Shown here piece after piece: positions 1-64,000 of a DNA stretch of 64,000 bases. The translations under genes were made by a program, and so were the position numbers. The stretch lies in the NCBI GenBank assembly GCA_965262725.1, contig OZ253555.1, positions 3,488,001-3,552,000 of the forward strand, in the 5' to 3' direction. The DNA comes from Dehalococcoidia bacterium (lineage in GTDB: Bacteria; Chloroflexota; Dehalococcoidia; UBA2979). The notes beneath the pieces were generated by a model. That model saw only the letters and a program-made list of their open reading frames with translations, had not been told where the DNA came from and did not search any database. How positions within the stretch are numbered: the stretch's first letter is position 1; each line of letters starts with the position of its first letter.

Positions 1-624
1 CATCGCGTAGGGACCGGCGCCCTCCCAGCCCATCCCGCCGTAGATCCCGGCGCCCTCGTTCGAGTTGACGATGAGGTTGTCCAGGAAGTGCTCGGAGACG
101 CGCCGCATGTCCACCCCCGGGCGATCGCCGCCGACCTTGCGCCAGAGCTCCAGCAGGTGGCCGCCATCGGGGCGCGGCTCGATGTAGCGGTGGAGCCTCT
201 CGTGCGCCTCCCGGCGGTGAGGCGGCGACCAGTTGAAGATCTCCTCGAGGATGAGGCGATCGACCCGCTCCGGGTGCTCGGCGGCGAGCATCGCCGCGAA
301 CTCCGAGCCCGTGCGGTTCCCGTCGACGTGCGCGCGCTCGATGCCGAGGCCGTCCATCAGCCAGGTGACCGAACGGGCGAACTCCTCGAGCGTCGTGTAC
401 GGGGGATCCGGCCGATCGGACTGGCCGTAGCCCACCGTCGTCATCGCGATGACGCGGAACGCATCGGCGAGGAGAGGCGCCACGTTGCGGTAGGACATGG
501 CGCTCATCGGCGTGCCGTGCAGCAGAATCAGAGGGGGCCCCGAGCCGACCTCCATGTACTCGATGTTCCCGTCGGGGCCGTGAACGAAGCCCCGTCGGAT
601 CTGCGTGGCGGCGGCTGTACCCAT
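1..624 (-). CDS. alpha/beta-hydrolase fold protein (runs off the window start; paralog of 6821..7687)
   Basis: Manual translation from ATG 624: MGTAAATQIRRGFVHGPDGNIEYMEVGSGPPLILLHGTP...GYGQSDRP...GNRTGS...GMGWEGAGPYAM. Open to position 1; not in the ORF track. Confidence 0.85.
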   Translation of the reverse strand, partial: MGTAAATQIRRGFVHGPDGNIEYMEVGSGPPLILLHGTPMSAMSYRNVAPLLADAFRVIAMTTVGYGQSDRPDPPYTTLEEFARSVTWLMDGLGIERAHVDGNRTGSEFAAMLAAEHPERVDRLILEEIFNWSPPHRREAHERLHRYIEPRPDGGHLLELWRKVGGDRPGVDMRRVSEHFLDNLIVNSNEGAGIYGGMGWEGAGPYAM

Positions 625-732
625 CCTCGCTGCTCCCCTGCTGCCGGCGCGGTCCGCCGGCCCCTCCGCGCCGCCTCCGTGGCGCCGCGAGTCACCCGCA
701 TCCTACGATGCGCGCCCGCGCGGCGGCGCGCG

Positions 733-1572
733 TCAGTGCGGCGTGAAGAAGCGCCTCAGCGAACCGGCGAAACGCACCGGATCGTCGGCCGCGATGAAGT
801 CCGTGGCGTCCTCCAAGATCTCCCACTCCGCGAGCGGGAGCAGGCGGCGCGCGTCGGCGAACCAGCCGTAGACGCGATCGCGGGTGCCGCCGAACAGGAG
901 CACCGGCGCCTCCAGGCGCGCCGCCCCCGCCCGAAGGTCGTAGCGCCAGATGGCGCGGTAGCCGAGCGCGAAGTCGGGTCCCGCCGCGAGGTAGCGCTCC
1001 ACGTGCCACCCGACCTCCTCCGGGATCAGGTAGGGGTACTGCCCCAGCACGCGGTTCCAGAGGCGCTCGAGGTGAGCCCCGCCGGCCACGGGCTCGATCG
1101 GCCCGCCGAATTCTCGGTCCGAGAGCCGGCCGGCCTTGGTTGCCTCGTCGTAGACGGGGAGGCCGTGGAGCGCCAGCGCGCGCACCCGCTCCGGTTGCTG
1201 CGCCGCCGCCTCGACCGCGAGCACCGAGCCGGTCGCGCGCCCGAAGAGGTAGATGCGGCCTCCGCCGAGGGCCTCCACGATCTCCCAGACCAGGCGGCCG
1301 TACTCGGCGACCCCCCACTCGTCGCCGCCGGAAAGCAGTGGTGGCCGGTCCGAGAGGCCGTAGCCCGGCGAGTCGACGGCGACGGGCCGCGAGAACTCGG
1401 CGAGGAGCGGCAGGACTCGCTCGTAATGCGAGGAGTCGAGCGGCGTCTGGTGCAGCATCACCAGCAGGGGCGGATCCTCACCCCCCGATGGTGGGGACGC
1501 GCCGGCCACCATCCGATAGTGCACCTGCCCCCAGGCCAGATCGAGATAGCCTCGCCTCACCACTCCCGCCAT
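733..1572 (-). CDS. alpha/beta-hydrolase fold protein
   Basis: MAGVVRRGYLDLAWGQVHYR, LVMLHQTP, DSPGYGLSDRP, FGRATGS; start trimmed to ATG 1572. Confidence 0.85.
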   Translation of the reverse strand: MAGVVRRGYLDLAWGQVHYRMVAGASPPSGGEDPPLLVMLHQTPLDSSHYERVLPLLAEFSRPVAVDSPGYGLSDRPPLLSGGDEWGVAEYGRLVWEIVEALGGGRIYLFGRATGSVLAVEAAAQQPERVRALALHGLPVYDEATKAGRLSDREFGGPIEPVAGGAHLERLWNRVLGQYPYLIPEEVGWHVERYLAAGPDFALGYRAIWRYDLRAGAARLEAPVLLFGGTRDRVYGWFADARRLLPLAEWEILEDATDFIAADDPVRFAGSLRRFFTPH

Positions 1573-1705
1573 CGACGACTCCGCCCTCTCCCCCGCGTCA
1601 CGCCTCTCCGCGATTCTAGACGCCCGGCCCCGCCGGCCGGCACCGCTCCCCCGGCCGAGCCGGGACCGACTATCCTGATCGCATCGCGCGCGAGGGGAGA
1701 CGCCG

Positions 1706-2377
1706 GTGGCCAACGCGAACGCCCGAGAGCCGGTCACGCTCACGGTCTACTCCGACTTCGTCTGACCCTGGTGCTATATCGGCCTCGTGCAGGTCGAGCG
1801 GCTCCAGCGGGAGTACAGTGTCGCGGTCGACTGGGCGCCCTTCCTCCTCAACCCTGACACACCGCCCGAGGGGGCGCCGGCACGCTACCGGCGCGCCGAC
1901 GACGATCCGCCGAGCCCCGCCGAGGAGCGCGCCGCCCGCGAGGGGCTCACCTTCACCCGCGGCCGGGAGCGCAGCTCCTACTCGCAGCTCGCGCTGGAGG
2001 CGGTCGCCTTCGGCGAGGAGGCCGGCCTCGACGTCATCGCGCTGCACCGATCGCTCTTCCGCGCCTACTTCGAGGAGCTGGCCGATCTCGGCGATCCGGA
2101 GGTCGTCGTGGAGGCGGCGGCGCGCGGCGGCGCCGACCCGGATGCCCTGCGCGCGGCCCTCGCCGAGCGCCGGCACCAGGCTCACGTTGAGCGCGGGATC
2201 GAGGAATCGCGTCGGATCGGCGTGACCGGGATCCCGACCTTCGTCTTCGGCGACCGTTTCGCCCTCGTCGGCGCCCACGAGTACCCGGTCTTCCAGACGA
2301 TGATGGAGAGGCTGGGACAGCCGCCGCCCGGGGGATTCGACAGGGATCGCGTCGAGCTGACCTTCCCAGGGGAGTAG
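1706..2377 (+). CDS. DsbA/FrnE-family thiol oxidoreductase, probable selenoprotein (UPWC; Sec UGA at 1763-1765)
   Basis: GTG 1706 after GAGGGGAG reads in frame TVYSDFV-TGA-PWCYIG, matching the FrnE motif SDxxCPWCYIG; the C-terminal part has GVTGIPTFVF and GAH. Confidence 0.85.
1766..1811 (+). promoter_or_regulatory. candidate bacterial SECIS hairpin
   Basis: Stem TCGGCCT (1779-1785)/AGGTCGA (1791-1797) with loop CGTGC; GTG at +22..+24 from the UGA; lower pairing CTGG/CCAG. Confidence 0.65.
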
Positions 2378-2598
2378 CGCCGGGTGCCCCGACGCGGCGC
2401 GCCACCGGCGGGGCGAGGTCCCGGCCCGGAGTCCGGGCATCGATCGGCTCGTGATCGCAGGGAGCGCACGTGCGCCGTCACGGGGATCGCGCGGCCACCC
2501 GGGCCCTCCCCGGCGGATCCGGGGGCGGCGCCGTCGTAGGATGGGGTCCCAGGCGGCCGGCAGCGCGCCCTGCGGGGAGCGGCGCGACGGGAGGCGCG

Positions 2599-3684
2599 AT
2601 GGAACGGATGCGGGTTGCGATCGTCGGGCTCAGGCGCGGCGAGACATTCCTCCGCGTGCTGCGCACGATGCCCGATGCCGAGGTGGTCGCGCTCGTCGAC
2701 CCGGATCAGGAGCAGCGCGCCCGGGCGCGCGCCCTTCTGCCCGCCAGCGGCGACGCAGCGGAGGCCGACTCGCTCGCTTCGCTGCTCGCCGCCGACGCCC
2801 CGCCCGACCTCGTGGTGCTGGCGACGCCGCCCATCGGGCGCGTCGCGGACGCCGTGATGGCGCTCGAGCGCGGCATCCACGTGCTCAGCGAGATTCCGGC
2901 CGCGTCGAGCGTCGAGGAGTGCGACCAGCTGCTCGCCGCCGCGGAGGCCTCCGAGGCCACCTATATGCTCGCCGAGAACGCCCTCTACTGGGGCTTCGTC
3001 GACAGCGCGCGCCGGATGCACGGCTCCGGCGAGTTCGGCAGGATCTTCTACGCCGAGGCCGAGATGATGCAGGATATGCGCTCGATCCTGCGCGACGCCT
3101 CCGGCGCCCCGACCTGGCGGCTCGAGCGCACCGATCCGATCACCTACTGCACGCACAGCCTCGGTCCGCTGCTCGCGATCACCGGACAGTACCCGACCGA
3201 GGTCACCTGCATGGGGACCGGCGGCTCCTTCGACGAGCCCCAGATCCACGACGTGCAGACCGCGCTCATCCGCCTCACCGACGGCGCGCTCGTGCGGCTC
3301 ACCGTCTCCCTCGCGAACGCCCACTGGCACGGCCACCGCTTCACCCTCTTCGGCACGGAGGCCTCGCTCGACACCGGCTGGGTGTGGCTCGACCGCCCGC
3401 GGCTGTGGAGCGAGCGCATCCCCCACCTCACCGGACCGATCGAGCTGCCGCTCGGGACGGAGGTGCCGGGCGCCCCCGCCGCCGCGGTCGGGAGCGGCGT
3501 GGCGACGATGAACTGGATGATGATGCGCGATCTGCTCGATGCCCTGCGGGAGGGGCGCCCGCCCCCCGTCGACATCTACGACGCGCTGATGTTCTCGCTG
3601 CCGGGGCTGCTCGCCGCCGAATCGGCACGAGCGGGCGGCACGCGAATTGAGATCCCGCAGTACCAGCTCCGCCGCCCCGCGTGA
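2599..3684 (+). CDS. Gfo/Idh/MocA-family oxidoreductase
   Basis: MRVAIVGLRRG Rossmann start, VLATPP, HVLSEIP, YMLAEN, YCTHSLGP. Confidence 0.9.
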   Translation: MERMRVAIVGLRRGETFLRVLRTMPDAEVVALVDPDQEQRARARALLPASGDAAEADSLASLLAADAPPDLVVLATPPIGRVADAVMALERGIHVLSEIPAASSVEECDQLLAAAEASEATYMLAENALYWGFVDSARRMHGSGEFGRIFYAEAEMMQDMRSILRDASGAPTWRLERTDPITYCTHSLGPLLAITGQYPTEVTCMGTGGSFDEPQIHDVQTALIRLTDGALVRLTVSLANAHWHGHRFTLFGTEASLDTGWVWLDRPRLWSERIPHLTGPIELPLGTEVPGAPAAAVGSGVATMNWMMMRDLLDALREGRPPPVDIYDALMFSLPGLLAAESARAGGTRIEIPQYQLRRPA

Positions 3685-3712
3685 GGCGGCGGGCGGCACG
3701 AAGGGAACGTCG

Positions 3713-3931
3713 ATGCGCTCGATGACCAACCGCGGCTCCTGGCTCGGGCTACTGGTCGCCGTCTTCATCTGGCAGCTCTTCGTTCGTCCGGGAGTCGCGG
3801 TGGCGATCGGATACACGGGCGGGCTCAGCCTCCCCCTGCTCGTGCTCGCGGGCTCCTTCGGCGCCGTGGGAGCGGCCATAGGCACGATGGCCTGGAACGC
3901 GCTCCATGACCGTTCGCAGAACGGACGCTAG
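3713..3931 (+). CDS. small two-TM membrane protein, hypothetical
   Basis: Two hydrophobic segments (WLGLLVAVFIWQLF; LPLLVLAGSFGAVGAAIG); lies between co-oriented genes. Confidence 0.55.
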   Translation: MRSMTNRGSWLGLLVAVFIWQLFVRPGVAVAIGYTGGLSLPLLVLAGSFGAVGAAIGTMAWNALHDRSQNGR

Positions 3932-6362
3932 CTCCTCCGACGACCCGGGGCCCGGGGAGGGCTCGCTCGCGGGCCTGCGCGTCGTCGACTGCTCCGAGGG
4001 GATCGCGGGCGCGCTCGCCTCACGCCTCCTTGCCGATCTCGGAGCCGACGTCGTGCTCGTCGAGGCCCCGCACAGGGAGGCGCCGGCGGGGCGGCGGCTG
4101 CGCGCACTCGGCCCCTTCGCCGGCGATCCCTCGGCGGAGGGAGGCGGCCTGCACCTCGCGCTCGACGCCGGGAAGCGCTCCTGGGCGCTCGACCCCGGGC
4201 GCCCGGGCGACGCCGCGCGGCTCGCCGCCCTGGTGGCGGCGTCCGACCTGCTCGTCGAGGACCGGGGCGCGGGAGCGATGGTGGAGGCAGGCCTCGACTA
4301 CGCGGCCGCGAGCGCCGCCCATCCCGCTCTCGTCTACGCCTCGCACAGCCCGTTCGGAGAGCAGGGCCCCTACGCCGGTCGCCTCAGCGCCGAGATCGTC
4401 GACTACGCGATGGGCGGCTGGATGTACTTCTGCGGCGAGCCGGGGAAGCGGCCGCTGCTCGTCTCCGGCCGCCAGTCCGAGCTCCACGCCGGAGCCCAGC
4501 TCGCGACCGGGGCCCTCGCCGCGCTCTGGGAGTCGCGGCGATCCGGACTGGGCCAGCACGTCGAGGTCACGACCTTCGAGGCATCGGTCAGCTCGCACCT
4601 CTTCGTAATCTCGGAGTGGACTCAGGAGGGGCGCGTCCGCCATCGCGTCGGCACGACCGTGCTCCCCTGCGCCGACGGCCACCTGCTGGTCACCTCGCTC
4701 AACCGCGCCGTCTTCTCGCTGCTGGGGGAGCCGGAACGGGCCGACGACCCCCAGATCGCCACGCCCGAGGGCTGGCGCTCAGCCCAGCCCGAGGTGCTCG
4801 CTCGCCTCGCCGTCTGGGCTCAGCCGCTCGCGCGCGAGGAGATCTACCGCCGCGCGCAGGAGGCCCGCGTCACCGGGCTCACGCCGATCGCCGTGACCGG
4901 GGAGCTCCTCAGCTCGCCACAGCACGAGGCGCGCGGGTGGTGGCTCGATGTCGAGGAACCCGCGGCGCGCCTGCGCATCCCCGGCTCCCCGTGGCGGATG
5001 TCGCGGAGCGCCGTCGGCCCCCGCCGGCGCGCGCCGATGCGGGGCGAGCACACCGGCGAGGAGCCCGCCCCCCGCCCCGTGCGGCCTCCGGCGCCCACCG
5101 CGGGCGGGGCACCCCCACCAAGCCTCCCCTTCGACGGCCTGCGGGTGCTCGAGGTCACCAGCGCGTGGGCGGGTCCGCTCGCTGGCCAGTACTTCGCCGA
5201 TCTCGGCGCCGATGTGGTGCTCGTCGAGTCGCCGCGCGCGCAGTTCATGCGCTCGTGGCACTTCGCCGGAAACCAGGAGTGGCCCCGAGCCTACGACCGC
5301 GGGCACGGCTTCAACCAGCTGAACCGCAACAAGCGCGGCGTGTGCATCGACCTCGCGAGCGAGGCCGGGCGCGATCTCTTCCTGCAGCTCTGCGAGCGGG
5401 CCGACGTCGTGCTCGAGAACAACAGCCCGCGCGTCTTCCCCAGGCTCGGCCTCGGCTACGAGGCGCTCGCGGCGCGCAACCCGCGCCTGCTCCTCGTCTC
5501 GATCTCCGGCTTCGGCGCGAGTGGGCCGTACGCCGGCTACCGCGCAGCCGGCTCGACGATGGAGGCCACGACCTCGATCGTCTCCCGCACGGGCTACGGG
5601 CCGGGCGAGCTCCACCAGACCGGCTCCTTCCACACGGACCCGATCGCGGGAACGAGCGCGGTGGCGGCGACGATCGCCGCCCTCGTCGAGCGCGAGCGCA
5701 GCGGCCTCGGGCAGCACATCGAGGTCTCGCTCTTCGCCTCGGGGACGCTCTTCTCGGTGGAGTCTCTGATGGCACATCAGCTCTCCGGGCTCACCCCCGG
5801 GCCGCTCGCGAACCGCTCGCTGCGCTCGGCGCCGCAGGGCGCGTACCGCTCCGCCGGGGACGACTGCTGGCTCGCGCTCACCTGCGAGACGGATGAGCAG
5901 TGGGCGGCGCTCTGCCAGGTGGTGGGCGCCCCGGAGCTCGCGCGCGCCCACCCGACGCTCGCCGACCGCATCCGCGCGCACGACCCCATCGACCTGGTGA
6001 TCGACTCCTGGAGCGCGTCACTCGATCACAACGAGGCGGCGAGGCGGCTGCAGGCGGCCGGCGTCCCCGCCGGCCCGGTCTTCGCCAACTGGGAGGTCGC
6101 GAGCGACCCGCACCTCTACGAGTGCGACTACTGGGTCGACGTCGTGCACGAGGAGGTCGGCTACCAGCGCTACGAGGGACAGCCGTGGCGGCTCTCGCGC
6201 TCCCGACCCCCGCGCCGCGCGCGCCCGGCGCCCCGCTTCGGCCAGCACAACGACGAGGTGCTGAGAGGCGCGGCGGGACTCACGTCGCATCAGATCGAGT
6301 CTCTGCGCGCCGCCGGAGTCGTCCTCGACGAGCCCACCGAGCTCCGCGGCGCGACGCCGTAG
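3906..6362 (+). CDS. family III CoA-transferase (CaiB/BaiF) with two tandem domains
   Basis: Two copies of the L.GLRV..LADLGADV and (N)RNKR/AGKRS motifs; both halves end in AP..G(E/Q)H. Confidence 0.92.
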   Translation: MTVRRTDASSSDDPGPGEGSLAGLRVVDCSEGIAGALASRLLADLGADVVLVEAPHREAPAGRRLRALGPFAGDPSAEGGGLHLALDAGKRSWALDPGRPGDAARLAALVAASDLLVEDRGAGAMVEAGLDYAAASAAHPALVYASHSPFGEQGPYAGRLSAEIVDYAMGGWMYFCGEPGKRPLLVSGRQSELHAGAQLATGALAALWESRRSGLGQHVEVTTFEASVSSHLFVISEWTQEGRVRHRVGTTVLPCADGHLLVTSLNRAVFSLLGEPERADDPQIATPEGWRSAQPEVLARLAVWAQPLAREEIYRRAQEARVTGLTPIAVTGELLSSPQHEARGWWLDVEEPAARLRIPGSPWRMSRSAVGPRRRAPMRGEHTGEEPAPRPVRPPAPTAGGAPPPSLPFDGLRVLEVTSAWAGPLAGQYFADLGADVVLVESPRAQFMRSWHFAGNQEWPRAYDRGHGFNQLNRNKRGVCIDLASEAGRDLFLQLCERADVVLENNSPRVFPRLGLGYEALAARNPRLLLVSISGFGASGPYAGYRAAGSTMEATTSIVSRTGYGPGELHQTGSFHTDPIAGTSAVAATIAALVERERSGLGQHIEVSLFASGTLFSVESLMAHQLSGLTPGPLANRSLRSAPQGAYRSAGDDCWLALTCETDEQWAALCQVVGAPELARAHPTLADRIRAHDPIDLVIDSWSASLDHNEAARRLQAAGVPAGPVFANWEVASDPHLYECDYWVDVVHEEVGYQRYEGQPWRLSRSRPPRRARPAPRFGQHNDEVLRGAAGLTSHQIESLRAAGVVLDEPTELRGATP

Positions 6363-6398
6363 CGCGGCCGGAAGGCCAGTCACGCCGCCACGGGCGCC

Positions 6399-6717
6399 CT
6401 ACTCCATCCCCGCGCCGATGCTGCGTGCGAAGGCCGCCGGGTCGGAGGGGCTGATGTAGTAGACGGCTCCCGCCCGCAGCGTGATCCGGAGCCCGTCGGT
6501 CAGGCGATTCGCACAGCCGCGCCGGCGGCCGGCTCCCCAGCCGAGCACACGGGGGATGAAGCCCACCCGCCCGACCGATGCGACCTCCCCGCGCGGGATC
6601 TCCGCCGGAACACGAACCCCGAACGGAGCCGGAGCGTCCGATCCGAGATCTCGTAGGAGGTGTTCGGGCCGCGTGGAGCGGAACGAGAGCCAGTCCTCCC
6701 AGCGCGACGTAGAGCAC
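6399..6717 (-). pseudogene. frameshifted membrane-anchored PH-like domain protein
   Basis: Pieces in three frames: LYVALGGLALVPL / TSYEISDRTLRLRSGFVFR / AEIPRGEVASV...YYISPSDPAAF. Confidence 0.45.
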
Positions 6718-6820
6718 GGGGGCGGCCGCCTGCCCGACGCGTCCCGCATCCCGCAGCCGGGCGGTCGCGCGGCGGGCCCTCCCCCAGGGAACGGCCCCCG
6801 GCCGCGCCGGGGGGACGGCG

Positions 6821-7687
6821 CTACTCCTCCGTCAGGAAGCGCGTGACCTCGCCCGACCAGAGATCGAGATCCCGGTTCGGGTTCCAGAGCTGCGGGGCGA
6901 CGGTGCTGTCGCCGGAGTTCCCCGACGGCGGACGGATGCCGCGCGCGGCGGGCATCAACTCGAGGAACTTCTCGTGCGATCGGCCGAGCTCGCTGTCCGA
7001 GCCGTGGATCACAAGCGCCGGCGCCTGGATGCGTTGCACGTGCTCCCAGGTGTCCCACGTCGTCATCGCGTGCGGGCCGGCGCCCTCCCAGCCCATCCCC
7101 TCGTAGAGCGCCTCGACGCCCTCGTCATCGTTGACGAGGAGGTAGTCGATCAGCATCTCGGAGAGCACGCGGAAGTCGGTCCCGTCCTTGTCACCGCCCC
7201 GACGCTTCCAGATCTCGACGAGGTGCCCGCCGTCCGCCCGGGGCGGGTAGTAGCGATGGCGCCGGAGGTGGGCCGCGCGCCGCGCGGGGGTCCCCCAGTG
7301 AAAGGGCTCCTCGAGGACGAGCTTGCCGACGCGCTCCGGGTAGTCCGCCGCGAGGGAAATGGCAATCTGCGAGCCGGTCTGCCCGCCGTAGAGATGGGCG
7401 CGCGCGATGCCGAGATCGTCGAAGACCCAGATGAAGGCGCGCGCGAACTCCTCGACCGTCGTGTAGGGCTCCGGTGGACGGTCGGACTGGCCGTAGCCCG
7501 GCGTGGAGATCGCGACGCAGCGGAAGTCCCGCTCCAGATGGGGCATCAGCGTCGAGTAGCGCGCCGAGGAGTGGGGCGTGCTGTGCAGCATGACGAGCGT
7601 CGGCCCGCTGCCGCGCTCGCGGTACTCGATGTTGCCGTGCTCCGTGTGCGCAAAGCCCCGGCGCTCGCCCGGGATCGTCCTCGCCAT
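6821..7687 (-). CDS. alpha/beta-hydrolase fold protein
   Basis: MARTIPGERRGFAHTEHGNIEY, VMLHSTP, PGYGQSDRP, YGGQTGS, PALVIHGSDS; start trimmed to ATG 7687. Confidence 0.88.
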   Translation of the reverse strand: MARTIPGERRGFAHTEHGNIEYRERGSGPTLVMLHSTPHSSARYSTLMPHLERDFRCVAISTPGYGQSDRPPEPYTTVEEFARAFIWVFDDLGIARAHLYGGQTGSQIAISLAADYPERVGKLVLEEPFHWGTPARRAAHLRRHRYYPPRADGGHLVEIWKRRGGDKDGTDFRVLSEMLIDYLLVNDDEGVEALYEGMGWEGAGPHAMTTWDTWEHVQRIQAPALVIHGSDSELGRSHEKFLELMPAARGIRPPSGNSGDSTVAPQLWNPNRDLDLWSGEVTRFLTEE

Positions 7688-7837
7688 CGCCCGACCTCCT
7701 TCACCCGGCGCCATGGCCGCTCGGGGTCCCGCGGAGTCGCGCGGGGCGCACTCCTCGGGCTTGACCCGCACCCGGCGGCCCTCCCGGCCCGCCGCGCTAC
7801 ACTGGCCCAATCGGGCCACCGGCGGCGGGATCGGGCG

Positions 7838-8548
7838 ATGTGCGGACGCTTCACGCTCACGGCGGGTGATCGCGAGTGGCTGGCGCGCCAACTCGGCGTC
7901 CCCATCGACGCGATCGACGCGGATCGCTACCGGCCACGCTACAACATCGCGCCGACCGATCTCCACTGGGTGCTCAGGCTGAGGCGCGAGGACCGCGAAC
8001 TGCTCGGTGCCCGCTGGGGACTCGTGAACGAGGGCGCACCCTCGCGCCGGCGCGCGGCGGCGCAGATCAATGCGCGGTCGGAGAGCGCGGCGCGCGCGCC
8101 GGCCTACCGCTCGGCCTTCGCCGACCGCCGCTGTGCCGTGCCCGCCGACGGCTTCTTCGAGTGGAGCGGAGCGGCCCGAGAGCGGCGGCCGTACTGGTTC
8201 CACCGCCCCGACGGTGGCCTCCTGCTGTTCGCCGGCCTCTTCGAGCAGTGGACGCCGCCCCGCGGCGAGGACGCGGCGGCCGCGCCCGAGACCACCTTCA
8301 CGATCCTGACCACCGACGCGAACCGGACGGTGGGCGCCGTCCACGACCGCATGCCCGTGATCCTGCCCGAGGAGAGGGTCGACGACTGGCTCTTCGAGGG
8401 GGAGCACGACCGGCGGCACCTCGAGTCGCTGCTTGAGGCGGCGCCCGACGACCTCCTCGTCGCCACCCCCGTCTCCCCGCGCGTCAACTCCGTCCGCCAC
8501 GACGATCCAGCGTGCCTGGAACCGGCCGCCGAGCAGCTCTCGTTCTAG
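7838..8548 (+). CDS. SOS response-associated peptidase (SRAP/HMCES/YedK family)
   Basis: N-terminal MCGRF, RYNIAPT, INARSE, ADGFFEW, HDRMPVIL, VSPRVNS. Confidence 0.95.
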   Translation: MCGRFTLTAGDREWLARQLGVPIDAIDADRYRPRYNIAPTDLHWVLRLRREDRELLGARWGLVNEGAPSRRRAAAQINARSESAARAPAYRSAFADRRCAVPADGFFEWSGAARERRPYWFHRPDGGLLLFAGLFEQWTPPRGEDAAAAPETTFTILTTDANRTVGAVHDRMPVILPEERVDDWLFEGEHDRRHLESLLEAAPDDLLVATPVSPRVNSVRHDDPACLEPAAEQLSF

Positions 8549-8561
8549 GGCCGGCTCCGCC

Positions 8562-9480
8562 TCAGCGCGCCTTCTCGAGCACAGCGTTGAGCGAGGCCTC
8601 GAGTTCCTCCTTGGCGACGAACGCCTCGAAGCGGGCGGCGACGCGCCCATCGGCGCCCACGACGAAGGTCCACTCGTCGCTCTCGATGCCCCAGTCCTCC
8701 AAGACGCACGCCCGGACCGCTCGCCCGAGGTCGCCCGCGATCCCCGCGGGTTCTCGTAGAGGTCGGCATGGAGGAAGTTCGCGCGTCCGGCATGCCTCGC
8801 CGCGATCGTCCAGAGCACCTACACGCGCGGCCCGCAGAGCTCGCTCGTGCAGAACGCCGGGCTGGCGAAGGCGACGAAGAAGGGGCGCCCCACGGCGACG
8901 GCCCCGGCGATGGAGAACCGATAGAGAGCCGGATCGGGATCGCCCCCGATCGTGAGATCGGCGAGCGAGTCGACGTCGGCTGTGGTACTTGTCGCGCTCG
9001 CCGGCACCGGATCGCCAACGGCCGGAGCCCGGGTTCGCTCCGCTACGGGGACGAGGATCAGCGCCGTCCGCGCACCGCCGTCGCGCCGGAGCATGGCGAT
9101 CACGGGCGCCCAGTCGCCGGGCCGGCCGAACGAGAGCCCGCCGCTGTAGGCGCCGCGGCCCCCGGCGGAGAACTCGAACAAGCGCGCGACCGACCGATCC
9201 ACCGGACCCTCCCGCGGCCGTCGACACCCCGCGGGTAGGGGTAGGAGCGGACGCGCACGGAGGGGAGCCTCACCAGTCCCTCCTCGCGGTCCGCGAGCAC
9301 GAAGGCGACGCGATGCCGCCCCGAAGCGAGAACCGGCGTCCCCAGGATCACGAGGATCACGCGAAGTCCCGAGTCCGGATCCTCGTAGGCGGGGAGGCGG
9401 CGAGCAGCGGCCGGACCGACAGGCGCCCCGCACGCCACGGCGAGAGCTGCGGGCGCACAGAGCAGGAGAGGCCACAGGGG
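8562..9480 (-). pseudogene. degraded lipoprotein with a thioredoxin-like C-terminal domain
   Basis: Lipobox-like LAVAC, then frameshifted pieces FASPAFCTSELCGP(stop 8819-8821)VL...FLHADLYENP and WGIESDEWTFVVGADGRVAARFE; at least two frameshifts plus a TAG. Confidence 0.6.
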
Positions 9481-9602
9481 CGCAGCGTCTCGCGTCCGTG
9501 CCGCGCCCGCTCGCTCCCCCCGGAGGGCTCGGAACTCCGGCGGCCCCCGCACAGGGCGGTCGAGGGGACGCTGCCCGGCCCGATACGCAGAGGGCCTCGA
9601 CG

Positions 9603-11768
9603 CTAGACCGGGTCGTAGAGTTCGAGGCGCTCCTGCCGCATTCGGTCCCCGAACACCGCGAGCAGGACATCGAACTCGCCGATGTCGTGCTCGGAGACGA
9701 GAGTGATCGCCGTCCCGTGCCGCCCCGCACGACCGGTGCGCCCGACGCGGTGCACGTATTCCTCCGCGTTCTGGGGGACATCGAAGTTGACGACGTGCGT
9801 GATCTCCGGGATGTCGAGGCCGCGCGCCGCGACGTTCGTCGCGACCAGCAGGTCGAGCTCCCCCGCGCGGAAACGCCTCACCACTTGATCGCGGCGCTTC
9901 TGATCCATGTCACCGTGGAGCGCCCCGGCGCTAACGCCCATCTCACGAAGCCGGGCCGAGACGTAGTCGACTCCGCGCCTGGTGCGCGAGAAGACCAGCG
10001 TTCGTCCCTTGAGCTCGCGCTCCACCAACTCGCGCAGTCCCCGCAGCTTGTCGCGGTGCGCGACCTCCACGTAGTACTGGTCGATGGTGTCCACCGTGTC
10101 GTGTTGCTCGGCGACGGAGACCGTCTCCGGATCCTGCATGTAGCGGCGGACCAATCGCATCACCGCGTGCGGCATCGTCGCCGAGAAGAGCGAGGTCTGC
10201 CGCCGGCGCGGCGTCCTCTGGAGGATGCGCGTGATGTCCGGCAGGAAGCCAATGTCGAGCATCTCGTCCGCCTCGTCGAGGACGGCGTAGCGCACGCGGC
10301 GCAGCTCGAGCGTCCCGCGCCGCAGGTGGTCGAGAACACGGCCCGGCGTCCCCACGACGACGTGCGGACGACCCTCCAGCGCGCGGAAGTCGCCGGCGAG
10401 CGCGCGGCCCCCGAGGAGCCCCACCACCGCCAGCCCGTAGGGCGCAGCGAGCCCCTCGAGCACGCCGAGCACCTGCTGTGCCAGCTCGCGCGTGGGGACG
10501 AGGACCACCGCCTGCACCTCGCGCCGCTCTACGTCGATGCGTTCCACGAGCGGGAGCCCGAAGGCGAGCGTCTTCCCGCTCCCGGTCTGGGCGACGCCCA
10601 CCACGTCGCGTCCGGCGAGCAGGGCGGGGATCGAGCGCTCCTGAATCGGCGTCGGCTCCTCGAAACCCATCTCCGCCAGCATCCGCAGCGAGAGATCCGT
10701 CACGCCGAGTGCGGAGAACGCCCGGGGAAGCTCCCCCGAGGGACGGCGCGACACCGCCGGCGTCGCGCGGCGCGGTCCCGGGGCGGCCGACCCCTCCGTC
10801 GGCGTCGCGTCGCCCGCGTCGACTCCGCCGCTCTCGTCCTGTGCCCGCGGTGCGTCGCCCGCGTCGACTCCGCCGCTCCCGTCCTGTGCCCGCGGCGCGT
10901 CGCCCGCGTCAACTCCGCCGCTCTCCTCCTGTGCCCGCGGCGCATCGCCCGCGTCGACTCCGCCGCTCTCGTCCTCCGCCGCGTCGGGGGCGGCGTCACC
11001 GCGACGGTGGCGTCGCCCGCCACGTCGGCCTCGCCGCCGCCTGCGCGGAGCGGCCTCGTCCTCCGCCGGCGTCGTGTCGCCTGCGTCGGGGGGTGGCACG
11101 TCCTCGGGCACGGTGAGCGTGAGCTCCGGGTCCGGCGGCGACTCGTGAGGTGGTTCCGGGGGCGCCTTCGGGAGCGCCTTCGGCGACTCCGCCTGCTTGT
11201 GCGATGCCCCCACGGCCGGGAGGTACCGTCGGCCGCCGACGAGAATCACGCGTTTGGTCGTGCGCAGCCCCGGCGGAGGGCGGCGCCGTCCCGGCAGCAG
11301 CGATCCGTCGCCGCCCTCGGCGGCCGGGCGGAAAGCGACATCCTCGGGAAGCGGCTCCTCCAGCCGGCGCTCCCGCCCCCGGCGTCGGTCGCCGAGGCCG
11401 CGGATCGTCCCGCTCCCCCGGCGACGGCCGCCCGCGACGGCGACGTCCCGGCCCCGGGAGCGCTCGTCCCCTGAGCGAGGCTTCTCGGCGGCCGGTCTGG
11501 GAGCCGGCTGGTCCGATCGTGGCTCGGGAGCCCCCGTGCCCGGCCCGGCGCCGTTGGTCGCCGTGCCGCCCGGAGCGGCGCCACTCCCGCGACCGCCCCG
11601 CCCGCGCCGCCCCCGGCGGCGGCGCTTGCGCGTCCCCTCATCGAGCGCACCGGCGCTTGCGAGATCGGAGGCGCCCTCTACGCCCGTCGCGACCGAAGCG
11701 CTGGCCGCCTGCTCCCGGGCCGGCCCGCGATCGGCGACGCGCGAGAGAATGCGGCGCAGCGCCTTCAC
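9603..11768 (-). CDS. DEAD-box RNA helicase with a long low-complexity N-terminal extension
   Basis: GFEEPTPIQ, AQTGSGKT, PTRELA, TPGR, DEAD, SAT, ARGLD, HRVGRTGR; start (GTG 11768) uncertain. Confidence 0.92.
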   Translation of the reverse strand: MKALRRILSRVADRGPAREQAASASVATGVEGASDLASAGALDEGTRKRRRRGRRGRGGRGSGAAPGGTATNGAGPGTGAPEPRSDQPAPRPAAEKPRSGDERSRGRDVAVAGGRRRGSGTIRGLGDRRRGRERRLEEPLPEDVAFRPAAEGGDGSLLPGRRRPPPGLRTTKRVILVGGRRYLPAVGASHKQAESPKALPKAPPEPPHESPPDPELTLTVPEDVPPPDAGDTTPAEDEAAPRRRRRGRRGGRRHRRGDAAPDAAEDESGGVDAGDAPRAQEESGGVDAGDAPRAQDGSGGVDAGDAPRAQDESGGVDAGDATPTEGSAAPGPRRATPAVSRRPSGELPRAFSALGVTDLSLRMLAEMGFEEPTPIQERSIPALLAGRDVVGVAQTGSGKTLAFGLPLVERIDVERREVQAVVLVPTRELAQQVLGVLEGLAAPYGLAVVGLLGGRALAGDFRALEGRPHVVVGTPGRVLDHLRRGTLELRRVRYAVLDEADEMLDIGFLPDITRILQRTPRRRQTSLFSATMPHAVMRLVRRYMQDPETVSVAEQHDTVDTIDQYYVEVAHRDKLRGLRELVERELKGRTLVFSRTRRGVDYVSARLREMGVSAGALHGDMDQKRRDQVVRRFRAGELDLLVATNVAARGLDIPEITHVVNFDVPQNAEEYVHRVGRTGRAGRHGTAITLVSEHDIGEFDVLLAVFGDRMRQERLELYDPV
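10807..10975 (-). repeat. 45-bp coding tandem repeat, about 3.75 copies (ESGGVDAGDAPRAQD)
   Basis: Units start at 10807, 10852, 10897 and 10942 and are near-identical. Confidence 0.9.
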
Positions 11769-11920
11769 GGTCGGCGCGCCACAAGGGGGGCGGCGCTGCC
11801 GCCGCGCGTGGCCGGGAGAACATCGTGGTGCAAGGGCGCGCTGGCCGGTCGCGGCGCGCGGCCCGGAGACTGGGTCATCGGCTACATCATAGCAGGCGAT
11901 CCACCTCCGGCACGCCGCTC

Positions 11921-12802
11921 CTAGCGGAGGACGATGACCCGGCGGCCGTGCACGAAGACGCGACCCTCCACGTGCCACCCCACCGCGCGAGCGAGCACCG
12001 AGCGCTCCACCTCGCGGCCGATGCGGACGAGATCGGGGTAGAGATCGCGGTGAGTCACGCGGGCGACGTCCTGCTCGATGATCGGCCCCGCGTCCAGCTC
12101 CTCCGCCGCGTAGTGGGCGGTGGCACCGATGACCTTCACCCCCCGCTCGAAGGCCTGCCGATACGGCGCCGCGCCCGGGAAAGCCGGCAGGAACGAGTGG
12201 TGAATGTTGATCACGCGTTGCGGGTAGCGCGCGAGGAACTCTCTCGAGAGCACCTGCATGTAGCGCGCGAGCACGACGAGGTCGATGTCGTCCCCCAGCG
12301 CCTCGTGGATCGCCCGCTCCTGCTCGGGCCTGGTCTCGGGCGTCACGGGTAGGTGCTCGTAGCGGATGCCGAACGCCTCCACCTGATCGCGCAACACGTC
12401 GTGATTGGAGACGACGACGGGAATCTCGATCGGCAGATACCCCCGGCTCCAACGCCAGAGCAGCTCGAGCAGGCAATGCTCGGCGCGAGAGACGAGCACG
12501 GCGACGCGCGGCCTGCTGCCTGCATCGACGAGGTGCCACTCCATGTCGAGGGGCCCGGCAACCGTCTCCTCGAAGCCGCGAGCCACTTCGTCGAGCGGCG
12601 CATCGATACCGGCGACGGCGATCTCCGCGCGCAGGAAGTAGCGGGGTTCCTCTCCCGGCGCGTCGTCCCTCGTCACATGCTGATCCGCCTGCACGATGTT
12701 CGCGCCGCACCGCGCCAGGTAGGAGAAGACGGCCGCGTTGATCCCCGGGCGATCGCCGCAGTGCGCGACCAGCCGCCAGAGCGCGCTCGCATGAGTCGCC
12801 AT
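11921..12802 (-). CDS. purU: formyltetrahydrofolate deformylase
   Basis: N-terminal ACT domain (CGDRPGI), VLARYMQVLS, INIHHSFLPAF, GVKVIGATAHY, LDAGPIIEQD. Confidence 0.95.
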   Translation of the reverse strand: MATHASALWRLVAHCGDRPGINAAVFSYLARCGANIVQADQHVTRDDAPGEEPRYFLRAEIAVAGIDAPLDEVARGFEETVAGPLDMEWHLVDAGSRPRVAVLVSRAEHCLLELLWRWSRGYLPIEIPVVVSNHDVLRDQVEAFGIRYEHLPVTPETRPEQERAIHEALGDDIDLVVLARYMQVLSREFLARYPQRVINIHHSFLPAFPGAAPYRQAFERGVKVIGATAHYAAEELDAGPIIEQDVARVTHRDLYPDLVRIGREVERSVLARAVGWHVEGRVFVHGRRVIVLR

Positions 12803-12855
12803 GGGCCCCATCGTACGACGCCCCAGCCCCCGGAGACCGGGATCGGCCGGAGCGA

Positions 12856-13863
12856 CTATCCGGGGCGGGGCCGCGCCGGGACCAGGCTCCTGGTCGGCAC
12901 GTCGAGGCGCAGCCTCTCGGTACGGGGGAGGTAGCACTCGCGCTCCGAGCAGGCCTGGTAGCTCACCTCGATGTCGAGCGGAATCGTGCCCTCGCGACTC
13001 TCGCTCACCAGCGGCACGACGACCACGATTTCGCCAACGAAGGCCGGGAGCTCCGCGTCGATGCCCGCGACGCGGTACGGCTCCGTCGGCGGGTACCGCG
13101 CCGCCGCGACCTCAAGCGGTGACGTCGAGGTGACCCGCACGGTCGTCGGGTAGAAGCCCTCCGGCACCGGCCGGCCGTAGAGGTGCAGCCCCGGCTGAGG
13201 CTCCAGCCGGACCGCGAGGTCGACGACCTGGCCGAAGCGGAAGACGGGCGCCTCGAGGGTAGCGCTGACGGCCACCACGCCCTCCGCCGACGAGGCGCTC
13301 GGCCAGGAGTCGGGAGCGGCGCGTCCCCCCACCCGACGGATGACGGCCGCACCGGACTCCCGAACGCGGTGCGAGCGGTGGAAGACCTTCTGCTCGACGC
13401 GCCCGTCGCGGCCGACGAGATAGGAGCCCGGGAGGGCGATCCCATAGTGCTCCTCCCCCGGGAGGAGCGCGGTGTTGAGGATGCCGTAGCGGCGGATGAC
13501 CGCAGAGCCCTCGTCTGAGAGCAGCGGGTACGCGATGGCGTGGTCGGCGGCGAAGCCAGAGAGGACCGTCGGCGCGTCGTAGCTCACGGCGAGGGGCACG
13601 ATGCCCTGCCCGGCGAGGTCAGGAAGGCTCCTCTGCAGCTCCACGAGCTGCGTGCGGCAGAACGGTCACCAGCGCGCGGAGCGGTAGAAGACGACGAGCG
13701 CGCGGGACCCCTCCAGCACCTGGGAGAGCGTGACGGGCAGGCCGTGCTGGTCGGGGAGCGAGAAGTCGGGGACGAGATCGCCGACCGCGGGTCCCGTCGG
13801 GAGGCCATCGCTCTCTGGGGCGGGGAGCCCTGAGCCGTCCCGCGCGCCGCGCTCGTCGGTCAC
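12856..13863 (-). CDS. AhpC/TSA peroxiredoxin-like selenoprotein (WUPFC; Sec UGA at 13666-13668) fused to a DsbD-N-like domain
   Basis: Track ORFs 13666..13905 and 12856..13644 are in one frame: GDLVPDFSLPDQHG...VVFYRSARW-TGA-PFCRTQLVELQ; the C-terminus has GLHLY and YQACSERECYLP. Confidence 0.85.
13635..13665 (-). promoter_or_regulatory. candidate bacterial SECIS hairpin
   Basis: Perfect stem GCAGCTC/GAGCTGC with loop GTG at +22..+24 from the UGA, the same register as in the FrnE gene. Confidence 0.7.
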
Positions 13864-13961
13864 TTCGCCCCTTCTCCCGTGACCCAGGCGGACGGGCATC
13901 CACACGGATCTGGGCTGGCCAGGACGACCCTAGGCAATCTCGAGCCCGGAACGCAGCCTAC

Positions 13962-13976
13962 TCTCAATCCACCGAA
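13962..13976 (+). repeat. solo copy of the IS1380 terminal IR core
   Basis: TCTCAATCCACCGAA shares AATCCACCGAA with the IR at 14812-14826, in the same orientation. Confidence 0.5.
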
Positions 13977-14012
13977 TGGCGCCGAACCGCGCCGCGCCGG
14001 ATGGTGTAGCCA

Positions 14013-14811
14013 ATGACGACCGCAGACGCTCGAGACCCGCGTGAGGATCGCGCGGCACTCGAAGGGCTGCTCGGCCCCGCTGAAGCGATCGAGACGCACC
14101 TGTTGCACTGGACGTCGACCCGGTTTCCAGGGGGTGACGACGCCCGATCGGGCCTCCCGTACGACGCCGATCGCCATGAGGCGGTCTATTACCATCACGA
14201 CCCCACCTCCGGCCTCCGAGCGATGATCGCGTTGCACGCGACCGTCCTCGGTCCCGGTCTGGGAGGGGCGCGCTGGCAGCCATACGCGGACATCGGCGAA
14301 GCGCTGACCGACGTGCTGCGACTCTCGGCGGCCATGACGGCAAAGATGGGAGTCTCGGGCCTCGACTGCGGCGGCGGCAAGGCCGTGATCGTCGGGGACC
14401 CGACGACCAAGACGACCGACCAACTCGCCGCCTACGGCCGCTTCGTCGAGCGGCTGCACGGGCACTACGTCACCGGCACCCACGTGGGCACCACCCTGGA
14501 TGAACTGCCAAAGATCGCCCAGCAAACGTCCCATATCGTGGGCCTCAGTCCGACCGGCGATGTCGTCAAGGACACGGCGGAGCCGACGGTGCTCAACGGT
14601 ATGCGCGCGGCGCTGCGCGCCGTGTTCGGAGACGGCTCGCTGGGCGGGGCGTCGCATCGTTGTCATCGGCGTGGGCAAGGTCGGCGGGGAGGTGACGCGC
14701 CGGGCCACCGCCGAGGGCGCTGAGGTCGCGGTAGCGGACCTGCACGAGGACGTCGCCGCTGATCTCGCGAATCAGATCGGCGCCGAACTCATCGCCCTCG
14801 ACGCCGCTTAT
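14013..14811 (+). pseudogene. Leu/Val/Phe dehydrogenase, 5' part (frameshift near 14650; interrupted by IS1380)
   Basis: HEAVYYHHDPTSGLRAMIALH, GPGLGGAR, MTAK, GGGKAVI, then shifted VIGVGKVG...IALDAAY. Confidence 0.85.
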
Positions 14812-15033
14812 CTCGAATCCACCGAACGAAGCTTGACGAGGCGGGGTGCCGGGCTGCCGGAGAGTTCGGCGGGCGTGCCGGCGTTCGCCGGGCGGCGCCG
14901 GGGGCGGGCCGGAGCCAGGAGCCGTCGCTCAGCACCGCTCGGGGGCGCTGAGGGTGCGGGCGCGAGGGTGCGCGAGGCGTGGGCGGGCATGCTGGCGCGA
15001 GCCTCGGACCCGGGTCGGCGCTGTGAGCGGGCG

Positions 15034-16359
15034 TCAGGCCGGGAGCGGTATCGCCCGTAGTCGCGCGAGCGCGGCTGCCAGCTGCTCTGCCCAGGGCCAG
15101 CGCTTCGGGAGGTGCAGAGTCCACCGCCGGGCAGAGCGGGTGAGCCGTCCGGCGAGAGAGAAGTAGCGCCGCCTGAGCGTCCTGGTCGTCATGATTCCCT
15201 CGCCGAGCCCGAGGCGCGCCGTCCAGCGGGCGAGGTTGTGCGCGATCACCTGCACCGCGAGCCACGCCGCGTTCGCGGCGAAGCGGCCCGAGGGGAGATG
15301 GTTCAACCCGACGCCGTACTTGAGGTCGCGGATCGCGTTCTCGATCTCGGCGTGACGGCGATGGTCGGCCTCCAGCTCCATCATCTCCCCCGCGCGGTTG
15401 GTGATGAAGACGTGGTAACTGTAGTCCACGAAGAGCGCGAGCTGTGACCCGGGCGTCGGCGTGACGCGCCGCACGATGAGCCGCACCGCAGTGGCGTCCC
15501 CCGTGTGCTGGAACGGCGTGTAGGTCGTCTCGGCGACAGCGGCGCCGCCCGCCAGCCAGTACGGGATCGGCGTCCAGTCCTCTTCCGGTATCGCCTCGAT
15601 CAGCGTGCGTAGGTTCCGCTGCTGGCGGACCGTGACTGAGAAGCGGACATCCATCGCGCGGCAGGCGGCGACGACGGCGTGGGTGTAGAAGCCGCTGTCG
15701 GCGCGCACCGTGAGCTGCCCGCTCGCCCCGGCGTCGCGCACCCGCGCCACCGTCTCACGCAGGAAGTGGGCGGCCCCCCGAGCGGTGTTGGCACGGCCCC
15801 CGCGCAGCCGGGCCATCAGCACCTCACCCGTCCCGGCCGCCACCGCGAACAGCGGGTGATAGCCCCGCACGCCCGTGTAGCCGTGGTGCCGGGCGCCCTC
15901 TTTCGCCAGTCCGTAGGTCTCGCAGAGCGTCGAGTCGAGGTCGATCGTGAACGGCGCCGCGCCGGGTCCCGCCCCGGCCGCCCAGCTGCGGGCCAGCAAC
16001 TCGCGGCTGACGCGGTCGAGCTGACGGACGTGGCCCCAGCGAAAGCTGCGCAGGAAGGTCCCGAGGGTGGACGGCGCCTTCACGGTGCAGCCGAGCACGC
16101 GCCCGGCGCCGCCTGAGCGCATGGCATCGGCGTCATCGATGCAGTCGCCGCCCGCGAGCGCCGAGGCGATGAGAGTCATCAGCTTGTCGCCGACGTTCGC
16201 CCGCCCCGCTGCGTCACCGAGGTCGAGGTGGGCGTCTGCCAGTTCACGGAGGCCGAGCCGGCCAGCGAGCGTGGCCGGGAGCAGCAGGCCCGCGTCGTCC
16301 ACGAGGCGGTCGTCGTCGAAGGCGATGTGTATCCGGTCGGGGCTGCTCGTTGGTAGCAT
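15034..16359 (-). CDS. IS1380-family DDE transposase
   Basis: APSTLGTFLRSF, TIDLDST, GYHPL, VRADSGFY, HRRHAEIENAIRDLKYG, PSGRFAANAAWL. Confidence 0.93.
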   Translation of the reverse strand: MLPTSSPDRIHIAFDDDRLVDDAGLLLPATLAGRLGLRELADAHLDLGDAAGRANVGDKLMTLIASALAGGDCIDDADAMRSGGAGRVLGCTVKAPSTLGTFLRSFRWGHVRQLDRVSRELLARSWAAGAGPGAAPFTIDLDSTLCETYGLAKEGARHHGYTGVRGYHPLFAVAAGTGEVLMARLRGGRANTARGAAHFLRETVARVRDAGASGQLTVRADSGFYTHAVVAACRAMDVRFSVTVRQQRNLRTLIEAIPEEDWTPIPYWLAGGAAVAETTYTPFQHTGDATAVRLIVRRVTPTPGSQLALFVDYSYHVFITNRAGEMMELEADHRRHAEIENAIRDLKYGVGLNHLPSGRFAANAAWLAVQVIAHNLARWTARLGLGEGIMTTRTLRRRYFSLAGRLTRSARRWTLHLPKRWPWAEQLAAALARLRAIPLPA

Positions 16360-16435
16360 CGAATGGGTGCTCCCTGTGGCTGTGACGTGATTCGTTGAAA
16401 AACCATTGTCCCAGCTACAGCGGAGCACCCATTCG
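16360..16435 (-). promoter_or_regulatory. 14-bp inverted repeat able to occlude the transposase RBS
   Basis: CGAATGGGTGCTCC (16360-16373) and GGAGCACCCATTCG (16422-16435) are exact reverse complements; one arm contains the GGAG just before the ATG. Confidence 0.6.
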
Positions 16436-16532
16436 CAGCCGCGCATGCGCTCTTCTTCGGTTCGCGGTAGGGATGCCGGTTGCCCGGCACCCCCCGCACA
16501 GATCCGGACGTGCCCTCTCGGGCATCCGGCTC

Positions 16533-17861
16533 CTACCTCAAGTGCGTGACGGCAAATCGCTCCGCAGGCCACGGGTGAAGGATGGAGATTCGGGGCCAGT
16601 GTTTCTGGCACAGGGCAAGGATGCGCTCCCACGTGAAACGGTCGCGCTGCGACCGCCGTCGGAGAACGCGCAGCCAGAGCCGCTTCACGACACGAACAAA
16701 CTGCGTGAGCGCCGGCGAGCTGGTCGGCACCGCGTAGTAGCCAAGCCACCCACGCAGTACCCGCCCCAGCCACTGCCCCGTCGTCACGGGGTTGTCGTGC
16801 ATGCGCCGCCACAACTCGGCCTTGATGGCCTTCAGCGTCCGGCGCATCCGCTTCGCAACGGGCTTGCGCCCCAGCCCGAATCTCCCGTCGCGTCGGGTCC
16901 GGCAGTAGTGCGTCATGCCGAGAAAGTCGAACGTCTCCGGTCGGCCCTCCCCGCGCTTCCGCCTGTTCGCCAGCGCGAACCTGCCGAACTCAAGTAGACG
17001 GGTCTTCTCCGGGTGCAGCTCCAGCCCGTAGGCCGCGAACCGCTCCCGGAGTGCCTCCATGAACCGCACCGCATCGCTGCGGTGCTGGAACCCCAGGACG
17101 AAGTCATCGGCATACCGCACGATGTACGCCTCGCCCCGGACCTCCCGCGGTCGCCACTCGCGCGCAAACCAGTCGTCGAGCACGTTGTGCAGGTACACGT
17201 TCGCAAGCAGCGGCGATATCGGCGCCCCCTGCGGCATCCCCCGCACGAAATCGACTTCCGGCTCCGCGTCCATGACGCCGACGCTCAGCCACTTTCGTAT
17301 CAGGCGCAACACCCGCTGGTCCCCGATGCGCATCTCCAGAAACGACATCAGCCGCCCCCGGTCGATGCTGCCGAAGAACTCCCGGATGTCCACCTCGACA
17401 ATCCAGCTGACCTTGCGCCGTTCGACCGCGTAGGCCAGTGCGTCCAGCGCGTCATGCGCCGAACGCCCCGGCCTGAAGCCATGCGAGAAGCCGTAGTAGC
17501 CCGACTCGTAAATCGGGTTCAAAAGATTGTCCACCACCGCCCGCTGAACGATCTTGTCCTCCAGCGAGACGATACCGAGCGGCCGTATTCCCCCGTCCGG
17601 CTTGGGTATCTCTACCCGCCTGACGGGCTTCGCCCGGTACGCTCCACGGTGTACGCGGCCATGCAGGTCGAGCAATCGCTCGTCCAGCCCGTCCCCGTAT
17701 TCTCGCCACCTCACCCCGTCCACGCCCGGAGCCGCATCCCGCTTCAACGCGAGATACGCCTCCCGCAGCGCCTCCGGCGTGATGTGGTGCAAGAGCGCGG
17801 TGAGTTTCTCTCCCGGCTTCCGTTCCACGAACTGCCGTATCCTCTCCGCTCCGGGTGACAC
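16533..17861 (-). CDS. ltrA: group II intron reverse transcriptase/maturase without an endonuclease domain
   Basis: APGVDG, IPKPDGGIRPLGI, GFRPGRSAHDAL, PQGAPISPLLANVYLH, RYADD, HPEKT, FDFLG; no HNH domain at the C-terminus. Confidence 0.95.
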   Translation of the reverse strand: MSPGAERIRQFVERKPGEKLTALLHHITPEALREAYLALKRDAAPGVDGVRWREYGDGLDERLLDLHGRVHRGAYRAKPVRRVEIPKPDGGIRPLGIVSLEDKIVQRAVVDNLLNPIYESGYYGFSHGFRPGRSAHDALDALAYAVERRKVSWIVEVDIREFFGSIDRGRLMSFLEMRIGDQRVLRLIRKWLSVGVMDAEPEVDFVRGMPQGAPISPLLANVYLHNVLDDWFAREWRPREVRGEAYIVRYADDFVLGFQHRSDAVRFMEALRERFAAYGLELHPEKTRLLEFGRFALANRRKRGEGRPETFDFLGMTHYCRTRRDGRFGLGRKPVAKRMRRTLKAIKAELWRRMHDNPVTTGQWLGRVLRGWLGYYAVPTSSPALTQFVRVVKRLWLRVLRRRSQRDRFTWERILALCQKHWPRISILHPWPAERFAVTHLR

Positions 17862-17972
17862 CGCACCCCGACTCTGCGTCCGGACCGTGCCGGTGCTTTG
17901 AGGATTCCTCTCGGTTGGGGCCCTTTGCTCCAGCGACTCCGCCGGGGCTCGCGCCCCCTTCTATGAGGGTCG

Positions 17973-18306
17973 TCTGATCCGCAAGGCCGACGTGGCGGCC
18001 TTCTGCACCGTTCTACCGATCGCGCCTCCCGTCCGCAGCCCTGTGGTGGTTGTCGGTGCCGATGCGAGTGGTGCCGCCGTCTTGTCCCCGGGACGTTGTG
18101 GTGACCGTGCTTCTATTCGCACTCGTCGAGGGGCCGCTCCGGGCCCGGTGCATGATGATCAGCCTGTCTCCAGGGTGTGGGCGCTGCCATCTTGTTCCCG
18201 TCCTCGTTGGGACCAGGGGGTTCCGCAGTCGCCCGCGTGTCGGCATCTCTCGTATCCTCCGAAGCCCACCGGCCGCCCGGTCGCCTCGCTCCTCGCGTGC
18301 TGTCTG
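17973..18306 (-). ncRNA. putative bridge/seek RNA region of the IS1111 element (exact ends unknown)
   Basis: Contains CCCCCT (18220-18215) and GAACAAG (18197-18191) matching the two target arms, and TCATC (18158-18154) and ATAGAAG (18116-18110) matching the circle junction. Confidence 0.7.
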
Positions 18307-19398
18307 CTACGCCGCCTCGGCCGCGCGCGCGTGGCGCAACGGCTCGTAGACCTCCCCGCTCTTCCAGAGCGCAAGCATCAGCACCGCCAGTCGCCTCGCG
18401 ACCGCGACGACGGCACGCTTCTTCGCATTGCCGGCCCCCGACTCCGCGTAACGCAGCCCCCACCTGCGGAGGTCGCTGTCGGGGCCGAAGGGGCCCAGGA
18501 TGTAGTGCGCGGCCTGGTTCAGCACCCGGCGCAGCGCCACGTCCCCTTCCTTCGTGATCCGCAGCTGGGGCTGCCGATCACCGGAATCGCGGCTCCGGGG
18601 CACCAGCCCCAGGTAGGGCCCCACCTCCCTGTTCTTGGGGAAGCGGGCCGGGTCCTCGATGGTGAGGATGAAGGTGAGCGAGGTGATCGGGCCGACGCCC
18701 ACGATCTGCCGCAGCGCGCCGGTCTCCGCGTAGCGCTCGCACATCGCGGCGAGCTTCTTGTCGGCCTGGCGGATCTCCCCGGTCAGCTGCTCGATCTGGT
18801 GGAGCACCGGCAGCAGCGCCGGGCCCAGCTCCTCGGGGATGTGCTCTCTGACCGCGCGGTGGAAGGCCGGCGCCGTGCAGCCCGGAAGCGCCGCGCCCCA
18901 CGCCTTCACCGCGCCCCGGACGTGGTTGATGAACATCGTGCGCGCCCGGACCAGCGCCTCGCGGCTGCGGAGCACCTGGAGGTCCGCCTGCGCCATGGCG
19001 CTTCGGTGCCGGATGGGGAAGAGGAGCGCCGGGTCGAATCGGCCGAGCCGTGCGAGGTGCTCGGCATCGGAGCGGTCGGTCTTGCGCTGGCTGCGCGCGA
19101 TCAGCCTGACCTGCCTCGGGTTGGCGACGATCACGTCGTGACCGAGCTCCGCGAACATCCGGCTCAGCCACGGGGAACGCGGCCCCACCTCCATCACCAC
19201 CCGGGCGCCCTGCAGTGGGGTGAGCGCCCGCGTGAGCGCCGCGGTCGTGGTGCGGACTCGCTCCTCCCGCACGATCTCCCCGTCGCCACCGAGGACGCAG
19301 AGGTGGCTGTAGCGGTCGCTGACGTCGATGCCGACAGTCACGAGCTCCGCATCCCCCACCTTCCTGCTCTCTGTGACATCTGATGTACGCTGTGCCAC
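18307..19398 (-). CDS. IS110-family DEDD recombinase/transposase
   Basis: GIDVS, VMEVG, KTDRSDA (DEDD residues); GVGPITS; YLGLVPRSRDSG; AVARRLA; GTG start after AGGAG. Confidence 0.95.
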   Translation of the reverse strand: MAQRTSDVTESRKVGDAELVTVGIDVSDRYSHLCVLGGDGEIVREERVRTTTAALTRALTPLQGARVVMEVGPRSPWLSRMFAELGHDVIVANPRQVRLIARSQRKTDRSDAEHLARLGRFDPALLFPIRHRSAMAQADLQVLRSREALVRARTMFINHVRGAVKAWGAALPGCTAPAFHRAVREHIPEELGPALLPVLHQIEQLTGEIRQADKKLAAMCERYAETGALRQIVGVGPITSLTFILTIEDPARFPKNREVGPYLGLVPRSRDSGDRQPQLRITKEGDVALRRVLNQAAHYILGPFGPDSDLRRWGLRYAESGAGNAKKRAVVAVARRLAVLMLALWKSGEVYEPLRHARAAEAA

Positions 19399-19946
19399 GG
19401 TCGGTCTCCTACCTCTCTCGGCTCGCCTGAGCCGTTCTCCTGGGCCACCACGTGAGCCCGTGCTTGGAGGGGAAGTATCCCCTCTGAGGAGGGGACCGAC
19501 CCTCATGTCATCTTGTTCGCCGCCTTCATCGCTCGTACGGCCCCATCAGACTGCTGCGCATCGTTCATCATCGGCTACGGTTTACGTCCCTTCCCGACGC
19601 GGTCCCGGCGTACGACTCGTCGGGACAACGCGCAGCTCTCCCAAGTCCCGGCGATAGACGTGTGTGCGTGCATGGGGTCTTCGACACCGTGGGGCCCGAC
19701 CACGACTCGCCAGTAGCGCCGTCGCCGGTATTGCCTTCGACCAATCCAAGAGCCTCGGCACCCCAAATGGCCCTTTCGATGCTCATTAGCCCCGCCCGCA
19801 CACCCCGCTGCCGACGCTTCACAAGCCGCCTCGCGACGACCCGCGCACGGCTCGCGGAATGACATGAGTGGCTAGCTCTTTGCCATAGAGGACTTCCACC
19901 TCCTGCCTACTCGCCAGTTAGCCTGGCGCTCTGGATCAGGGCTTAT

Positions 19947-20294
19947 GCGCAGCCGTGCGACGTGCTCTCGCCGAACGCACTCGGCGGCGTGTTGAACGAT
20001 GTGACGATCCGCAAGTTGCGCTGCCGCATCGTCTGCGGCGGGGCGAACAACCAGTTGCAACGCGACCCCGCCGACGCCGAACTCCTTAGCCGCACGCGGG
20101 ATCGCGTATGCGCCGGACTACGTCGTGAACGCTGGCGGCGCCATCGAGGTCGGTGTCGACTACGGCGTCGGCTCGACGGCGTCGGAGCAACCGTGCTGGA
20201 GCTGCTAAGCCGCGCAGAGCGCGAGGGCATCTCGACCGCGGAGGCGGCGTTGCGGAGCGTTGACGTCCGACTCGCGCGGGCGCTGGCCGGGTGA
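19947..20294 (+). pseudogene. Leu/Val/Phe dehydrogenase, 3' part (frameshift near 20090)
   Basis: QPCDVLSPNALGG...CGGANNQL, then in another frame GIAYAPDYVVNAGGAI. Confidence 0.85.
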
Positions 20295-20319
20295 GGCGGA
20301 ACGGCGCGGCCGGGCCACA

Positions 20320-20485
20320 CGAGACGTACGGACGCGGGTGTCCCAACGCCTCAACCCGTCACCGTTGCGCCGTGCCCCGCGTGCCCCGCTGCGCTCGCCG
20401 CAGCCCGCGCCTACCTGCGCCGAGACGCCGGCGTCCACTACCGCCTTGAGCGCCGCCTCGGCCTCGCGCAGAACATCCGCAGACG
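20320..20485 (-). pseudogene. IS256-family transposase N-terminal remnant
   Basis: ADVLRE...VSAQVGAGCGERSGARGARRNGDGLRRWDTRV resembles the mutator-type IGA..YERS...RNGYR.R.WDTRVG motif. Confidence 0.6.
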
Positions 20486-20545
20486 AGACGGCTGATGGGA
20501 GGACGAGAGGCGACGGGTGGGGCGCGGGCGTGACACACTGACGGG

Positions 20546-21241
20546 GTGGGGACGCCGGAGCCGGGGCTGTGCGGGGACTGCCGGTGGGCACGGGCGGTCG
20601 TGAGCGACCGCGGCTCGCGCTTCCTGCGCTGCGGCCGCGCCGACGACGATCCCTCGTTCCCGCGCTACCCCGCCCTTCCCGTGCGGGAGTGCCCGGGCTT
20701 CTCGCCGGCTCCGCGTGTGGCCGGAGGGCGCGAGAGGACCGCGAACGGCGGGCCCGGCGCCCGCTCCCCGGGCGTGATCCCGCTCACCCCCGCGGCGACG
20801 GCGGCGGACCCGACCACGACACCCGGGCCGGAATCCACGCTCTTCCGGCGCATCGGCGGCCGCCCGACCGTTGAGCGTCTCGTCGCCGAGTTCTACGCAC
20901 GCATCGAGCGCGACCCCGAGCTGCGCCCGCTCTTCCCCGCGGACCTCGGGCCGGGCCGCGAGAAGCAGGCGCTCTTCCTCGAGCAGTGGCTCGGCGGCGA
21001 GCCGCGCTACAGCGCGCTCTACGGCCACCCGAGGCTCAGGAGGCGCCACTTCCCGTTCGTGATCGATGAGCGGGCCGCCGGCCGCTGGCTGCACCACATG
21101 GCGGAGGCGACGCGGGCGACCGGTATCGCCGCACCCGAGCGCACCGAGATCGTGCGCGGCCTCGGCCCGCTCGCCCGTCACATGACGAACGCCGGTGACG
21201 ACGTGCCGCGGGCTCCGCTCGAGGACCCACGGCTCTCCTAG
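20546..21241 (+). CDS. group II truncated hemoglobin fused to an N-terminal four-Cys domain
   Basis: IGG..VERLVAEFY, LEQWLGGEPRYS, GHPRLRRRH, GRWLHHM (trHbO motifs); N-terminus CGDC...RC...RYPALPVRECPGF. Confidence 0.85.
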   Translation: MGTPEPGLCGDCRWARAVVSDRGSRFLRCGRADDDPSFPRYPALPVRECPGFSPAPRVAGGRERTANGGPGARSPGVIPLTPAATAADPTTTPGPESTLFRRIGGRPTVERLVAEFYARIERDPELRPLFPADLGPGREKQALFLEQWLGGEPRYSALYGHPRLRRRHFPFVIDERAAGRWLHHMAEATRATGIAAPERTEIVRGLGPLARHMTNAGDDVPRAPLEDPRLS

Positions 21242-22414
21242 TGTCCTGATTCGTAATAGCGACAGATAACGGGTATGGTGGCACAGCGGGGTTTTGCCCC
21301 ATGGGGCAGACTCTGGAGTGTCATGAGCACCCGAATCGGACGGCCGACGGTCGCGATCGTCCTGAGCGACGAGGAGCGTGAGACGCTGGAGCGGTGGGCG
21401 CGCCGGCCGACATCGGCCCAGGCGCTGGCGCTGCGCTGTCGCATCGTCCTGGCAGCGGCCGAGGGGACATCGAATAAAGCGATCGCCGCGGCGCTCGATT
21501 GCCATCCGGTCACCGTCGGCAAGTGGCGCCGGCGCTTTGCGCAGGGGCGGCTCGATGGGCTACAGGATGAGCCGCGCCCCGGGGCGCCGCGCACGATCGC
21601 CGATGCACAGGTGGAAGCGGTGATCGTCACGACGCTGGAGGAGCAGCCTCCCAACGCGACGCACTGGTCGACCCGATCGATGGCAGCCGCGGTCGGGATG
21701 TCGCAGTCGGCGATCTTCAGGATCTGGCGCGCCTTCGGCCTGAAGCCGCACCTCGTGGAGAGCTTCAAGCTGTCGCCCGACCCGCAGTTCATCGACAAGG
21801 TGCGCGACGTGGCCGGGCTCTATCTCAACCCGCCCGACGCGGCGGTTGTGCTGTGCGTGGACGAGAAGACCCAGATCCAGGCACTCGACCGCACCGCGCC
21901 GACGGTGCCGATGATGCCCGGCGTCCCCGCCCGCCAGACGCACGACTACATCCGTCACGGCACGACGAACCTCTACGCGGCGCTCGATGTCGCCTCGGGA
22001 TGCGTGATCACGGAGATGACCCCCCGGCACCGGGCTCGGGAGTTCCAGCAGTTCCTCGCCCTCATCGACCAAAGCGTTCCCCATGAGCTGGCGGTGCATG
22101 TCGTGCTCGACAACGTCTCCACGCACCGCACGCCCGCCATCCAGCGCTGGCTCCAGCGCCATCCCCGCTTCACCTTCCATTTCACGCCGACCTACAGCTC
22201 CTGGATGAACCTCGTGGAGCGCTGGTTTGCAGAGCTCACCAGCAAGTGGCTCCGGCGCGGCACGCACCATAGCGTCCCTGATCTGATCCGCTCAGTGGAG
22301 ATGTGGGTCGCCAGCTGGAACGAGAATCCGAGGCCCTTCATCTGGCACAAGTCCGCGGACCAGATCCTTGACAACCTCGCCGGATATCTAGAGCGCATCC
22401 CTGAATCGGGACAC
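21241..22414 (+). mobile_element. IS630-family element
   Basis: TA duplicated (21239-21240, 22415-22416); IRs GTGTCCTGATTC / GAATCGGGACAC. Confidence 0.9.
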
Positions 22415-22417
22415 TAG
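21323..22417 (+). CDS. IS630 transposase
   Basis: HTH N-terminus, THWSTR, CVDEKTQIQAL, YIRHGT, VLDN, TPTYSSWMNLVERWF; the stop codon uses the target TA. Confidence 0.95.
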   Translation: MSTRIGRPTVAIVLSDEERETLERWARRPTSAQALALRCRIVLAAAEGTSNKAIAAALDCHPVTVGKWRRRFAQGRLDGLQDEPRPGAPRTIADAQVEAVIVTTLEEQPPNATHWSTRSMAAAVGMSQSAIFRIWRAFGLKPHLVESFKLSPDPQFIDKVRDVAGLYLNPPDAAVVLCVDEKTQIQALDRTAPTVPMMPGVPARQTHDYIRHGTTNLYAALDVASGCVITEMTPRHRAREFQQFLALIDQSVPHELAVHVVLDNVSTHRTPAIQRWLQRHPRFTFHFTPTYSSWMNLVERWFAELTSKWLRRGTHHSVPDLIRSVEMWVASWNENPRPFIWHKSADQILDNLAGYLERIPESGH

Positions 22418-23625
22418 GGGTTCTCTGAACAGGTCGCCGCGTCGTTACTGGAGCACATGCACACTCCGATGACTATATGCGATCATGGCACTCCTCCGGG
22501 AAAGGGGAGCGCTGCCATGCATCAGCCGACATTCGCGAGAGTCGAGTTCGAGCGGGATGGCTACAAGACGCGCCGCCAGAAGTTCCTCGAACGGCTGGAT
22601 GGCCTCGTCCCGTGGCAGAGGTTCGAAGCAGCCATCGAGCCCCACTACCCGAAACCGGGCCGCGGGCGGAGGCCCTACCCGCTCTCCGTGATGCTGCGCA
22701 TCCATACCGTGCAACTCTGCTACAACCTCAGCGACCCCGGCATGGAGGATCTGCTCCACGAGGCCGAGTCGGTGCGAGCCTTCTGCTTCCTCACGCTCTC
22801 CGAGCCCATCCCCGACGAGACGACGATCCTCAACTTCCGGCACCTGCTCGAGCGCCACTCCCTGGGTAGCAGGATCCTCCAACTCATCAACGAGCACCTC
22901 ACGAGCAAGGGATTGAAGCTGAGCGAGGGCAGCATCGTGGATGCGACCATCATCTCGGCGCCATCGTCGACGAAGAATCGCGGGCGGGCGCGGGACCCGG
23001 AGATGCATCAGACCAAGAAGGGGAAACAGTGGTTCTTCGGGATGAAGCTGCACATCGGCGCCGACAGGGATACTGGACTGGTCCACAACTTCACGACCAC
23101 GCCTGCGAACGTGTCGGACGTGTCTGAGACGCACCGCCTGCTGCACGGCGAGGAAGCCGAGGTCTACGGCGACGCCGGGTACCGGGGCGTGCAGAAGAGA
23201 CCCGAGAACGCGGACTCCAGGGTCAAGGACTGGAACGTGGCGATGCGCCCGGGCCTCCGGCGTGCGCTCGACCCGGAGAGTCCTGAGGCCGTCGAGGAGA
23301 AGCGGAAGGCATCGGTGCGAGCGCTGGTGGAGCACCCGTTCTACAGCGTGAAGCGGCGCTTCGGCTACGCCAAGGTGCGGTACCGGGGTCTCTTCAAGAA
23401 CCACGAGCGGTGTGCGGTCTTGCTGGGGTTCCACAACCTGCTCACCGCGAAGCCGCACCGTGCCTGACCGTGGGTGGAGTGCGCCCTCCCCGCCCCACAC
23501 GGGGCGAGGAGGGGAGCCACAGGGGCCCGCGAGGGGGCGGATATGACCACTGTCATCGGGAATCCGCCTGAGAGCGCCTGACCGCGGCGAAACTGGGTCG
23601 CTAGACCCACCTGATCAGACTTGCC
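22418..23625 (+). mobile_element. IS5-family element
   Basis: CTAG on both sides (22414-22417, 23626-23629); IRs GGGTTCTCTGAACAGGT / ACCTGATCAGACTTGCC. Confidence 0.85.
22517..23467 (+). CDS. IS5 transposase
   Basis: MLRIH, IPDETTILNFRHLLE, IVDATII, FGMKLHIGAD, YGDAGY, RALVEHPF, VRYRGL. Confidence 0.95.
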   Translation: MHQPTFARVEFERDGYKTRRQKFLERLDGLVPWQRFEAAIEPHYPKPGRGRRPYPLSVMLRIHTVQLCYNLSDPGMEDLLHEAESVRAFCFLTLSEPIPDETTILNFRHLLERHSLGSRILQLINEHLTSKGLKLSEGSIVDATIISAPSSTKNRGRARDPEMHQTKKGKQWFFGMKLHIGADRDTGLVHNFTTTPANVSDVSETHRLLHGEEAEVYGDAGYRGVQKRPENADSRVKDWNVAMRPGLRRALDPESPEAVEEKRKASVRALVEHPFYSVKRRFGYAKVRYRGLFKNHERCAVLLGFHNLLTAKPHRA

Positions 23626-24396
23626 CTAGCCGCTGCTCCGCTCCGCGAGGTGCAGCGAGACGCCGCCGAGCGCGAGGAGACGTACCTCGGTGACGCGGAA
23701 GCCTGAGCGCCGGATCGCCGCCGTCAGCTCCCGCGCCGAGAGGAAGTGCCCCACCGACTCCGGAAGGTAGCTGTAGGCGTCGCGGTGGCGGGAGACGACG
23801 CGGCCGAGCGCCGGGACGACGCCGCGCATGTACATCCTCCCCGCCAGGGCGAGCGGGCCGCCCTCCATCCGGGGCAGGTCGAGGATCGCCAGGCGGCCCG
23901 ACGGCCCGAGCACGCGATGCGCCTCTGAGAGCGCCGCGCTCAGATCCGGGACGTTGCGCACGACGAAGGCCGAGCACCAGGCGTCGAGGGAGCCGGCGGC
24001 GAGGGGCAGCGCGGTCGCATCCGCGATCGCGAACGAGGTGGCGGCTCCCCCCCGCCCGGAGCGCTTCGCCGCCTTCTCCCGGGCGCGCACCACCATCGGA
24101 GCCGCGAAGTCGACGCCCAGCACCGACTCGGCGCCCGCCTCGGCGAGGGCGAAGGCGAGGTCGCCGGTTCCGCACCCGACGTCGACCACGCTGTCGCCCG
24201 GCCTCACCAGGGCGCTTGCGGCAAGCCTCCTCCACGCCTGGTGGCGCCCGCCCGTCATCAGCGTGTTCATCACGTCGTAGCGGGGCGCGATGCTCGCGAA
24301 CATCGACCGCACGTAGCGCGCACGGTCCGCCCCCGGATCGAAGGGGCTCGTCCCGGCCGCCGCCCGGTCAGCGCCGGCGCGTCGTGACTGCTCCAT
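23626..24396 (-). CDS. ubiE: UbiE/MenG-family quinone C-methyltransferase
   Basis: MFASIAPRYDVMNTLMTGGRH..W, VDVGCGTGD, VRNV, AYSYLPESV. Confidence 0.9.
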   Translation of the reverse strand: MEQSRRAGADRAAAGTSPFDPGADRARYVRSMFASIAPRYDVMNTLMTGGRHQAWRRLAASALVRPGDSVVDVGCGTGDLAFALAEAGAESVLGVDFAAPMVVRAREKAAKRSGRGGAATSFAIADATALPLAAGSLDAWCSAFVVRNVPDLSAALSEAHRVLGPSGRLAILDLPRMEGGPLALAGRMYMRGVVPALGRVVSRHRDAYSYLPESVGHFLSARELTAAIRRSGFRVTEVRLLALGGVSLHLAERSSG

Positions 24397-24490
24397 CGGC
24401 TCTCCCCTGCGGCCCAGCCTACGGCGAAGCGGGCGCAGCGGGGAGGCGGGCCGCGGGCGGGCGCGCGCGGACCCTTCCGGCCTCGCCGCT

Positions 24491-24496
24491 TATACT
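24491..24496 (+). promoter_or_regulatory. candidate -10 box of the nurA operon
   Basis: TATACT in very GC-rich intergenic DNA about 55 bp upstream of the ATG. Confidence 0.4.
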
Positions 24497-24550
24497 CCGG
24501 CCATCCCGACGACTCCCCGTCCGGCCGGCTCCCCGGCGTGGTGGTGCGCG

Positions 24551-25555
24551 ATGGCGCTTAGGCTCCTTCCCTGGGCCTCCGAGTTCGGGGCCGGCATCGA
24601 GGCGGCCGTCGAGCCCACGCCGCTCCAGGCGATCGAGGTCGACACAGGCGTCGAGCGCGCCGAGTGGAGTGCCGTGACGCCGGCCGCCCCCGAGCCCGGG
24701 GCCATGCGCATCGTGGACGGCGTGCGCCGCGTCGAGGCGCACGCGATGGAGGACGAAACCGGGGACTCGCCGTGGGGCGATGACGGCCCGGCGATCGGCC
24801 TCTTCGGCTCCTTCGCAGTGGGTGCCGTCGCCCTCGACTCCGGGGCGCCCGCGCGCATCCTGGAGTCGTCCATACGCCTCGAACGCCGCTACCTCCGGAC
24901 CTCTGGAGAGCCGGCGGAGCGGGTGATGTCGGCTGGACGGGCGGAGCTTCGCTTCCGACCGCGGCTCGCGCAGAAGGCCTCCACCCCCCGCGACCTCGTC
25001 GCCGCGCTGAACCGGGCGATGCTGGATGAGGAGGCGGCGCTCGCGGCCGAGCTCTCAGCCCCCGGCGACGCGCTCGTCCTCGTCGACGGGCCGCTCCGGC
25101 TGCGCCAGCCGGGGGACCGCGCCGTCGGCTACGTGAAGCGCATCCACCAGTGGTACGTGGGGCCCGCGGAGCGCGCGCTCGCCGGGACGCTCGCCGTCGG
25201 CGAGCGCACGCCGCTCTTCCGCATCGAGGGGGCGCCCCAGCCGGGGCGCTACGCCTGGTACGCGCGGACGGCGGAGCTCGGGCGGCGCTTCCACCCGCTC
25301 GGCGGCGTGGTGCGAATGGAGTGCCACGGCGCCCTCCCCGTGGGCGGCGCCGCGCGACTCGCCGACGAGGCAACCTCCGCGCTTCCCCGCCTCGTCCCGA
25401 CGCCGGCCCGCGATCCCCGGGCCCCGCAGAACCTGCTGCCGGTCGGCGCGCTGGAGCGGGCGCTCACGCACCGCCTCGGCGATCGCCGCTGGGTGCGGCG
25501 GATCCTCACCGCCTCCTTCTCCGAGGGATCCGCCTTCGTGGAGCGTCCGGCGTGA
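24551..25555 (+). CDS. nurA: NurA-family nuclease
   Basis: IVDGVRR, LVDGPL, GYVKR, DPRAPQNLLPVGALE; stop overlaps the herA start (GTGA). Confidence 0.75.
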   Translation: MALRLLPWASEFGAGIEAAVEPTPLQAIEVDTGVERAEWSAVTPAAPEPGAMRIVDGVRRVEAHAMEDETGDSPWGDDGPAIGLFGSFAVGAVALDSGAPARILESSIRLERRYLRTSGEPAERVMSAGRAELRFRPRLAQKASTPRDLVAALNRAMLDEEAALAAELSAPGDALVLVDGPLRLRQPGDRAVGYVKRIHQWYVGPAERALAGTLAVGERTPLFRIEGAPQPGRYAWYARTAELGRRFHPLGGVVRMECHGALPVGGAARLADEATSALPRLVPTPARDPRAPQNLLPVGALERALTHRLGDRRWVRRILTASFSEGSAFVERPA

Positions 25556-27267
25556 GCGTGGGGGCCGGGGGGCCCGGAGTCGACGCTGCCGAGAGCGTCG
25601 GGCTGGTGATCGGGACGGCGGGCCAGCCCGCGACGCCGCTCGGCTTCTGGATCTACGTCGACCCCGAGCGCACGCTGCAGCTCGACGACGTCGTCCACGT
25701 CGCCCACGAACTGCCCGGCGGCGGCCACGTCGACCTCTACGGCATCGTCGACGAGCTCACCGCCGTCCACGAGGGGGTCACCTTCGATTCCGACGTCCGG
25801 CTCGTCACCGACGGCGTGCTGCCGGCCGACACCGCCGTCACCGCGCACGTCGCCGTCACGCGCGTCGCGCCCGAAATCTACACGCCTCCCCTCCCCGGCC
25901 GCGTGGCGAACCGCGCTCGCGGCGCGACCCGCGACCGCGCGCTCTCCTTCGACCGCATGGAGCAGCATCTCCCCCTCGGCCTCTCCCGCGGCGGGGAGCC
26001 GATCGTCGGAAATCTCGCCTTCCTGGACGGACGCCGCGGCGCCCACGTCAACATCTCCGGCGTCTCCGGGGTCGCCACGAAGACCTCCTACGCCGTCTTC
26101 CTCCTGCACGCGCTCTTCTCAGGCGACGTGCTTGGCGCGCTCGCCCCCAACGCCCGCGCCCTCATCTTCAACGTGAAGGGGGAAGATCTCCTCTTCCTCG
26201 ACCGCCCGGGGCCGGACCTCGACGCCGACGACCGGGCGCGCTACGCAGCTCTCGGCCTCCCCGCCGAGCCCTTCTCCTCCGTCGCCTTCTACGCGCCGGC
26301 GCGACGCGGCGAGCACCCGATCCCCGACACCGGATCGCGGCTCGCGGGGGTGACCGGCTTCTTCTGGACGCTGCGCGAGTTCTGCGCCCGCCGGCAGCTG
26401 CGCTTCCTCTTCACCGATGCCGACGACGAGCGGACCCAGCTCGGCACCGTGATCGACGCGGTCGAGCGCCAGCTCGCGCTCGCGGCCCGGCTCTCGCTCC
26501 CCGTGGAGGCGCCGGACGTCGAGATCGGCGGCGAGCGCATCCGCGACTTCGAGGCGCTGGTCGAGGCGATCTCGCGGCAGACCGACGAGGCCGAGGGCGG
26601 GACGTGGGCCAGGCGGGCCGCCCCCGCGACGGTCCAGGCTTTCCTGCGGCGCCTTGAGGCGGCGATCCCGCACGTCGGCCACCTGCTCAGGGGAGCGGGC
26701 GAGGCGGATCCCGAGCGCCACCTCATTGACTGGTCGCGGGAGCAGGTCACGGTGGTCGACCTGCACCGGCTGCACGACCGGGCACAGCGCTTCGTCGTCG
26801 GGGCGCTCCTCGCCGACGTGCTCGAGGTGCGCGAGCAGCTCAGCGCGGCGGGGGGCGCCGCGCCCGTGTTCGTCGTGCTCGACGAGCTCAATAAGTACGC
26901 ACCGCGCGAGGGGCGCAGCCCCATCAAGGAGCGGATACTCGACATCGCCGAGCGCGGGCGATCGCTGGGGATGATCCTGATCGGCGCGCAGCAGACCGCC
27001 TCCGAGGTCGAGCCGCGCGTCGTGGCGAACTGCGCGTTCCGCGTGGTCGGACGTCTCGACGCGGCCGAGGCTCAGCGCAGCGAGTACGGGTTCCTGACGC
27101 AGGCGGCGCGCGCGCGCGCCCACCTGCTCACGCCCGGCACGATGATCGTGCAGCAGCCGGAAATCCCGGTCCCGCTGCTGCTGCAGTTCCCGCGGCCGGC
27201 ATGGGCGACGCGCCCCTCCGAGGCGGCGTCCCCCGCCCAGGACCCTTTCGCGCGCTTCGCCACGTAA
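25552..27267 (+). CDS. herA: HerA/FtsK-family ATPase
   Basis: N-terminal HAS-like barrel, HVNISGVSGVATKTS variant Walker A, IFNVKGEDL, VVLDELNKYAP, ERGRSLG, GAQQ. Confidence 0.85.
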   Translation: MSVGAGGPGVDAAESVGLVIGTAGQPATPLGFWIYVDPERTLQLDDVVHVAHELPGGGHVDLYGIVDELTAVHEGVTFDSDVRLVTDGVLPADTAVTAHVAVTRVAPEIYTPPLPGRVANRARGATRDRALSFDRMEQHLPLGLSRGGEPIVGNLAFLDGRRGAHVNISGVSGVATKTSYAVFLLHALFSGDVLGALAPNARALIFNVKGEDLLFLDRPGPDLDADDRARYAALGLPAEPFSSVAFYAPARRGEHPIPDTGSRLAGVTGFFWTLREFCARRQLRFLFTDADDERTQLGTVIDAVERQLALAARLSLPVEAPDVEIGGERIRDFEALVEAISRQTDEAEGGTWARRAAPATVQAFLRRLEAAIPHVGHLLRGAGEADPERHLIDWSREQVTVVDLHRLHDRAQRFVVGALLADVLEVREQLSAAGGAAPVFVVLDELNKYAPREGRSPIKERILDIAERGRSLGMILIGAQQTASEVEPRVVANCAFRVVGRLDAAEAQRSEYGFLTQAARARAHLLTPGTMIVQQPEIPVPLLLQFPRPAWATRPSEAASPAQDPFARFAT

Positions 27268-27302
27268 AGCCGCCCGGCCGGGGCGCGAGCGGGAGGAGCT
27301 AC

Positions 27303-28466
27303 ATGCGCGTCCTGCACACCGCCGACTGGCACCTCGGCCGCACCATCCGCGGCCGCAGCCGCGCCGTCGAGTTCGAGGCCGTGCTCGGCGAGATCGTCGA
27401 GATTGCCAGAGCCGAGCGCGTGGACCTGCTGCTCGTCTGCGGCGACATCTGGGACGCGGCCTCCCCCTCGCCCGAGTCGGACAAGCTGCTCTTCGAGACG
27501 CTGCGCAGCCTGATCGAAGCCAGAGTCCAGGTCGTGCTGCTCGCCGGGAACCACGACTCCGCGCGCAAGCTCGAGGCGGTGGGGCGGCTCTCCGACCTGC
27601 TCGGCGTGTATACCCAGCACCAGGTGTGCCGCCCGGAGGAGGGGGGCGTGCTGACCCTCCGCGCCGGCTCCGAGATCGCCCGCATCGCCGCCGTCCCCTG
27701 GATCCAGGAGAGGCACCTCGTCGGCGCCAAGGAGGTGTTCGACCTCTCCCCGGAGGAGACCTTCGCCGGCTACGCACAGAGCTGCGGCGACATCTACCGT
27801 GCGCTCTGCTCGGGCTTCACGCCCGAGACGGTGAACCTCTTCGCCGGGCACCTCTTCGTCGACGGGTCGCGGGTGGCCTTGATCGACGGCTCGGAGCGGC
27901 GCCTGCACATCGGGCAGAGCTACGGCGTCCCGCCCGGCATGCTGCCGGGGACGCCCCAGTACATCGCGCTCGGCCACGTCCACGAGCCGCAGGAGCTCAG
28001 AAGCACGGCCGCCCCCGCCGCCTACGCCGGATCGCTGCTGCAGCTCGACTTCGGCGAGCGGGGACAGCAGAAGGTCGTGCGCCTCATCGAGGTGACCGCG
28101 GGCGCGCCCGCCCGGCAGCGCGCGATTCCCCTCAGCTCCGGGCGGTCGCTGATCGAGCTGCGGGGACGCCTCCCCGAGGTGCTCGCGCGCGCCGCCGAGG
28201 CGGCCGGGAGCTACGCACGCGTGGTTGTCGAGGTCGAGCGCCCCGAGCCGGGCCTCGCGGCGCGGGTGCGGGAGGAGATCCCCACCGCCGTCGACGTCCG
28301 GCTCGAGTACGAGCACGAGCGCGCTCTCCCCGAGCCGGAGCTGGCGAGGCTCGCGCCCCGCGAGCTCTTCGTGCGCTACTACGCGGCTCAACACGGCGCG
28401 GCGCCAGCCGGGGAGCTGACGGCGCTCTTCGACGAGCTCATCGAGCAAGCAGCGGACGCCCCGTGA
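27303..28466 (+). CDS. sbcD: SbcD/Mre11 nuclease
   Basis: LHTADWHLG, CGDIWD, AGNHDS, GHLF, YIALGHVH, YAGS..DFGE. Confidence 0.95.
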   Translation: MRVLHTADWHLGRTIRGRSRAVEFEAVLGEIVEIARAERVDLLLVCGDIWDAASPSPESDKLLFETLRSLIEARVQVVLLAGNHDSARKLEAVGRLSDLLGVYTQHQVCRPEEGGVLTLRAGSEIARIAAVPWIQERHLVGAKEVFDLSPEETFAGYAQSCGDIYRALCSGFTPETVNLFAGHLFVDGSRVALIDGSERRLHIGQSYGVPPGMLPGTPQYIALGHVHEPQELRSTAAPAAYAGSLLQLDFGERGQQKVVRLIEVTAGAPARQRAIPLSSGRSLIELRGRLPEVLARAAEAAGSYARVVVEVERPEPGLAARVREEIPTAVDVRLEYEHERALPEPELARLAPRELFVRYYAAQHGAAPAGELTALFDELIEQAADAP

Positions 28467-31400
28467 GACCGCTCCGGCTCGAGCTCCGCGGCTTCACGGC
28501 CTTCCGTGAGGCGGTCGCCGTCGACTTCTCGGGACGGGAGCTCTTCGCGATCACGGGACCGACCGGCGCGGGCAAGTCGTCGCTGCTCGACGCGATGACG
28601 TGGGCGCTCTACGGACAGGTGCCGCGCGTCGGGCGGGCGACGCGGCAGCTCCTCGCGCACGGCGAGCAGTCGATGTCGGCACGCCTCGACTTCACGGCCC
28701 GCGGCAAACGCTACCGTGTCACACGGCGCGCGCCCGCCTCCGTCGGCACCCGCCTCGAGGAGCTGCTCCCCGACGGGGAGTCGCGGCCCCTCGCCGATCG
28801 CGCCTCCGATGTGACCGAGCAGGTTACTTCCCTGCTCGGGCTCGACTACGCCACCTTCACGAAGACCGTCTTGCTGCCGCAGGGGGCGTTCGATTCCTTC
28901 CTGCGGGGCGACGACCAGCAGCGCCGCGCGATCCTGACGCGGCTGCTCGGCCTCGGCACCTACCAGGAGGCGGGGCGGCTCGCCCGGGCCAGATCCCAGC
29001 GCGCCGCCGCGGCCGCGGCGCTCCTCAGCGGGGAGGTCGAGCGGCGGCCGCTCGCCGCGCCCGAGGCCCGGGCCGCCCTCGACGAACGCTACGTGCGGGC
29101 CCGGGAGCACCATCAGGCGCTGGAGACGCGGCGCGGACGGATCGCCGAGCTCTCCGGGCTCGCCGCAGCGCTCGAGCGCGCACGCGCCGCCGAGGCGCAG
29201 CTCGCCGCCTCCGCCTCGAGTTCGGCGCACCGCGCCGCGGAGGCCTCGGAGAGCCTCGCTCAGACCCGGCGCGAGCGCGAGGCGGCCCAGGCGGAGTTCC
29301 TCCGCGTCGAGCAGGCGCGAACAGCCATCGAGCACGACCCGGAGGAGCGCGCACGTCTCACCCGCGAACTGGAGCGAGCCGCGCTGCGCGAGGCGGCCCG
29401 AGCCGCGCTCGTTCGCGCCCGCTCCGAGCTCGAGGGCGCCGCCGCCTCCGAGCGCGATGCCGTCCTCGCCGCCGAGGTCGCTCGGGCGGAGGCGCGCGCC
29501 CGCGGCGAGAGCGCGGCCGCCGCCTCAAGCCGGCTCGAGGCGGCCCGAGCTCAGCTCGCCCGCGCGGCGGCCGCGGGCCGCCTCGCCGCACTCCGGCTCG
29601 CCCGCGAGGCGGGCGAGCGAGAACGCGTCGAGCGCGAGGCGGAGCGCGACGCCGAGCGGGAGGAGCGGCGCGGCGCGGCGCTCGATGGCGTAGCGAGCCG
29701 CCTGGCGGCCGCGCTCGCCCGGCGCGACGCCGCCCGGGAGGAGGCCGGGGCCGCAGCGGAGCGCGCGCGCGAGGCGGCGGAGGCCGCGGCCGGGGCGCGC
29801 CTGGCGCTCGCCCAGGCGGAGAGCGCCCACGGCGAGATGCGGGCGGCGCGGGAGGCGGCGCACCGCGAGCACGCCGCCGACGCGCTCCGGCAGGGGCTCG
29901 CGCCGGGCGACCCGTGCCCGGTCTGCGGCGAGCCGGTCGGGGCGCTCCCTCAGGGGAAGGCGCCCGACCTCAACGCCACCGAGCGGGCCGAGGAGGCGGC
30001 GGAGCGCTCGCTCGCGGAGGCCCGTCAAGAGTCGGAGTGGCGCTCGGCCCTCGAGCTGCGCGCGGCCGACCGGGCCGAGAGCGCCCGCGAGGCGCTCGCA
30101 GGTGGCGAGCACGCGCTCGACGCTCTCGACGCGGAGATGGCCGAGGCCGGGAGCGCGCGCGCGACGCTCTCTTCCGACGCTGCGCGCGCGCGCGACGCCG
30201 TCCTCGCGCTCCGGGCGGAGGCGGCCGTGGCTGCCTCCGAGCTCGGGACTATCCGCGACGAGGAGCGCGCACTCTCCGCGCTGGTGGAGCGGGCGGGAGC
30301 CGCCGTCGGCGTCGCTCCGCCCGACGGCGACGCCGACGGCGTGCCCCCCGCCGAAGCCGCCGAAGCGCTTCGCGAGGGGCTCTCAGGACACGGCCCGGCC
30401 GCGGAGGTGTCCGGGCGCGCCGACGCCGCGCTTCGCGACGCGACCGAGCGCGAGCGCTTCCAGGCCGCGGAGGCACGCGCGCGCTCCGAGCTCCGCCTGC
30501 GGGTCGAGCGGAACGCGGACGAGGCGAGGGAGCGGCTGGGGGCGCTCGCCCCGGGGGCTGACCCGCAGGCGGCCGCCGCCGACATCGGGGCGCTCCGGGC
30601 GCGCATCGCAGATCTCGAGGACGCGGAGCGACGCGCCGCCGCGCTCGAGCGCGACGCACGCGAGGCCGAGTCCGCCGCCGCCACGCAGGCGGCCCGCGAG
30701 GAGGAGCGGACCGCCGAGGAGGAGCGCCTCCGCACCGAGGCCGCCCGCTCCCGCGCCGAGGCCCGCGCGGGAGCCGAGCGCGCGGCGGAGGCGGAGCGGG
30801 TGCTGCTCGCGCTCGGGCGGACGCTCGTCGACGACGCGGCGGCAGGCGGAGCGGCGAGCGCGACGGGGACCGGCCTGGACGCCGCCGCCCTCACGGCGCT
30901 GCTCGATGACGAATACCGGGCGCGCGAGCAGGCGGCCGCCGAGCTCGCCGAGGCGCAGACGCTGCTGCAGCAGGCGAGGCGCGATGCCGAGGAGGCGCAG
31001 CGACTTCAGGGCGAGGTGACAGCCCACCGGGGCAGCGCGGCGCTCGCCGGGGCGCTGGAGCAGGAGCTCCGCGGCAACCGCTTCATTGCCTACGTGCAGC
31101 GCGAGGCGATGGCGGTGCTCGCGACCGACGCCGGCTCGCGGCTCGAGCAGCTCACGTCGGGCCGCTACCGGCTGATCTCCGCCGACGACGCCTTCACCAT
31201 CGTCGACCACCACAACGGCGACGAGGAGCGCTCCGTGCGAACGCTCTCCGGCGGCGAGACCTTTCTCGCGAGCCTCGCTCTCGCCCTCGCTCTCGCCGAG
31301 CGCCTCCCCGAGCTCGCGGGGACGGGCGCCGCCGTCTCGCTGGAGTCACTCTTCCTCGACGAGGGCTTCGGCGCGCTGGACTCGGAGTCGCTCGACCTCG

Positions 31401-31540
31401 CGGTGCAGGGGCTCGAGACGCTCGCGGGGGGGGAGCGCATGATCGGCGTCGTCTCCCACGTCCCGGAGATCGCCGAGCGCCTCCCCGACCGCATCGAGGT
31501 GGTGCCGGGGATTCACGGGAGCGCGATCGCGTCAGGCTAG
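28463..31540 (+). CDS. sbcC: SbcC/Rad50 SMC-like ATPase
   Basis: GPTGAGKSS, LPQGAF, coiled coil with CPVC zinc hook, LSGGETF, FLDEGFGALD, VSH. Confidence 0.95.
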   Translation: MRPLRLELRGFTAFREAVAVDFSGRELFAITGPTGAGKSSLLDAMTWALYGQVPRVGRATRQLLAHGEQSMSARLDFTARGKRYRVTRRAPASVGTRLEELLPDGESRPLADRASDVTEQVTSLLGLDYATFTKTVLLPQGAFDSFLRGDDQQRRAILTRLLGLGTYQEAGRLARARSQRAAAAAALLSGEVERRPLAAPEARAALDERYVRAREHHQALETRRGRIAELSGLAAALERARAAEAQLAASASSSAHRAAEASESLAQTRREREAAQAEFLRVEQARTAIEHDPEERARLTRELERAALREAARAALVRARSELEGAAASERDAVLAAEVARAEARARGESAAAASSRLEAARAQLARAAAAGRLAALRLAREAGERERVEREAERDAEREERRGAALDGVASRLAAALARRDAAREEAGAAAERAREAAEAAAGARLALAQAESAHGEMRAAREAAHREHAADALRQGLAPGDPCPVCGEPVGALPQGKAPDLNATERAEEAAERSLAEARQESEWRSALELRAADRAESAREALAGGEHALDALDAEMAEAGSARATLSSDAARARDAVLALRAEAAVAASELGTIRDEERALSALVERAGAAVGVAPPDGDADGVPPAEAAEALREGLSGHGPAAEVSGRADAALRDATERERFQAAEARARSELRLRVERNADEARERLGALAPGADPQAAAADIGALRARIADLEDAERRAAALERDAREAESAAATQAAREEERTAEEERLRTEAARSRAEARAGAERAAEAERVLLALGRTLVDDAAAGGAASATGTGLDAAALTALLDDEYRAREQAAAELAEAQTLLQQARRDAEEAQRLQGEVTAHRGSAALAGALEQELRGNRFIAYVQREAMAVLATDAGSRLEQLTSGRYRLISADDAFTIVDHHNGDEERSVRTLSGGETFLASLALALALAERLPELAGTGAAVSLESLFLDEGFGALDSESLDLAVQGLETLAGGERMIGVVSHVPEIAERLPDRIEVVPGIHGSAIASG

Positions 31541-31902
31541 CCTCGCCGCCCCCTGGCGGCCACGCGGCTCAACAGGGGCTGCGCGGCGAGCGAGACAAGC
31601 GAGACGACGAGCGCCCCGCCCACCGCCGACCAGAAGCCCTCGATGCGGAGGTTCAGCCCGAGCTGGCCCGAGAGCCACGCCGTGACCGCGAGCATCGCCG
31701 CGTTCACGACGACGAAAAAGAGCCCGAACGAAAGCACGATGAGACAGCACGAGGCGGCGGCGGCGAGCGGCTTGAGCAGCGCGTCGACGAGTGCCAGGAG
31801 CGCCGCTCCCGCGACCACCGATTGCCAGTCCGAGACCGCGAACCCGGGGACGATCGCGCTCGCCGCCACGAGCCCGGCCGCGTTCACGGCGAGCCGGGCC
31901 AC
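31537..31902 (-). CDS. four-TM membrane protein (YvlD/DUF360 'phage holin IV' family)
   Basis: LAVNAAGL...VPGF...LVDALLKPL...SFGLFFVVVNAAML...GFWSAVGGALVVS; start uncertain. Confidence 0.75.
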   Translation of the reverse strand: MARLAVNAAGLVAASAIVPGFAVSDWQSVVAGAALLALVDALLKPLAAAASCCLIVLSFGLFFVVVNAAMLAVTAWLSGQLGLNLRIEGFWSAVGGALVVSLVSLAAQPLLSRVAARGRRG

Positions 31903-32064
31903 CAGTCCCGCCGGGGAGCGGTCGGGTCCCTCGTAGCGAACGGTGACGACGCGACCACGGATCGGCCAGCCCCTCTCCCGTCGGCGGGCGCCACGGCGCC
32001 GCGCCGCGGAGCACCGTACACTCTTCCGACGCACACCCCGGAGCTCTCGCGAGGGGAGGCCACC

Positions 32065-32847
32065 GTGGCCTACGAGTTCGCCACCTACGAGCGCCGGCCA
32101 GCCGAGCACGTCGCGATCGTCACCATGAACCGGCCCGAGTCGATGAACGCGCTGCACAATCCCGCCTCGCAGGAGATGGCCGCGATCTGGGACGACTTCG
32201 CAGCCGACCCGGAGCTCTGGGTCGCCATCCTGACCGGCGCCGGGGAGCGGGCGTTCTCGGCCGGGATGGACCTGAAGTGGCGGAGGGGCGAGGGCGATCC
32301 CGACCGACCGGAGTCGGGGTGGGGTGGGCTCCTGACCAGGTTCGACCTGCAGAAGCCGATCATCGCCGCGGTCAACGGCTGGGCGATGGGCGGCGGACTC
32401 GAGATCGCGCTCGCCTGCGACCTGGCCATCGCCGCCGAGCACGCGCAACTCGGGCTGCCGGAGGTGCGCGTCGGCACGATCGGCTCGGACTCGGGGGGCA
32501 TACACCGGCTGCCGCGCCAGATCCCGCAGAAGATTGCCCTCGCGATGATCCTCACCGGCCGCCCCATCAGCGCTCAGGAGGCGCACCGCATCGGACTCGT
32601 CAACGAGGTGGTGCCGGCCGACCAGCTGATCCCCGCCGCGCTGCGCTGGGCCGGCTGGATCGTGGAGGCGGCGCCGCTCGCCGTTCGCGGCGCGAAGGAG
32701 GCGGCCTTCGCCGGTCTCGACCTCCCGCTCCCTGCCGCCATCCTGCGCCGCTACCACGGCGTCGACCGTAACCGCGCCTCCGCCGACCAGGAGGAGGGCC
32801 GGCGCGCCTTCCAGGAGAAGCGCCCTCCCCGCTGGAGCGGCCGCTAA
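32065..32847 (+). CDS. enoyl-CoA hydratase/isomerase
   Basis: MNRPESMNAL, AFSAGMDLK, KPIIAAVNG.AMGGGLEIALACD, GLPEV. Confidence 0.93.
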   Translation: MAYEFATYERRPAEHVAIVTMNRPESMNALHNPASQEMAAIWDDFAADPELWVAILTGAGERAFSAGMDLKWRRGEGDPDRPESGWGGLLTRFDLQKPIIAAVNGWAMGGGLEIALACDLAIAAEHAQLGLPEVRVGTIGSDSGGIHRLPRQIPQKIALAMILTGRPISAQEAHRIGLVNEVVPADQLIPAALRWAGWIVEAAPLAVRGAKEAAFAGLDLPLPAAILRRYHGVDRNRASADQEEGRRAFQEKRPPRWSGR

Positions 32848-32850
32848 GGC

Positions 32851-33378
32851 GTGGCGGCGGATCACGGCCCGGGCGGCGCTCGCGACCGGGAGCGCGCGGC
32901 TCGAGCGCGCCTCGCCGAGGCGATGGCGGCTCACAGCCGGGGCGCGATCGATGAAGCACTCGCCCTAGCGAGCGAGGCGACCGAGCTCTGCCCGAGCCTT
33001 GCCGCCGCGCACGCCTACATCGGCAACACGCTCGTCACCAGGCGCCGCCGCTTCGCAGACGGCCTCGCCGCGCTCGAGCGGGCCACGACGCTCGCTCCCG
33101 ACGACGCCACGACCTGGTACACGCTCGGCTGGTGCCGCGAGTACGCAGCGCACGCGATGGGTCGCGGACGCGGGCGCTACCAGGCCGCTGCAGGCGACGT
33201 CCCGGAGCTCTACCGCCAGGCGCGCGACGCCCTCATGCTCGCGCGGACGCTCGATCCCGACGACGCGCTCCGCGGGGATATCGAGGACATGCTTGACGTG
33301 ATCGCCTCCGCCACCGGCGAGCCGTGGGATATGGAGCCGGTCGAGCGCGCGGCGCCGAGAGCCCGGGGCCCGCGCTAG
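32851..33378 (+). CDS. TPR-repeat protein
   Basis: Helical TPR-like units (AHAYIG, LAPDDATTWYTLG). Confidence 0.65.
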   Translation: MAADHGPGGARDRERAARARLAEAMAAHSRGAIDEALALASEATELCPSLAAAHAYIGNTLVTRRRRFADGLAALERATTLAPDDATTWYTLGWCREYAAHAMGRGRGRYQAAAGDVPELYRQARDALMLARTLDPDDALRGDIEDMLDVIASATGEPWDMEPVERAAPRARGPR

Positions 33379-33408
33379 GCGCGCGGCGGGGAGAGGGCGG
33401 CACCCCGA

Positions 33409-34206
33409 TCAGAAGAGCTCGGCCTCCGAGCCAAGCCACTGCCGGATGAGCCGGTTCAGCGATCCGTCCTCCTTCATGGAGGCGAGGGCGCGTTCGAGCC
33501 TCTCCCGCAGGCCGGCATCGCCCTCGCGCACGCCGATGCCGATACCGGAGTCCAGCGCCACGCGGGGCCCGACGATCGCCAGCACACCGCCGCTCCCTCC
33601 GACGCTCTCCCGCGCGAAGGCGAGGTCCACCAGCGCGGCATCCACCTCGCCGCTCGCGACCGCGTCGAGAAGGTCGGACGGGAGCTCGTACTCCACCAGC
33701 GTCCTGCCCGCCTCCGAGAGGTACTCCGAATGGACGGTGGACGCCTGCGCCGCGACCGTCCCGGCAGCCACGTCGTCGCCCGCGCCGACCACAGCGAGAT
33801 AGACCGAGGGCGCGGGCGGCACGTACGGCTGCGTGAAGTCGATGGTCTCGTCCCGCTCCTCGGTGATGCTCATGCCGGCCAGAATCGCGTCGATCTCTGC
33901 CCCGGTGAGCGCGGGAATCAGACGCTCCCACTCCGTGATCACCCACGAGCATTCGAGGCCGGCTCTCCGGCACAGCTCGTCGCCCAGCTCCCGCTCGAAG
34001 CCGTCGACCTCTCCGCTCTCGTCGATGAAGTTGAAGGGAGGGTAGGTCCCGTCCGTCCCGATCCGGAGGGGATCCGAATCGCCCGCACGGGCCAGGAGCG
34101 CCGCGGATAGAATGGCCAGGGCGAGGATCGCCGCCCCCGCAAGCACGATCCGGCGGCGCCCGCCGCCGGCTGGCGGACCCGCGGCAACGCGCCGCGCGGC
34201 GTTCAC
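33409..34206 (-). CDS. polar amino-acid ABC transporter substrate-binding protein
   Basis: Signal peptide, GTDGTYPPFNF, GFERELG, GMSITEER, IDFTQPY. Confidence 0.9.
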   Translation of the reverse strand: MNAARRVAAGPPAGGGRRRIVLAGAAILALAILSAALLARAGDSDPLRIGTDGTYPPFNFIDESGEVDGFERELGDELCRRAGLECSWVITEWERLIPALTGAEIDAILAGMSITEERDETIDFTQPYVPPAPSVYLAVVGAGDDVAAGTVAAQASTVHSEYLSEAGRTLVEYELPSDLLDAVASGEVDAALVDLAFARESVGGSGGVLAIVGPRVALDSGIGIGVREGDAGLRERLERALASMKEDGSLNRLIRQWLGSEAELF

Positions 34207-34349
34207 CCGACCCCCTGGCCGCCGGCGGCCGGTCCGCCGCATACCATCACCCCTGCGGGAGCGCTCACCGGCACCGGAGCGGGCATACCATGCCTCCCGA
34301 CGGCAACCACCCGGTGAAAGTACACCGCGCCGCGGACGGAGACCAGACC

Positions 34350-35177
34350 GTGCCCTACCTCGACGGCAACGGCGGATTCCGGCTCTACTACGAGGCGCAC
34401 GGCGGCGGAACGGCCGTGCTCTTCGCGCACGGCGCCGGCGGCAACGGGCTCTCCTGGTGGCAGCAGGTGCCGTCCTTCCGGGAGCGCTACCGCGCCATCA
34501 CCTTCGACCATCGCGCCTTCGGCCGCTCGCCCGACATCGAGGGTGGACCCGGACGCCGGGCCTTCGCCGAGGACGCGCGCGCCCTGCTCGATCACCTCGG
34601 CGTGGACCGGATGCACCTGGTGGCGCAGTCGATGGGCGGGCGCACCGCTATCGGTCTCCTCCGGCTGGTCCGGGAGCGCTTTGCCTCGATCGTCTTCTCC
34701 GGCACCTCGGGGGGCTGCGTCGACGACCGCTACCGGGCACGCAAGGCCGAGCTCGAGGCGGCGGGCGTTCTCCGCGGCCCTCTGCTCGGTCGCGCGCTCG
34801 GCGGGGACTTCGCCGAGCGCCAGCCGGAGCGTGCCTTCCTCTACCGACAGCTGCGCTCCGTCAATCCCCCGCGCCCCCGCGATTTCCTCGCGCCGGATCC
34901 GCGCCTCCGCTCCTACCGCGGCTCGACGGCGCCGCGCCTCATCGAGAGCGGGCTGCCGCTCCTGTGGATCGTCGGCGAGCACGACCGGGTCGTCGCACCG
35001 GAGTTGATCCGCATCTCGCACGAGCTCACGCCGGGATCGCGTTTCGCCGAGATCGCAGGGACCGGGCACTCCGCCTACTTCGAGCGGCCCGACGCGTGGA
35101 ACGAGGCGGTGCTCGACTTCATCGACGGGATCGAGAACGGGCGAGTCGCCGCGACCGACCGTGTGGCCTCCCCGTAG
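34350..35177 (+). CDS. alpha/beta hydrolase with canonical Ser
   Basis: FAHGAGGN, DHRAFGRS, AQSMGG, GEHD, GHSAYFE. Confidence 0.9.
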   Translation: MPYLDGNGGFRLYYEAHGGGTAVLFAHGAGGNGLSWWQQVPSFRERYRAITFDHRAFGRSPDIEGGPGRRAFAEDARALLDHLGVDRMHLVAQSMGGRTAIGLLRLVRERFASIVFSGTSGGCVDDRYRARKAELEAAGVLRGPLLGRALGGDFAERQPERAFLYRQLRSVNPPRPRDFLAPDPRLRSYRGSTAPRLIESGLPLLWIVGEHDRVVAPELIRISHELTPGSRFAEIAGTGHSAYFERPDAWNEAVLDFIDGIENGRVAATDRVASP

Positions 35178-35216
35178 CGAGGGAACCGACCCGCCTCAGG
35201 CCGAGCGCGGAGCGGC

Positions 35217-35498
35217 TCAGCCCGCCCGCTCCTCGATCGCGCGGGCGAGCGCGAGATCCCGCTCGGTGATCCCCCCGGCATCGTGGGTGGAGAGCTCGAC
35301 GCGGACGCGGTTGTAGGTGTTGGTGAGGGTCGGGTGGTGGTTCGCCCGCTCGGCGAGCGCGCCTACCTGCGCGATCAGCCCGAGTGCCGCCACGAAGTCG
35401 CCGAGCTCGTACTCGCGCACGATCGACTCACCCTCGCGCCGCCACCCGGGAAGCGAGTCGAGCCGGTGCGCGATCTCGGCATCGTCCAGAGTCGCCAT
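35217..35498 (-). CDS. phhB: pterin-4-alpha-carbinolamine dehydratase
   Basis: AERANHHP, YNRV, THDAGGITERD. Confidence 0.92.
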   Translation of the reverse strand: MATLDDAEIAHRLDSLPGWRREGESIVREYELGDFVAALGLIAQVGALAERANHHPTLTNTYNRVRVELSTHDAGGITERDLALARAIEERAG

Positions 35499-35634
35499 CG
35501 GCCCCCCCTGACCCGCGCGACGACGTTCGCCCCGCCGCCACCGTGAGAAGATAGCGCGGACGCGGGCGCGGCGGCGCCTCCCGCGCAGAGGGTGGCGGGG
35601 GACGGCGAGGCCGTCACCGACCACGGAGGTCACC

Positions 35635-37008
35635 GTGGCGTCGATTCTCGAGCGCTACGAGGCGCTGCACCCCGGCTCGAGGCGTCTCGCGCTGCGAGCC
35701 GGTCGCGTCTTCCCCACCGGTGTTACGCACGACCTCCGGGCCTTCTCCCCGTTTCCCCTCTACGCCGAGCGCGCGGAGGGGGCGCGCAAGTGGGACGTCG
35801 ACGGGAACGAGCTCGTCGACTACATCGGCGGTCACGGCGCGCTGCTGCTCGGCCACAACCGGCCCGAGGTGATGGAGGCGGTCAAAGAGGCGCTCTCCGA
35901 CGGCACGCACTTCGGCTCCTCGCACCGGCGCGAAGTCGAGTGGGCGGAGCAGGTGCTCGCCATGGTGCCGTGCGGGGAGCGCGTGCGGTTCACGAGTTCC
36001 GGCACCGAGGCGACGATGATGGCGCTTCGGTTGGCGCGCGCCTACACGGGCCGGGAACACGTCGTCAAGCTCGCCGAGCACTTCCACGGCTGGCACGACC
36101 TCGTGACGGGTCGCACAACGCCCGACGATCCCCGGCCCGAATCGCCGGGCGTCCCGGAGGGGTTCTTCGACTCGCTGACGGTGCTCCCCGCGGGCGATGA
36201 GGAGGCGCTGCGCGAGCGGCTGTCGAAGCGCGACGTCGCCGCCGTGATCGTCGAGCCGACCGGTGCGCACTGGGGCAGGCACCCCCTTCCGGCCTCCTAC
36301 CTCGTCACGGCGCGGGAGGCCACGGCCCAGACGGGCGCCCTGCTCGTCCTCGACGAGGTGATCACGGGCTTCCGGCTGGCACCCGGCGGCGCCCAGGAGC
36401 GCTTTGGCATCGTCCCCGATCTCTCCACGCACGCGAAGATCCTCGCCGGCGGCCTCCCCGGCGGCTGCGTGACCGGACGCGGCGACATCCTCTCGATGCT
36501 TGAGATGCGCGACGGAGACGGCGACTGGAACCGCCGCCTGCGTGTTCACCACCCGGGAACGTTCAACGCCAACCCCGTCTCCGCCGCCGCCGGGAGGGCC
36601 GCGCTGCGGTTGATCGCGGACGGTACGGAGACGACCCGCGCCGATGCGACCTGCGGACGGCTGGTGCGCGGGCTCAATTCCCTCTTCGAGGAGCTCGATG
36701 TCGCGGCATCGGCATGGGCCTTCTCCTCGATGTGGCATCTCAATCTCGGAGCCCCCGACGACGGCGATGTCCATCGACCCGCTGATGTCGAATGGGACGC
36801 GCCCGGCGACCCGCCGGGCGTGCGCCCCGACCTCGAGCGCCCGCTGAAGTGCGCCCTCGCCACCCACGGCGTCGATCTGATGGGAACGGGCGGGATGGTC
36901 TCGTCGGCGCACGGCGACGCCGAGATCGACCGCACGCTCGACGCCTTCCGCCACTCGATCGGCGACCTCCGCGCCGACGGGTTCTTGGCCTCGGTGTCGC
37001 TCCGATAG
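35635..37008 (+). CDS. class III aminotransferase (glutamate-1-semialdehyde aminomutase-like)
   Basis: WDVDGNELVDY, SGTEATM, FHGWHD, DEVITGFR, AKILAGGLP, GTFNANP. Confidence 0.9.
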   Translation: MASILERYEALHPGSRRLALRAGRVFPTGVTHDLRAFSPFPLYAERAEGARKWDVDGNELVDYIGGHGALLLGHNRPEVMEAVKEALSDGTHFGSSHRREVEWAEQVLAMVPCGERVRFTSSGTEATMMALRLARAYTGREHVVKLAEHFHGWHDLVTGRTTPDDPRPESPGVPEGFFDSLTVLPAGDEEALRERLSKRDVAAVIVEPTGAHWGRHPLPASYLVTAREATAQTGALLVLDEVITGFRLAPGGAQERFGIVPDLSTHAKILAGGLPGGCVTGRGDILSMLEMRDGDGDWNRRLRVHHPGTFNANPVSAAAGRAALRLIADGTETTRADATCGRLVRGLNSLFEELDVAASAWAFSSMWHLNLGAPDDGDVHRPADVEWDAPGDPPGVRPDLERPLKCALATHGVDLMGTGGMVSSAHGDAEIDRTLDAFRHSIGDLRADGFLASVSLR

Positions 37009-37081
37009 AGGTTGCTCAGATGGGCGGGACGACGTCCTCCGGGGGTCTCCGCTTGCCGCACCGCCTGCTGCGTGGATAATG

Positions 37082-37103
37082 GATTGTGCCGGATCACACA
37101 ATC
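37082..37103. promoter_or_regulatory. palindromic operator candidate GATTGTG-N8-CACAATC
   Basis: Perfect 7-bp arms about 40 bp upstream of the XRE gene, next to GATAAT. Confidence 0.5.
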
Positions 37104-37143
37104 GCTGGCGCGGTGACGCGCCGGTCAGCTAGGGGAGACTGGA

Positions 37144-37485
37144 ATGACCAGCATGCGCTCCGAGTTCGCGAGGCGGCGCGCCACCGGGAAGCGAATTCGC
37201 GAGTGGCGGCAGCGCCGCGCGCTCTCGCAGGCCGCGGTTGCACGCGCCGCCGACATCACGCAGGCGTCCCTCTCCAACTACGAGACCGGGAAGCGCGATC
37301 TCCCGCTCTCCACCCTGCTCAACCTCTCCGCAGCGCTCGACGTCCCGATCGGCGACCTGATCGCAACGCCCGACGTGATCGTCGTCAGAGACTCGAGGCT
37401 CGGCTCGGTCGTCCGCACGCTCACCATGCGGCCCGACCTCGCCTCCGTCGTCACCGAGAGAGAGGCGGCCACGGCCGCCTCCTAG
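37144..37485 (+). CDS. XRE-family HTH transcriptional regulator
   Basis: IREWRQRRALSQAAVA...TQASLSNYETGKR. Confidence 0.85.
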   Translation: MTSMRSEFARRRATGKRIREWRQRRALSQAAVARAADITQASLSNYETGKRDLPLSTLLNLSAALDVPIGDLIATPDVIVVRDSRLGSVVRTLTMRPDLASVVTEREAATAAS

Positions 37486-37701
37486 GGGCGCCTCCTCTGG
37501 CCAACCGGCAGGCTGTGCGCCCCACGGAGGTACGAGCCTGCCCCGCCCCACGCGATCCCGGCCGCCCGGCGTCGGTTCGCGGTGGCGGCGTATACCCTGC
37601 GTATACTCTGTCGGCGTAGAGAGCCTGGCCCACGGCCGGCACTCGTGCGATCCCTAGAGGGGCTCGCGACCCATCGCACACGGCAGGGAAGGTGCGGCCC
37701 C

Positions 37702-39102
37702 GTGGTCGACCACAGAGCCACAACCGTCCGGGAGCTGCGCGAGTCGGGCTACGAGCTGCGGCCGGTGCGCGAGGAGATGCGCCTCAACCTGATCGCGGGG
37801 CTCCGGGACGACCGCGATCTCTTCCCCGGGATCATCGGGTACGACGAGACGGTCCTGCCCAGGCTTCAGAACGCCATCCTCTCCGCGCAGGACATTATCC
37901 TCCTCGGCGAGCGCGGACAGGCGAAGACTCGGATCCTCCGCGGCCTCACCGCGCTCCTCGACGAGTGGACGCCGGTGCTCGACGGCGTCGAGATCCCGGA
38001 GAACCCCTTCGCCCCCATCAGCGCGCCGGGTCGCCAGCTCGTGGACGAGCAGGGCGAGAACGCCCCCATCCGCTGGATGCACCGCTCCGAGCGCTACGCC
38101 GAGAAGCTCGCGACTCCCGACATCACGATCGCCGACCTCATCGGCGAGGTGGATCCGATCAAGGTCGCCGAGGGGCGCTACCTCTCTGACGAGCTGACGA
38201 TGCACTACGGCCTGATCCCACACACCAACCGCGGCATCTTCGCGATCAACGAGCTGCCCGACCTCGCCGAGCGCATCCAGGTGGGTCTTCTCAACGTCAT
38301 GGAGGAGCGGGACATCCAGATCCGGGGGCACAAGGTCCGCCTCGCCCTGGACGTGCTGGTCGTCGCCACCGCCAACCCGGAGGACTACACGAACCGGGGG
38401 CGCATCATCACCCCCCTCAAGGACCGCTACGGCTCGCAGATCCGCACGCACTACCCGCAGGCGCTCGAGGACGAGATCGCGATCATGGAGGCGGAGGGGC
38501 ACAGCTACCGCTCCGACGAGTTCGAGGTCATCGTCCCCGAGCACATGAAGGAGATCGTCGCCGAAATCACGCGCCTCGCCAGGCGCTCGCCCGACGTGAA
38601 CCAGCGCTCGGGCGTCTCGGTGCGCGCGTCGGTCGCCAACTACGAGGCGCTGCTCGCGAACGCGCTGAGGCGCGCGATACGGCTGGGCGAGCGCTCCGTG
38701 GTTCCCCGCATCTCCGACCTGCCGTTCGTGATTCCCTCGCTGCAGGGAAAGGTGGAGTTCGAGACGGTCGAGGAGGGTCGCGACGAGCAGGTGGTCGAGC
38801 GGCTGCTCCAGGGGGCGGTGGTCGCCGTCTTCAACCGCCGCTGCTCCGTGACCGACCTCGCTCCGGTCATCGACGCCTTCTCCGAGGGGGCGTCGGTCGA
38901 GACCGGCGAGAACCTCCAGAGCGCGGCCTACCAGCAGCTGCTGGCCCACGTGGCGGGGCTTGGCGAGGCGGTCGAACGGGTCGCGCCGGGAGCGCCGCCC
39001 GCCGTCGAGGCCTCCGCGATCGAGTTCCTGCTCGAGGGGCTCCACCTCAACAAGCGCCTCAACAAGGAGGCGCTGGCCGGCCGGACGCGGTACCGGGGCT
39101 AG
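37702..39102 (+). CDS. Mg-chelatase ChlI-like AAA+ ATPase (VWA-associated)
   Basis: LGERGQAKTR, EKLATPD, NELPDL, ANPEDYTNRGRIITPLKDR. Confidence 0.88.
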   Translation: MVDHRATTVRELRESGYELRPVREEMRLNLIAGLRDDRDLFPGIIGYDETVLPRLQNAILSAQDIILLGERGQAKTRILRGLTALLDEWTPVLDGVEIPENPFAPISAPGRQLVDEQGENAPIRWMHRSERYAEKLATPDITIADLIGEVDPIKVAEGRYLSDELTMHYGLIPHTNRGIFAINELPDLAERIQVGLLNVMEERDIQIRGHKVRLALDVLVVATANPEDYTNRGRIITPLKDRYGSQIRTHYPQALEDEIAIMEAEGHSYRSDEFEVIVPEHMKEIVAEITRLARRSPDVNQRSGVSVRASVANYEALLANALRRAIRLGERSVVPRISDLPFVIPSLQGKVEFETVEEGRDEQVVERLLQGAVVAVFNRRCSVTDLAPVIDAFSEGASVETGENLQSAAYQQLLAHVAGLGEAVERVAPGAPPAVEASAIEFLLEGLHLNKRLNKEALAGRTRYRG

Positions 39103-39106
39103 CGCC

Positions 39107-41275
39107 GTGGCGCCGCGCTACCGCTACAGCGAGTGGGACGGCTCGCAGGAGCTGCCGGCCCTAGACGCCGAGCAGGTGCTCGAGGCGCTCTCCGATGACC
39201 TCCTGAACTTCGGGGACCTCCAGCACGCTCTGAGGAACATGCTGCAGCGCGGGATCCGTGGCGGACCGGGCGAGCGCACGCCGGGGCTGCGAGACCTACT
39301 GCAGCGGGTGCGCGCCCAGCGCCGCGAGCGGCTCGATCGCTTCGACCTCGGCGGGGTGATGGAGAACGTGCACCGCGAGCTCGCGGAGCTCCTCGCCCTG
39401 GAGCGCGAGACGCTCGAGCGGCGGCTGCGCGAAGCCAGCGACGAGCTCTCCCCCGGTACGGCGGACGCCGCGGATGCCGAGGCTCGGGCGGGAGATACGG
39501 GCGCCGACGCCGACGCGGAGGGCGGCGGGGAGGCCCCGGCGCCCGAGGGGGGCCAGCAGCCCGCGACGCCGGGCGACGCGACGGGAGCGGGCGGCGAGGA
39601 TGCCGACCTCGCGCGCATGCTGCGGCGGATCGTCGAGCGCAAGCAGCGCTTCCTCGACGAGCTGCCTCCCGACGCCCCCGGCCAGATCGGCGCCCTCCAA
39701 GGCTACGAGTTCCTCGACCCCGACGCGCAGCACCGCTTCCAGGACCTGCTCCGTCAGCTGCGCGAGGGGATGGCCGAGTCCTTCTTCCGGGACGTGTCGA
39801 AGATGGTCCAGGAGATGTCCGACGGCGACACCGAGCGGATGAAGCAGATGGTGCGCGATCTCAACGACATGCTGACCCAGCGCATGCGTGGCGAGGAACC
39901 CGACTTCGACTCCTTCCTTCAGCGCTACGGCGACATGCTCGGCGAGAACCCGCCCCAGAACCTCGATGATCTCATCGAGCAGCTCCAGGCCCAAGCGCGC
40001 GCTCTGCGGTCGCTGATGGAGTCGCTCCCTCCCGGCCACCGCCAGCAGCTCGAGAGCCTGCTCTCGGAGAAGCTCGGAGACGAGGAGCTGCGCGCGGAGC
40101 TCTTCGAGCTCGCCCAGAACATCGAGTTCCTCTCACCGTCCGGGGAGCGCCAGCCGGGCGCCTATCCCTTCCGCGGCGACGAGGAACTAGACCTGCAAGC
40201 CGCCCTCGGGCTGATGGACGAGATGCACGAGATCGACGCGCTCGAGCGCGGGCTGGAGCGAGCGCAGTACGGGGGCGATCTCGACCACGTCGATCGCGAC
40301 GCTCTGCGTGAGTTGCTCGGCGACGACGCCGCCGAGGATCTCGACCGGCTCTCGGAGCTCCTCAAGATGCTGGAGCGGGCCGGCTACCTGCGCCGCGACG
40401 GCGACGAGTGGGAGCTCACGCCGCGGGGGACGCGCCTCATCGGCCAGAAGGCGCTGGTCGAGATCTACCAGCAGCTGCGCCGCTACGGCTTCGGCTTCGG
40501 CGACCACGCCCTCCCCGAATCGGGCCGCCACGGCGAACGCACCGACGACACGAAGCCGTACGAATTCGGCGATCCCTTCCACCTCCACATCGAGCGCACG
40601 GTCATGAACGCGCTGGAGCGCGGCGGCCCGAGCACGCCGGTTAAGCTCTCGGCCGACGACTTCGCGATCTACCGGTCGGAGCAGCTGACACAGACCGCGA
40701 CCGTGATGATGGTCGACCTCTCGTGGTCGATGGCGCTGAGGGGCTCCTTCCAGGCCGCCAAGAAGGTGGCGATGGCCCTCCACAACCTGATCCGCTCGCA
40801 GTATCCGCGCGACAGCCTCTACCTCGTCGGATTCTCGGCCTACGCGCGGGAGCTGCGCCCCGAGGAGCTCCCCTACGTGCGCTGGGACGAGTCGGTGCTC
40901 GGCACCAACATGCACCACGCGCTGATGCTCGCCGAGCGGCTGCTGGCCCGCCACCGCGGCGGCACGAGGCAGATCCTGATGATCACCGACGGCGAGCCCA
41001 CGGCCCACCTCGAGCACGGCCGCTCGCGATTCGCCTACCCGCCGAGCCCGGCCACGATCCGCGAGACGCTGAAGGCGGTCATGCGCGTCTCCCGACAGGA
41101 CATCACGATCAACACGTTCATGCTCGATCGCAGCTACTACCTGAAGGACTTCGTCAACCAGCTGGCGAAGATCAACGGCGGCCGCGTCTTCTACACCACG
41201 CCGGACAAGCTCGGGGAGTACATCCTCGTCGACTACCTGCAGAACAAGCGACAGCGGCTCTCCGCGCGATCGTAG
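39107..41275 (+). CDS. VWA-domain protein
   Basis: RYRYSEWDGSQ start; MIDAS DLSWSM, GTNMHHAL, ITDGEPTAH. Confidence 0.88.
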   Translation: MAPRYRYSEWDGSQELPALDAEQVLEALSDDLLNFGDLQHALRNMLQRGIRGGPGERTPGLRDLLQRVRAQRRERLDRFDLGGVMENVHRELAELLALERETLERRLREASDELSPGTADAADAEARAGDTGADADAEGGGEAPAPEGGQQPATPGDATGAGGEDADLARMLRRIVERKQRFLDELPPDAPGQIGALQGYEFLDPDAQHRFQDLLRQLREGMAESFFRDVSKMVQEMSDGDTERMKQMVRDLNDMLTQRMRGEEPDFDSFLQRYGDMLGENPPQNLDDLIEQLQAQARALRSLMESLPPGHRQQLESLLSEKLGDEELRAELFELAQNIEFLSPSGERQPGAYPFRGDEELDLQAALGLMDEMHEIDALERGLERAQYGGDLDHVDRDALRELLGDDAAEDLDRLSELLKMLERAGYLRRDGDEWELTPRGTRLIGQKALVEIYQQLRRYGFGFGDHALPESGRHGERTDDTKPYEFGDPFHLHIERTVMNALERGGPSTPVKLSADDFAIYRSEQLTQTATVMMVDLSWSMALRGSFQAAKKVAMALHNLIRSQYPRDSLYLVGFSAYARELRPEELPYVRWDESVLGTNMHHALMLAERLLARHRGGTRQILMITDGEPTAHLEHGRSRFAYPPSPATIRETLKAVMRVSRQDITINTFMLDRSYYLKDFVNQLAKINGGRVFYTTPDKLGEYILVDYLQNKRQRLSARS

Positions 41276-41316
41276 GCGCGAGGGACCGCGCCACGGCGAC
41301 CCACTAAGCTCGCGGC

Positions 41317-42352
41317 ATGCGGCGCCTGATCGTCCCCCTGGCCTCCATTCACCTGCTCTTCGCCGTCGGCGCCGCGTGGTACGCCTTCGTCGAGGGCTTC
41401 GGCCTCTTCGACGGCATCTACATGGTCGTGATCACGCTCACCACGGTCGGCTACGAGGAGGTGCGCCCGCTCGACGCCAGCGGGCGGATCTTCACGATGC
41501 TCTTCGTTCTCAGCGGGGTCGGGCTGATGTTCTACACCGCGGTCGCCCTCGTCGAGCACGTGATCGTGAGCAGCGTCGTCGAGGGGATCGGCGAGCGGCG
41601 GTTGAGCCGGAGGTTACGCCAGATGCGAGACCACATCGTCGTATGCGGATTCGGGCGGGTCGGTCAGGAGGTCGCCCGCGAGCTCGCGCGCCGCGGTGAG
41701 TCGCTCCTCATCATCGACCGCGACAAGGATGTCTGCGAACGGGCGCGCGACACCGGGCACACCGTCCTCCTCGGCGATGCGACCGACGAGGACGTGCTCG
41801 AGCAGGCCGACGTCGAGCGCGCCTGCGCTGATCGCGGCGGCGGACTCCGACGTCGTCAACGCCTTCACCGTGCTCACCGCGCGCGCCCTCAACCCGTCGA
41901 TGGACATCGTTGCCCGGGCCGGTAGCGACTCCGGCGAGCACCGGCTCACGACGGCGGGCGCAAACCGCGTGATCTCCCCGTACCGCATTGCCGGGCGGCG
42001 GATGGCGCTCGCGGCCACGCAGCCCCTCATCCAGGAGATCGTCGACCTCTTCGCGGCGCAGCGGCCGGAGGGCGAGCAGCTCTTCGCCGAGCTCGGGATA
42101 TCGGAAGACGCCGCAGCGCTTCCCGGGCGCACCGTCGGCGCCGTCCTCCCGAGCTCCGACCGAACGCGCGTGCTCGGGCTCCTGCGGGCCGACGGCGAGT
42201 TCATCGCGGGACCGGCCGTCGAGACGCCGCTTCAGTCCGGCGACCGTCTCATGATCTTCGGGGTCGAGTCGGAGATTCAGGAGATCGCGCACCGGCTCGA
42301 ACGCACGGCCGAGGCGCCGGCCCGCCCGACGTCCGCCGGCGGGAGCGGATAG
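41317..42352 (+). pseudogene. two-TM K+ channel with RCK (TrkA-N/C) domains, frameshift near 41822
   Basis: ITLTTVGYEE pore and VCGFGRVG, GDAT in frame 41317; the RCK continues (ALIAAADSD...IVARA...AGANRVISP) in frame 41696. Confidence 0.75.
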
Positions 42353-42422
42353 GCGCTCGTCGCCGCCAATCGCCGCCGCACCCCCGAGCGTCGGCTACCA
42401 TCGGGCACTGACGGGAGACGCG

Positions 42423-43427
42423 ATGGACGCGTCCGCTCGCCTCGCCTGGATCATCCGCAACCCCTCGGCCCGGAGCGCGCCCTCCGAGGCCCGGCTTCGG
42501 GCCGCGGCCGAGCCGCTGCGCCGCCGCGGCTGGCAGATCGAGATGCGCAGCACGGAGTCGCCGGGCGACGCGGAGTCGCTGACACGCGAGGCGCTGGCCG
42601 CCGGCGCCGCGACGATCGTCGCGGCGGGCGGCGACGGGACGGTTCACGAGGTCGCCAACGGGCTCGCGGGGAGCGACGGGGCCCTCGGCGTGATCGCGTG
42701 CGGGACCGCGAACGTGTGGGCCCGCGAGATGCGGCTGCCCCCCTCCCCGGAGCGGGCGCTCGCGCTCGTGGCGAGCGGATGGCGCGCCCGCCTCGACCTC
42801 GGTGAAGCCGCCCTCTCGAACGGCCGCGGCGCGAGGCGCTTCCTCCTGATGGCCGGCGCCGGCCTCGACGGCTCCGTGGTGCGCGCGATGCACGGGCGGC
42901 GTAGCGCCAAGCGCATCGGCGGGCGGGCGGCGTTCGGTCCCGCGATCGTCGACGCCGCGCTGCGAGCGCGGCCCCTCCCCGTCCACGTCACGGCCGGAGG
43001 ACGGGTACTGCACCGGGAGCTGTGGCAGGCGGTCTGCGGCAACACCCGGAGCTTCGCGGGCGTGCTCGAGCTGACGGCCGACGCGCGCGCCGATGACGGG
43101 GCGCTCGACCTTCTGCTGCTGTCGGGTGGCGGGCGCCGGAGGCAGGCCGCGCTGATCGCGCGCTCCCTCAGGGGCGCGCTCCACCGCCGCCGGGCGCCGG
43201 GAATCGACTACCTACGTCACGCCGCGCTCGTGATCGCGCTGGACGCCGGGGCGAGCGCTCCGCTCGAGGTACAGGCCGACGGCGAGCCCCTGGGCGTCGT
43301 CGATCCCGGAAGCGAACTCCGTCTGCGCGCGCTCCCCGCAGCGCTCGTCGCAATGCTGCCGCGCCGCCCGACGCCGCTGCTCGCCGCGCGTCCCCAGCCG
43401 CCTGAGCACCCGGCGAGGCGCGGCTAG
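42423..43427 (+). CDS. diacylglycerol/lipid kinase (YegS/DAGK family)
   Basis: NPSA, AGGDGTVHEVANG, GTANV, GAGLD, QADGE. Confidence 0.9.
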   Translation: MDASARLAWIIRNPSARSAPSEARLRAAAEPLRRRGWQIEMRSTESPGDAESLTREALAAGAATIVAAGGDGTVHEVANGLAGSDGALGVIACGTANVWAREMRLPPSPERALALVASGWRARLDLGEAALSNGRGARRFLLMAGAGLDGSVVRAMHGRRSAKRIGGRAAFGPAIVDAALRARPLPVHVTAGGRVLHRELWQAVCGNTRSFAGVLELTADARADDGALDLLLLSGGGRRRQAALIARSLRGALHRRRAPGIDYLRHAALVIALDAGASAPLEVQADGEPLGVVDPGSELRLRALPAALVAMLPRRPTPLLAARPQPPEHPARRG

Positions 43428-44665
43428 GACGGCGCCTGGTCGACCGCCCGCAGCTCGCCGGCGGCGAGGAGCAGCCGGCGCTCGCCGACGATGGCGCCCG
43501 GCGGCGGTCGCGTCGAGTCCGGCGTCGTCACGACGAGCTGATCGACCGCGTACGCCACCGCGATCACCCGCTCGCGCCTGCGGGCATCCAGCTCCGAGAG
43601 AACGTCGTCGAGCAGGAGCACCGGCGGCTCCCCCGTGCGGGAGCGGAAGAGCTCGACCTCGGCGAGTCGCAGGGCGAGCGCCGCGCCGCGCTGCTGGCCA
43701 CGAGAGGCGGTGGTCGCCAGGTCGCGGCCGCCCAGCAAGAACGCGACGTCGTCGCGGTGCGGGCCGATGCGCGTCACGCCCGCCGCGACATCGTCCCGGC
43801 GACGCTCGGCCAGCGTCTCGCGGAACGCCTGCGAGAGCCAGCCTCCCGTGGCGTCGCCCCCGGCGAGCAGTTCGCGGGCGAGACCCTCCGGGAGCGCCGG
43901 CCGGTAGCACGGCCGAAGAGGCGCATCCCCCGGGGCCAGCTCGGCGTAGCGCTCGGCGGCGGCGGCGGCGAGCTGCTCGACCGAACGGGCGCGCTCGGCA
44001 AGCAGCACCGCGCCGGCCGCTGCGAGCTCCTCGTCCCAGAAGTCGAGCTCATCGGGGCGCCCGCGTCGCTCGGCGAGCCGGCGCAACAGGCTGTTGCGCT
44101 GCTGCAGGACGCGCGCGTAGCGCTGCGCCGCCCGCACGTACCTCCCGTCGAGCTGCGAGAGCGTGAGATCGAGATAGCGCCGCCTGGCCGCGGGCGGCCC
44201 GGACACGACCCCGAGGTCGCCGGCGGAGAAGAGCACCACCCGCAGCGTCCCCACCAGGTCGGAGGCCCTCCGCGCCACGCCGTTGAGCCGGAAGCGGCGG
44301 CCGGTCGGCGGAGGAGGCGCGTCGGCCGCTCCCGGTGGCGGGCCGCCGTCCGCGCTTCCGGCCGGCGTGGAGAGCGTCCGCGCGGCGACGGTCATCTCCA
44401 CCGTGTCGCTGCCGCCCGCGCTCTCGACGCGTCCCGCGAAGCGGGCGGCGGGGAGGGGCTCCTCGCGGAGCGCCGCCCACGAGATCAGCTCGACATCGGT
44501 CCCCGGTCGCTGGCTGCGGGTGGTCGCGAGGAGCGCGATCGCCTCGAGCAGGTTGCTCTTCCCCTCGGCGTTCCCGCCGACGACGACGTACGAGCCCCGC
44601 CCCAGGTCGAGCTCCAGCCGGCGGAACGAGCGGACGTTGAGAAGCGAAAGATGCGAGAGATGCAT
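43424..44665 (-). CDS. recF: DNA replication/repair protein RecF
   Basis: GGNAEGKSNLLEAI, RRRYLD, GPHRDD, SRGQQR, LLLDDVLSELD. Confidence 0.95.
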   Translation of the reverse strand: MHLSHLSLLNVRSFRRLELDLGRGSYVVVGGNAEGKSNLLEAIALLATTRSQRPGTDVELISWAALREEPLPAARFAGRVESAGGSDTVEMTVAARTLSTPAGSADGGPPPGAADAPPPPTGRRFRLNGVARRASDLVGTLRVVLFSAGDLGVVSGPPAARRRYLDLTLSQLDGRYVRAAQRYARVLQQRNSLLRRLAERRGRPDELDFWDEELAAAGAVLLAERARSVEQLAAAAAERYAELAPGDAPLRPCYRPALPEGLARELLAGGDATGGWLSQAFRETLAERRRDDVAAGVTRIGPHRDDVAFLLGGRDLATTASRGQQRGAALALRLAEVELFRSRTGEPPVLLLDDVLSELDARRRERVIAVAYAVDQLVVTTPDSTRPPPGAIVGERRLLLAAGELRAVDQAPS

Positions 44666-44827
44666 GCGGCCACTCCCTCGCCCCCGAATCCACCGCCGGC
44701 CGGGGCCGACGGTCGCACCACTATCGACGCCCGACGCGCTCCCGTGAAGCGCCGCGAACGCGCCGGCACGCCGGCCGGAGCGGACGCTCCCTCCCCTGCG
44801 GGCCGGGGGAGACCGCAGGCTTCCCGG

Positions 44828-45937
44828 CTAGGGTCGGTAGAGGCGCTCCGTCCACGGGAGCGGGTCGACGTTGATCCCCCACACCGTGATCTCCCAGTGC
44901 AGGTGCGGCCCCGTGGCGAGACCGGTGGAACCGATCGCCCCGATCACCTGCCCTGCTTCGACGGCGTCCCCGGCCGCCACCTCCTCGGCGTCGAGGTGGT
45001 GGTAGCCGCTGAGCACGCCAGCTCCGTGGTCAATGATGATGGAGCGCCCGCGGATCGGCATCTCGCCCACCCAGATGACGCGGCCCGGCGCGGCCGCGAG
45101 CACCGGCGTCCCGAGGGCGTTCGCAAGATCCGTGCCGGTGTGCGATGCGCCGACCGGCCCGCCGTTGATGGAGCGCGCCGAGCCGAACTGGGTCATGATC
45201 ACACCACGGGCAGGGACACGGAAGGGCGCATCCCAGCGCGGCACGTGGTCGTAGGTGGAGAACTGCTGCGCGCGCAGCCGCGCCTCCTCCTCGACCGACT
45301 CCGGCGCGAGGAGTGCGGTCATCACCGCCGCCGGTAGCTGAAGCTGATCGACGGGCCGCTCCACCGCGATGACCTCGTAGCTGCGCTCGATGACGTCGAT
45401 CAGCCTGCCGGAGGTGGTCCGCGTCTCGATCGAGAGGAGCGCCGGGCCCGGTCCAGCGCCAACCGGAACGCCCACCACGCCCCAGAACAGATCGTCCTCC
45501 GGCACCAGGGGGACGGTCTCGTCGCGGTAGCGCAGCATCGCGAACGCGGCGCCGGGGGCCGCGACGGAGACGACCATCGCCTCGCCGTTGCCGACGACCT
45601 CGGGCTCCACCTCGACCAGTGCCGGCTCCGCGGGCGCCGCGTCCAAAGCGGCCGACGCCTCCGCCGGTGTGGCCGTCCCGAGCGATCCGGCCGCCGTCGG
45701 GGTCGCGGCCGCGGGGGAGGCCGGCGCGGCCGGCGTCGGGCCGGCCGGCGTCGCGACCACGGCCGCGCCGAGCCTCTGCCTGACCGCCACTGGCTGAGCT
45801 GCGGGCTTCCCGCCGAGCTGCGACACCCACGCGCCCGCGGCCGCCGCGGCGAGCAGTAGCGCCACCAGCAGCAGCGCGACCCTGACGGTGAGCACGCGCC
45901 CCGCGACGCCTGACCGTCGCTCGCGATCCTCCCTCAC
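44828..45937 (-). CDS. M23-family metallopeptidase, membrane-anchored
   Basis: N-terminal TM, HTGTD, GYHHL, GPHLHWE; start uncertain. Confidence 0.9.
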   Translation of the reverse strand: MREDRERRSGVAGRVLTVRVALLLVALLLAAAAAGAWVSQLGGKPAAQPVAVRQRLGAAVVATPAGPTPAAPASPAAATPTAAGSLGTATPAEASAALDAAPAEPALVEVEPEVVGNGEAMVVSVAAPGAAFAMLRYRDETVPLVPEDDLFWGVVGVPVGAGPGPALLSIETRTTSGRLIDVIERSYEVIAVERPVDQLQLPAAVMTALLAPESVEEEARLRAQQFSTYDHVPRWDAPFRVPARGVIMTQFGSARSINGGPVGASHTGTDLANALGTPVLAAAPGRVIWVGEMPIRGRSIIIDHGAGVLSGYHHLDAEEVAAGDAVEAGQVIGAIGSTGLATGPHLHWEITVWGINVDPLPWTERLYRP

Positions 45938-46042
45938 CCACCGAACTCCATCGTCGTCGTGCCCCCGATTCGCTCTCCGAGCATGCCACGGCCGACATTG
46001 CCCGCAAGATGGGCGGCGGCCGCACGTAGTCTCCCCCGGTTT

Positions 46043-46051
46043 TGCTATACT
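46043..46051 (+). promoter_or_regulatory. extended -10 promoter candidate for the moxR operon
   Basis: TGCTATACT about 115 bp upstream of 46165. Confidence 0.45.
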
Positions 46052-46164
46052 CCGCTGCCCCCTGTGGAGCGACCGCCTGATGGTATCCACGGCGGCCCGA
46101 CCCGCCCGGCGATCGGCGGTTCTGGCACCCGCCGGTGGTCCTGAGCGACCGGAGGTGAGGTGTC

Positions 46165-47121
<957 letters not shown>

Positions 47122-47125
47122 CGCC

Positions 47126-48409
47126 GTGCAGCCGGGGGACGACCCCGGCCGCCTGGAGATCCGGCTGATTCCGGCCGGCGTCGCCGTCCTCGTCGCGGTC
47201 GCCGCGATCATCATTGGATTCGCCACCGGATTCTGGCTGCTCTTCCGCGTCGCCTATGTGGTGGCGATCGCGTTGCCGCTGCTCTACCTGTGGAGCCGCT
47301 CGATGGGCGAATCCCTCGACGTCGAGGTCGCCCGGCGCACGCACCGCGTGTCGCGGGGGCAGCCCCTGACCGGCCACCTCACGCTGAGGTCGCTGACGTT
47401 CTGGCCGAAGGTCTGGCTCGAGGTCGAGGACCCCTGCTCGATTCCCGGTCACGTCGTGCGGCGCGTGCTGACCCTCGGTCCGCGCGAGATGAAGACGTGG
47501 CGGTACTCGACGCCGACGCGTCGCCGCGGCGTCTATGAGCTCGGGCCCGTCTCCGTCACCGCCGTCGACCCGCTCGGCCTCTTCCGGCTCACCCGCCGCT
47601 TCGGGCGGCGGGATGCCGTGATCGTCTACCCGAGCGCCCCGGAGCTCCCCAACTTCTACATTCCCCCCGCCAACCTCCCGGGGGAGGGCCGCTTCCGCCA
47701 GCGCACGCACAACGTGACCCCGACCGTCGCGGGCGTACGCGCCTACGCTCCCGGCGACTCCTACAACCGCATCCACTGGCCGGCGACCGCACGCACGGGC
47801 GAGCTCATGGTGAAGCAGTTCGAGCTCGATCCGAGCTCCGACATCTGGATCGTGCTCGACCTCGATGAGGCGGTGCACGTCGGGGAGGGCGACGACTCCT
47901 CCGAGGAGATCGCTGTCTCCATCTGCGCCTCGATCGCGCGCTACTTCATCGGCGCGAACCGCTCGGTCGGCTTCGTCTCCTTCGGTGAGGCGCTCAACGT
48001 GCAGGAGCCGGATCGCGGCCAGAATCACTACACCCGCATCCTCGAGTCGCTGGCGCTCGCGCGCGCGATCGGCGACGCCCCGCTCTCCGCGCTGCTGCTG
48101 GAGGAGGCGCGGCGCTTCGGGCGGCACACCACCGTGGTCGTCGTGACGCCCTCGACGGACCAATCGTGGGCGCTCACGCTGATGACCCTCGCCGCCCGCG
48201 GCGTCCCCGTCGCCGCCGTTCTGATCGAGGCGGAGACCTTCGCCCCCGCCGGTGGCGAGCCGGTCCGGAGCTCCCTCGACGTCTACGGGACGCTCGCGGC
48301 GGGCGGCATCCACACCTACACGGTCAAGAGGAGCGACGACCTCGTGCGCGCGCTCTCCGCCGGCGGTGAGGCCGGCGCGCAGACGCGCCCCGCCGGCGGC
48401 CGGCCGTGA
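47126..48409 (+). CDS. DUF58-domain protein
   Basis: RRGVY, DPLGLF, VRAYAPGDSYNRIHWPATAR, VKQFE. Confidence 0.88.
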   Translation: MQPGDDPGRLEIRLIPAGVAVLVAVAAIIIGFATGFWLLFRVAYVVAIALPLLYLWSRSMGESLDVEVARRTHRVSRGQPLTGHLTLRSLTFWPKVWLEVEDPCSIPGHVVRRVLTLGPREMKTWRYSTPTRRRGVYELGPVSVTAVDPLGLFRLTRRFGRRDAVIVYPSAPELPNFYIPPANLPGEGRFRQRTHNVTPTVAGVRAYAPGDSYNRIHWPATARTGELMVKQFELDPSSDIWIVLDLDEAVHVGEGDDSSEEIAVSICASIARYFIGANRSVGFVSFGEALNVQEPDRGQNHYTRILESLALARAIGDAPLSALLLEEARRFGRHTTVVVVTPSTDQSWALTLMTLAARGVPVAAVLIEAETFAPAGGEPVRSSLDVYGTLAAGGIHTYTVKRSDDLVRALSAGGEAGAQTRPAGGRP

Positions 48410-50790
48410 CCGTCTCCTTCGAACACCTCTTCCGCGGCCCGACGCCCGGGTTCGGGCAAGAGCCGGCCGCCAGCGAGCCGGGCAGGCTCGATTTCCTGCG
48501 CTCACGCGAGGAGTGGATCACGCTCGCGCTCCTGGTGATCGCGCTCGCCGCGGTCGTCTCCTCGGTGGAGGACGCCAACTGGGTGGGGGAGATGCCCTCG
48601 CTCGCGATGGTCGGCTTCGGCGGGCTGGCGGCGGGGTGGGTCGCCTCGCAGCTGCCGACGCGCGCCGCCTGGGGCGTGCCCGCAGCCCTCGCCTGGGGCA
48701 CGCTCTTCGTGACCGCGCTACTCCTGCACACGCTGCGGCTCTCCGACCCCGAGGGACCCACCGGCCTCATCATCCGCTGGAGCGAGATGAAGCTCCGCAT
48801 CGCCCGCTGGGTCGAGGTGCTGATAGACGGCGGCATCTCCAACGACTCGCTCCCGTTCGTCGCCATGCTGGTGGCCCTGGTGTGGCTCATCGCCTTTCTC
48901 GCCGCCTGGGCCACCGTGCGCTGGCAGAACGCCTGGATCGCGCTGCTGCCGCTCGGCGTGCTGCTTCTCACCAACATCGCCTACCTCCCCGGGCAACCCG
49001 CCCTCCCCTTCACCATCTTCCTCTTCGCCGGCGTCCTGCTGATCACGCGGCTGCACGTGGTGCGAGCTGTCACGGGCTGGGGCACGAACGACACGGTTCG
49101 ACCCGACGCGCTGCCGATGGAGGTGCTGCGCGTCTCCAGCCTGGCCGCCGTCGTGCTGCTGGTCGCCGTGTGGATCGTCCCGACCGCGAACAACATCGGG
49201 CCGCTCGCCGATCGCTGGGCGGCGCTGATCGCGCCCGTCACCGATCGCGCCGAGCAGATGGGCCGCCTCTTCGTCGGCGTCGGATCGCGCCCGGACACGC
49301 TGCATCATCGCTACGGCGACGTGCTGCCACTGAAGGGGCGCGCGCGCCTCGCTCCGGAGCCGCTGCTCGAGGTGGAGGCGCCCGGCGAGGGCCTCCTGCG
49401 CGCCCTCGCCTACGACACGTACGCCGGCCAGGGGTGGCAGATCTCCAGGACCAACGAGCTGCCGCTCGCCGGAGCCGCGGATCCGCTCGCAGAGAGCGGC
49501 ATCGCCCGCACGCGGCGCGAGCTGCGGGTTCCGGTCAGCATCGAGGTGACGCTCCTGGAGCGCGTCGGCGACCGCGTGCTCTTCGCTGCGGGGGATCCGC
49601 TCTCGGCCGACCTCGAAGCGAACCGGCGCGTCGGGCCCAGCCCGATCGACGCCGTCTCGCTGCTGCCGGAGCGCCGGCTGGGTTCCGACGACAGCTACAC
49701 CACCGTCGGCACGGTCTCCGCCGCCGAGCTCGAGCGCCTCATCGCCTCGGGGACCGACTACCCCGCCTGGGTCACCGACCGCTACCTGCAGCTCCCCGAC
49801 GACCTCCCCGCCGCCGTCCGCGTCTACGCCTCCACCTTCGTCTCCCCGGGAACGCAGCCCTACGTGGCGGCGCGGCTGGTGGAGCAGCACCTGCGGACCT
49901 TCCCGGTCGACCTGCGCGTCCCGGCCCCGCCGCCGCTCCGCGACGCCACCGCCTACTTGCTCTTCGACGCGCAGCGCGGGTATTTCGATCACCACGCCTC
50001 CGCGATGGTGGTGCTCTTGCGCACGCTCGGCATCCCCTCCCGCATCGCCGTCGGCTTCGTGATCGACGACGCTCAGCTCGACGAGGAGACAAAGCGATAC
50101 ACGATCAGCGAGCGCGAGAGCTGGGCGTGGCCCGAGGTCTACTTCGCGGGCCTCGGCTGGCTCGAGTTCAACCCGACGCCCTCCCGGGCGCTCATCCCCC
50201 GTCCCGGTGACGACGCGGGCCTGCTGCAGGCCTTCGGCCTGACCGAGGTCGACGGCACCATCTTCAATGAGATCCCCTTCGACGAGGACGCGGACTTCGA
50301 GGCCCTGCTCGCCAGCCTGGGCATCGATCTCGGCGAGGAGGGTCCCGCCGACGTCGACTTCGGAAACGAGAGCGGCGCCCGCGCGGTAGCGCGCATCGCC
50401 GGCTGGATGCTCGCCCTCGCGACGGCGGGCCTCGCGCTCATCCTCGGCGGGCGCTGGCTGTGGGAGCGCCCGTACCGGGGCCTCCCCTCCTCGACGCGGC
50501 GCTGGGGCAAGCTCTCGCGCCTCGCGGCCTGGACCGGCGCCGAGACGGCGCCGACGCGCACGCCGCGCGAGACAGCCTCCGAGTGGCGCGAGGTGCTGTG
50601 GCCGCGACCGGTCGATGCCGCTCCGCTCGCGGCCGCCTTCGCCCGCGAGCGCTACGGGCGGCCCGGCTACACCGAGCGGCCCGACGACGCGGAGGAGCTG
50701 GACTTGCTCTACGTGCAGCTCCGCAACCGCTTCTTCCGCCGCCTGCTCGGACGCTGGCGTCCGCGGCCGAGGCGCTCCCAGGCGCGCTAG
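48406..50790 (+). CDS. multi-TM transglutaminase-like (TgpA-type) protein with degenerate catalytic triad
   Basis: N-terminal TMs; GYFDHHASAMVVLLRTLGIPSRIAVGF, SWAWPEVYF, GWLEFNPTP; C-terminal TM and ERYG. Confidence 0.85.
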   Translation: MTVSFEHLFRGPTPGFGQEPAASEPGRLDFLRSREEWITLALLVIALAAVVSSVEDANWVGEMPSLAMVGFGGLAAGWVASQLPTRAAWGVPAALAWGTLFVTALLLHTLRLSDPEGPTGLIIRWSEMKLRIARWVEVLIDGGISNDSLPFVAMLVALVWLIAFLAAWATVRWQNAWIALLPLGVLLLTNIAYLPGQPALPFTIFLFAGVLLITRLHVVRAVTGWGTNDTVRPDALPMEVLRVSSLAAVVLLVAVWIVPTANNIGPLADRWAALIAPVTDRAEQMGRLFVGVGSRPDTLHHRYGDVLPLKGRARLAPEPLLEVEAPGEGLLRALAYDTYAGQGWQISRTNELPLAGAADPLAESGIARTRRELRVPVSIEVTLLERVGDRVLFAAGDPLSADLEANRRVGPSPIDAVSLLPERRLGSDDSYTTVGTVSAAELERLIASGTDYPAWVTDRYLQLPDDLPAAVRVYASTFVSPGTQPYVAARLVEQHLRTFPVDLRVPAPPPLRDATAYLLFDAQRGYFDHHASAMVVLLRTLGIPSRIAVGFVIDDAQLDEETKRYTISERESWAWPEVYFAGLGWLEFNPTPSRALIPRPGDDAGLLQAFGLTEVDGTIFNEIPFDEDADFEALLASLGIDLGEEGPADVDFGNESGARAVARIAGWMLALATAGLALILGGRWLWERPYRGLPSSTRRWGKLSRLAAWTGAETAPTRTPRETASEWREVLWPRPVDAAPLAAAFARERYGRPGYTERPDDAEELDLLYVQLRNRFFRRLLGRWRPRPRRSQAR

Positions 50791-50945
50791 CGCCGGGCGT
50801 ACCTCCTGGCTTCGCCCGCGAGGTGTTCCCCTCCCCCCGGGGGAGAGGCGGCCCCTCACCGCCTCTCCCCGTGGCCACTTCCCTGCGGTTACCCGGGAGC
50901 GGCCGTGCGTCCTCAGGCTCCGCGCGCGATGACGCAGGCCTGCTC

Positions 50946-51280
50946 TCATGACGCGACTCGCTCCGGCTCTCCCGGCGAAGCGTGCCGTCCCACGTGATGG
51001 TCCGCACGGTGCGCACCACGAGCCCGTCGTGCCCCGGCTCGACGATCCGCGCCTCGCCCGGCTTCAGGCCGGGATCGACGACGACACGCGTGAGCGCCGG
51101 CTCGCGGACGAGCTCATCCACCACCACGTCGACGGTGAGGTCCGGGGGCCGGTCGGCCCCGACCATCGCGCGCACGCGATCGGCCTCGATGTCAACGCTG
51201 AGCACGACCGCGTACGGAAACGGGTTGGAGAAGCGCAGATCGCGGTAGCCGTGCTCGATGGTGCAGTCGCGCCCGAGTTC
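50946..51280 (-). pseudogene. VanW/G5-domain protein fragment
   Basis: GRDCTIEHGYRDLRFSNP...VVDPGLKPGEARIVEPGHDGLVVRTVR; no N-terminus. Confidence 0.55.
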
Positions 51281-51296
51281 GCTCCGCGGCGCCGGC

Positions 51297-53165
51297 TCAG
51301 CGAGGGGGCAGGGCGCCTCCCGGCTCCCGCGCCGCGCCGAGATCGACGAGTGCGTTGAGCTGGTGGACCAGGTCGAGGATGCGAAGCGCCTCCTCGAGCG
51401 CCATCTCTCCCGACGCAAGCTCGGCTAGCGCCGCCTCCAGCGCCGCGCGCGCCTCTTCCGCGCTGAGCGCGGCCCCCCCGGGCCCCGGTTGTGCCCCGGC
51501 AACGCCGGCCGGCGCCGCGCTTCCCCCGGGCACCGGGCTGACACCGGGCTGCGCCGTCGCGCTCCCGCCCGGCCCGGGGGTCCCGGGCGCGTTCCCTGGC
51601 GACCCCGGCGTCGCATCCGGGGGCGGCGGCCCTGCGGCTCCGCCTGGAACGCCCGGCGCCGGGCCGGGCTGCCCGCCCCCCCCCTCCGTCCCGGCCGCCG
51701 GCGTCGGCTCCGGCGCAGCCGCCGCCCCCAGCGCGCGCAGCACGATCTCAAGGTTCGCGCGCGCGTCGTCGTCGTCCGGATCGCGGAGCAGCGCCGTCAC
51801 GAAGGCATCGCGAGCCGCCTCGAGCCGGAGGGCGCGCGCGGCGTGGGTCCCCCGCGCGTACGCAGCGACCGCGGCGAGCTCGGGGTCCTCCGTCTCGTCC
51901 GCGGCCCGCGCCGCCGCCTCCATCGCCTCCTCGTAGCGCTCGAGACGGCCGAGCGCGTTGCCGCGATCGTAGGCGAGGATCGCGAGATCCTCCGCCGTCG
52001 GCGCCGCCTGAGCTGCGGCCTCGTAGCGAAGAAGCGCCTCCTCGTAGCGATCCGCCTGATACGCGTCGTTGCCGGCGCGCGTCTCGCGGTACGCCTCGCT
52101 CCCTCCGCAGGAGGCGACGAGTGCCGCGCCGAGGGCCAGGAGCACGGACGCCGACAACGCCGAGAGCAATCGCGGCCGCCCGCGTCCCCCGCGACCCCTC
52201 CCGCCCTCGGCTACCAGCTCGCGCGCCCCCAGGAGCGCGAGCGCGATGGCGGCTCCCCACTGAAAGCGCTCGATGGGGGCGCGCTCCCGGTCCTCGGCCA
52301 AGCGCGTTTGCGCGAGCCGCCGGAAGGCCACCGCCAGCCCCGGGATCGAGGAGAGCGAGCGCAGCTCGCCGCCGGTGCCCCTCGCAGCATCGGCGAGCAG
52401 CGCCGTGTCCGGCACGCTGACCTCGGACCCGCCCTCGCGACGTTCGGCGCCCGGCAGCGCTCCGCCGCCGGGTGCGCCCGCCACCGCCGTGTAGATGCGG
52501 ACGCCGCGCGCAACCGCCGTCTCCCGGGCGAAGTCGACGAAGCGGTTCCCGGCGGGATCCTCGCCGTCGGAGATGAGCACGATCGCCTGCGTGCGCGCCG
52601 CGTCGTCCACGTTGAGCGCGTCGAGCGCGCGCTGCAGGGCGACGCCGACGTTACTGCCCGGCCGCATCAGCGCCGCCTCCGACTGCGCGCGCTCCACGAG
52701 CTGTGCCAGCACCTCGAGGTCCCGCGTGAGGGGCGAGCGCACCAGGGCGCTGCCGGCGAAGGTCACGAGCGCGGCACGGTCGCCGACGAGACCGCCAAGC
52801 AGCCCCGTGAGCGCACCAGCCGCCGCGTGCGCCCGGCTCGGATCGACGTCCGTCGCCGTCATAGACCGCGAGACGTCGAGGACGAGTGCCACGTCGATGC
52901 CCCGCTGCTCGACGCTCCGCTGCTCCTCGCCCCACTGCGGGCGGGCGGCGGCGAGCAACGCCGCCGCGATAGCGGCGACCAGCAGCACGCCGCGCAACCG
53001 TCGCCGGGCGCTGGAGCGGCCCCGGCGCAGCGCCGCCGGGCCGCCGACCTCGCGGTCCGCGGCCGCGCGGCGACGCTCGGCGTAGCGGAGCGCCCCCCAC
53101 ACCACGGGCACCAGGGCGAGGGCGAGCAGGAGCGCCGGCGCGCCGAAGGCGACGGGGCCGATCAC
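51297..53165 (-). CDS. VWA + TPR protein (BatB/BatC-like fusion)
   Basis: ARPQWG, LDVSRSM, SPLTRD, ISDGED, TPRs (YDRGNAL, DARANLE). Confidence 0.85.
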   Translation of the reverse strand: MIGPVAFGAPALLLALALVPVVWGALRYAERRRAAADREVGGPAALRRGRSSARRRLRGVLLVAAIAAALLAAARPQWGEEQRSVEQRGIDVALVLDVSRSMTATDVDPSRAHAAAGALTGLLGGLVGDRAALVTFAGSALVRSPLTRDLEVLAQLVERAQSEAALMRPGSNVGVALQRALDALNVDDAARTQAIVLISDGEDPAGNRFVDFARETAVARGVRIYTAVAGAPGGGALPGAERREGGSEVSVPDTALLADAARGTGGELRSLSSIPGLAVAFRRLAQTRLAEDRERAPIERFQWGAAIALALLGARELVAEGGRGRGGRGRPRLLSALSASVLLALGAALVASCGGSEAYRETRAGNDAYQADRYEEALLRYEAAAQAAPTAEDLAILAYDRGNALGRLERYEEAMEAAARAADETEDPELAAVAAYARGTHAARALRLEAARDAFVTALLRDPDDDDARANLEIVLRALGAAAAPEPTPAAGTEGGGGQPGPAPGVPGGAAGPPPPDATPGSPGNAPGTPGPGGSATAQPGVSPVPGGSAAPAGVAGAQPGPGGAALSAEEARAALEAALAELASGEMALEEALRILDLVHQLNALVDLGAAREPGGALPPR

Positions 53166-54118
53166 GGCTGTCTCCTGAGCCAGCTCGCGGCCAGGACGGC
53201 GTCGAGGGCGAGCAGGAGGGCGGCGGCGCCCGCGAGCCACGGCCCGAACTCGCGGAACGACTCGAAGCGCCGCTCCCCCACGCGGCTGCGCTCCAGCCGG
53301 CCAATCGACTCGTAGGCGGCCGCGAGCTCCGCCTGCGTCCTGGCGTCGTAGTAGGAGGCATCCGTCAGCTCGGCGATCCGGCGCAGCGTCGCCTCATCGA
53401 CCGCCGACGTGCCGTCGCGCGAGAGGAACGCGACCGTGTAGACGCGCACGCCGAGCGCCGCCGCCATCTGCGCCGCCTCGACCGGCGTCACCTCCCCGGC
53501 GTTGTTCTGCCCGTCGGTGAGCAGCACGACGACGCGGCTGCGCGCCGGCGACTCGCGGAGGAGGCCCGCCGCCTCGGCGAGGCCGAGTCCGATCGCCGTC
53601 CCGTCCTCGATCAGCCCCGGCCCCGAGGCGCGCACGCGGCTTGCCATCGCGTCGAGATCGTCGGTGAGGGGAGAGAGCACCAGCGCTCGCGACTGGAAGA
53701 TCACCATCCCCACGCGGTCGCCCTCGAGCGTGCCGAAGAACTCCTCGAGCACCGCGCGCGCCGCCTCGAGGCGGGTCGGTCCGGGGCGCGCCGTCACGTT
53801 GCCCATCGACGTCGAGACATCGAGGGCGACAACGATGTCGATCCCCTCCTCGGGGATCGACACGGTCGCGAGCCCCTGCTGCGGCCGCGCCAGAGCGATG
53901 ACGATCAGAGCCGCCGCGAGAAGGCGCAGCATCCGGCCGACCCACAGCAGGCGAAGCCTCACGCTGCGGCGTCCTGAACCGGCACTCCGCCACGGTCCGA
54001 GATCCGCCACGGCGAGCGCGGGGCGCCCGGGCGCACGCAGCGCGCGCCAGAGCGCGAGTGCCGCTACCGCCGGGAGCCCCAGCAGCAGGATGGGGGCGGC
54101 GAAGGAGAGTTCGCTCAT
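53162..54118 (-). CDS. BatA-like VWA protein
   Basis: LARPQ, LDVSTSM, GTAIGLGL, LLTDGQNNAG. Confidence 0.9.
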   Translation of the reverse strand: MSELSFAAPILLLGLPAVAALALWRALRAPGRPALAVADLGPWRSAGSGRRSVRLRLLWVGRMLRLLAAALIVIALARPQQGLATVSIPEEGIDIVVALDVSTSMGNVTARPGPTRLEAARAVLEEFFGTLEGDRVGMVIFQSRALVLSPLTDDLDAMASRVRASGPGLIEDGTAIGLGLAEAAGLLRESPARSRVVVLLTDGQNNAGEVTPVEAAQMAAALGVRVYTVAFLSRDGTSAVDEATLRRIAELTDASYYDARTQAELAAAYESIGRLERSRVGERRFESFREFGPWLAGAAALLLALDAVLAASWLRRQP

Positions 54119-55158
54119 CCCGCCGTTCCCTTACCCGCCGGCGCCTCGCCGTCTCCCTCTTCGGCTGAGGCGGCCTCTGCCCGCGCGCGGCCGAGCTCGA
54201 CGATCTCGTAGGCGAGCGTGAGGTCGTGGTCGGCTGACTCGCGATCGGGGTGGCGGCGCGCGTAAACGGCGCGATCGCAGCGCTCCAGCAACCCGACGAC
54301 GAGGCGCGCCTGCCAGCGATCGATCCCCTCACCGACCATCCGCCCCTCGAGTTCGTTCGTCGTAAGGGCGGTGGCTCGGAAGCCGCCCCGCGCCTCCAGG
54401 TACTCGCGCACGACCGAGGCGATCTCGCTGTAGTAGCGCACGGCCCCCTCGCCGGCGTCCGGTGCGCCGCGGCTCGCGAGCGCGTCGAGGCGCGCCCGGG
54501 CCCCCTCCTCGAGCGGCCACCCCGCTTCCCCGCGCCGCGCGCGCGCGCTCGACCGGCGCCGGCGGCGCACCATCGAGCGCAGCAGCCACCACGCGAGCGC
54601 CAGCAGGAGCAGTGCCCCGACGGCGACGAGCGCGCGGGCGATCACCTCGGCGCGCTGCCAGGGGAGGGGCGCGCCCCCGACGTCCCGCTGAGGCGGGAGC
54701 GGCCTCAGCGCCTCGTCGTCCGGGGCAGTCGTCGCCCCGATCGTGAGCGCCGGCAGGGCGACGGGGAGCTCGATCCGGCTCCCGTCGTCCCGCAGCGCCC
54801 GCACGACGGTCTCGCCGAGCTCGACGCGCCCGAGAGCGAAGGCGGCGATGGTGTAGACGTGCTCGCTCACCAGCCGGCCATCCGGCGTCTCGCCCTCCGA
54901 CACCGTCGCGCCCTCGACGAGGTGCACGGCGAGCGCCGCGTCCACCCGGCCCACGGCGACGACCTGGTCGTTGCCGTGCTCGACCCGAACCACGAGGCGG
55001 ACCGGCTCCCCGAGCACCGCCGTGACGGGGTTGAGGGTGACCCGGACCTCGATCGCACCCGGCGGCGCCTCTTGGCCGCGCGCCGGCGCGGCGGCGAGGA
55101 GGAGCGCGAGGCATGCGACGACCGCCGCGGAGCCGGCCACCCCTGGCCCCGGGCTCAC
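54115..55158 (-). CDS. Bat-operon membrane protein (BatD/DUF4381-like)
   Basis: Signal peptide, beta-rich domain, TM, YYSEIASVVREYLE...ALTTNE; overlaps both neighbours. Confidence 0.7.
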   Translation of the reverse strand: MSPGPGVAGSAAVVACLALLLAAAPARGQEAPPGAIEVRVTLNPVTAVLGEPVRLVVRVEHGNDQVVAVGRVDAALAVHLVEGATVSEGETPDGRLVSEHVYTIAAFALGRVELGETVVRALRDDGSRIELPVALPALTIGATTAPDDEALRPLPPQRDVGGAPLPWQRAEVIARALVAVGALLLLALAWWLLRSMVRRRRRSSARARRGEAGWPLEEGARARLDALASRGAPDAGEGAVRYYSEIASVVREYLEARGGFRATALTTNELEGRMVGEGIDRWQARLVVGLLERCDRAVYARRHPDRESADHDLTLAYEIVELGRARAEAASAEEGDGEAPAGKGTAG

Positions 55159-56111
55159 CGCGCCATCGCCCGGCGCCGGAAGTACGCGACCAGCGGGGCG
55201 ACGACGCCCTCCCCCACGCGCAGCTCGATCTCGTCGACGCCGGCCGAGGCGAGAGCGCGCCGCCTGGCGGCCGCGCGCTCTGAGGCCGCCTGCTCGTAGC
55301 GACGCCGGACGCGCGCATCGTCGGTGTCGAGCACCAGCCGTTCGCCGCGCTCGACGTCCTCGACCTCGACAATCCCCAGCCGCGGAAGAGCGAGATCGAA
55401 CGCGTCGACCAGCGTCACGGCGATCACCTCGTGGCGCCGGGAGAGGGCGGCGAGCGCGCGCTCGTAGCCAACCGCGAGAAAGTCCGAAACCAGCACCACC
55501 ACCGATCTGCGCGACAGCACACGCGAGAGATGCTCGCAAGCCACGGCGAGGTCGGTGCCCGCCCCCCTCCCAGCGTGGTGCACGACCTCGCGCACGATGC
55601 GCAGCACGTGCCGGCTCCCCTTCGCCGGCGCCACGAACCGCTCCACGCGATCGGTAAAGGTCATCAGGCCGGCCCGGTCGTTGTTGAAGAGCGCGGCGAA
55701 GCTCATGAGCGCCACCACCTCCGCCGCCGTTCCCAGGCGACCGGCATCGGGGAACGCGGCGTACTGCGAGGCCGAGAGATCCACCGCGCAGAGAACCGCG
55801 AGCTCGCGCTCCTCGACGTACTCCTTCACCCAGGGCTCCCCCAGGCGGGCGGTGACGTTCCAGTCGATAAAGCGCACGTCGTCGCCGGGGATGTACTCCC
55901 GGACCTCGGCGAACTCCATCCCCGTTCCGCGGAACACCGAGCGATAGTCGCCGGCGACGAACTGGGTGGCGAGGCGGCGCGCTCTCAGGGCGATGCGCCG
56001 GATCGCGGCGACCTCCTCGGCGTCGAGTGCCGCCTCCGCGCTGGCGCGCGCGGTGGCCCGCCCGCCGGCACCGGCCGCGCCGGCGCGCGACCGCGTCGGG
56101 AGGGGCGGCAC
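55155..56111 (-). CDS. DUF58-domain protein
   Basis: GDYRSVFRGTGMEFAEVREYIPGDDVRFIDWNVTAR, VDLSAS, VSDF. Confidence 0.9.
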   Translation of the reverse strand: MPPLPTRSRAGAAGAGGRATARASAEAALDAEEVAAIRRIALRARRLATQFVAGDYRSVFRGTGMEFAEVREYIPGDDVRFIDWNVTARLGEPWVKEYVEERELAVLCAVDLSASQYAAFPDAGRLGTAAEVVALMSFAALFNNDRAGLMTFTDRVERFVAPAKGSRHVLRIVREVVHHAGRGAGTDLAVACEHLSRVLSRRSVVVLVSDFLAVGYERALAALSRRHEVIAVTLVDAFDLALPRLGIVEVEDVERGERLVLDTDDARVRRRYEQAASERAAARRRALASAGVDEIELRVGEGVVAPLVAYFRRRAMAR

Positions 56112-56113
56112 GG

Positions 56114-57124
56114 TCAGGGGATCCCGACGCCGTCGAGCAGCCGCTCCACGACCGCCGCCGCCGTCACCGACTGCGCCTCGGCCTCGTAGGAGAGGACGAG
56201 TCGGTGTCTCAGCACGTCGCTCGCCATCTCCTTGATGTCATCCGGAAGCACGTAGTCGCGGCCCCGGATGAAGGCGTAGGCCTGCGCAGACCGCGCCACG
56301 AAGACGCCGGCCCGCGGCGACGCCCCGTACTCCACCAGCGGCGAGAGCTCCCCCAGGCGGTAGCGCGCCGGAGTGCGCGTCGCCTCCATCAACCGCACGA
56401 CATACTCTCGCAGACGCTCGTCCACCTGGACCCGCGCCGTCGCCCGCCTGAGGGCAGCGATCTGGTCCGGGCCGACCACGGCGCGCACGTCGGGCTCTTC
56501 CCCGGCGAGAGCGCGATCGAGGATCTCGCGCTCCTCCTCCCGCTCCGGGTAGTCGACGTGAATCTCGAGCATGAAGCGATCGAGCTGCGCCTCGGGAAGC
56601 GGGTAGGTCCCTTCGTGCTCGATCGGGTTCTGGGTCGCGAAGACGATGAAGGGGTCCGGCAGCGCGAGCGTCTCACCCCCGATAGAGACCTGGCGTTCCT
56701 GCATCGCCTCAAGCAGCGCCGACTGCACCTTCGCCGGAGCACGGTTGATCTCGTCGGCGAGCACGACGTTCGCGAAGATCGGACCACGGCGGATGTGGAA
56801 CTCGGCGTCGCGCGGCTGGAAGACGAGCGTCCCCGTGAGATCGGCCGGCAGCAGATCGGGGGTGAACTGCACGCGAGAGAAGGAGAGACTGAGCGTCCGG
56901 GCCAGTGTCGAGACGGAGAGCGTCTTCGCGAGGCCCGGCACGCCTTCGACCAGCGCGTGGTTCGCCGTCAGCAGTGCCACGAGCAGTCGGTCGACGAGCC
57001 TCTCCTGGCCGACGATGACCCGGCCCACCTCGGCGCGCACGTCGGCGATCACCGCGTGCAGCGTCGCCCTATCGGCAACGCCGGAGTCGCCCGCGACCCT
57101 GCTCTCGGCTCGCTGTTCGGTCAT
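56114..57124 (-). CDS. moxR: MoxR-family AAA+ ATPase (Bat operon)
   Basis: [42 protein letters not shown]. Confidence 0.93.
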   Translation of the reverse strand: MTEQRAESRVAGDSGVADRATLHAVIADVRAEVGRVIVGQERLVDRLLVALLTANHALVEGVPGLAKTLSVSTLARTLSLSFSRVQFTPDLLPADLTGTLVFQPRDAEFHIRRGPIFANVVLADEINRAPAKVQSALLEAMQERQVSIGGETLALPDPFIVFATQNPIEHEGTYPLPEAQLDRFMLEIHVDYPEREEEREILDRALAGEEPDVRAVVGPDQIAALRRATARVQVDERLREYVVRLMEATRTPARYRLGELSPLVEYGASPRAGVFVARSAQAYAFIRGRDYVLPDDIKEMASDVLRHRLVLSYEAEAQSVTAAAVVERLLDGVGIP

Positions 57125-57230
57125 CTCGCCTCATGTCGCCTCGGGGGGCGACGCACGTCCGGGGCCACGGCGCGACGTGGGAAGTGTAGCGCCCGCCCGC
57201 GTTCGATGAGGAGGCGGCGGCGCGGCTAGC

Positions 57231-57630
57231 TGTAGTTCCCACGGGTTACTGCAGGTGCGGGCCCCGCCTGCTGCTGTGTGTGTAGCAAGCATCGGCAGCA
57301 GGGGAGGAGCCTCTCGTGACGCATCGAAACGCGCGTCCAACCCCGGTCACCGGCCAGAGATGCTCCGGGAGGTGGGGGCCGGCGGTCCCAGGCGCCGGTC
57401 GCCCGCCGCTTCCGCGTCTCCCGCCGAACGGTCCAGGAGTGGGTGCGCCGCCTCCGAGAGGCAGGAGCGGACGGGATCAAGAACCGCACCTCCGCCCCGC
57501 ACTCGAACCCGCGGCGCACCGCAGACGAGCTGGAGCAGCGCATTTGCCCCGTGCGCAGCAGCGACGGCTTCGGTCCGCACCGCGTCTACCGGGAGAGCGG
57601 ACACGGCTCCCGTCCGCCGCGCCGCACTCG
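57231..57630 (+). pseudogene. IS481-family remnant
   Basis: TGT-type end at 57231; MTHRNA start and frameshifted VSRRTVQEWVRRLREAGADGIKNRTSAPHSNPRRT; no integrase core. Confidence 0.6.
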
Positions 57631-57924
57631 CCCCGTCGGCTGCGCCTGCTACGCCGAGCGCCCCGTGTCCACCTGGACGGTGACGACCTCGAGCTCGTGG
57701 TACCTGCGGTGCTGCACGGATGATGCGCAGTGGCGCAGCAGCCGGAACGAGAGCTCACGGTCGTCCTCGATCTGCCTCTGATCGCCTAGATACGCGAGCC
57801 GGCCCTCCACGTTCTCATCCATGCCTGCCGAGGTTGCGACGAACTCGGCGCGGAGGACGGGAGTCCTCGCGCGGCTAGCTGCCTCCTCGAGGACGCCGAG
57901 CGACAACCTTCATGGGAGCCACAG

Positions 57925-60900
57925 CTAGCGGGCGACGGCGAGAACCGGCTCGCGAGAGCCCCGCTCGGCAATGCGCGCGTCGGCGCCGGAGGCCGGCGCG
58001 GGTGCCCCGTGCTCGGCGACCTCGCCCAGCACGCCGAGGAGTGCCCGGACGCGCGGGAGCAGCGGGGCGGCGGCGGCGACCCCGGGCAGCGCCAGCCGCT
58101 CGACGCGACCGCCTCGCGTCCGCACGGATAGCTCGACCGGGAGATCGCCTGCGCTCTCCGTCAGCATCGCCACCAGGCGTCGCATCCGCCGCCGGTCCGC
58201 CCCCTCGTCGGTCGTCTCCTCGATCGAGATGACGAGGCGCCTCGGCCCCCCGTCACCGTCCGCTCCCTGCACGCCGTCGCCGTTCCGAGAGGGCTCCTGG
58301 GGCTCGACGGCGTACAGCCCACCACGAGCCGCCCCCGGGCCGCCGCCGTCCGGGACAGGCGCCGGTCCGGCCCCGGCTTCCGGTCGGGGTGGCGCTCCTC
58401 CCGACGGCGTCCGGCCGTCGCGGGCGCCTGACCCCCGAGCCGCCGCCCGGCCGCCCCCCGGTCCGCCCGCGGGACGGAAGCGGCCGGCGTCGAAGTCGAT
58501 CAACTGCCCCGACTCGAGGTCGAACGGCGCCAGCTCCTCGACGGCGACCGTGAGCCGATCGCCCCGGCTGCGCACAGACGCCTTCGCCAGCACGACGTTG
58601 CCCGGCACCGCGCAGTCGCGGTGGCGCTCGTACGCCTCCGGCCAGAGCGTGAGCTCCGCCGAGCCGGAGAGGTCCTCGATCGTGACGGCGGCAAACGGCC
58701 GGCCCTGCCGCGTGGCGAGCGGGCGGACGCCCGTCACCATGCCGGCCACCGTCACCTGGGAGCCTGCGAGGTCGAGACCGAGCTCGGTCGCCTGCGCCGT
58801 GGTGTGCTCCGCCAGAGCGCTCGCGGCCTGCCGATAGGGGTGCTCGCTGATGTAGGTCCCCAGCAGCTCCTTCTCCCACTGCAGGCGCTCCCGGCGCGGC
58901 ACCTCCACGGGCTCGAGATCGAGGGCCGGGAGCGGCGCGTCGACGTGATCGCCGAAGAGGTCGAACATCGAGGTCTGCCCCGTCTCACGTCGCCTCTGCT
59001 CCTGCTGCGCGAATGAGAGGACGCGATCGATCCCGGCGACCACCGTCCCGCGGCCGGCGACGCCGTCGAGGCCGTCGAGGCCGTCGAGCCCCCCTGCCTT
59101 CGCCAGCGACTCCAGCACGCGGCGGTTCAGCTCGCGCGGCTGGATGCGGCTCGCGAAGTCCTTGAGCGAGCGGAAAGGCCCGTTCGCCTCCCGCTCCGCG
59201 ACGAGCGTCTCCACGGCCGCTCGGCCCACGTTCTTCACCTGCGCGAGCCCGAAGCGAATGGCGGCGGCGGATCCCGCCCCCTCCCCCCGCTCGATCGTGA
59301 AATGGACACCCGAGCGGTTGATGTCCGGCGGCAGCACCGGCGTGTCGAGCCGCGCACACTCGCCGACCGCGCGGGCGATGCGCTCCTGCGCGCCCGTGGG
59401 GTGAGATCCCGCGGAGATCAGCACGGCCGCCATGAACTCGACCGGGTAGTGCGCCTTGAGGTACGCGGTCTGATAGGCGATCGTGCCGTAGGAGAAGGCG
59501 TGGGCCTTGTTGAAGGCGTACCCGGCGAACGGCTCGATGAGATCGAAGATCTGCTCGGCGAGCCGCGCGTCGTACCCGCGCTCCGCCGCGCCGCCGACGA
59601 AGCGCTCCCGCTCCGCCAGCATCACGGCCGGTATCTTCTTCCCCATCGCCTTCCGCATCACGTCGGCCTGCCCCAGCGTGTAGCCGGCGAAGACGCGGGC
59701 GATCTGCAGCACCTGGTCCTGGTAGGTGATGACCCCGTAGGTTTCGTCGAGGATGCCGGCGAGATCGGGATGCGGGTAGTGCGCCTTGGCGCGCCCGTGC
59801 TTCACGTCGATGTAGCGCGGGATCTGATCCATGGGACCCGGCCTGTAGAGCGCGACCATCGCCGAGAGCTCCCCGATGTTCTCGGGCCGCAGCTCGCGGA
59901 CCTGTCGCCTCATCCCTGCCGACTCCATCTGGAAGACCCCGAACGTATCGGCCTGAGCCAAGAGGGCGGCTGCGGCCGGATCGCCGTCCGGCAGCGTCCT
60001 GAGGTCGAGGTCGAGCCCGTGAAGCTCGCGCACCAGCTCCACAGCCTGGCCCAGGATCGTGAGATTGGTGAGGCCGAGGTAGTCCATCTTCAGGAGGCCG
60101 ATGCGGGCGACGTCGTCCATCGCGTACTGCGTGGTCGGCAGGAGCTCCTGATCGCCGTCGCGCGCCGACGTCGCTCGCTGCAGCGGCACGACCTCCGAGA
60201 GCGCTCCGCGAGAGATCACGATGCCCGCCGCGTGCGTCGAGGCGTGGCGCGCCACGCCCTCGAGGCCGCGCGCCGTTTCCACAAGCTCCGCAACCGCCGC
60301 GTCCTGCTCGACCGCGAGGGCGAGCTCCGGGACGTCAGCGACCGCCTGCTCCAGCGTCACGTGCAGCACGTCGGGCACGAGCCGTGCGATGCGGTCGACG
60401 TCCCCGTAGCCCATCCCGAGCGCTCGCCCCGAGTCCCGGATCGCCGCCTTCGCCCCGAGCGTCCCGAAGGTGATGATCTGGGCCACGCGGTCGCGCCCGA
60501 AGCGCTCGGCCGTGTAGCGGATCACTTCCTCGCGCCGGTCGTCGGCGAAGTCGAAGTCGACATCCGGCATCTCGCGACGCTCCGGGTTGAGGAAGCGCTC
60601 GAAGACGAGACCGTACTGCGTAGGCTCGATGTCGGTCACGTCGAGGCAGTAGAGGATGACGGAGGCGGCGGCCGAGCCCCGCACGCCCATCGGGATCTTC
60701 CGCTCGCGCGCGAACGCCGCGATGTCGCGCACGATCAGCATGTACTCGACGAAGCCGCACTCCTCGACGACGCGCAGCTCGTAGTCGAGCCGCTCGCGGT
60801 GCGCCTCCGTGGGGCTGCCGTAGCGACGCCTCAGACCCTCCTCGCAGAGGCGCCGCAGGAACGCCGCCGGCCTCTCGCCCGCCGGCACGCCCGGATCGGG

Positions 60901-61737
60901 GAGCAGGGAGCGGCCGAAGGTGAGCTCGAGGCCCACCTCCTCCGCTATGCGCGCCGTGTTGTCGCAGGCGTCGGGCAGCTCGGAGAAGAGCGCGCGCATC
61001 TCCTGCTCGGACTTCAGGTAGAAGGAGTCCCCGTCGAGCCGGAAGCGGTTCTCGTCGTGGATCGTGGCATTGGTCCCGATGCAGAGCAGCAGGTCGTGCA
61101 GGCGATGCTGCTGGGGCGTCGTGTAGTGCGAGTCGTTGGTGGCCACGAGCGGGAGCGCGAGCTCGCGCGCGAGCCCGACCAGGCCGGGCGTCAGGCGGCT
61201 GAACTGCTCCTGCCCGTGCTCCTGGAGCTCCACGTAGTAGCGCCCCGGGAAGCGCTCGCGGTACCACGACGCCGCCTCACGCGCGTCCTGCTCGCGACCA
61301 TCGGCTAGCGCCGTCATGAGCTCGCCCGACGGGCATCCCGAGAGCACGATCAGCCCTTCCGCGTGGCGCTCGAGCAGCTCGCGATCGATGCGCGGGCGGT
61401 AGTAGAACCCCTCGAGGTGGGACGCCGTCGACAGTGCGAGGAGGTTCCGGTAGCCCGTCTCGTCCCTCGCCAGGAGCGTGAGGTGCCACGGCGAGCGCTC
61501 GGCGGCGGAGCGGTCGTGGCGGCTCCCGTGCGCCACGTAGCCCTCGAGGCCGATGATCGGCTTGACGCCGGCCGCGCGCGCCGCCTCATAGAACTGGACG
61601 GCTCCGTAGAGCACGCCGTGATCCGTGATGGCGAGGGACTCCTGGCCGAGCGCCTTCGCGCGCGCCACGAGGTCCGGGATCTTCGAGAGCCCGTCGAGCA
61701 ACGAGTACTCGCTGTGCGTGTGGAGATGAGCAAACAT
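57925..61737 (-). CDS. dnaE: DNA polymerase III alpha subunit
   Basis: FAHLHTHSEYSLLDG PHP domain, RGSAA, MPDVDFD, STHAAG, LLKMDYLGL, YAFNKAH, OB fold. Confidence 0.97.
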   Translation of the reverse strand: MFAHLHTHSEYSLLDGLSKIPDLVARAKALGQESLAITDHGVLYGAVQFYEAARAAGVKPIIGLEGYVAHGSRHDRSAAERSPWHLTLLARDETGYRNLLALSTASHLEGFYYRPRIDRELLERHAEGLIVLSGCPSGELMTALADGREQDAREAASWYRERFPGRYYVELQEHGQEQFSRLTPGLVGLARELALPLVATNDSHYTTPQQHRLHDLLLCIGTNATIHDENRFRLDGDSFYLKSEQEMRALFSELPDACDNTARIAEEVGLELTFGRSLLPDPGVPAGERPAAFLRRLCEEGLRRRYGSPTEAHRERLDYELRVVEECGFVEYMLIVRDIAAFARERKIPMGVRGSAAASVILYCLDVTDIEPTQYGLVFERFLNPERREMPDVDFDFADDRREEVIRYTAERFGRDRVAQIITFGTLGAKAAIRDSGRALGMGYGDVDRIARLVPDVLHVTLEQAVADVPELALAVEQDAAVAELVETARGLEGVARHASTHAAGIVISRGALSEVVPLQRATSARDGDQELLPTTQYAMDDVARIGLLKMDYLGLTNLTILGQAVELVRELHGLDLDLRTLPDGDPAAAALLAQADTFGVFQMESAGMRRQVRELRPENIGELSAMVALYRPGPMDQIPRYIDVKHGRAKAHYPHPDLAGILDETYGVITYQDQVLQIARVFAGYTLGQADVMRKAMGKKIPAVMLAERERFVGGAAERGYDARLAEQIFDLIEPFAGYAFNKAHAFSYGTIAYQTAYLKAHYPVEFMAAVLISAGSHPTGAQERIARAVGECARLDTPVLPPDINRSGVHFTIERGEGAGSAAAIRFGLAQVKNVGRAAVETLVAEREANGPFRSLKDFASRIQPRELNRRVLESLAKAGGLDGLDGLDGVAGRGTVVAGIDRVLSFAQQEQRRRETGQTSMFDLFGDHVDAPLPALDLEPVEVPRRERLQWEKELLGTYISEHPYRQAASALAEHTTAQATELGLDLAGSQVTVAGMVTGVRPLATRQGRPFAAVTIEDLSGSAELTLWPEAYERHRDCAVPGNVVLAKASVRSRGDRLTVAVEELAPFDLESGQLIDFDAGRFRPAGGPGGGRAAARGSGARDGRTPSGGAPPRPEAGAGPAPVPDGGGPGAARGGLYAVEPQEPSRNGDGVQGADGDGGPRRLVISIEETTDEGADRRRMRRLVAMLTESAGDLPVELSVRTRGGRVERLALPGVAAAAPLLPRVRALLGVLGEVAEHGAPAPASGADARIAERGSREPVLAVAR

Positions 61738-61852
61738 GCCGACCATCCCCCGCGCGGACCGCCGTTCCCCGAGCGACGGCCCGCGGCCGACCCGCCCGGT
61801 TCCGTGGTCTCCCACGCATCCGTTGTTCGGCACATCCGTGTAGGTGACTGCG

Positions 61853-61911
61853 CGAACGGGCGTGCGATCCGCCGGACGGCGATACTAGCCGCCCGTGCGC
61901 ATGCCTGTAAA
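61853..61911 (-). promoter_or_regulatory. dnaE promoter (TTTACA-N18-TAGTAT) with a downstream LexA-box-like site
   Basis: -35 at 61911-61906, -10 at 61887-61882; CGAACGGGCGTGCG at 61853-61866 is one mismatch from GAAC-N4-GTTC. Confidence 0.45.
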
Positions 61912-61933
61912 GCTCGCGCGCCGCGGTCGGGTG

Positions 61934-63163
61934 CTACTCGGCCGCGTCGAGCGAGAACGCGTCGTGGAGGGCGCGGACGGCCTCGGGCACGCTCCGGGCG
62001 TCGACGACGCAGGTGATGCGGATCTCCGACGTCGAGATCAGTTCGATATTGACACCGTGCGTGTAGAGCGTCTCGAACATCGCCGCGGCATAGCCGGGGC
62101 TCGAGGCCATGCCGGTCCCGACGATCGAGACGGAGCCGACGTCGCTGTCCCCGTAGACGGCGGCGGCTCCGAGCTCCGGCAGCACCGCCTCGACCGTGCG
62201 GAGCGCCCGATCGAGCTCCTCGGAGGCGACCGTGAAGGTCAGGTCGGTGAGCTGCTCCGTCGAAACGTTCTGCACGATCGTATCGACGGAGACGCCGGCG
62301 TCCGCGAGCGGGCTGAAGAGCCTCGCCGCGATCCCGGGCCTGTCGGGGACTCCCCGCACCGTGACGCGGCCCACGCGAGCCTGGTGGGCGATCCCGCGGA
62401 CCTTGTTCGACTGCTCCATCACCGCCTCCGCGTGAATCAGCGTGCCGGGGGCCTCTTCGTCGAAGGTGCTGACCACCCGGATCTCGACGCCGTAGAGCGC
62501 CCCCACCTCGACGGCGCGGGCGTGCATCACCCGCGCTCCCGTCGTCGCCAGCTCGAGCATCTCATCGTAGCCAATGTCGACCAGCGGGCGGGCGCTGGGG
62601 CAGATCCGCGGGTCGGCGGTGTACACACCCGCCACGTCGGTGTAGATCTCGCAGGCGTCGGCGCCGAGCGCCGCCGCCAGCGCGACGGCCGTGGTGTCGC
62701 TCCCGCCGCGGCCGAGCGTCGTGACGTCGAGATCCGCCGACTCCGAGATGCCCTGGAATCCCGCGACGATGACGACGCGGCCGGCCGCGACCTCGCGCTC
62801 GATGCGAGCCGTGTCGATGCCGGCGATGCGCGCGCGGCCGAAGACCGCATCCGTGCGGATACCGGCCTGCTGGCCCGTGAGGCTCACCGCGTCGAGGCCG
62901 TGATCGTGGAGTGCCATCGAGAGCAGGGTGGAGGAGACCACCTCCCCGGTGGAGAGCAGCACGTCGAGCTCGCGCGGGCGGGGGTCTACCGTCACCTCCG
63001 TCGCGAGCGCGATCAGTTCGTCCGTGCGGTTCCCCATCGCCGAGACGACCGCAACCACGCGGTCTCCGGTGGCCGCGCGCGTCGCGATGCGGCCGGCCAC
63101 GTGGCGGATCTTCGCGGCGTCGGACACGGAGGAGCCGCCGAACTTCTCCACCACCAGCACCAC
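61934..63163 (-). CDS. lysC: aspartate kinase
   Basis: VEKFGGSSV, VSAMG, TTLGRGGSDTTAV, YTDVAGVYTADP, two ACT domains. Confidence 0.96.
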   Translation of the reverse strand: MVLVVEKFGGSSVSDAAKIRHVAGRIATRAATGDRVVAVVSAMGNRTDELIALATEVTVDPRPRELDVLLSTGEVVSSTLLSMALHDHGLDAVSLTGQQAGIRTDAVFGRARIAGIDTARIEREVAAGRVVIVAGFQGISESADLDVTTLGRGGSDTTAVALAAALGADACEIYTDVAGVYTADPRICPSARPLVDIGYDEMLELATTGARVMHARAVEVGALYGVEIRVVSTFDEEAPGTLIHAEAVMEQSNKVRGIAHQARVGRVTVRGVPDRPGIAARLFSPLADAGVSVDTIVQNVSTEQLTDLTFTVASEELDRALRTVEAVLPELGAAAVYGDSDVGSVSIVGTGMASSPGYAAAMFETLYTHGVNIELISTSEIRITCVVDARSVPEAVRALHDAFSLDAAE

Positions 63164-63194
63164 GCGTCCCCCTCGCCGAGCGGGGCTCACTCGT

Positions 63195-64000
63195 TCAGCT
63201 GCGGGCGGGCTCCCCGACCGCCCCGTCGACGAGCGTCGCCCCCTGACGGCTCATGCCGCAGATCCGCGCCTCCGCCTCGAGTCCGCGGGCCGCCGCCGCT
63301 TCCCGCATCGCTCCCGCGACGTGCTCCGCCCGCTCGGTCACGAAGGCCGCCACCGTGGAGCCTCCGCCCGAGAGATAGACCCCGTGCGCCCCCGCCGCGA
63401 GCGCCGCACGAAAGACCGCCGGCATCGCCGGGAAGAGCGTCGCCCGCGCCGGCTGGTGCAGCACGTCCTCGGTCGCCACGGCGAGCAGCTCATAGCGGCG
63501 TTCGGCCAGGGCAGCGACGAGCATCGCGGCGCGCCCGATGTTGTGCACCGCCTGATTCCGCGTCAGCCGCTCCGGGAGCCGCTCGCGCGACTCGCGCGTC
63601 GGCATGGAGAAGCTGGGGACCAGCAGCGCGATGCGCAGGTCCTCCGGAGGGTCGACGCCGAGGCGGTGAAGCTCTCCCTCGCCGCCCTCCGCGACCACGA
63701 TCTGCAGACCGCCCAGGAGGGCGGGCGCCGCGTTGTCGGCGTGTCCCTCGAGCCTCGCCGCCACCTGAAGCAGCGCCTCGACCGAGCGCTCCCCCGGAAG
63801 CAGCGCGTCGGCGGCGACCACGCCCGCGACGTGCGCCGCCGCCGAGAGACCGAGGCCGCGCCCGACCGGAATGTCGCCCGCGACGCTCACGCGCACACCG
63901 GCGGGGGGAGCCTCCCCCGCCAGCAGGTGGAGCGCCCGGACCCCCGCTGCCGCCATGCGCTCGAGCGGAGGTTCGGGCGTCGGGAGCGGATCGTCGACCA
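63195..64000 (-). CDS. thrB: homoserine kinase (5' end outside the window)
   Basis: IPVGRGLGLSAA GHMP motif, EGHADNAAP, EDVLHQPAR, LSGGGST. Confidence 0.92.
   Translation of the reverse strand, partial: VDDPLPTPEPPLERMAAAGVRALHLLAGEAPPAGVRVSVAGDIPVGRGLGLSAAAHVAGVVAADALLPGERSVEALLQVAARLEGHADNAAPALLGGLQIVVAEGGEGELHRLGVDPPEDLRIALLVPSFSMPTRESRERLPERLTRNQAVHNIGRAAMLVAALAERRYELLAVATEDVLHQPARATLFPAMPAVFRAALAAGAHGVYLSGGGSTVAAFVTERAEHVAGAMREAAAARGLEAEARICGMSRQGATLVDGAVGEPARS

Follow-up and report, generated by a model that had tools for sequence, protein, structure and literature searches.

A group II intron that probably homes into IS1380-family terminal inverted repeats and carries a nested IS110-family element

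Results

The IS1380-family element and its site

The window analyzed here is the whole 64,000-nucleotide stretch of contig OZ253555.1 (GCA_965262725.1), from a genome labelled Dehalococcoidia bacterium. It contains an IS1380-family element whose left terminal repeat is interrupted by a group II intron, and the intron in turn holds an IS110-family element (Table 1). The IS1380 ends in terminal repeats that share 12 of 15 bases and the core ATCCACCGAA; the partner repeat CTCGAATCCACCGAA was the reverse complement of 14812-14826. The intron splits the left repeat between CCCTGATCCA and CCGAA, 10 bases from the IS end. The transposase matched NF033539 over the full profile (positions 1-419 of 419; 338 bits, cut-off 180) and its reading frame was intact, in agreement with the initial annotation, in which the intron was said to spare this gene.

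The IS boundaries were confirmed independently, because the element is flanked by the ATAAG duplication and the empty site was bridged by contigs: in two public runs of other studies, contigs linked 14805 to 19941 and omitted 5135 bases (shorter side of the join 243 letters in X16, only 24 in X5). One further contig join (16506 to 19665) and a number of short ones were left out, as their sides were under 31 letters. When the intron was removed, the rejoined repeat CCCTGATCCACCGAAGAAGAG was exactly the left end of eight intron-free IS copies. The left end proposed earlier therefore exists in uninterrupted form. The sequence flanking the IS1380 gave generic NAD-binding matches or none, and its reading frame was broken; the host gene may be a Glu/Leu/Phe/Val-type dehydrogenase.

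Table 1. Features of the IS1380-family element, the intron and the nested element, in positions of the window
Feature	Position	Strand	Remarks
Left target-site duplication, ATAAG	19942..19946	-	Final G is intron-target position -11 (IBS2)
IS1380 element	19941-14812	-	5-bp target-site duplication ATAAG; terminal inverted repeats
Outer 10 bp of IS1380 left repeat, CCCTGATCCA	19932..19941	-	5' exon: IBS2 (CCCT + flanking G), IBS1 (GATCCA)
Group II intron	19931-16461	-	Starts GAGCGCC... at 19931, ends ...CCCTACCGCGAA at 16461
Intron 5' segment	19512..19931	-	Intron nt 1-420: GAGCG end, domain I, domain II, 5' half of domain III; consensus fold
EBS2, AGGGC	19774-19770	-	Sister-intron pairing; -11 base
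EBS1, TGGATT	19748-19743	-	Hairpin loop; Rfam alignment and covariation
Candidate EBS3, G	19682	-	Column scan, alignment column 276
IS110-family element, ATGACATGAGGGTC...GACCCTCATAGAAG	17958..19511	-	1554 bp; AAG/AG common to flank
IS110 transposase ORF	about 19332-18307	-	Pfam DEDD_Tnp_IS110 and Transposase_20; NF033542
Intron 3' segment	16461..17957	-	Remaining domain III, domain IV with protein ORF, DV, DVI, end ...CGCGAA
Intron reverse transcriptase/maturase	16533..17861	-	442 aa, YADD motif; domain IV; TIGR04416, RVT_1
Domain V (DV)	about 16533-16500	-
Domain VI (DVI)	about 16498-16463	-	Bulged A at 16468, 7 nt from intron end
CCGAA, first bases 3' of intron	16460-16456	-	Inner side of split left repeat
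IS1380 body	14812..16460	-	From inner left repeat (CCGAAGAAG...) to right repeat
IS1380-family transposase ORF	15034..16359	-	441 aa, intact; PF13701, 206 bits; NF033539
IS1380 right repeat, TTCGGTGGATTCGAG	14826-14812	-	Without intron in the window
Right target-site duplication, ATAAG	14807..14811	-	Matches left copy at 19946-19942

The intron and its protein

The intron was identified by sequence analysis of the DNA; the sequencing runs listed for the locus included none of RNA. All positions given for it in the initial annotation were borne out. Domain I matched the Rfam family RF02005 (group-II-D1D4-6) at 19896-19675(-) with 170 bits (cut-off 49), spanning model positions 1-225 of 225. Folding of 16545-16461(-) gave a DV hairpin with a 2-nt bulge, followed by DVI with a bulged A (z = -3.87). 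The DV was full-sized, and the window intron did not reach the gathering score of RF00029 (DV-DVI). The earlier limits of the 3471-base intron stand; its content is not all intron, since 19511-17958 is the nested IS110-family element, overlooked in the initial annotation, and the basic form of the intron is 1917 nt. Group II introns have the consensus boundaries GUGYG...AY. Those of the window intron, set by comparison with intact repeats, are non-canonical (GAGCG...AA) and depart from it; sister introns of the same genome have GUGCG...AAU.

The intron protein scored 327 bits against TIGR04416 (cut-off 300). In a Pfam search RVT_1 was the sole match (126 bits), and no endonuclease domain was found. 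Residues 3-408 aligned with a 435-aa intron protein of Sinorhizobium meliloti pSymB at 50% identity, with the YADD motif visible in the alignment; the pSymB protein may or may not be that of RmInt1 or RmInt2. The pSymB intron matched the same Rfam D1 family as the window intron, and by sequence the window protein resembles the Sinorhizobium RmInt1 lineage (class D-like). Its reading frame was open in 10 of the 12 copies with both ends identified.

Intron copies and their sites

Fourteen near-identical copies of the intron were found in the genome. The 5' end of every copy followed ...ATCCA, with the flank C[CT]C[TGA][GA]ATCCA in 14/14, which is far beyond chance; the proposal that the intron targets the core of the IS1380 inverted repeat, not a chance position, is upheld. 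The 3' flank was CCG... at 12 of the 13 near-identical intron 3' ends. The odd one was a 588-nt fragment (genome 3381100-3381687) followed by CAGCCGAAG, which is not an inverted repeat.

The left-end tip CCCTGATCCA preceded nine copies (eight in the IS type of the window, one in a diverged IS1380) and the right-end tip CTCGAATCCA preceded three, so that both ends of the IS are usable, as had been predicted. A further copy occupied the right end of a diverged IS1380. The diverged IS1380 with copies at one right and one left end was 82%-diverged. In total, 13/14 copies sat in IS1380 elements or remnants, and one at a solo inverted repeat-like site (genome 2475993). This last position was not counted as an IS, as neither an IS1380 transposase nearby nor a partner repeat within 3 kb was found. 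Left-type tips were occupied at 9/17 and right ends at 3/17, though right ends pair perfectly with EBS1. The genome has 65 RATCCACCGR sites, many of them away from IS ends; all were uninterrupted, and none of those away from IS ends carried an intron copy.

Of 60 related genomes, many of them fragmented, that were searched with the intron's first 300 nt, only 2 gave a match, and just one copy was of the window type (93%). The records of the closest relatives were labelled Dehalococcoidia. Relatives with 82-89% protein identity had introns flanked by sequence other than an inverted repeat. Such homologs had been named in advance as evidence against targeting of the repeat, and they do exist; the claim itself stands, because the EBS1 loops of these relatives are altered to fit their own exons, which shows retargeting, not refutation.

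Guide pairing

The assignment of TGGATT as EBS1 was corroborated in two ways: in the Rfam alignment its loop corresponds to the variable hairpin that precedes GAAGGCAA, and the sequence of this loop changes in step with the 5' exon. In a comparison of six intron subtypes, 93.9% of 66 EBS1-IBS1 cells were paired, with compensatory change in 6/6 pairs; none of 500 shuffles reached the observed pairing, and slid registers paired at most 59% of cells.

The tentative EBS2, AGGGC, gained support from a sister intron (GAUGC, exon GCAUC) and from the base at -11. EBS2/exon sequences were AGGGC/GCCCU in intron types A and F and GAUGC/GCAUC in type B. A G at -11 was found in 13/14 occupied vs 15/29 empty sites (Fisher P = 0.015). 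Of the two candidates for EBS3 in the column scan, alignment column 182 falls within EBS2, and column 276 (G at 19682) is therefore preferred.

The nested IS110-family element

The transposase of the nested element matched PF01548 (70 bits), PF02371 (65 bits) and NF033542 (214 bits, cut-off 140). Within intron domain III the element is inserted at the terminal hairpin, on the 5' side of its base, and contigs in 4/4 runs omitted exactly its 1554 bases. It has a non-coding left end of roughly 180 nt, a shared AG core and no long terminal repeats. A bridge-RNA loop search of the left end against the target gave only common words of 6-7 nt, a comparison made without a control. The same intron site held the IS110 in four intron copies (three near-identical, one diverged), and a 100% identical left end of the IS110 occurred four times, each time inside an intron. 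The IS110 appears dedicated to an intron sequence. Its presence in domain III may have inactivated the window copy of the intron.

The three near-identical introns with IS110 (the window copy, genome 339648 and genome 3307803) were 99.8-100% alike over 3471 nt and sat in three different IS copies, at two left ends and one right end. These features would be expected if the 3471-nt intron had retrohomed together with its IS110 cargo, as would the open protein reading frames of all three and the position of the IS110 at a domain tip, where the intron helices can still form. We regard such joint movement as possible and rather doubtful, as no SNP was common only to the intron parts of the three composites, each of which shared variants with different cargo-free copies. 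The fourth, diverged intron with the same IS110 at the same site, and the confinement of the identical left ends to introns, fit separate, site-specific insertions of the IS110.

Discussion

Taken together, the copies, their flanks and the guide pairings make it highly probable that the terminal inverted repeats of IS1380-family elements serve as retrohoming sites for an endonuclease-less, RmInt1-like group II intron. The target would be read by the intron RNA through about 12 nt of base pairing: EBS2 (A)GGGC with GCCC(U) at -11 to -7, EBS1 UGGAUU with (G/A)AUCCA at -6 to -1, and probably the EBS3 G with C at +1. The outermost 10 bp of the IS supply 10 of the 11 5'-exon bases; therefore each IS end is a potential site, and inserted copies would keep their splicing exon sequences. 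The intron RNA is predicted to reverse-splice between repeat bases 10 and 11. As the intron protein has no endonuclease domain, cDNA synthesis would most likely start from nascent lagging strands, used as primers at replication forks.

The orientation of the copies may reflect priming at replication forks. With the terminus assumed at 2.29 Mb, 5/5 occupied vs 3/13 empty sites outside the flat-skew zone were co-directional with replication (P = 0.0065). Over all sites the difference was weak (10/14 occupied vs 11/29 empty, P = 0.055; terminus again assumed, and the empty sites, which include partners of occupied ones, are non-independent).

Insertion would place 1.9-3.5 kb between the IS tip and the remainder of the repeat, with the transposase gene left intact. 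An occupied IS end should be disabled for transposition; the predicted immobilization of the IS is consistent with the IS tree. The window copy of the intron would have been invaded later, in domain III, by the RNA-guided IS110-family element.

A single entry into one IS1380, followed by transposition or duplication of the composite with the repeat playing no part as a homing site, would also place most copies in one IS family and, like any transposing composite, give each occupied IS its own flanks. This history is already contradicted by the data and we give it almost no weight. Introns occupy left ends and right ends, they occur in three diverged IS1380 types, and the EBS1 loop changes with the exon across subtypes. 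Intron copies were 99.5-100% alike vs 95.5-100% for their host IS copies; the window IS was 95.5-97.5% identical to other copies, its intron 99.8-100% to other introns. In the IS tree the five occupied copies were scattered and were not mutual closest relatives, one of them being 100% identical to an empty copy; therefore the intron invaded them separately. Structure-guided insertion, in which a hairpin or single-stranded repeat is recognized instead of a sequence, as by class C introns at terminators and attC sites, would agree with the missing endonuclease domain and is nonetheless extremely improbable, since the DV is full-sized, the RNA belongs to the Rfam family of the Sinorhizobium intron, eleven or twelve paired bases with compensatory changes explain the site, and the 5' exon has no hairpin before the insertion point and a different flank in each copy.

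Retrohoming into the IS1380 repeats would be a natural, many-copy case in which the end repeats of a transposon are the homing sites of a group II intron. Since the outer 10 bp of the IS serve as both IBS1 and IBS2, the intron would bring its splicing context wherever the IS lands, and its insertion would split the transposase binding site with the transposase gene untouched. Natural experiments on the mutual restraint of retroelements and DNA transposons are also at hand: occupied sites can be compared with empty ones for orientation and the base at -11, one IS110 is apparently dedicated to an intron sequence, and there are relatives retargeted to other repeats. More speculatively, and with less than even confidence, the elements may form a chain of parasites on three levels, each acting by nucleic-acid recognition: the intron would disable IS1380 tips with guides that read about the outermost 10 bp, the RNA-guided IS110 would be dedicated to the DNA of intron domain III, and a sister intron without an ORF would attack that IS as well, on its antisense strand and just ahead of the transposase start. 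If so, expansion of IS1380 would be held back naturally by the intron, which the IS110 would in turn either restrain or ride.

Comparison with known systems

In a full-text word search of main articles in a literature library, none of the 4 papers that mention both a group II intron and IS1380 dealt in title or abstract with homing of such an intron into IS1380, and no listed title was on IS110 insertion into group II introns. IS110-family elements guided by bridge RNA are described as inserting into repeated sequences (PMC11208160, PMC12288879). The window element resembles them in matching NF033542 and in using one precise target sequence in four copies; it differs in that the repeated target belongs to a group II intron, in the DNA that encodes domain III.

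Fungal mitochondrial group II introns carry foreign LAGLIDADG ORFs in domain III. They indicate that a large insertion in this domain need not destroy the ribozyme, which may also hold for the window intron; the cargo in the window differs in being a whole DNA transposon.

RmInt1 reportedly inserts in the transposase gene of ISRm2011-2, which would leave it one site per IS. It shares with the window intron the lack of an endonuclease domain, and the Sinorhizobium pSymB intron falls in the same Rfam D1 family. Homing of RmInt1 into ISRm2011-2 (IS630 family) is thought to restrain that IS, and its site within the element is, in the available text of PMC5894124, not described as a terminal repeat.

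Homing into inverted repeats is not a new strategy, as RmInt2 has been reported to home into both inverted repeats of ISRm17, demonstrated by homing assays in 2014 (PMC4615759). According to that report, RmInt2 belongs to the RmInt1 lineage and is endonuclease-less, all its genomic copies are in IS inverted repeats with both ends used, and its EBS2/IBS2 pairing is relaxed at position -11; it is also argued there that, with two sites in each IS, one will always be on the lagging-strand template. The window intron appears, by its sequence, to be of the same kind. It differs in that RmInt2 was assayed for homing (PMC4615759) while the window intron is known from DNA comparisons, and in its host IS, which is an IS1380 here and an ISNCY element in the case of ISRm17 (PMC10194956). 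It is further set apart by its boundaries (GAGCG...AA) and by its host, the closest records being labelled Dehalococcoidia where RmInt2 is alphaproteobacterial. With another phylum and another IS family involved than in the single published case (RmInt2/ISRm17), the strategy would have arisen or spread more than once.

Intron and host element

The group II intron that the initial annotation placed at 19931-16461 was confirmed. RF02005 (group-II-D1D4-6) matched 19896-19675 (minus strand) with 170 bits, and the final 85 nt of the intron folded as a DV hairpin carrying a 2-nt bulge, followed by a DVI whose bulged A is predicted at 16468, 7 nt before the intron end. The intron protein scored 327 bits against TIGR04416 (cut-off 300); RVT_1 was its sole Pfam domain, and no endonuclease domain was found in the 442 aa by Pfam search. 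Alignment with the protein of a Sinorhizobium meliloti pSymB intron covers 406 residues at 50% identity; that intron and a widespread enterobacterial plasmid intron match the same Rfam family. The protein identity and common family with the pSymB intron point to an RmInt1-like, endonuclease-less lineage. The boundaries (GAGCG...CGCGAA) are unlike the usual group II consensus GUGYG...AY, and were fixed from uninterrupted repeats and from an alignment with sister introns that begin with GUGCG.

The IS1380 repeats are alike at 12/15 bases (core ATCCACCGAA), and the left one is split between bases 10 and 11 by the 3471 bases of 19931-16461 (minus). As claimed, the transposase ORF was spared (338 bits against NF033539, cut-off 180). 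Two public sequencing runs of other studies yielded contigs joining 14805 to 19941, with shorter-side support of 243 letters in run X16 and only 24 letters in run X5. The 5135 bases skipped are the IS1380, its cargo and one duplication copy; therefore the insertion is polymorphic among samples and its boundaries are right. The interrupted gene carries only a generic NAD-binding signature, and its reading frame is disrupted.

Two neighboring genes lie on the plus strand. The first, 1.3 kb from the IS1380 (21275-22417), encodes a 380-aa transposase with DDE_3 and several helix-turn-helix domains, a set typical of IS630-type elements. The other (20546-21241) is a 231-aa ORF whose C-terminal part matches the bacterial-like globin domain (PF01152, 102 bits); its N-terminal extension of ~95 aa had no Pfam match.

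Coordinates of the IS1380, the intron components and a sister intron (window numbering unless stated)
Feature	Position	Strand	Profile or note
IS1380-family element	19941-14812	minus	5-bp duplication ATAAG both sides
Target duplication ATAAG, two copies	19946-19942 and 14811-14807	minus	
IS1380 left repeat		minus	CCCTGATCCACCGAA
IS1380 right repeat		minus	CTCGAATCCACCGAA
IS1380 transposase ORF, 441 aa, intact	16359-15034	minus	NF033539, PF13701
Intron reverse transcriptase/maturase ORF, 442 aa	17861-16533	minus	TIGR04416
Nested insert, 1554 bp	19511-17958 (intron positions 421-1974)	minus	blastn against genome
Type B sister intron (GUGCG...AAU)	locus L002:100-2724 (genome 1921199-1923823)		more copies at genome 1951737, 2020542

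The terminal repeat as homing site

The terminal repeat of IS1380 is very probably a homing site of the intron. The first 120 nt had 21 matches in the genome, 14 of them at 99-100% identity, and all 14 near-identical 5' ends were preceded by C[CT]C[TGA][GA]ATCCA, in agreement with the targeting proposed initially. The last 120 nt had 20 matches; among the 13 with ≥99% identity, 12 continued with CCG..., and the thirteenth was a 588-nt 3' fragment followed by CAGCCGAAG, not a repeat. Tips at occupied sites were CCCTGATCCA (n = 9), CTCGAATCCA (n = 3), CCCGGATCCA (n = 1) and CCCGAATCCA (n = 1). An 82%-diverged IS1380 provides the CCCGGATCCA site at its right end, and another such copy provides one CCCTGATCCA site at its left end; at the CCCGAATCCA site, no IS1380 transposase and no partner repeat were found within 3 kb. 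Empty sites of the same pattern numbered 29, at least two of which are probably chance matches outside any IS. The expected rejoined left repeat, CCCTGATCCACCGAAGAAGAG, was carried by eight intron-free IS copies. Genome position 403088 has what looks like a degraded intron 5' end (76% identity) preceded by CCCGGATCCAG, which is an IS1380-like tip with one extra base; this could be another, older case of such an insertion.

The proposed EBS1, TGGATT, is located in a hairpin loop that Rfam aligns to the variable loop directly before GAAGGCAA. Pairing was evaluated in 11 introns of six subtypes, from this genome and five of six other Dehalococcoidia-labelled genomes found by search, aligned with their 5' exons. 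The six EBS1-IBS1 pairs were paired in 93.9% of 66 cells, with changes on both sides in 6/6; none of 500 shuffles matched this, and slid registers reached ≤59%. Type A (the window type) pairs UGGAUU with AAUCCA or GAUCCA, and the related types pair CCCAUU with AAUGGG (B), CUCGCA with UGCGGG (C) and UGGUAU with AUGCCA or GUACCA (F). The tentative EBS2, AGGGC, was likewise supported: (A)GGGC pairs with GCCC(U) in type A, GAUGC with GCAUC in type B and, one base further out, AGGGC with GCCCU in type F. Position -11, the final base of the target duplication, was G in 13/14 occupied vs. 15/29 empty sites (P = 0.015). The G at 19682 is a candidate EBS3: it pairs with exon base +1 in 9/10 informative sequences, and a second alignment column fits about equally well.

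Order of insertion and orientation

That the intron invaded IS copies already in place follows from the scatter of occupied copies, from the near-identity of two of them to empty ones, and from the near-identity of the window intron to the other introns despite its diverged IS. A tree was built from 12 full-length IS copies (all fragments and two copies without the first 93 nt omitted), and its five occupied copies were scattered; one was 100% identical to an empty copy and another 99.8%. The window IS is the most diverged copy (95.5-97.5%), and its intron shares 99.8-100% identity with the other introns. No sign of transposition by an intron-carrying IS was found in this tree, which would fit immobilization of the IS by the intron. 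The protein ORF is open in 10 of 12 intron copies with both ends identified, the other two being hit by further insertions. In the intron copies at genome 1521916 and 1875230, the reverse-transcriptase ORF is interrupted by inserts of 2.2 kb and 1.3 kb. The reverse nesting was seen at genome 1949794-1950190, where an IS1380 interrupts a type A intron near its position 387.

Cumulative GC skew was minimal at 0.41 Mb, with dnaA at 0.478 Mb. It was flat between 1.6 and 2.6 Mb, a stretch of ~1 Mb about the expected terminus in which the majority of the IS1380, intron and IS110 copies are clustered. Outside this flat stretch, the intron was co-directional with the fork at 5/5 occupied vs. 3/13 empty sites (P = 0.0065), and, when every site was counted on an assumed terminus at 2.29 Mb, at 10/14 vs. 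11/29 (P = 0.055), tests that overstate the bias because partner ends of occupied IS copies were counted as empty. The orientation agrees with putative reverse splicing into the lagging-strand template and a presumed priming step; such reverse splicing is described for RmInt1 (PMC8914252, PMC4615759).

The nested IS110 element

The limits of the intron stood, but not its all-intron content: the initial annotation had missed the nested IS110, and the basic intron is 1917 nt long (blastn against the genome). Within the insert lies the gene for an RNA-guided transposase of the IS110 family (NF033542, 214 bits; DEDD_Tnp_IS110 and Transposase_20 domains), and the insert ends are ATGACATGAGGGTC...GACCCTCATAGAAG, with an AG core common to the flank. 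In a consensus fold built from eight related introns, the domain directly upstream of domain IV, by position domain III, ends in a hairpin, and the insert sits at the 5' base of this hairpin. Helices of that domain show compensatory changes (UA to CG in four sequences, GC to CG in four, CG to AU in two).

IS110 occupies the same site in four intron copies, three of type A and one diverged. All four IS110 copies with a 100% identical left end are inside introns, and copies of 69-96% identity are located elsewhere. Retrohoming of an IS110-bearing intron could also have produced the composites, but is less favored because the three share no exclusive SNP in the intron part; we therefore lean towards repeated site-specific IS110 insertion.

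Related introns

Exons of close reverse-transcriptase homologs were compared, as had been proposed. Introns at 82-95% protein identity were present in six other Dehalococcoidia-labelled genomes, most with other targets; 2/60 related genomes matched the first 300 nt of the intron. The type C target resembles a DV hairpin belonging to a different group II intron; insertions of type D are found at CTGG/CCCCACC repeats and those of type F at CATGCCA/TCTGC (slash, insertion point). Related introns at genome 734423-736345 and at loci L004, L006 and L024 are flanked by GAGCCGTGTGCGGG and AGAACCGCACGTCTGGTTC, which by eye read like domain V hairpin halves of another group II intron, a twintron-type target. 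Two introns of other genomes (L005:3041 and L025:2985) have an IS1380-tip 5' exon (CCCGAATCCA or CCCTGATCCA) and the 3' exon of another subtype, a mixture that points to intron copies having recombined and the host genome having been rearranged.

The type B intron, 83% identical over the first 120 nt, is without a reverse-transcriptase ORF and has an IS110-like ORF on the opposite strand. Its insertion point in IS1380 copies falls between positions 93 and 94, directly upstream of the transposase start, with the intron in antisense orientation; its EBS1 and EBS2 fit this site.

Comparison with known systems

The observation and main interpretation of the initial annotation were right, and the principle it inferred is already in print for RmInt2. 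Martinez-Rodriguez et al. (2014; PMC4615759) reported that in S. meliloti GR4 every copy of RmInt2 sits in an ISRm17 inverted repeat, a targeting that doubles site number and ensures one site on the lagging-strand template; RmInt2 retrohomes in plasmid assays with lagging-strand bias, and pairing at -11 is dispensable. The host of RmInt2, ISRm17, is named an ISNCY (PMC10194956), whereas the window intron resides in an IS1380. Compared with the RmInt2 work, the present case is new in its IS family, host lineage, copy number and nesting.

Follow-up and report, generated by a model that had tools for sequence, protein, structure and literature searches.

An IS1111-type element within a group II intron carries candidate RNA guides matching its insertion site in intron domain III

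Introduction

What brings an insertion sequence (IS) into the catalytic RNA gene of another mobile element, and does an RNA of its own choose the site? The question is raised by a locus in the window, i.e., the 64,000-nt stretch of contig OZ253555.1 (positions 3,488,001 to 3,552,000; Dehalococcoidia bacterium assembly GCA_965262725.1) analysed here, in which an IS1111-type element interrupts a group II intron. The original prediction regarded this element as a hyperparasite, a term that aptly describes the nesting of one mobile element within another. Very probably, we are dealing with an active or recently active IS of the IS1111 group, in which a bridge/seekRNA, encoded in the 347 nt that follow the transposase gene (tnp), guides the DEDD/serine recombinase.

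Results and Discussion

Extent and classification of the element

The element lies on the minus strand at 17960..19513 and comprises 1554 nt when one copy of the AG core is counted, the first copy being at 19512-19513 and the second at the right junction (17958..17959). These limits are based on four full copies in the genome and on 10 uninterrupted occurrences of the empty site GCGAACAAGGGGGCG in the same genome, all in intron context. As the empty sites fix the ends, the inserted unit is 1554 nt with an ambiguity of 3 nt (AAG) in the position of its boundary. On the minus strand, the left junction reads ..GGCGAACAAG|ATGACATGAGGG, with GAACAAGATG at 19518-19509, and the right junction reads ..GACCCTCATAGAAG|GGGGCGCGAGCC. 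Every sequence statement of the original prediction was recovered on this strand. The AAG it proposed as the core is indeed shared at the junctions, where it accounts for the ambiguity, but comparison with relatives reduces the shared core to the dinucleotide AG.

A repeat search detected subterminal inverted repeats of 10 nt, 100% complementary and inset from both element ends. Ahead of the left repeat (19497..19506, minus strand; CATGAGGGTCG region) stand the AG core and the extension ATGAC; behind the right repeat (17963..17972, minus strand; CGACCCTCAT) come AGA and the AG core. In the IS1111 group, such repeats span 7-17 bp, according to the part of PMC11208160 that deals with this group.

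The transposase gene (18307..19359, minus strand) encodes 350 amino acids from a GTG at 19359; the open frame back to an ATG at 19506 allows 399 amino acids, and proteins of the IS1111 group are ~330-350 amino acids in size. Its product carries a DEDD (RuvC-like) N-terminal domain (PF01548, E 2.7e-19, residues 58-201 of the long frame) and a C-terminal transposase domain (PF02371, E 7.2e-18). The sequence GLVPRSRDSG fits the motif GL-P----S/TG, which PMC11187229, in its account of the transposases, defines for the IS1111 group, and aligns to GLTPRRYESG of the ISCro4 transposase (9t56) with the serine of SG aligned. Matches to the solved transposases of ISCro4 and IS621 are distant (E 1.8e-09 to 8wt6). 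Non-coding DNA amounts to 347 nt past the tnp stop codon versus ~150 nt ahead of the likely start. The predicted IS1111-type assignment is thus borne out by PF01548 and PF02371, the GL-P----SG motif, the 10-bp repeats and the long 3' non-coding region, and the element is not close to any named IS among those compared.

The host intron and the targeted domain

Copy comparison placed the host intron at 16460..19931 on the minus strand, with a length of 1918 nt without the IS, which is inserted after intron nt 420. The intron ends were set where copies diverge, giving GAGCG at the 5' end (19931) and ..CGCGAAC at the 3' end; the 5' consensus of group II introns is GUGYG. Rfam models match the intron at 19675-19896 (RF02005, 170 bits) and at 16460-16534 (RF00029; 39.9 bits, just below the gathering score of 40, E 3e-05). 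An intact open reading frame for the intron reverse transcriptase (RT; 16533..17861, minus strand; 442 amino acids; RVT_1, 1.6e-36) lies between these ribozyme signatures of domain I and domain V/VI and begins with a GUG 97 nt downstream of the insertion point. In a protein search across the class with this RT, 2 of 151 genomes, own genome included, gave matches at 1e-60.

The element splits a structured domain of intron nt 387-461. The 5' half (nt 387-420; 19512..19545, minus strand) consists of a basal stem, a middle stem and the internal loop GAACAAG, and the 3' half (nt 421-461; 17917..17957, minus strand) of the terminal hairpin GGGGC-GCGA-GCCCC and the returning strands. When nine intron sequences were folded jointly (alifold), 4 of 23 pairs of this domain stayed paired via changes on both sides. 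The intron relatives were drawn from genomes holding IS relatives, and three of 15 pattern matches (L059, L061 and L066) were dropped as they are not introns. The next hairpin (nt 482-519) holds the GUG start of the RT frame. By position and shape, the targeted domain is domain III of the intron, just upstream of the ORF-bearing domain IV. A candidate closing stem of domain IV, CCUCAAAG with CUUGAGG, was rejected, its pairing being unsupported in the single checkable relative (L055); the domain III label is thus supported by where the domain lies and by its own covariation. With the domain so placed, the predicted target in intron domain III holds, and the site is conserved.

Guides in the non-coding region

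Past the tnp stop codon, all four motifs that had been predicted as guides are found on the minus strand in the predicted order: the right-target guide CCCCCT within 18224-18215, the left-target guide GAACAAG within 18198-18191 (followed by ATG), the right-donor guide TCATC within 18162-18152 and the left-donor guide ATAGAAG within 18118-18108. Their order is the same as that published for IS1111 seekRNAs, in which the top-strand target match lies 5' of the bottom-strand match (PMC11187229, section on guide order). When the 347-nt region was shuffled 200,000 times by mononucleotide, no shuffle contained all four motifs in order, and each single motif turned up in 1-10% of the shuffles. As the motifs were defined post hoc, covariation with targets, described below, is the real test, and it was passed.

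In a consensus fold of 12 sequences (RNAalifold), the guides are unpaired loop strands placed between the invariant stems of a two-loop fold, in agreement with the proposal that they fall in two internal loops. The target-binding module (18179..18234, minus strand) has the closing stem GGGCGaCUGC/GCAGCGCC(C), a 5' loop with the right-target guide (18224-18215), an inner hairpin (18214-18199) and a 3' loop with the left-target guide and the core (18198-18191, with an AUG extension). The donor-binding module (18108..18162, minus strand) contains a stem, GCAC/GUGC, and an inner hairpin between its two guide loops, CUGAUCAUCAU on the 5' side (UCAUC) and GAAUAGAAGCA on the 3' side (AUAGAAG). These seekRNA-like stems are nearly invariant, and as compensatory change was seen in only 3 of 31 pairs, support for the fold is mostly thermodynamic. 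The whole 347-nt region folds no better than shuffled sequences (z = -0.94), and it is the local and consensus folds that are informative. No Rfam 15 family matches the non-coding region at E <= 1, which reflects the coverage of the library and not the mechanism.

In the mechanism we propose, the guide RNA is presumably produced and bound by the recombinase. CCCCCU would pair with the top strand of AG-GGGG and GAACAAG with the bottom strand of GAACA-AG, so that both target guides, held in one loop, would jointly specify the 11-nt site GAACA-AG-GGGG, placed where the internal loop meets the terminal hairpin of domain III. The right-target guide pairs with just 4 nt beyond the core, and target specificity rests on ~11 nt. 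UCAUC and AUAGAAG in the second loop would match the element's own two ends. A circular intermediate probably forms, and the element would insert through recombination at the AG core common to donor and target, always oriented so that tnp and the intron are on one strand.

Guides covary with targets

The guide blocks of the target module are hypervariable among relatives and match each relative's own flanks. The clearest case is a variant copy in the same genome (1707871-1712033), which is 92-96% identical to the window element and is inserted in an IS3-like orfA (HTH_Tnp_1). All four guides differ between the two copies, and each fits its own target and ends. The right-target guide GAACCCCCT is replaced by ACGGAAGCT, of which the reverse complement, AGCTTCCG, is the variant's right flank; the left-target guide GAACAAG is replaced by CCCTCAG, the variant's own left flank; and the donor guides have changed from AUAGAAG to AUGGAAG and from UCAUC to CCAUC, matching the changed ends. 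Over 15 elements, cognate guide-flank pairs showed a mean anchored exact match of 6.2 nt beyond the core (at least 4 nt in 12 of 15) versus 0.75 nt for 196 non-cognate pairs (at least 4 nt in three). The predicted covariation of guides with targets was thus found both within one genome and across relatives. Three of the 15 relatives (L023, L031 and L032) showed no guide-flank match, two of them having abnormal left ends.

The donor side behaves similarly. The A/G position of the guide AU(A/G)GAAG agrees with the element right end in all 16 aligned elements, and of the eight close-group elements with intact left ends, all but one (L018) have a (U/C)CAUC complementary to their left-end GATG(A/G); the donor guides occur in two states only, so these agreements represent few independent events. 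Transposases 89-95% identical to that of the window element go with unrelated targets that follow the guide blocks. In another genome, a relative whose guides differ (L024) is inserted cleanly at nt 10-12 of this intron family, within the 5' hairpin.

A broader reading, which we regard as rather unlikely, is that the IS clade and the intron family are engaged in a reciprocal parasitism programmed on both sides by base pairing, with insertion silencing the ribozyme and RNA-guided excision being able to restore it. On the IS side, one variant after another would have turned its guides to ribozyme motifs that are hard for the intron to change, namely the domain III loop in the window element and the 5' hairpin in L024. 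In some intron variants, the exon-binding loops pair with the IS left end, with exact abutment in two genomes (L023 and L038; the L023 intron is cut at nt 1117). Homing of introns into the IS left end, as L023 and L038 might suggest, is unconfirmed, and the 3' exon of L070 is not the rest of an IS end.

Repeated use of the domain III site

The predicted recurrence at the domain III site was observed in all four full copies in this genome and in one remnant in another genome. The four copies are near-identical and share one insertion site in intron domain III, GGCGAACA-AG-GGGGCG; their four genomic contexts and the 5' exons of their introns differ, and the hosts belong to two intron lineages. 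Exact domain III sites number 14 in the genome, four occupied and 10 empty. A neighbouring ORF-less intron with the site GAACAAAGAGGAG is empty. Natural variants of the site are GAACAAAGGGG and GAACAAAGAGGAG. Introns of this genome also house a second IS110-family lineage. Being both conserved and multi-copy, the domain III site makes the intron family a multi-copy landing pad, which may matter to the IS as an intron or simply as a conserved sequence in many copies.

Targeting of domain III was limited to the own genome and one other among the nine related genomes searched. The latter holds the remnant (L033), whose left junction in domain III is the same but whose target loop has other guides, GCGCGCTCC / GCGAGTAG. 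With its internal deletion and 3' truncation, it may be a hybrid. We rejected L033 as an independent guide-target pair; its guides do not fit, and it does not support the model. Two metagenome scans, one for the target loop with these guides and one for the right junction, gave no hits. Of 24 listed sequencing runs, all of them contigs, four from four studies (X1, X2, X4 and X6) were examined; one X2 contig spans the left junction, but X2 is possibly the source sample itself.

Between the split in this conserved, structured domain and the intact RT frame downstream lie 97 nt, and the interrupted ribozyme is probably inactive. The original prediction proposed that the element could switch the intron off and restore it by precise excision. 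On this view, selection would have favoured silencing of the ribozyme through the split in domain III, and the element would regulate intron mobility or host genes carrying introns. Excision of IS621 by the same recombinase-RNA complex is documented as less efficient than insertion (PMC13626964, passage on excision), and the 10 empty sites beside four occupied ones are what such a cycle could leave. Nevertheless, never-occupied and excised empty sites look alike here. Joints skipping the 1554 nt are present in contigs of X1, X2 and X6, but these are expected from empty paralogues and are thus no evidence of excision; no circle-junction joints are listed in contigs of X1, X2, X4 and X6. Close relatives with other guides occupy non-intron sites, so that the clade is not committed to introns. 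We therefore consider a reversible switch improbable.

It appears highly improbable that the IS entered an intron once and that the composite of intron and IS then spread by retrohoming. Among the four hosts, three are near-identical introns that occupy typical homing sites, and pairing of the 10-bp subterminal repeats might, in principle, close off the insert with an RNA stem. Nevertheless, the fourth host is an ORF-less intron of a different lineage that has little in common with the others beyond the target, and the three main-type hosts represent three haplotypes, each nearest a different empty copy. Divergence of the IS and that of the introns are also incongruent, as two IS copies (L001 and L002) are identical while their host introns differ at seven sites, and guides and site match here and vary together in relatives. 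We give almost no credence to recognition of the site by the recombinase itself, with the RNA-like matches as by-products of copied junctions: a copied junction could in principle explain why the left-target guide runs on as AUGGCA, like the recombinant left junction, but it would not yield a right-target guide that is reverse-complementary to the other flank and placed 5' of the left guide across a conserved hairpin, and transposases 89-95% identical to that of the window element accompany unrelated targets.

Significance and comparison with known systems

Insertion at this site adds the gene for a retroelement catalytic RNA to the natural targets of IS1111 elements. We found no report of such a target in full-text searches; the supplementary target tables of the 2024 papers may list cases. 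The target class appears new, and the mechanism is of the known bridge/seekRNA kind. The two copies, 92-96% identical and in one genome, which differ in four guides and in target, represent a natural, internally controlled reprogramming of guides. For intron biology, a conserved ribozyme motif can be a liability, i.e., a fixed address learnable by an RNA-guided recombinase. The scaffold alignment, with a 56-nt target module and two clean variable blocks, could serve as a compact template for engineering IS1111-type recombinases.

IS4321/IS5075 and the IS1111-attC group reportedly have fixed targets in the terminal repeats of Tn21-family transposons and in integron attC sites, respectively. These elements and the window element alike target mobile elements, and the target class differs; as IS1111 relatives already target other mobile elements (Tn21 inverted repeats, attC), the programming principle is not new. 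Group IIC-attC introns are likewise said to be mobile elements specialised on a site supplied by another mobile system, but there the intron is the invader, whereas here it is the target.

Among characterised systems, the IS1111 seekRNA elements ISEc11, ISPa11, ISKpn4 and ISPst6 (Siddiquee et al. 2024, PMC11187229) share with the window element, as far as the sections describing them go, the DEDD transposase with the GL-P----S/TG motif, the subterminal inverted repeats, the long non-coding region downstream of tnp and a top-strand match 5' of the bottom-strand match. The same account assigns a specific target to each IS or subgroup of IS1111 elements. Compared with the elements described there, the target of the window element is a structured group II intron domain, and its RNA is a predicted one. 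The bridge RNA of IS621 (Durrant et al. 2024, PMC11208160; Hiraizumi et al. 2024, PMC11208158) likewise has two loops, a target loop and a donor loop. In the relevant passages of PMC11208160, these loops read both strands of the target and of the donor ends, as those of the window element would, judging by base matches, and in both systems a core dinucleotide is common to target and donor (PMC11208160, PMC11208158). The composite serine/RuvC recombinase of IS621 is a distant sequence match to the window transposase. In contrast, the IS621 RNA is described as encoded in the left end with the guide order reversed (PMC11208160, PMC11208158), whereas that of the window element would be encoded 3' of tnp, and the core is CT in IS621 (PMC11208158, description of the core) and AG, read on the tnp strand, in the window element.

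Anatomy and class of the IS element

The insertion sequence on the minus strand of the window at 17960-19513 (hereafter the IS) is a unit of 1554 nt, in which GGCGAACAAG meets ATGACATGAGGG at one boundary and GACCCTCATAGAAG meets GGGGCGCGAGCC at the other. Its sole long ORF matched PF01548 (DEDD_Tnp_IS110) and PF02371 (Transposase_20), and the translation contains GLVPRSRDSG, in agreement with the motif GL-P----S(T)G described for IS1111 transposases by Siddiquee et al. (PMC11187229). The solved transposases of ISCro4 and IS621 are distant sequence matches to this protein, with the region of the SG-motif serine aligned. Set in by a few bases from either end are the two arms of a perfect 10-bp inverted repeat, and the non-coding stretch after the stop codon is 347 nt long. 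As the domains, the SG motif, the subterminal repeats and the 3' non-coding region are the marks of the IS1111 group set out in PMC11187229 and PMC11208160, we assign the IS to that group.

The host intron and the targeted domain

The IS resides in a group II intron encoded on the same strand. Domain I matched RF02005 at 19675-19896 (minus strand, 170 bits), domains V/VI matched RF00029 at 16460-16534 (minus strand, 39.9 bits, slightly below the gathering score of 40), and an intact ORF of 442 aa at 16533-17861 (minus strand) matched the RVT_1 profile. Comparison of copies placed the intron ends at 19931 and 16460, with an intron length of 1918 nt. The first bases are GAGCG in the window (19931) and in all copies, departing from GUGYG, the usual 5' start of group II introns. 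The 5' exons of the intron copies are alike over only about 11-14 nt (ending in GCCCTGATCCA). Several 3' exons have a longer repeat in common (CGAAGAAGAG..GGGTGCTCCGCTGTAGCTGGGACA); the landing site of the intron is thus a repeated element in its own right.

The insertion follows intron nt 420, and the RT ORF starts at nt 517. RNAalifold, applied to nine introns (this main type, an RT variant of 87% identity, relatives from four other genomes and an ORF-less type), predicted a single domain across nt 387-461, comprising from base to tip a basal stem, an asymmetric loop, a middle stem, an internal loop with GAACAAG on one side and GGCGGA opposite, and a GNRA-type terminal hairpin (GGGGC-GCGA-GCCCC). 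Two-sided changes that keep pairing occur in 4 of the 23 pairs, three of them in the basal stem. The insertion point falls precisely where the internal loop gives way to the terminal hairpin, and the RT start codon lies inside the next hairpin downstream. Being the last before the ORF-bearing domain, the targeted domain is probably domain III by position; a covariation check of the domain IV closing stem gave no confirmation.

Recurrent use of the intron site

The genome of origin, a single contig of 3.67 Mb, carries four full copies of the IS with 0-4 mutual differences, as well as fragments, and all four full copies use the identical site. The exact 15-mer of the empty site occurs ten further times in this genome, always in intron context, two of these introns being truncated or interrupted further downstream. 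Upstream exons differ among the four occupied introns, of which three are of the main type. These three belong to three haplotypes; each resembles a different empty copy most closely, and the IS copies in two of the three are identical. This combination argues against a composite of intron and IS having been copied to new sites, and points instead to separate insertions of the IS into pre-existing introns.

The fourth host (locus L003) is an ORF-less intron of a different lineage, with domain V ~165 nt downstream of the IS. In an ungapped, position-by-position comparison, 277 of 418 positions in its 5' flank depart from the main type, and BLAST aligned only short pieces of 74-88% identity. Despite the divergent flank, the site is the same as in the main type, GGCGAACA-AG-GGGGCGCGAGCC, where AG is the shared core dinucleotide. 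The site in a neighbouring, inverted ORF-less intron reads GAACAAAGAGGAG and is empty, and one more 11-mer match (GAACAAGGGGG, at genome position 2481572) is unoccupied.

Guides and their natural reprogramming

The original prediction held that the non-coding region after tnp carries four guide motifs, namely the right-target, left-target, right-donor and left-donor segments of a presumed seekRNA or bridge RNA, and all four were located there at the positions predicted. The complement of the top strand lies 5' of that of the bottom strand, the order reported for IS1111 seekRNAs in PMC11187229. None of 200,000 shuffles contained all four motifs in order, a figure that applies to motifs picked post hoc.

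A stronger test than the shuffles is the natural comparison with a variant copy of 92-96% identity in the same genome (G000:C1:1707871-1712033; L005 and L006), which occupies an IS3-like orfA (HTH_Tnp_1) at CCTCCCTC-AG-CTTCCGCACG. Most of both target-guide blocks are changed between the two elements, along with one position in each donor guide, and every change in the variant fits its own DNA. The right-target guide, GAACCCCCT in the window IS, is ACGGAAGCT in the variant, and the reverse complement of the latter, AGCTTCCG, equals the right flank of the variant; the left-target guide changes from GAACAAG to CCCTCAG, which equals the left flank. The left-donor guide changes from ATAGAAG to ATGGAAG, matching the variant right end CATGGAAG, and the right-donor guide from TCATC to CCATC, matching the left end AGATGG. 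The variant copy is interrupted in turn by an insertion of 2.6 kb, with 4-5 nt overlapping at IS nt 684-688. Contigs from other samples (sequencing runs X1 and X2) differ from window 18188-18222 mainly in the two target-guide blocks, so IS variants with other guides co-occur in those communities.

Related loci numbered 22 (20 in seven Dehalococcoidia MAG records and two in Planctomycetota MAG records), with transposase identities of 48 to 95%. A conserved scaffold, GGGCGACTGCG-[9-10 nt]-hairpin-[about 6 nt]-AG-AT(G/T)GCAGCGCC, contains two hypervariable blocks. Agreement between guides and flanks was counted in 15 elements having both ends and a recognisable target loop, i.e., the window IS, the variant copy and 13 relatives. 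Another seven had been set aside beforehand: in L022 the pattern failed to detect the loop (by eye, its guide matched 10 nt of its own flank), and in L030, L033, L035, L036, L037 and L038 the right end was not found. Anchored exact matches beyond the core averaged 6.2 nt in cognate pairs, against 0.75 nt in the 196 non-cognate pairs, and reached at least 4 nt in 12/15 and 3/196, respectively. The cognate match was zero in L023 and L031, both with abnormal left ends, and in L032. Some relatives have right-end tandem duplications (three copies in L025, two in L029), and the whole guide-RNA region is doubled in L027 (2615-2769 and 2937-3091).

A consensus fold predicted from 12 distinct sequences consists of an outer stem, a target module, a small hairpin and a donor module. 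The target module has an 8-bp closing stem, two guide loop strands and an inner 4-bp hairpin, and the loop strands of the donor module flank a GCAC/GUGC stem with an inner hairpin; this fold leaves the guides unpaired. As the stems are nearly invariant, there is little support from covariation (3 of 31 pairs), and no Rfam family matched the non-coding region. The left-target guide continues as AUGGCA, which resembles the left arm of the IS (5/6 nt in the window IS; 6/6 in the variant copy, L026 and L032). The target-guide strand thus reads like the recombinant left junction, as had been proposed.

Other associations between IS elements and introns

Among the loci of 20 relatives, Rfam placed RF02005 beside the IS at L018, L023, L024 and L038, and it also adjoins the IS at L033. 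At L024, a relative with other guides is cleanly inserted at nt 10-12 of the intron 5' hairpin, antisense to the intron and with the AG core at both sides; exact guide-flank matches are 4 nt and 1 nt, the left one reaching 6/8 if one mismatch is counted. The intron bearing it is in turn inserted into a further copy of its own family, at nt 124 (L024 2906-3040, G154), a twintron-like nesting.

A second IS110-family lineage in the genome of origin lies antisense at ~nt 287 of ORF-less introns of two lineages. This element (2097 bp, 370-aa transposase, 12-bp subterminal repeats) has four copies, two at L067 3030-5125 and 7464-9600 (G000:C1:1952029-1954125 and 1956503-1958599) and two at 1921491-1923464 and 2025008-2026853. 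Its 3' region contains two 263-nt repeats, 88% alike, between which the best target-arm matches are divided. In another main-type intron copy (L067 795-1181 and 1404-2729), an element with a gene for a DDE_Tnp_1_4 transposase interrupts the sequence at nt 387, where domain III begins.

The geometry is reversed at L023 (about 1345-1360, G154) and L038/L070 (G157), where nt 1 of an antisense intron adjoins the fourth base of the IS left end. The putative exon-binding loops of these introns are altered (UGGUAU and AAGGGC) and pair with the IS left end, a hint that introns may home into the IS. In L023 the intron breaks off at nt 1117; in L070, where the intron is full-length, the 3' exon differs from the remainder of the IS end, a misfit with such homing.

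Scope of the association and comparison with known systems

Several results limit the guide-targeting model or weigh against it. The junction pattern was present in one of nine other genomes searched. At L033, from another genome, the left junction in domain III is identical and the alignable intron flank is 83% identical. The element there lacks IS nt 230-693 through an internal deletion and terminates at IS nt 1396. The guides in its target loop do not match the site, and recombination between two copies may have produced it. In this state L033 shows reuse of the site, not guide matching. Two metagenome scans, for the target loop with these guides and for the right junction, gave no matches, and no circle junction was present among the joints listed for contigs of four sequencing runs. 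A one-base site difference, GCGAACAAAGGGGCG, was seen in 8 of 15 pattern hits in three other genomes (G152-G154; L055, L057, L058, L063 and others); it would shift or break pairing with the guides of the window IS, and such sites could be a candidate resistant target variant.

The predicted observation of an IS with four guide motifs inside an intron is confirmed. The reading of the IS as an IS1111 element whose guide RNA is aimed at a conserved site in a group II intron domain is well supported. The hypothetical use of the IS as a reversible intron switch is improbable. Our search of the full-text literature, supplements aside, found no report of a group II intron as an IS1111 target. The mechanism is of the published bridge RNA/seekRNA kind and is not new, and IS1111 relatives aimed at other mobile elements are already known.
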